Below, piece after piece: positions 1 to 20,000 of a DNA stretch of 20,000 bases; position 1 is the first letter of the stretch; every line of letters starts with the position of its first letter. The stretch is taken from IMG/VR virus record IMGVR_UViG_3300005405_000007; one strand, written 5' to 3'. The notes below the pieces were generated by a model. The model searched no databases. It saw only the letters and a list, made by a program, of their open reading frames with translations, and was not told the origin of the DNA. This DNA comes from an uncultured virus (IMG/VR IMGVR_UViG_3300005405_000007). Its lineage: Duplodnaviria > Heunggongvirae > Uroviricota > Caudoviricetes. The position numbers and the translations under genes are program-made.

Positions 1-1927
1 AATAATCAGCAGCAGTTTTTTCGGCCTCCCAAACACTTCCTAAATTATACCTAGTATCGTCATTGTCATAATGACCAACCATTAGTATTTTCATTCTAGG
101 ATTTCTTAAATAAATTTGCTGTACCAGATAAATAAATGCTCCCACACAATAATGTCTATCATTTGGCGTTGCAGGAACACTAGTAAAAGTAGAAGCTAAA
201 GCGTCTCCCGTAGCATCATTGCGGAAATGCTCAAAAACAATTGCATCTGAAATGTCTATATATGATTCGATGCGGCCAAGAATTGTGCCCGTAATTTTAC
301 CGTTTATACTCAAATCACCTTCGATATCTAAAGAATCATCCCAGCAGTACGAGTACGACAATTGTCGCATACTTTTATATATTTCTCCATCCCCTGCCCA
401 CACATCAACAGGTTTAGAAGAAGGGATTCCAGTAACAGGTGTGACGGGGTCGGAACCAACATACGCATCAGCAAACATATTGCTATAGCCTATAACGCTT
501 GCAACCTGCTCGGACGTGTAGCCATCATTAATTAGATAAGACTTCCGGTCTGCTGTAGTCCAGCAATCAAATAACCGTCTCCGTTCATCTTGTGTCATTG
601 ATAAGGAACGCAATACATTTGCCATCCACATTCCTGTTATACCTAAATCATCCCCAAGGTCTGAAGAATCATAGACTGAACTACCGATGCGCATCATTGA
701 CGAACCGACTGCATTATTAATTACGGTTGCTCCAAGTGCCGCACCAACAAGGATAGGATGTCCCTGTTCGGGAATGGAAGTACCCGTCCATAAAAGTATT
801 TTACCCGCCAAATATAATTCTCCCTGTGAGATTTTTTGCATTTCTTCATAAGTTGCAAGTTTTCTTTTCTCGGAAAGATAATTAACCGTAAGACTTGACG
901 TTAAATTTGTAACATTACTACCATCATTATTCTTTACGATAACTGCAACATATAAAGAATCATCATCAATGGTATATTCTGCAACCCAATCCCCGACAGC
1001 ATTAAAAGGATACCCATATCCTTTATTGTTCGTGAGCACATAAATTAGACAGCCTGAAGATGCTGTAAATCCGCTTATATTATATGTCGGAAGTACAATA
1101 AACGCCCTAGTCAGGATAACAAACTTATTGCCCGTACTGTCGAGGTTGCCAGAAATTAAATTCGCATAAGCACTGGCAATATCTCCGCCATATCTAGTTG
1201 TATTCTCGACCTTTGATAATACTACGTCACCACGACTTACAACAATTAAAATACTGGTTAAATCATGTCCTGATATGTCGATATCGCCTGTATATTTAAC
1301 AATTATATATAAATATTGATAAGTATTTGTGTTGGTAAATGAAGTCACCCAACTCGTTATAGCTGTGAGCGCGGTGCCTTTTATATTAGTTCCATACACA
1401 AGAAAAGAATATCCACTCTTGCAAAATACGTTAGCAACTGGTTTAGAGTCTAATACGGTATTTGCTCTAATATTACTCGCAGCGATTGAACCGTTAGTAA
1501 CATTAAATGTACCAATAATTAATTCGACATTAGATTCCGATATTGTGCCGGAAAAATTATCGCCAATCAAATCATTAATTTTACCAAACTGTCCTCTGAC
1601 TGCGCTACCTATATTTGCGTAGGTTATCCCATCTGCCCCAACCCGACCGTCAATTAACTCCGCATCTCCCGTTGTGCTTCCTTCCGATAACGTTGCAAGA
1701 TTTGTTATTCTTGCGCTTTCTAAAGCCAGATCTACTTGGCTTGCTTTTGCTACAAGCTCTGTCGTAGTTTGTGCCTGTAGTTCGCTAACAGTGGTAACTA
1801 TTTCTTGTAAAGCACCTTCAACTTCAGTTGCAGTTATTATATTTCCTGAATCTGTTAGTGTAACTTTACTAGCACTAACTCCTACTTCTTGCCACGCTGA
1901 ACCATCCCAATATTTATTTTTAGCCAT
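1..1927 (-). CDS. Tail-associated protein with C-terminal SGNH/GDSL-like hydrolase domain (3'-truncated by the window, >=642 codons)
   Basis: Translated by hand: ATG at 1927 preceded by AAGGAG, with no stop to the window edge. Starts MAKNKYWDGSAWQEVG..TATEVEGALQEI..GDAELIDGRVGADGITYANIGSAVRGQ. Later blocks KILLWTGTSIP (Ser at 776-778), INNAVGSS and AIVFEHFRND match SGNH blocks I-III. Confidence 0.85.
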   Translation of the reverse strand, partial: MAKNKYWDGSAWQEVGVSASKVTLTDSGNIITATEVEGALQEIVTTVSELQAQTTTELVAKASQVDLALESARITNLATLSEGSTTGDAELIDGRVGADGITYANIGSAVRGQFGKINDLIGDNFSGTISESNVELIIGTFNVTNGSIAASNIRANTVLDSKPVANVFCKSGYSFLVYGTNIKGTALTAITSWVTSFTNTNTYQYLYIIVKYTGDIDISGHDLTSILIVVSRGDVVLSKVENTTRYGGDIASAYANLISGNLDSTGNKFVILTRAFIVLPTYNISGFTASSGCLIYVLTNNKGYGYPFNAVGDWVAEYTIDDDSLYVAVIVKNNDGSNVTNLTSSLTVNYLSEKRKLATYEEMQKISQGELYLAGKILLWTGTSIPEQGHPILVGAALGATVINNAVGSSMMRIGSSVYDSSDLGDDLGITGMWMANVLRSLSMTQDERRRLFDCWTTADRKSYLINDGYTSEQVASVIGYSNMFADAYVGSDPVTPVTGIPSSKPVDVWAGDGEIYKSMRQLSYSYCWDDSLDIEGDLSINGKITGTILGRIESYIDISDAIVFEHFRNDATGDALASTFTSVPATPNDRHYCVGAFIYLVQQIYLRNPRMKILMVGHYDNDDTRYNLGSVWEAEKTAADY

Positions 1928-1930
1928 TAG

Positions 1931-2710
1931 TTAAACCATCTCCTTAATTAAATATTTTAAATCTTCTGGAACATCTTCAATATAATAAATTTTATATTTT
2001 CTAAAAGTTCGTTGAAATGGATTTTCATTTAACTGTCGTTGAATGCCTCTTGTACTGATGTCTATTTCCTCACTACATCTGGTTTGATTATTCCACATCC
2101 CGATATAATTATTATTTTTATCAAACAAAACAAATTCTCTATGTATATTATTTATTATTATCAACCTATCTCTCAATTTATCTTCTGTAAACTCATCTTT
2201 AAAAAATAATATTTTCTCCTTGACTGAGTGTTTATTTTTCTTTCCTCTTAAAACATTATTAACACTTTGTACACAACTTCCAATCTCTATAGCAAAAGCA
2301 CTTTGAGATATACAACTTCTCTCAAAATTACCTTCCATATCAAAAACTAAAAATTCCTTACCTCCATTCATTACGGATAAATCATCTGCATTACTGTCTG
2401 TTTTCTTACCAAATTGCCCACCTATACTCATATTATATCCACCAGTTCTAAAGCAATCGTAGTAATCAATCCAGTACAGTTCTTTCTCATCCAATTCTTC
2501 TTGATTTTCAGCAACATCAATTATGGACCACTCAAATTTGTCTGCACCATATTTAATAATTGCCAAATGAAAAGCGTAACTACTACCATTATTCGCTTGA
2601 CTAATATGTTCTTTCTTTCTTCTATTTAGATTTCTTATTGTTTGACCAATATATCTTTTATTATTTACTACATTTGTAGCACAATATATTATCCCGTAAC
2701 TATCTTCCAT
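1931..2710 (-). CDS. Free-standing GIY-YIG homing endonuclease with two NUMOD1-like DNA-binding repeats
   Basis: GIIYCATNVVNNKRYIGQT..RRKKEH..ELYWIDYY..GYNMSIGG catalytic motifs. Repeats EFLVFDMEGNFERS.. and EFVLFDKNNNYIGM... RBS AAGGAGG. Confidence 0.9.
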   Translation of the reverse strand: MEDSYGIIYCATNVVNNKRYIGQTIRNLNRRKKEHISQANNGSSYAFHLAIIKYGADKFEWSIIDVAENQEELDEKELYWIDYYDCFRTGGYNMSIGGQFGKKTDSNADDLSVMNGGKEFLVFDMEGNFERSCISQSAFAIEIGSCVQSVNNVLRGKKNKHSVKEKILFFKDEFTEDKLRDRLIIINNIHREFVLFDKNNNYIGMWNNQTRCSEEIDISTRGIQRQLNENPFQRTFRKYKIYYIEDVPEDLKYLIKEMV

Positions 2711-2734
2711 TTTTCCTCCTTAAAATTACACATC

Positions 2735-2763
2735 AAAAAAAGACAGGTGATTAAACCTGTCTT
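2735..2763 (-). terminator. Intrinsic terminator upstream of the GIY-YIG gene
   Basis: Minus strand AAGACAGGT-TTAATC-ACCTGTCTT followed by TTTTT. Confidence 0.75.
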
Positions 2764-2808
2764 AGTAAAACTATATTGTTTTTTTATTTAATAATCGGAT
2801 TAATATAT

Positions 2809-4005
2809 TTATACACTTAAATCTAACCAAACATCATATAAATTTGGTGCTAATGGAGCAGTAAAACTTACCGTTACTTTTTTTACCAAAGTATCATAAA
2901 CAGTAATACTCAAAGTATCAATCCATACCCAAGTACTACCATCATATCGATATAATTTCCCGTCATCAGTTGTTCTTACTGTCCAATAAATTTGTGGGTT
3001 TGGATATGTTGTTGCTATTGCTGAATAAGTCTCCACAGGATTTTTTAATATCATTTTTGATGTATTTATCATATTTTGATATTCAGTTACTCTTGCATTT
3101 TCATTTTCTATTCTAATATTTTCATTAGTTATTCGAGTATTTTCTGCCTCAATAGAATATTGATTATTTTGAATCAAAATTTCAAGATTACCTTTAGTTA
3201 CATTAGCTTCATCATTTATATTTGTTAAATCTGTTTTTGTTGCCAATGCTATACTATTAAAATTATCCAATAAAGTTTTTGTTGCAGAAGCAATTTCATT
3301 ACTGGAATCTAAATTATTTTTTGTTACATTAGCATTTGAAATTGTTGATGCTAAAGTTGATGTTGTTGAATTTCCTGTTGTAATTGCCGTGTTTAGATTA
3401 GATAAAACCGTAGAGGCACTACCAACACTATTTGCCACGTCCTGCATCGATTCCGTTGATGCACCATTTACCGATTTTGTATAAATTCTTTCAGCCGGGA
3501 TCTCGATAACTCCCCGTCCAAAATATGACGCTAAAACTGTTTGCCCAATTTCTGAAGAATTAAAAGTAATTATGGAATTCAAATAATTTACATAAAAAGA
3601 ATTAATAGATAAACCTGTAACTGTTTTAGATTCATTGTAACAAGCAATAGAGTATACAGAAGTATTATCTGGATTTGTTGTCCATATTCCAGATATTGTT
3701 GCTACTTTTGTACTACCCGCATAATCTGTAATTAATTTTGATTGCCCTGCGCCAGTTCCCCCTGTGATAGTTATTGTAAAATTATTATATCTATCATCTA
3801 TAATTGAAGCACTGGATGTTAAAGTTATTGTGCTCGATGACCCTGCTTGTGCTGTACCAACCAATACAGCAGTTACACCCTGAAATTCACTGGGAAGTTC
3901 ATCAAGAACTATTTTACTTTCATTAGAAATTACACACAAATCTTCTTTGCTAACTAAATCTTCTCTTAATTCATACAGAAGTGGATTATTAAATTCAAAT
4001 GCCAT
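2809..4005 (-). CDS. Phage tail-associated (baseplate/fibre adaptor) protein
   Basis: 398 aa, RBS GAGGAGG. Central coiled-coil with E..RI.NE repeats. C-terminal TYPNP..WTV..GKLYRYDGSTW motif typical of Firmicute phage tail proteins. Located downstream of Tal. Confidence 0.7.
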   Translation of the reverse strand: MAFEFNNPLLYELREDLVSKEDLCVISNESKIVLDELPSEFQGVTAVLVGTAQAGSSSTITLTSSASIIDDRYNNFTITITGGTGAGQSKLITDYAGSTKVATISGIWTTNPDNTSVYSIACYNESKTVTGLSINSFYVNYLNSIITFNSSEIGQTVLASYFGRGVIEIPAERIYTKSVNGASTESMQDVANSVGSASTVLSNLNTAITTGNSTTSTLASTISNANVTKNNLDSSNEIASATKTLLDNFNSIALATKTDLTNINDEANVTKGNLEILIQNNQYSIEAENTRITNENIRIENENARVTEYQNMINTSKMILKNPVETYSAIATTYPNPQIYWTVRTTDDGKLYRYDGSTWVWIDTLSITVYDTLVKKVTVSFTAPLAPNLYDVWLDLSV

Positions 4006-4046
4006 TTATTTATTTCCTCCTCTTTATTTATAAACATAAACAACAC

Positions 4047-4078
4047 AAAAAGAGACTCCATATCATAGAGTCCCTTTC
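4047..4078 (-). terminator. Intrinsic terminator of the PPC-like moron
   Basis: Minus strand AAGGGACTCTA-TGATA-TGGAGTCTCTT then TTTGTGTT. Confidence 0.75.
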
Positions 4079-4109
4079 CCCCCATCTATCACTATACCCA
4101 TACTTATTA

Positions 4110-4610
4110 CTACTTCTTATTACTAAAACTCGTACTAAACTTATAATTCAATCCATTATACCCATTAACATTAATGTAATAAACTCCTGGTTCTAAAGAT
4201 ATTTTAAGTTCTCTTCCATAAGTAAATCCGCGTGAACTTAATAATGAACTAACTTCTATTTCATTATTATCGCTGTCATATAGAGAAATTGCGAAATATG
4301 AACTAATATCATAGCATAATTTTGATTTATTTGAAAAATACTGGAATGCATTTCCTCTAATCGTCAATTCACCTTTCTTAGTAATTTTTAATTTATAATA
4401 GTCATAATTTTCAAATTGATCAGTTACACCATTCACTTTTTTATTCAATTTGATAGTATTTGCTTGAGATATTGAATTATTTGGTTCTTTTTCGTTAAAA
4501 TCTGAACTAGCCATCACTGGAATTGCCGATACAAGCAATAAGGAAATTGATAATATAGATGTAGCAAATAATCTACCTAATCTTTTTGTATTTAATTTCT
4601 TCATATTCAT
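4110..4610 (-). CDS. Secreted protein with a PPC / collagenase-CBD-like beta domain (moron)
   Basis: Sec signal peptide (basic N-region, hydrophobic core, VMA/S). EKEPNNSISQAN motif, DYYKL and LEPGVYYINV, all typical of pre-peptidase C-terminal domains. The start may be the second Met at 4604. Confidence 0.75.
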   Translation of the reverse strand: MNMKKLNTKRLGRLFATSILSISLLLVSAIPVMASSDFNEKEPNNSISQANTIKLNKKVNGVTDQFENYDYYKLKITKKGELTIRGNAFQYFSNKSKLCYDISSYFAISLYDSDNNEIEVSSLLSSRGFTYGRELKISLEPGVYYINVNGYNGLNYKFSTSFSNKK

Positions 4611-4651
4611 TTCCTTCCTTTACTATTTTTTGTATTTTTGTTTATGTGTGT

Positions 4652-4680
4652 AGTATATAGTATTGGGGGAAATAAAGCAA
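4652..4680 (-). promoter_or_regulatory. SigA-type promoter for the PPC-like moron
   Basis: TTGCTT (4680-4675), 17-nt spacer, TATACT (4657-4652), about 40 nt upstream of the start, with an AT-rich upstream tract. Confidence 0.65.
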
Positions 4681-4731
4681 GTGATGAAGTGTAGTTTTTT
4701 AAAATTTTATTTTTGTATTATCATCTAGTGT

Positions 4732-4738
4732 TTCGACA
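4732..4738 (-). promoter_or_regulatory. Candidate Spo0A box (TGTCGAA)
   Basis: Exact TGNCGAA match in the intergenic region about 50 bp upstream of the moron -35. A single 7-mer, so it could be chance. Confidence 0.3.
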
Positions 4739-4853
4739 CATATATACAAAATAGATAAAATTTTTTAAATCTTAGACAAAGTAATCGAAACAAAATTATG
4801 ATTATAACTTTTATTCACTGAACGAATTTTAACATAATCCGTAAATGTATTTC

Positions 4854-5093
4854 CTATATATATTCTTCTGACAACTCATTATCTTTCATATAAATCTTTA
4901 TCAAGTTTAATGAACTTAGAAATTTATCATGAATTTCAATTACATCTGGCAATATTCCCTCGGAATCTTTACCAATCATTATATTTAATAATACATTTAT
5001 CGGATTAGAGATATTGTCAACATATTCTCGAATGTCATTTATTTTATTAAATGATTCTCCGCTAGATAATTCTACTCTACTTACCACTCTCAA
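4854..5093 (-). CDS. Hypothetical 79-aa phage protein
   Basis: TTG start close to a GAGGTGA RBS, 26 nt after the Tal stop. No recognised motif. Confidence 0.55.
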   Translation of the reverse strand: MRVVSRVELSSGESFNKINDIREYVDNISNPINVLLNIMIGKDSEGILPDVIEIHDKFLSSLNLIKIYMKDNELSEEYI

Positions 5094-5119
5094 TCACCTC
5101 ACTTTATAATAATGTTATT

Positions 5120-8100
5120 TTACTGATGTACGAAATTAGCTTCTACCCACTGCTTAACAAGAATTATTTGATCATCTATATAGGACAGTGCCCCACTTAT
5201 TTCATCTAATGCTGTGTTCGCTGTGCTTGATGCCGTATTTGCCGTATTAGATGCGCTTATTGCTATTGAAAGAGCATCACTTGCTGCCATATTTGCAGCA
5301 TTTGCTGTTGTTGCTGCTGAATTAGCATTAGTAAGAGCAGTATTTGCCGTATCTAATGCTGTTTGGATATCAGTCTCAGTAGATGATGTGTTTTGTGTCC
5401 ATCCACCATTACTAATTAAATACAATAAATGAGCCTTAGTTGAATAATAATTATGAAAATAATTATTAAAATCATTTCTATTTATAGTTATCGTATCGGA
5501 TGTAGACAACGAAAGAGTAGATATATAACTAGCTAATGCATTATATGCAGGTGTAAAATAGTTAGTAGCATACAATGCTGATCCACCAATAGTTATATTC
5601 AATCCACCTTCAGTAGTATAAAAGGTTTGATTTATAATCTCAGGATATTCAGAGTATATAACATCCCACTCTTTACTCACAAACTTTTTCTCAAATGCTA
5701 AAAGTTTAGAATCATCTGCATAGTCTTCCAATATATCCATAGCTTGAGTATCCTGTATTTTTGCCCATGTATAGGCAGTAACTAATGATGAATCTAAGTA
5801 ATAAAAATCCGTATAGGTTCCTATATAAGTTCCGGGATCTTCACCATTATTTGTTGTAAAAGTTGACCCTCCATCATTTGAATATTTAATATGAAGATAT
5901 GAACTAGAGCCATTAGAACCAGGAGTCCCATCTGTGCCTACTATTTTACTCCATGTATATTTTGTAGGATCTGTAGACGCTGTTGGGTTTGAATCAGAAT
6001 AAATTCCTATATAAGTACCACTAGCAAAATTAAAACCTGATGTTCCATCACTATTTGTTGCATAAGCAATATGCATATAAGAAGCTTTTGTATCAGCATA
6101 TTCTTTAGCAGATGTCGCAATAAATTCCAATAACTCTTCTCTCGTGCTATAATAATCACTGAACTTACCATCAAATTCATCTCTATCAATGTTAGTAGTT
6201 TTGGTAAGATCACTTAAAATCGGAGTTGGATTACTAGTATTATTAGGAAGAACCGTAACCAAAAGATAAGTATATAGAGCATTATAAGCAGTATCATAAG
6301 GTATGTAATAAGAAGTCATCTCAGTTGATGGATACAATAATGCCTGTGCGTCTAAATTTATTTTTTCTACAACTATTGTATCCCATATTGGTTTTAATTG
6401 AGTTTTTTCGCTTTTTGTTATTTTATTACCGTCTGAAATATCACTTAATTCTTCCAATGCTAAAATGGCATCTGTTTTCGCCTTATTTGCTAATGCCTTT
6501 GTTATATTTGCTACAATATCATCAGTATATTCATTAGAATCAATCCAGTCCGTAGCGACATAGCTTCCAGTTTCTTTTTCTACCACACAAATATTCACAC
6601 TATTGTTTGCTAATTCTAACCATAAGTCCTGAATACTGTAAGGAGGTTGTGGTGTTACTGTAAATATTCGAACGCTGGCATCTATAGACCCTTGGGACAT
6701 TGAAGCTGATTTTAAAGCATTTAGTACATTTGTGTCGGTAATTTGTTCCCATAATGTGCCACTAAATCTGTAACCATATCCAGTAGATATATCGTAAAAT
6801 AAATCTCCTATATGATAATTTTTTATTGTTGTTGTCGTCCACTCACTAGCAGGTAAATTCAATAAAGTAGGAGCATATCCATAAAACCAACATTCAATTT
6901 TACTATCTGTTTGATTACTAAAATTTGTAGTATCTGCTGTATATAATATATTCACAAATTCTACTAATTTAGCACTTACTACTGTATTTGCTATTTCTGC
7001 TTGCATTGTTGATATTTTTGTTTGTAATAATGCTTTTGTATCTGACACATTTTGTAAATAAGTAGCAATTGTTTCTTTATCTGTCGCAGTTATTACAATC
7101 GGAGGAATATAAGCACTACTTGGTTTACCTATCCATTGGTTTAATTCTGTAGTTAAGTTATTTATTGCCGTTACATAATTCATTTTTTCATTTGCGGGAT
7201 TATCACTATCTCCTAATCCTAAATCAGTGGCTAGTTGTATAAATGGTTGAGATTCTGCGATAATCTGTGCTAAACTTGATGACAAATCATTTGCGTCCTT
7301 TTCACTGACACTTCCATCACCTAAATCAGTGTTTACAATTTGAGCTAAATTCACAATGGATTCTGCCAAACCAGTTATAGCATCAGATAAATATGTTTTT
7401 GCTACACCCATAATTGCTTTAAGCAAATTAATTTTTACAGCATAATATGTTGAAAAATTATCAAGAAATAAATTTGTAACTGTAGAACTATGTGTCATAT
7501 CTGATAATATAGGTGTGATATAGTCATATAATATTGAATATCCTACTTCATAAACATCCAAAGAATTACTTATAGTTGGATAATTTGTTAAATCATAATA
7601 ATTCGCACTCGCTTCAATATTGGGTTTTTCTGCAACAATAGCATCCCAATATTTTTTTACTGTTTTCTTTTCAGTAGTGGTTATTAATCCATTAGTAGAT
7701 ACAATTTTAGTTAAATCTAAATTTGCTGCATCTGCCTCTACTATTGCTTTTTGTACTGCTAATGTTGCTTCAGCAGATATTAATGTTGAACCAATTGCAA
7801 TTCCATAGGGAGTGCCATCGATTATTTTTGTTGTAATATCCGCATAAGGAGATTTTGTTCCTGAATCACTAAATACTTCCAATCCAGTTCCTTTGAATAA
7901 TCCTGGAATACCAATGAATGCAAATGGAAATTTACCAACTCCTGTGTCTGTACCTGTCCCTCCAACTTTAATCATTGCATCTAATAATGCTTGGTTCCAA
8001 CCTATTGAATTATATGATGTCAATACTATAATTACACTATCATCAAATGTTGCTGTATCAGTATATGAATTCAATTTTGTTGCTAATGCAGTTCTTGCTG

Positions 8101-10585
8101 TATCATCGTCGAATGTATGGTAAATTTGTGTAAACAGAATAGATAAATCTTCTCTGCTAATAATGGTTAACATTAATCCTTTATTATCAGAATTGCTTAG
8201 ACTACTTGTATTAATAGTTTTTTTATTTAATTTTAGATAGCGATTACTATTATGATTATCTCCTGTACCACGGATAGATATTTCTCCATCAATAGTGTAT
8301 CCAGGTGTTGCTATTGTGATTGCATTATTTAAAGTTAATTTAGTACTCATGACTAATTTGAATTTATTTAATAATGCTTTCTTCTCTGATGTTTTCATTT
8401 TCTTAGGGTAATCAATTAATGGTAAATCAACCCATTTTGCCAATTCAACCTGTAATCCATCTACCCCACAAGATGCGACAGTACCAGTTAATGAATTCTG
8501 ATAATTATTTATTAATGTTTGATCTACAGATAGATCAGTTGCAATTGCAATTACATCAGCACTTTCTGCTAAAATATTGGTAAAAGATGATTTTAAAGAA
8601 ACTGATTCATCATAGCTGATAAAATTATCTTTTGCAAAAGAATTTATATCTGTTTGCATTGATACAATAGCTACATTTGCTTCAAATATTTGTTGATCTA
8701 CGTAAGTTAATTCATTTGATGCCTCAATTTGTGTAATGGTTGTTTCTAACGCTGTTTTTGTAGTTTCAACTTTCTTCAAATATCCATTTACTGTTTTACC
8801 TTTACTTGGTTTAATTGTAATTGGATAAGTAGATTGTAATAACCAATCATCAATCGAATTTAAAGCGTCATTTATTGCATTTACATAATGACTTTCTACT
8901 GATGTTAAATTTGTTAAATCAGTTCCATCTACAATTGCTTTTAACCCATCTGCAATAGCAATAATATCATTAGATTCAGTTTGCACATTAGTAAACAAAC
9001 CACTTAATGTTACTGATTCAGTTTGTGTAATTTGGCCATTATTAATATAAATATTCACTTGTGTTTGAAATGCAGATAAAGCAGTATTTAATTCAGTAAT
9101 TTGATTATCAACAAATGACTTTGTGAATGTTTCTTTTGTTAAATCTACTTTATTTTTTAATGCTGCTAATGCCAAAACAACATTTTGAAACAATGTGCTC
9201 AGATTTTCTCTTTGTTCAACACTAATCTCTATTGGGTATTTTTGTTGGTCTATCCAATTAGTTCTTAATTCGTTTCCTAAAGCTAACAAAGCAGTAGAAT
9301 AAGCATCTTTTTCATCTACAATGTCTAATTCTTCAGCTATCATAATATAATCAGCAGATTCAGTTTCTAATTGTATTAGATCATTTTTTAAAGCGTTTGC
9401 CTCTGCTCTTGATATGTAACCATCAGATGAAAAGTTTGAAATATCAAGTGATAAATTAGTCAATATGGTATTAGTTTCTTGATATTGCAAATCAACATAA
9501 TCATTAGCTTTTTGAATATCTATTTTAATATTACTTATTGATGCAATTAAACTTGAAACAATATTGTTTTTGAAGTTTCCAAGTTCAAGACTTTCTATCC
9601 TATTTGTAATAATATTCTTAACAATTTTTATGATTTTAGCACTAAGATCAATATCTAATCTTGAATGTTTAATAGTAACCAAATCACCAAGGGATACTTT
9701 ATCTAATAAAAACAAATATTTTTTATACTCTTCTGTTTTTGACAATTCTATAAAATTAACTTTATAGTTAAATTGAGGAATATCTATTTTACTATTTATA
9801 AAATAATTAGCTGCTGCAACTCTTAGTTGTTCTACTGCTATTTCTTCAGTTATATTATTATCTTCGTCTATACCTATATCTGTAAATTCGTGCACATTTA
9901 TTTTTGGATTTGGATAACTATTAATATACGGACTATCTACATACTTTTCAGGAAGTAGTAATCCATCTTTCCCAATAGGCATTAATCTAGTAATAATATT
10001 TGAGATATCTAGATCCTCTTCGATTCCTTGTATATTTTTACCATAACTTATTAAAATACCATTATCTTCTCCACGAGAAACCATAAGTTTAACGATAAAG
10101 TTGTCTCTAATTAATTCTCCACCCCAAGTAGCAATAATCCCATCTGTACCCATTATTGTTTCAACAGGATTTTTATAAATAAAAACCTTTGAGTTTGTAT
10201 TCTGAATATTACTTTCATTTGTAAAATCATGTGTATATTGAGTATTTGTTAATACAGCATTTAAAGCATAAGAACCACTTTGATTAGTAATTTCAACATT
10301 TTCTATAAAATTTCCAACTAAATCATAAAAAATATGCCTAGCATTAACTTTAATACCAGACATAGTTTTTACTTTTCTATATATCCTAAATAATTGTCCA
10401 TCTGCTTTAATAATATTATTTTCTAATAAATACTTCCACTTACCTCTATCATCCAAAGGAAATTCTAATTCAAGCTCATATAAACCATTTATCTCTTCAG
10501 TTATTAAACAATAAATCAACTCTGCTAAAACAACTATTCCATTATTTTCGAAATTTACTTCTTTTGAATCATATAAGCAAATAAT
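5120..10585 (-). CDS. Tail tip / Tal (prophage endopeptidase tail family) mosaic adhesin, about 1820 aa
   Basis: N-terminal EEINGLYELELEFP..GQLFRIY..HIFYDL..GGELIRDNF..ITRLMPIGKDGL..LGDLVTIKH domain, followed by helical repeats, an ILEI-like domain and HIAYA/HIKYS repeats. Lies immediately after Dit. The ORF track starts it at TTG 10600, but RBS position favours ATT at 10585. Confidence 0.9.
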   Translation of the reverse strand: MICLYDSKEVNFENNGIVVLAELIYCLITEEINGLYELELEFPLDDRGKWKYLLENNIIKADGQLFRIYRKVKTMSGIKVNARHIFYDLVGNFIENVEITNQSGSYALNAVLTNTQYTHDFTNESNIQNTNSKVFIYKNPVETIMGTDGIIATWGGELIRDNFIVKLMVSRGEDNGILISYGKNIQGIEEDLDISNIITRLMPIGKDGLLLPEKYVDSPYINSYPNPKINVHEFTDIGIDEDNNITEEIAVEQLRVAAANYFINSKIDIPQFNYKVNFIELSKTEEYKKYLFLLDKVSLGDLVTIKHSRLDIDLSAKIIKIVKNIITNRIESLELGNFKNNIVSSLIASISNIKIDIQKANDYVDLQYQETNTILTNLSLDISNFSSDGYISRAEANALKNDLIQLETESADYIMIAEELDIVDEKDAYSTALLALGNELRTNWIDQQKYPIEISVEQRENLSTLFQNVVLALAALKNKVDLTKETFTKSFVDNQITELNTALSAFQTQVNIYINNGQITQTESVTLSGLFTNVQTESNDIIAIADGLKAIVDGTDLTNLTSVESHYVNAINDALNSIDDWLLQSTYPITIKPSKGKTVNGYLKKVETTKTALETTITQIEASNELTYVDQQIFEANVAIVSMQTDINSFAKDNFISYDESVSLKSSFTNILAESADVIAIATDLSVDQTLINNYQNSLTGTVASCGVDGLQVELAKWVDLPLIDYPKKMKTSEKKALLNKFKLVMSTKLTLNNAITIATPGYTIDGEISIRGTGDNHNSNRYLKLNKKTINTSSLSNSDNKGLMLTIISREDLSILFTQIYHTFDDDTARTALATKLNSYTDTATFDDSVIIVLTSYNSIGWNQALLDAMIKVGGTGTDTGVGKFPFAFIGIPGLFKGTGLEVFSDSGTKSPYADITTKIIDGTPYGIAIGSTLISAEATLAVQKAIVEADAANLDLTKIVSTNGLITTTEKKTVKKYWDAIVAEKPNIEASANYYDLTNYPTISNSLDVYEVGYSILYDYITPILSDMTHSSTVTNLFLDNFSTYYAVKINLLKAIMGVAKTYLSDAITGLAESIVNLAQIVNTDLGDGSVSEKDANDLSSSLAQIIAESQPFIQLATDLGLGDSDNPANEKMNYVTAINNLTTELNQWIGKPSSAYIPPIVITATDKETIATYLQNVSDTKALLQTKISTMQAEIANTVVSAKLVEFVNILYTADTTNFSNQTDSKIECWFYGYAPTLLNLPASEWTTTTIKNYHIGDLFYDISTGYGYRFSGTLWEQITDTNVLNALKSASMSQGSIDASVRIFTVTPQPPYSIQDLWLELANNSVNICVVEKETGSYVATDWIDSNEYTDDIVANITKALANKAKTDAILALEELSDISDGNKITKSEKTQLKPIWDTIVVEKINLDAQALLYPSTEMTSYYIPYDTAYNALYTYLLVTVLPNNTSNPTPILSDLTKTTNIDRDEFDGKFSDYYSTREELLEFIATSAKEYADTKASYMHIAYATNSDGTSGFNFASGTYIGIYSDSNPTASTDPTKYTWSKIVGTDGTPGSNGSSSYLHIKYSNDGGSTFTTNNGEDPGTYIGTYTDFYYLDSSLVTAYTWAKIQDTQAMDILEDYADDSKLLAFEKKFVSKEWDVIYSEYPEIINQTFYTTEGGLNITIGGSALYATNYFTPAYNALASYISTLSLSTSDTITINRNDFNNYFHNYYSTKAHLLYLISNGGWTQNTSSTETDIQTALDTANTALTNANSAATTANAANMAASDALSIAISASNTANTASSTANTALDEISGALSYIDDQIILVKQWVEANFVHQ

Positions 10586-11268
10586 TATAACCACCTCCAA
10601 TTTGGTTTTATCTCTACTTTACTAACCGAACCAGTCCAACTAATTACATTCGTTCCAACTATAAGATCCGGAAAATCACCAGACATATTTTTATTCATAA
10701 GTGTGCTGTCCTTATAACAATCCATCAAGTTAGAATCAATTGTTACATAATCAGCAATATTAGTTAGATGTATCGTGTTGCTATTAATCGTTAGGTATAT
10801 TGACCCATTTCCATATACTTTAATTACTGGTTTGCTCGATGTTGTGGATGAATTAAATAATGTTGTAGGTGATGTTGTTAAAGTTACCAAGTCATTACAA
10901 ACACTATATTTATGTGGTTGACATTCAAATTGAACAATAAAATTATGTAGAATTGGAATAATTTTATTTAATGAAATTTGATTGATTATTACTGCTTTAT
11001 AAAATTTATCGTTTTCATTGCTGAACAATACTTCTCCACTACCATTTAACCAAGCGCAAATATTATCAACATTTCCATTATCTAAAGTACATTCTACAGA
11101 TTTTACTGATCCTTTATATGTGCCATAATCGATTAATAAAAAACCATCTCTACCTTGAATTTCAATTTTATCAATATTCTTTTCAGATGTTGTGATTGAA
11201 GGCAACTTATTAACGATTATACCCATATCTCTACTATCAATATTATTAAAAATAAAAAAAGCACTCAT
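10585..11268 (-). CDS. Distal tail protein (Dit)
   Basis: 227 aa, FNNIDSRDMG..IQGRDG..WLNGSG..FECQPHKY..GDFPDL..GTNVISWTG..KPNWRWL. TAATG coupling to the TMP stop. Confidence 0.9.
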   Translation of the reverse strand: MSAFFIFNNIDSRDMGIIVNKLPSITTSEKNIDKIEIQGRDGFLLIDYGTYKGSVKSVECTLDNGNVDNICAWLNGSGEVLFSNENDKFYKAVIINQISLNKIIPILHNFIVQFECQPHKYSVCNDLVTLTTSPTTLFNSSTTSSKPVIKVYGNGSIYLTINSNTIHLTNIADYVTIDSNLMDCYKDSTLMNKNMSGDFPDLIVGTNVISWTGSVSKVEIKPNWRWL

Positions 11269-13301
11269 TAATAAGCACCTCCATTCGCTAATTCAGCTTG
11301 TCTTTTATAAAATTCTAATTCCTCTGCAAAAGATTGAATGTCCTGTTTTCTATTATTTACAAAATTTTCTATAATTACGGAAAGACCACTTCCAGAATTA
11401 TTACTGTATGAATTGTTTTCTTGCTTTGTCAATACTCGTTCACCTTCATGCAGAATAGCTCTATAACCATCAAACGGGACATAATCTAAACCATTAAAAT
11501 GAGAACCATCTGCCCCATTATCTCCATCCATTTCTTCGTTACCACTTCTCCAAAAGGCTAATTTTTTAACAAGCCAAGAAACTTTATCCGTTACCCAACT
11601 AGATATGCCATCCCAAATTGACTTCATTCCATCCCAAATACTATTAAATAATCCTTTCCCAATATCTTCAAATATGGTAAATTGTAATTTTATAACATTT
11701 ACAATTGCAGATAGTAGATTTGGTAATATATTAGCCATACCATTCCAAATATCGACAAATATTTGTTTAATACCGTTCCATGCTCCCGACCAGTCTCCCT
11801 TAATAACTGATAAAATGACACTTATTATATCTTTAATGACATTTATTATTGTTGATATCACTGTCTGAATAACTTCAAATATAGGCTTAATAATATTTAA
11901 ATAGTCATTCCCATATTTATCCCATAAAATTTTGATGATTTCTAGAGCTACTTTAATAATATCAACGAATGTTGTAAAAATTCCTTTTGCCCATTCTACA
12001 AAACCTGAAAATATAGTAGAAAAACCATCTATAGTATTTTTGTTTTCTGTACCCCAATTTTGAAAAGCACTAACAAGACCTTCAATTATATTAATAAAAC
12101 CACCTAATACACCACCGATAACTTCCATAGCAAAAGCAATTTCATTTTTAATTTCTGGCATATGTGCGGTTATCCAAGATGAGAACTGACTAAGTACAGG
12201 AAGTATTTTTTCACCTAAAGGCAAGAGAATACCTGTCTCAAGATTTCGTTTGATACCAGTCATTGCTTCAGAAAATGTATTATACTTAATTTGATTGATC
12301 TTACTTAAAGCATCAATATTTTTACTAATCTCACCTTTTGTATTTACTAAAGCGGAAATTCCTTTTATTCCCATATCTTCAAATTGAGTTCCAAAAAGTG
12401 CAACACCTGCTGCATTTTGTTCAAAAGGATCTTTCATTGCAAGTAGCGCATCTGTTGTTTTCTTGAATGCTTCTTTTCCTGTTTCTCCACCTGTTGCAAA
12501 TGCTTTAGTCATTTGTGAAGCACTTAAACCTAATGCTTCAAATCCTGCTGCTGAAGTAGTACTTCCATCTTTACTTCTGATACCAAATTCTTTGATTGCA
12601 TCTGCTGCAAGATCAACATCTCTAATACCAGATTTAGAAGCGTTTGACAACATATTAAACATTTCTTCTGCATTAAAACCTTGTGCTGCAAATGTTCCAC
12701 CATACTCATTTAAAGTGTCAAGTAAATCTCCATTAGCATTAAGACCACTTTGAGCACCTTGAGCTATCAAATTATAAGCAGTATCTCCGTCTACACCAAA
12801 TTGTTTTATTAATTGGTTAGCACCTTTAATACTATCTTCAACTTCCAAACCAAAGGTATCTTTAAGTAATAATGCATTCTCAGTCATATTCTTTAAGGCA
12901 TCACCAGCCAATCCAGTCTGTTGGCTAATTGTTGTCATTGCTAAACCAATATCTTCAAAGTTTTCGCCAAAATTATCATTGTAAATTTCCAACATGGTAT
13001 CTTTCATACCACCCATGGCAGTATCGGCAACACCTGTAGCAGATTGTACACCATTTAATGCTTTTTGCAATTCATCTGCTGATTTTGCTCCAGCCAATCC
13101 CATTCCTACCACAGCAACACCTATTGCCGCTATTCCACCAACTACGGCGGTTTTTACGTTTCCACCAATATTACTAGCCATAGTTTTCCATTTACTTTGA
13201 TGTGTTTCTACATCATTATCAGCTTCATTAAAATCTTTGTCCCAACCATCTTTTTTGAGAAGAAGATCAAACCCTAAAGCACCTAAATCTATCATTGCCA
13301 A
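11268..13301 (-). CDS. Tail tape measure protein
   Basis: 677 aa, Ala/Gly-rich core (DLLDTLNEY, DAIKEFGIR, ALFGTQFEDMG), periodic Trp/Phe amphipathic repeats, and C-terminal GLDYVPFDGYRAILHEGERVL. Lies between TAC and Dit. Confidence 0.93.
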   Translation of the reverse strand: MAMIDLGALGFDLLLKKDGWDKDFNEADNDVETHQSKWKTMASNIGGNVKTAVVGGIAAIGVAVVGMGLAGAKSADELQKALNGVQSATGVADTAMGGMKDTMLEIYNDNFGENFEDIGLAMTTISQQTGLAGDALKNMTENALLLKDTFGLEVEDSIKGANQLIKQFGVDGDTAYNLIAQGAQSGLNANGDLLDTLNEYGGTFAAQGFNAEEMFNMLSNASKSGIRDVDLAADAIKEFGIRSKDGSTTSAAGFEALGLSASQMTKAFATGGETGKEAFKKTTDALLAMKDPFEQNAAGVALFGTQFEDMGIKGISALVNTKGEISKNIDALSKINQIKYNTFSEAMTGIKRNLETGILLPLGEKILPVLSQFSSWITAHMPEIKNEIAFAMEVIGGVLGGFINIIEGLVSAFQNWGTENKNTIDGFSTIFSGFVEWAKGIFTTFVDIIKVALEIIKILWDKYGNDYLNIIKPIFEVIQTVISTIINVIKDIISVILSVIKGDWSGAWNGIKQIFVDIWNGMANILPNLLSAIVNVIKLQFTIFEDIGKGLFNSIWDGMKSIWDGISSWVTDKVSWLVKKLAFWRSGNEEMDGDNGADGSHFNGLDYVPFDGYRAILHEGERVLTKQENNSYSNNSGSGLSVIIENFVNNRKQDIQSFAEELEFYKRQAELANGGAY

Positions 13302-13335
13302 TATTGCTTCACCTCCCCTTTAAAGAGGGGTAAAC

Positions 13336-13361
13336 AAAAAAGAACCTATTCAAAGGTCCTT
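13336..13361 (-). terminator. Intrinsic terminator after the lipoprotein moron
   Basis: Minus strand AAGGACCT-TTGAAT-AGGTTCTT then TTTTGTTT. Confidence 0.7.
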
Positions 13362-13382
13362 TGTAAAGTGATTAAGGTTTGT

Positions 13383-13835
13383 TTATTTTATCTTATCTGA
13401 TTTGTAATACACTTCATATGTTTCCCCCACGTTAACTTCATAAGGTATTATTCCCTCTAGTGTTTCACCTGTTTTAATTGTGCTACTTTTTAATGTTTCT
13501 TTATCTTTTGGTTGTTTATCAGTTTCAGTTAATGTTTTTGTCGATGTTTTGATTGATATATCATTCGGATTAAAATTTATGGCTTTATCAGTCTTGTTTT
13601 CTAATTTAACATATAGCAAAACTAATTCCTTACCGTCTTTTAATTCATTCCATTTATCAATCTTAGTTCTTTCCTCATTTGTAATTGCAACTAAAACTTT
13701 TTTAGTTTCAACATTTGTTGAAGTTTTTACAGGAGATACTTCACCTATAGCTGGTTTTGATTCTATTTTTTCACCGCATCCAATAACCGATAAAGATACT
13801 AATGTAACCAATAAGACACTAATTAGTTTTTTCAC
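13383..13835 (-). CDS. DUF4352-like lipoprotein (moron)
   Basis: GTG start with GGAGG. Lipobox VIG-C20. LYVKLENKTDK..FNPNDI..IKTGETLEGIIPYEV Ig-like pattern. Confidence 0.8.
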   Translation of the reverse strand: MKKLISVLLVTLVSLSVIGCGEKIESKPAIGEVSPVKTSTNVETKKVLVAITNEERTKIDKWNELKDGKELVLLYVKLENKTDKAINFNPNDISIKTSTKTLTETDKQPKDKETLKSSTIKTGETLEGIIPYEVNVGETYEVYYKSDKIK

Positions 13836-13887
13836 TTTTTAACCTCCCAAATATGATATTTACTAATATAATACAATAATACCATAT

Positions 13888-14171
13888 TTATTCTTGTTTG
13901 TAACCTTTTATTGTCTTTAATTTTGAATAGTCTGCTTTTGTTTGATTTAATCGATTTGCTTGTTTTAAATATTCTCTACCTTGTTCTGTGGACATTTTAT
14001 CTTCAATAAATGCATATTTAAAATTAGCCAAAAACAAATCATGTGGCATTTCTAATACTTCAGTTTGTTTCATATTTGTGTATTTACAAACCATTCTTAT
14101 TCTATACATGATATATTCTAATAAATCAAATTCCCCACTATTTTCATAATTAGGAACAGTGGGGATTATGA
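13888..14171 (-). CDS. Tail assembly chaperone frameshift extension (gpT-like; -1 frame)
   Basis: The 73-aa ORF (13888-14109) has no obvious RBS. Its frame is open back to the slippery site and is -1 relative to the chaperone gene. Confidence 0.8.
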
Positions 14172-14178
14172 GTTTGGG
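14132..14178 (-). promoter_or_regulatory. Programmed -1 ribosomal frameshift signal
   Basis: In-frame C CCA AAC heptamer (14178-14172), 6-nt spacer, then an 11-bp stem TCCCCACTGTT/AATAGTGGGGA (14165-14132). Confidence 0.85.
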
Positions 14179-14495
14179 TTTTGTTCAAGTTCGGTCATGA
14201 ACTCGCTGTATCCTTTTATTATAGCTAATCTAAAATTTAAAGGTAATTTATCAACAACAAATTTATCATTGTATTTTTTTCCATCATTATTGTTATTTAA
14301 TATGGTTAATGTCATATCTTTTGTAATTTCTAAAATATCAAGACTAGTCATATTATCATTTTTTCTTTCTACGTGATCCATGATTTTAATTGCAATAACT
14401 TCTGTAGGTTTTTTTACATGTAAAATATCATCTTCTGAACATTTTATATCAAATGTTTGCTCCATAAATACACTTAAATCTAACATTTTTGCCAT
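14166..14495 (-). CDS. Tail assembly chaperone (gpG-like)
   Basis: About 109 aa between MTP and TMP, ending in the slippery site. ATG 14495 follows a GGGGGA RBS, so the ORF track start at 14510 is likely too long. Confidence 0.8.
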   Translation of the reverse strand: MAKMLDLSVFMEQTFDIKCSEDDILHVKKPTEVIAIKIMDHVERKNDNMTSLDILEITKDMTLTILNNNNDGKKYNDKFVVDKLPLNFRLAIIKGYSEFMTELEQNPNS

Positions 14496-14523
14496 AATTA
14501 ATTCCCCCAAATTTGTTTTTATT

Positions 14524-14549
14524 AAGGGTAGAATTTATCTACCCTTTTT
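14524..14549. terminator. Hairpin after the major tail gene (weak terminator or stabiliser)
   Basis: AAGGGTAGA/TCTACCCTT 9-bp stem. The T-tract is better on the + strand than on the coding strand. Confidence 0.5.
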
Positions 14550-14552
14550 AAC

Positions 14553-15068
14553 TTAAACTTCTTCTTTTATTTCAACTAAAGTTCCGTCTGCTTGATTAAT
14601 TGCTTTAAACATTGCATCAATTACCGTTTCTTTATCTCCTGCAAAAGTTAATACAAATCCGTTACCTGCTGTAGCAATCATTGTGATTCTCAATTCGTTT
14701 CCATCATCTTTTGTATGGACAAATCTAAGTACATGGTTTGTCAATGACTTATTTGAACTGCCAATTTTTAGAGTTTTTAATCCAGTAGCAGTTGTCAAAG
14801 TTCCCGGCGATAATTTTGCAAGGTTAGCTAAATTCCAAGTCAAAATCCCAGATTTAAATGTAACTTCCTCTTTGGTAATAAAACGCTTTACTACCTCACC
14901 ATTATCATCTACAACTTCATATTCTGTAGGTTTGTATTCTAAACTTGCCCCACCTTTGATTCTACCAACATTGTTAGCAGTTACCTCTAATAATTCGTCA
15001 GTTGGGATAGTATCTTCATATTCCAGTATGTATAATTTACCAGAACCCAAAATTACTTCATCTGCCAT
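14553..15068 (-). CDS. Major tail (tube) protein
   Basis: 171 aa, VILGSGKLY..VGRIKGGASLEYKP..EEVTFKSGILTWN..KETVIDAMFKA. Located after the tail terminator gene. Confidence 0.85.
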   Translation of the reverse strand: MADEVILGSGKLYILEYEDTIPTDELLEVTANNVGRIKGGASLEYKPTEYEVVDDNGEVVKRFITKEEVTFKSGILTWNLANLAKLSPGTLTTATGLKTLKIGSSNKSLTNHVLRFVHTKDDGNELRITMIATAGNGFVLTFAGDKETVIDAMFKAINQADGTLVEIKEEV

Positions 15069-15087
15069 CTAATTTACCTCACTTTCA

Positions 15088-15471
15088 TTATTGTTTCCAT
15101 AGAATCCTATAAATCAAAATCCGCTCGATTGTATGTGTAGCATCGTTAGTTAAAGTGCCACCACCAATTAAAGCGGATTTCAGTATTGATGTGTCTTGAT
15201 ATTTAAACCCTTGATTGTATTCTCTAATATCTAAAAGCTCATTTATTCTTTTTTCTATCAAGGTCATGGTATCATAATGTTGAGTTATGATTCTAAATTC
15301 TAACCTGTTTTCTTTTATATCTCCACCACTTACAATAGCATCAGTATAAACCAAACAGGTATCATTACTTTCTGTAAATAAAGGATATATTTTTCCATCG
15401 TCTTCTGTCGAACTCAGGAGGGATGAAAGTTCAGAATCATTTTTTAATCTATTTAAAATAGCGTAAATCAA
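15088..15471 (-). CDS. Tail completion / terminator protein
   Basis: 127 aa, ILNRLKND..L..LL..KIYP pattern. Between gp10-like and MTP. TTGA overlap with the upstream stop. Confidence 0.7.
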   Translation of the reverse strand: MIYAILNRLKNDSELSSLLSSTEDDGKIYPLFTESNDTCLVYTDAIVSGGDIKENRLEFRIITQHYDTMTLIEKRINELLDIREYNQGFKYQDTSILKSALIGGGTLTNDATHTIERILIYRILWKQ

Positions 15472-15911
15472 CTTAATCCCTCCATTGCTTTTTTGAAGAA
15501 TAATTCTAACTTATTTCTATTTTTATCCATACTTTTTTGTAAAAATGGATGAGGTTTTTGGCCTCTAGTAAAGTGCTCACCCTTCCATTTAACACTTTCG
15601 CCTTTAAACCACCAACCTGTTTTTCTCCCATTTCCATCAGTAGCATATATACCAGTTCCTTGATGTACGTAAGGTGCATATTCAACGTTTGTTCCTACAC
15701 GACCGCGAAATTCAATATCATTTTCTTCTATCGAATGATTTATACTTGCTCTTAATAAACCTTCATCGATTGCGTCACATTCTCTTTTTGCATCACTTTC
15801 TAGTAATATTAAGGCTTTTTCTAAACCTTCTTGCAATAAAGCTTCTATTTCAGATTTTTTACCTTGTAAAATTTCCCTAGCTTGACTTGTATCTAAAATA
15901 ATATCATCCAT
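15468..15911 (-). CDS. HK97 gp10-family tail component
   Basis: DEGLLRASI..VGTNVEYAPYVHQGTG..TRGQKPHPFL motifs. Confidence 0.9.
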   Translation of the reverse strand: MDDIILDTSQAREILQGKKSEIEALLQEGLEKALILLESDAKRECDAIDEGLLRASINHSIEENDIEFRGRVGTNVEYAPYVHQGTGIYATDGNGRKTGWWFKGESVKWKGEHFTRGQKPHPFLQKSMDKNRNKLELFFKKAMEGLS

Positions 15912-16221
15912 TATAAATCACTTTCTTTAAAAACAATTGAGTATATTTTCCAATTTGATTACTAAAGGCAACTTCATAAACATCTGAACCATTTACAATT
16001 CTATTCTTTTCTGCCTCTATATCTTTGTAGGTGCTTAGACCTGTATTTGTGGAATCTGCATATTTAACATTCGCACTCGTTAATATTGTGTAACTGGCAG
16101 GATATATTGCGACTTCAATTTCTTTTACATTAGACCAATTATCAATCTTTTGACCAGAAGATGATTTGGATTTATTATTAACTTGCAACATCATTAAATT
16201 CATATTTCTATTTATACTCAT
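15904..16221 (-). CDS. Head closure (head-tail adaptor) protein
   Basis: 105 aa, SSGQKIDNW.., beta-rich. ATGA coupling to the connector gene. Expected gene position. Confidence 0.75.
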   Translation of the reverse strand: MSINRNMNLMMLQVNNKSKSSSGQKIDNWSNVKEIEVAIYPASYTILTSANVKYADSTNTGLSTYKDIEAEKNRIVNGSDVYEVAFSNQIGKYTQLFLKKVIYNG

Positions 16222-16511
16222 AATGTTTTCAACCTTTTGTAAGCATTAAGTTGTCTTTTGATATCATCTGGAATATCAGATATAAAAGTTTGGGAAATTC
16301 CTGAATAACTTTCAGATTGTAATCCTTCAGAACCTAATCTATTGTAACTAATTATTACTAATTCTTCGATTATACCTTCCATATCAGTTGGCAGTTCTAA
16401 AATGTTGCAATAATCTAATGCCTTTCTAATTGATTTGTTTATAAGAATAGTTATTAAATTATCTTTGATATCATCATTAATACCAAGAAGTATCTTTATA
16501 TTCTCAAGCAT
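16218..16511 (-). CDS. Head-tail connector protein (gp6/gp15-like)
   Basis: MLENIKILLGI..DYCN..YNRLGSEGLQSESYSGISQTF..LNAYKRL pattern. Confidence 0.9.
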   Translation of the reverse strand: MLENIKILLGINDDIKDNLITILINKSIRKALDYCNILELPTDMEGIIEELVIISYNRLGSEGLQSESYSGISQTFISDIPDDIKRQLNAYKRLKTL

Positions 16512-16523
16512 TTTTCACCATCC

Positions 16524-16721
16524 TTAAACAACTTTAACCAATTCTCCAGAATAATCTGCTCCAATTTCAAAAACATCACCAGATGTAGGCAAATATAATA
16601 AAATGCTGGAACACTGCATTTGAATTGTGCCTGTTTCATCGATTATCGAAGGATTGAAAATAACTGACGTTGTCCCATTTTCATTTAAAATTTTTTGTGT
16701 CGCATGAAGATTTAAAAACAT
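16524..16721 (-). CDS. Hypothetical 65-aa protein
   Basis: ATG 16721 preceded by GGGAGGT. The ORF track start at 16736 overlaps the RBS. Confidence 0.6.
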   Translation of the reverse strand: MFLNLHATQKILNENGTTSVIFNPSIIDETGTIQMQCSSILLYLPTSGDVFEIGADYSGELVKVV

Positions 16722-16739
16722 TTTTTTACCTCCCAATAT

Positions 16740-17237
16740 TTAATATGGATATTTAATATCTAATTGATCTGGTGTTAGAGTATTAAAATCTGACAAAATC
16801 TGAGATCCTACTGGTAAATAAAATACACGTATATTCTTGATTTTTATTTTTGTGCTTGTACTATTATTAGATCCAAGAATAAACCTAATGGTATTATCAG
16901 TAATAATACTCTTAGATGTTAATATAACTTTCTTATTACCAATAATATTCTCTAAAGTAAGTGAATTGAATGCTGACGTGCTTGAAATAGCCCATGAACC
17001 TGTAATATTTGAACTTACAGTATTATATAAAAGACCATAATTTAAATTTGGTGCAAAATTTGATACTAAATATGCAAACTCATTGGAACCATTAGTTGCA
17101 GTAATCTCAAGACCACTAATATCTGCGGTAAATTTATTAGCTGGACTTGTTATCCACTCTATCCATGTGATAGGATTGTAACTTAGTAAATTAGCTGGTT
17201 TTGATGGTGTTTTTTCTCCAATTAATCCAAAAAACAT
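16740..17237 (-). CDS. Beta-rich protein, possibly a carbohydrate-binding-module-like virion accessory protein
   Basis: 165 aa, NLL..W..W start and KIKIKNIRVF end resemble CBM jelly-rolls. RBS AGGTGA. Confidence 0.5.
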   Translation of the reverse strand: MFFGLIGEKTPSKPANLLSYNPITWIEWITSPANKFTADISGLEITATNGSNEFAYLVSNFAPNLNYGLLYNTVSSNITGSWAISSTSAFNSLTLENIIGNKKVILTSKSIITDNTIRFILGSNNSTSTKIKIKNIRVFYLPVGSQILSDFNTLTPDQLDIKYPY

Positions 17238-17248
17238 ATTATTATCAC

Positions 17249-17650
17249 CTATCTCTGACTGTAAAGTATATTTGCAACTGTAACCACGTTAGATCCACCA
17301 GCATCAATTACAAGCGTACATGTGGAACCTGATGTAATCTGTATTGCAGTTATACCAAACACAACTCCAGTACGTGTCCCAACGTTCGAACCGCTTCCTA
17401 TTACTTCTTGCCATTTTAGCGTAGATCCATCATTAAGTTTTATATTTATATCGTTTCCTGACGATGCTCCTTTGGTAACAACCTCAAAAGCATGTATATA
17501 AATACTCTTACCTGCAACACCAGTAATTGTGATAGTATTTGGCGAGTTAGCAGTCCCAACTTGTGTAACAGTTTGAGAATTTGCTAGAATTCCTACAATG
17601 GAAGTTTGGATTGGCTTTTCCAATATTTGCGTAATTCTTGGAATACTCAT
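17249..17650 (-). CDS. Beta-rich hypothetical virion accessory protein
   Basis: 133 aa, Gly/Thr/Ile/Val-rich. RBS AAGGATGGTGA. Confidence 0.55.
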   Translation of the reverse strand: MSIPRITQILEKPIQTSIVGILANSQTVTQVGTANSPNTITITGVAGKSIYIHAFEVVTKGASSGNDINIKLNDGSTLKWQEVIGSGSNVGTRTGVVFGITAIQITSGSTCTLVIDAGGSNVVTVANILYSQR

Positions 17651-17925
17651 TTATTCACCATCCTTCTCTAAATCATTTAAAGCATCAATTATTTTATTTT
17701 CTTAAGTCCATATGTTTTAATACCTTTTTCACTTGCTTCTTTTTTTAATTCTCTATAATCAATATCATTATAATCAACATTAGTATTTTCAAATTTAATA
17801 TTTTTACAATTAATTAAAATTTCTATCTCATTTTGATCTTCTGTTTCATAAATTCCATCTACAAATTTACATAATGGTTTATTAATTTTTGAATCCCATA
17901 TAATACCACGTCTATAAAATTTCAT
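17651..17925 (-). pseudogene. Small head-region protein with a C-terminal Rho-N/HeH-like motif, frameshifted near its 3' end
   Basis: ATG 17925 after GAGGTGA. YRELKKEASEKGIKTYGLKK is cut by TAA at 17689-17691. The motif continues in the -1 frame as IIDALNDLEKDGE*, ending at 17651 next to the following ATG. Confidence 0.6.
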
Positions 17926-17945
17926 GTTTTCACCTCGTATGAAGA

Positions 17946-17984
17946 TAAAAATAGAACACGTAAATTTAATCACGTGTCCTATTT
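17946..17984 (-). terminator. Intrinsic terminator after the capsid genes
   Basis: Minus strand ATAGGACACGT-GATTAAATTT-ACGTGTTCTAT then TTTT. Confidence 0.7.
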
Positions 17985-17995
17985 CTTATTAATTA

Positions 17996-18421
17996 TTAAG
18001 CTGTAAAAGTTTCAACACTAGTTTTAGCTGCTACTGTATAACCTAAAATCGTTGCTTGTGGAACAGTCAATGTATCTGTTTCTGTTGCAAGCCATGCAAC
18101 AGCATTTCCTGAAACAACTACTGTTGCCCTTCCATTAACAATTGTAAGAGTTGTTGAAGGAATAGTTGCCGTACCTGCTGTACTAGTATCAGCAATAGTT
18201 ACCCCTGAAGTAATTGCCTTACTAAACCATGTATGAACTTCACCTGCTGCTGTTTGAAGCTCTACAATAACACTTCTAGTCCATGCGGTTGTTCTTGCTG
18301 CTTTACCTGTAGTTGCAGGAGTTACAACCCAAACTAAATCACCAGACAAGGCTTTATCTCTAAGCTCAATTTCCTTTTTTAATTCAGGACTAAAACCAAT
18401 TTTATTTAAGATGTCACTCAT
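17996..18421 (-). CDS. Putative capsid decoration protein
   Basis: 141 aa, Thr/Ala/Val-rich beta protein directly after MCP and before the first terminator. Strong GAGGTGA RBS. Confidence 0.55.
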   Translation of the reverse strand: MSDILNKIGFSPELKKEIELRDKALSGDLVWVVTPATTGKAARTTAWTRSVIVELQTAAGEVHTWFSKAITSGVTIADTSTAGTATIPSTTLTIVNGRATVVVSGNAVAWLATETDTLTVPQATILGYTVAAKTSVETFTA

Positions 18422-18449
18422 ATTTTCACCTCATCTATTTTCAAATTTA

Positions 18450-19388
18450 TTACGAAGTAGCCAAAGAAGTAATAGTTCCATGCATAAAAGAAGCAGAATG
18501 TGCCAAACCAATTTGTCCGAAAATTTGTCCTTCTTCTGCTGCTCCAGTTTTCGCAAGTTCTTCATAAAAGAGATTTCCTTTACCCGGAACAGGTTGAAAA
18601 ACTGGCGCTATAACACTCATATCAGCTATGAGAATTGTACCTGCTGGCATAAATCTATCAAGTTGTAATGCAATTGTCCCAAAATCAGTTTCAATCTGCT
18701 TAATATTTAATCCTGCGATACTTCTATCCGTGGGAGCATATCCAAAAATGTTAGATACTTTTTGTTTTTGGAATCCATTACAAAACATAACCATATTTCT
18801 AAACATTGCACCATTGGTATACATTTCAAGCAATAATGCATCCATTAATTCTTTTGACAAAGTTGCACTAGAAGCATCAACCGTATTTACAGTACAAAGT
18901 TCAATCATCCCTCTGGTTTTATTTGCTACACCTGCATTAGTTGCAATTTGATATGATCCGTTTAAAAACGTGTACTCACAGTCCCTAGCAATCTTTTCTA
19001 ATGCTCTAGCAATTTGGAAATCTTTCTCAGAAGGTGCATTATTAGTTGCTCCTGCTGTATTGATACCGCTCAATCGTCCTGCATTGCTCATTTTAACATA
19101 GGAAATGGATACTTTTTCCTGAAAAATTTGTGTTACATTTTTGGATTGTGCTCTAACATAAGAAATTGCGGTCGGGGCTGTGAGACTTTGGTTTTCGGTC
19201 AAGGCCGGCTGCGAAGCAGTTTCATGACTATATTGTGAATCAGTAGGAAACTCAAAGTTATCAGTCATCAAGCCACCAGTGAGTCCTCCACACATCGATA
19301 AGAACGGGGTCGATGTGGCCTCTGCTGTAAAAAGTTCCCCACTATAATTCGGTAAATTCCAATTTGTACCTGCTGCTACATTGCTCAT
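18450..19388 (-). CDS. Major capsid protein (DUF5309/SU10-like family)
   Basis: 312 aa, NLPNYSGELF..TPFLSM..NVTQIFQEKV..KIARDCEYTFLNG..TRGMI..IETDFG..LDRFMP..EELAKTGA motifs. Follows the scaffold gene. Confidence 0.9.
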   Translation of the reverse strand: MSNVAAGTNWNLPNYSGELFTAEATSTPFLSMCGGLTGGLMTDNFEFPTDSQYSHETASQPALTENQSLTAPTAISYVRAQSKNVTQIFQEKVSISYVKMSNAGRLSGINTAGATNNAPSEKDFQIARALEKIARDCEYTFLNGSYQIATNAGVANKTRGMIELCTVNTVDASSATLSKELMDALLLEMYTNGAMFRNMVMFCNGFQKQKVSNIFGYAPTDRSIAGLNIKQIETDFGTIALQLDRFMPAGTILIADMSVIAPVFQPVPGKGNLFYEELAKTGAAEEGQIFGQIGLAHSASFMHGTITSLATS

Positions 19389-19418
19389 ATTTTATCAATC
19401 TCCATTCTAAATTTTTAA

Positions 19419-19892
19419 TTATTTTTTATTTTGTAATGCTACAATTTTATTCTTAATTGAAATTGCCATTGGCATATTGCCATTTTTTAATGCCAATTGT
19501 CTTTCAGTTTCTAAAGCATCGATTTCAGAACTTCCACTACCTCCACCACTTGATGGAGTTTTACCTTTGAGCTTTTCCTCAACCATTTTATTAACAGTTG
19601 ATGCAAATACAGCTTCAAGTTTTGCAATATTGGCGTTTGTAATCTCTTCACTATCTCCAACCATAAAATCAATAAGTTCAAGTGGAAGTGATTTTTCTCC
19701 AGCTATCTTTAATGCAGAGTTTGTTAATTCCTTGCGCTCACTGTCTTTTTGCATCTGAGCAAAGGCTTGTTTAAGTTCAGCTATTTCTTTATCTTTCGGA
19801 TTTTGTGCTGGATAAAGTTCAGCTATTTTCTTGTCAATTTCCTTTTGTAGATTATTTTGTTGCCATGTACTAAGGTGCTTTGTTGCGTGTTG
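19419..19892 (-). pseudogene. Capsid scaffolding protein (DUF4355-like), 5' part displaced by an IS
   Basis: LSTWQQNNL..KSLPLELIDFMVGDSEEIT..VEEKLKGKTP motifs. No properly spaced RBS or native start. Sequence character changes at 19893. Confidence 0.75.
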
Positions 19893-20000
19893 TATACCGC
19901 CCCCCATTGTCAAGACACGATTTTCGAAATTTAAGTTATCTCCTTTCCAAATGACTTTATCAAGTTTGCTTAAAGGGTCGTTTTTTGAGCAGAATTCCGG
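19893..20000. mobile_element. End of a probable IS3-family insertion sequence (terminal inverted repeat about 19891/19893-19918)
   Basis: TATACCGCCCCCCATTGTCAAGACAC resembles IS3-family ends (T[GA]..C.GCCCC..AGAC). It carries an outward-facing TTGACA at 19913-19908. The transposase and the other IR are not visible. Confidence 0.65.

Follow-up and report, generated by a model that had tools for sequence, protein, structure and literature searches.

A split trimerisation module most probably joins a stalk protein to a swappable tip protein in the tail of an uncultured virus, and the GIY-YIG endonuclease gene that lies between the two genes would be a later insertion. This reading comes from the analysis of a 20,000-nt stretch of DNA (hereafter the window) and of related loci in other phages. 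In the proposed joint, a four-stranded module of approximately 40 residues, which normally folds inside a single fibre chain and packs as a trimer, would be encoded as two halves. The stalk trimer would end in three β1-β2 half-modules (sockets), and each tip subunit would start with a β3-β4 hairpin (plug) that runs antiparallel to β2 and completes the aromatic core; pairing of this kind would thus join stalk and tip head to tail without a covalent link, presumably in the virion. The enzyme behind the plug would be swapped by recombination while the plug is kept, so that any plug-bearing tip should fit. In other phages, the joint may take other forms: fibre-like partners whose chains bear one plug each, single chains with three plugs in tandem, which would cap the trimer alone, or internal sockets, which would make branches. 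The GIY-YIG gene would have entered a pre-existing spacer, behind a terminator-like hairpin.

The stalk end and the tip start are halves of one module

The relevant features, all on the minus strand of the window, are the following:

6740..6814, minus: degenerate whole module in the Tal-like central tail protein (Tal residues 1265-1291; profile A3, iE 0.029, weak)
2809..4005, minus: stalk protein, YomF-like, 398 aa (ORF; from the N-terminus, YomF_N, a long helical stretch, the whole module and the socket)
2917..3045, minus: whole (contiguous) module within the stalk, residues 321-363 (profile A3; sequence match to 7CHU)
2812..2877, minus: socket, strands β1-β2, stalk residues 377-398 (A3 positions 3-24, hhalign 96.8%, modelled interface)
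2740..2763, minus: terminator-like hairpin and U run within the spacer of 98 nt that follows the stalk stop
1931..2710, minus: free-standing GIY-YIG endonuclease gene, 259 aa (PF01541; PHROG homing endonuclease families)
1880..1927, minus: plug, strands β3-β4, tip residues 1-16 (A3 positions 30-45, hhalign 71%, modelled interface)
1799..1867, minus: conserved fibre motif 3' of the plug, tip residues 21-43 (tips diverge shortly past it)
1..1927, minus: tip protein, first 642 of 743 aa (ORF leaves the window; SGNH/GDSL-like C-terminal domain)

The stalk ORF (4005-2809) has the C-terminal end VTVSFTAPLAPNLYDVWLDLSV followed by its stop codon, and the tip ORF begins at 1927 with MAKNKYWDGSAWQEVG and continues past the window edge; the full tip length of 743 aa was taken from a near-identical locus (L323, 1 residue different). 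Judged from sequence and gene order, the stalk is a YomF family member: YomF_N (PF27067) is annotated on it and on its homologues, a two-sequence comparison with SPβ YomF gave two matches (E 4e-12 and 2e-8), and the family's position between the Tal and enzyme tip genes is kept.

A profile built from 62 contiguous modules (A3) aligned with the stalk end at positions 3-24 (iE 2e-6) and with the tip start at positions 30-45 (iE 0.022), and profile-profile comparison by hhalign gave 96.8% for sockets and 71% for plugs. The contiguous module was predicted with four strands (pLDDT 86). The two genes part at the β2/β3 junction, where split modules are cut every time. These results show that the stalk end and the tip start are complementary halves of one domain that also exists whole. 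An earlier reading of this DNA from its sequence alone (the sequence-only reading) had described a fibre motif divided between these two ends with an endonuclease gene at the split, which the ORFs, A3 and hhalign bear out, and it had pointed to contiguous relatives in the window, which were recovered in the stalk (residues 346-368, A3 iE 2.4e-5) and, weakly, in Tal (1265-1291, iE 0.029). Its statement that the module is normally contiguous and belongs to Firmicute phages did not hold: the module was found beyond Firmicutes and is often split, with 25 of the 118 unique socket-motif matches being C-terminal.

A fused homologue, which that reading had proposed to look for, was also found. Residues 7-247 of this protein (P0128) correspond to a whole socket protein from another locus (L249; 33%, E 9e-44), and 8 residues past its WxD there is a 44-aa stretch 66% identical to the window's plug. 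The single-sequence AlphaFold model of P0128 had a pLDDT of 38 and was set aside. PDB sequence searches with the stalk and with the socket profile returned 7CHU as the sole match (stalk residues 321-363 to residues 7-49 of the GVE2 ORF18 N-terminus, E 9e-5), and nothing significant came from those with the tip, with SPβ YomF, or with the profiles of the module and of the plug. Among Pfam families, DUF7360 matched 8 of the 62 modules with E ≤0.1, the best at 1.4e-5, and the first member scored 16.5 bits where the curated cut-off is 27.6; DUF2793 matched 1 of 62. An NCBIfam search with the module gave nothing useful.

Sockets and plugs co-occur in neighbouring genes

If the two halves belong together, they should be found in adjacent genes of other phages, as the sequence-only reading had reasoned. 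A socket-ended gene lay directly upstream (≤260 nt) of 20 of the 42 non-collagen plug starts and within 2.6 kb of 26 of them, whereas none of 226 control C-termini was socket-ended; the motif is already assumed in the survey patterns, and since many survey rows are related phages, the Fisher p of 7e-19 treats them as more independent than they are. Socket and plug genes are adjacent beyond chance, and chance adjacency was rejected on these counts (20/42 versus 0/226). The split stop/start boundary recurs without an endonuclease, with spacers of -4 to 187 nt. Among collagen-type plug genes, an internal orphan socket was located upstream in 32 of 47 and inside the plug protein itself in 3. A GenBank phage search with the tip start gave matches that were weak or only to the region behind the plug. 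Moorella phage MTATph1 matched only the motif behind the plug.

The adjacency could also reflect gene order if the end motifs were self-sufficient, the socket capping the stalk and the plug seeding tip folding, with each protein attached separately to the virion. Tail genes cluster anyway, and both kinds of orphan occur. No strict socket was present within 2.6 kb of 16 of the 42 non-collagen plug starts, 11 of which come from a single family of phages whose tip cassettes are repeated (several on short contigs), while 3 have longer-tailed sockets, and at 3 of the 15 C-terminal sockets (L122, L126, and L145) no plug was seen within 2.5 kb, even by eye. The partner is ambiguous at some loci, where two proteins end in a socket and a single plug gene is visible. 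Against self-sufficient motifs stand the cut, which is always between β2 and β3, and the stalk homologues L002 and L003, which have no socket and are not followed by a plug gene. Moreover, tandem plugs occurred within 2.5 kb downstream of 7 of the 15 C-terminal sockets and of none of 60 whole modules, and the modelled interface described below is confined to the two halves, with controls at or below 0.03. We therefore regard self-sufficient motifs as unlikely. Brevibacillus phage Sundance has a YomF-like gene that lacks a socket, and the genes that follow it hold no plug.

Three tandem plugs were present in 13 other proteins, and four or more in none seen; a two-unit regex gave nine matches, from which L028, L181, and L187 were dropped as short off-frame noise. 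Exactly three plugs are what a single chain would require to occupy all of a trimeric socket, and the repeats suggest a way to mount a monomer on a trimer.

A 3:3 complex is predicted to restore the whole module

The interaction that the sequence-only reading had suggested modelling was predicted for three sockets and three plugs, with a score of 0.80 against 0.03 for the best of 3 controls. The mark used for this score was reached by 116 of 157 solved pairs and 2 of 215 mismatched pairs, a calibration that is only roughly valid for a socket/plug pair, which could reach the mark because it resembles whole modules of known structure. At least 97% of the contacts agreed between runs, partner pLDDT was at least 88, and confident contacts were confined to the socket and to tip residues 1-23. 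In the antiparallel register of the model, D391 faces W7, W393 faces K5, and D395 faces K3; the interface comprises residues 379, 383-384, 387-396, and 398 of the stalk and residues 1-9, 12, and 15 of the tip. Subject to the caveat on resemblance, the predicted interface would restore the whole module. Together with the co-occurrence and the fused homologue, this prediction supports the plug-and-socket arrangement first suggested from the sequence, with binding at the level of a model.

The nearest folds of the module were small trimerisation modules, collagen XVIII (Z 5.3, rmsd 3.8 Å, 50 aligned) and GVE2 ORF18 (Z 4.9, rmsd 4.0 Å, 51 aligned); every Z was below 6, and these two fall short of the value at which the tool trusts a single match, though the top rows were trimeric modules of one kind. 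Foldseek matches were weak (E 0.2-1.5). Weak structural matches (Z 5.3 to 3.0) suggest the four-stranded fold of the N-termini of GVE2 ORF18 (7CHU) and Mtd (1YU0), CBA120 TSP3, crAss001 gp21 (residues 1-38) and the collagen XVIII/XV trimerisation domain. In these solved structures the module lies largely or wholly within a single chain, whereas the window module is cut at β2/β3 over two genes.

The endonuclease gene is a probable passenger

The ORF at 2710-1931 matched Pfam PF01541 in its N-terminal domain (E 1e-10, 42.1 bits against a cut-off of 22.6) and is a free-standing GIY-YIG endonuclease gene, with putative cleavage and homing activity of its product. It is preceded by the 98-nt spacer and followed by 3 nt before the tip ATG, and its last codons hold an AAGGAG sequence preceding the tip gene. 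The hairpin in the spacer had a 9-bp stem in both folds (z -1.8 for the whole 98 nt), and similar hairpins occur in endonuclease-free spacers (z -4.4 in L061; annotated stem-loop in SPβ). This terminator-like element could lower tip output relative to the stalk. Promoter-like sites were uninformative (21 observed, 24 expected).

The sequence-only reading had offered gene fission at the endonuclease site as its alternative: stalk and tip would once have been one gene, split by the GIY-YIG insertion as by mobE in Aeh1 nrdA, and the halves would re-associate or be relics. An endonuclease gene does lie between the halves in all six loci that have the stalk family and both halves (the window, L323, L325, L005, L006, and L007), and fused forms exist, namely P0128 and L001, in which the stalk is joined to a tip-type motif without a split module. 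However, the 20 of 42 pairs that adjoin do so without an endonuclease. L319/L048, with an endonuclease, and the empty-site relative L305, with a 51-nt spacer and none, are split alike; they share 77% over the final 90 residues of the stalk and 69% over 170 residues of the plug protein. In SPβ, yomF and yomE are 36 nt apart with a stem-loop between them, and the endonuclease gene yomD lies 3' of yomE. In L003 and L007, related GIY-YIG genes also follow the tip gene. An endonuclease-made fission is not needed because the matched pair with and without an endonuclease is split alike, as SPβ also seems to be, and it is largely refuted, since relatives that lack the endonuclease carry the split at that position and not an intact gene; we consider it very improbable. 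The endonuclease gene thus seems to be a passenger, inserted later into an existing spacer, and not the cause of the split.

GIY-YIG genes often reside within group I introns, and a plausible whole module would result if the halves were joined, but restoration of a fused protein by splicing of an intron encoding the endonuclease or by ribosomal bypassing is scarcely credible: an Rfam scan of 1-5200 gave three weak unrelated matches and no intron family even at E 5, there is no room for an intron core because the endonuclease ORF is flanked by just 98 nt on its 5' side and 3 nt on its 3' side (so that splicing was rejected), the tip has its own ATG and upstream AAGGAG, and the same stop/start boundary is found without an endonuclease over the range of spacers given above.

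Tips are exchanged behind the plug

The tip has an SGNH/GDSL-like C-terminal domain from approximately residue 375 (window position 805 downward), which compared with GDSL-type clusters at an Atlas feature score of 0.91 and TM 0.45-0.57. A Pfam search of the tip gave no match, and the motifs GTS, HFRND, and DIHP were recognized by eye; from this we infer an SGNH-like enzyme activity. Six related tips have only their first 43-76 residues in common, with two partial exceptions, which points to exchange of the tips at the DNA level, with the plug in front of them conserved. The idea of an exchangeable tip on a conserved stalk thus stands for the tip, and not for the stalk, which is itself a mosaic and not strictly conserved. 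The joint would explain how unrelated tips (GDSL-type, pectate-lyase-like, and others) are swapped behind a conserved start of 45-75 residues with the stalk unchanged.

Relation to other joints and generality

In T-even gp37-gp38, TP901-1 BppU-BppL, and the Mu fibre-Tfa pair, a separate distal protein is held non-covalently on a fibre trimer. In the A-1(L) neck fibre (gp82-gp81-gp80), the N-terminal β-hairpins of a trimer were modelled to bind the preceding trimer (PMC10966104). The predicted joint of the window is like all of these in its non-covalent attachment of a distal protein to a fibre trimer. We know of none described as completing a split domain that also exists whole, or as having one- and three-plug versions. 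Chaperone-usher pili use donor-strand complementation, in which a domain is completed in trans by the terminal segment of the next subunit. There, one strand completes a monomeric Ig fold in a chaperone-dependent manner, whereas here a hairpin would complete a small trimeric module with no chaperone evident. In Aeh1 nrdA, the mobE endonuclease gene lies between two genes whose products assemble, and the insertion made the split (PMC3045599). The window resembles it in having an endonuclease gene between partner genes and differs in that its type of split is common without an endonuclease.

The chances seem to us about even that this is a standard connector of tailed phages across several host phyla, split after β2, which takes three single-plug chains or one triple-plug chain, or forms a branch when it sits within a chain, serves as a chaperone-free and cross-compatible mount for receptor-binding and enzyme heads, and has gone unrecognised in cultured phages, namely SPβ YomF/YomE, RcPutin (Rhodobacter) gp12/gp14, and Neville (Gordonia) gp32/gp33. 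If so, a triple-plug chain on a socket trimer would place a monomeric head on a trimer, solving a symmetry mismatch. The joint would also let one read from sequence which small tail proteins attach to one another, in a region that cryo-EM usually loses to flexibility. With 22 residues in the socket and 16 in the plug, it would make a compact trimeric connector for proteins. Our literature search, which covered few subscription papers, found no description of a split joint and no paper on the YomF-YomE joint.

SPβ yomG-yomF-yomE is like the window in its order (Tal, stalk, enzyme tip, lysis) and its YomF-like stalk, and unlike it in having no endonuclease between yomF and yomE. YomF ends socket-like (best of 250 sequence windows) and YomE begins plug-like, so that the pair looks split at the same point. 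The halves are divergent from those of the window, with two socket-like segments and a plug without the second Trp that ranked 14th of 625 sequence windows. This candidate pair makes the joint testable by ordinary B. subtilis genetics, and the SPβ and SPR tips have mainly their first 39 aa in common.

Anatomy and predicted assembly of the split module

The window carries, on its minus strand, the morphogenesis genes of a phage or prophage of siphovirus type. They run from the capsid and head-tail genes through the tape measure, Dit-like and Tal-like (1826 aa) genes to two small genes, the stalk, the GIY-YIG gene and the tip:

4005-2809, minus strand: stalk protein, 398 aa
2710-1931, minus strand: GIY-YIG gene
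start at 1927, minus strand: tip protein

The stalk ends with VTVSFTAPLAPNLYDVWLDLSV followed by the stop codon, and the tip begins with MAKNKYWDGSAWQEVG. Profile comparison with A3, an alignment of 62 of 71 usable whole modules, placed the stalk end on the first two module strands (the socket, β1-β2) and the tip start on the last two (the plug, β3-β4), bearing out the proposal of the sequence-only reading that one module is divided over the two proteins. The first whole module of A3 was predicted by AlphaFold with four strands (pLDDT 86). The solved folds closest to it, each a weak match, belong to small trimerisation modules, namely collagen XVIII (Z 5.3, rmsd 3.8 Å, 50 aligned), the GVE2 ORF18 N-terminus (Z 4.9, 4.0 Å, 51 aligned), collagen XV, CBA120 TSP3 and Mtd. 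The whole module inside the stalk matches 7CHU in sequence (E 9e-5). The first half-motif was found by motif scan in at least 123 stretches of viral contigs; among the 118 listed unique matches with enough flank, 25 stop within 6 residues of WxD and 93 run on, 74 of the latter with a Trp 5-26 residues further on.

Three copies of stalk residues 316-398 were modelled with three copies of tip residues 1-70, using alignments of natural split pairs (A1 and A2, 33 rows). The 3:3 models scored 0.80, 0.82 and 0.79, versus 0.03 for the best of three controls, where 116 of 157 solved pairs and 2 of 215 mismatched pairs reach the mark, a mark whose calibration is only rough here and which domain halves can reach through resemblance to whole modules of solved structure. 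Runs agreed in at least 97% of contacts, with a partner pLDDT of at least 88. Confident contacts were confined to stalk residues 379, 383-384, 387-396 and 398 and tip residues 1-9, 12, 15 and 23; their antiparallel register restores the pairing of β2 with β3. The inner whole module of the stalk lay outside the interface. The prediction supports binding of stalk and tip via socket and plug, the interaction that had been anticipated for the half-motifs. The split module is real and widespread, and it very probably joins stalk and tip.

Half-modules in neighbouring genes

Plug starts were collected in scans with the pattern M-x3-KYW[DN]G (3, 98, 46 and 54 stretches). After excluding L108-L230 (loci picked by the socket motif), L001-L004, internal matches, ORFs shorter than 50 aa and starts lacking a Shine-Dalgarno-like site, and merging starts with identical first 25 residues, 87 remained, 45 of collagen type and 42 without collagen repeats behind them. 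A socket-ended frame lay within 260 nt of the plug start in 20 of the 42 non-collagen cases and within 2.6 kb in 26, versus the socket motif in 0 of 226 downstream C-termini, counts that overstate independence because many rows are related phages. This agrees with the expectation of the sequence-only reading that the half-motifs recur in neighbouring genes across phages. Among the hosts named for adjacent pairs are Bacillus, Sporosarcina, Paenisporosarcina and a Saccharibacteria MAG. The six distant pairs are separated by a GIY-YIG gene (5) or another gene (1). Sixteen non-collagen starts had no strict socket within 2.6 kb. Eleven of them belong to a single phage family whose tip cassettes are repeated (several on short contigs), in three the socket has a longer tail, and two are other cases. 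In one phage family (L277, L278, L281, L284, L287, L308 and L318), plug-started genes stand in repeated cassettes behind a common leader sequence, sometimes after another tip gene, and could be an array of alternative tips.

Upstream of collagen-type plug starts, a C-terminal socket was found in 0 of 45 cases. In a separate count, 32 of 47 collagen-type plug genes had an internal socket without a second half in an upstream protein, versus 3 of 47 with such an orphan socket inside the plug protein itself; 10 of the 47 had less than 600 nt upstream. The upstream orphan socket of these loci (L010-L107) is possibly a branch point. Eight loci (L043, L247, L252, L259, L302, L310, L076 and L136) have two different socket-ended tail proteins per module and one visible plug gene; several fibres may share a single plug protein as their cap there.

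Three-plug proteins and fused relatives

A socket trimer would need three hairpins, which could come from three chains or from one. Thirteen proteins carry three tandem plugs at one end (N- or C-terminus); the set includes cultured Rhodobacter and Gordonia phages:

L331:2501-2640, triple-plug protein
L332:2500-2617, triple-plug protein

Six were found by regular expression (L076, L140, L167, L271, Gordonia phage Neville gp33 and Rhodobacter phage RcPutin gp14), six by eye with a degenerate third unit (L144, L156, L158, L164, L172 and L235) and L152 by eye only; three further two-unit matches were dropped as short off-frame noise. None of the plug proteins surveyed had four or more tandem plugs. 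Triple-plug genes sit near socket-ended genes: in RcPutin, the socket at the end of gp12 is a textbook case and the triple plug closes gp14, while in Neville the segment at the end of gp32 is socket-like but divergent. Of 15 C-terminal sockets, 7 had tandem plugs no more than 2.5 kb downstream, versus 0 of 60 for whole modules. Inspection by eye showed some plug downstream of 12 of these sockets and none downstream of those in L122, L126 and L145.

The fused homologue that had been looked for was found in P0128 (410 aa). Residues 7-247 align with the full length of L249's socket-ended protein (33%, E 9e-44), directly followed by 44 residues at 66% identity to the window's tip start, and the protein matches the whole A3 profile in one piece (iE 1e-10). 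Elsewhere, P0042 ends in a whole module, in L001 the stalk family is fused to a tip-type motif but the split module is absent, and the stalk homologues of L002 and L003 have no socket and are not followed by a plug.

The endonuclease between the halves

The window's GIY-YIG gene is free-standing: it matches no intron family, and its ORF is flanked by only 98 nt before and 3 nt after. The sequence-only reading had offered as its alternative a gene fission at the endonuclease insertion site. The comparison case for such a fission is Aeh1 nrdA (PMC3045599). The sole point for such fission is that a GIY-YIG gene occupies the stalk-tip site in 6 of 6 loci of the stalk family with both halves. However, L319/L048, with the endonuclease, and L305, without it (51-nt spacer), are split alike, sharing 77% in the final 90 residues of the stalk and 69% across 170 residues of the plug protein; GIY-YIG paralogues (49%) follow the tip gene in L003 and L007; and a terminator-like hairpin stands after the socket stop with or without the endonuclease. 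We therefore rejected Aeh1 nrdA as a model here, and fission at the insertion site was not borne out. The endonuclease is incidental to the split.

1931-1950 (window), AAGGAG ahead of the tip ATG, inside the last codons of the endonuclease gene
L005:4226-5744, L006:7350-9204, L007:5663-6427 and L003:10496-11260, further endonuclease-like genes

AAGGAG lies likewise within the endonuclease end in L325, L007, L006 and L048, and in L007 the endonuclease gene overlaps the plug start by 14 nt. Extra endonuclease-like genes accumulate in the stalk-tip and tip-lysin spacers (L003, L005, L006 and L007); the upstream spacers that were read (those of L003, L005 and L007) have a hairpin and T run ahead of these genes.

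Comparison systems, SPβ relatives and tip diversity

The predicted stalk-tip joint would be a form of inter-protein strand complementation, to be set beside T-even gp37-gp38, BppU-BppL, Mu Tfa and pilus donor strands. The split module as described here was not found in the full-text literature searched, a scope outside which most subscription papers fall; the main text of PMC12143355 uses neither 'split' nor 'complementation'. In the model presented in PMC10966104, trimers of the A-1(L) neck fibre are joined head to tail by N-terminal β-hairpins. Residues 1-38 of crAss001 gp21 attach to the capsid as a trimer in the account of PMC10172136, and the attachments described in PMC12917162 and PMC10713586 are of other kinds.

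The stalk has YomF_N and matches SPβ YomF. In SPβ, phi3T, two more SPβ-like phages and SPR, the YomF end is socket-like and the start of the next gene, after 36-42 nt, is plug-like:

L334:3190-3420, SPβ yomF/yomE
L336:2690-2930, the corresponding SPR genes

The YomF end ranked 1st of 250 windows for the socket, and the YomE start, without the second Trp, 14th of 625 for the plug; the SPβ endonuclease gene yomD follows yomE. Extension of the joint to YomF/YomE is a lead, not a result. With the three-plug pattern, this candidate makes the joint directly testable. In SPβ and SPR, the YomF C-terminus has two socket-like segments in tandem, the next-gene plug is divergent, and the tips have mainly their first 39 aa in common.

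Six related tips share only their first 43-76 residues, with two partial exceptions. Between the window and L325, the endonuclease is 90% and the stalk (P0005) 79% identical, yet similarity between the tips is limited to residues 1-65. G+C is about 0.27-0.32 across stalk and endonuclease and climbs to 0.36-0.43 across the tip. Relatives carry GDSL (P0125) or pectate-lyase-like (L005) domains; the window's tip had no Pfam match and resembles GDSL clusters in Atlas (0.91, TM about 0.5). In the near-identical locus L323, the tip is 743 aa long, and behind it lie a lysozyme-like gene and two small ones, all with a putative role in lysis.

Stalk residues of about 49-118 (window 3652-3860) form an insert of about 70 residues (GTAQAG..ITLT..YNN.TITITGGTG.GQ) on which most weak stalk-homologue matches appear to fall; some stalk relatives do not have it. 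The tail module is interrupted at two places by a gene whose product begins with a signal-peptide or lipoprotein-like stretch:

4110-4610, minus strand
13383-13835, minus strand, matching DUF4352

Both are probably morons, because relatives have unrelated genes at the first site.
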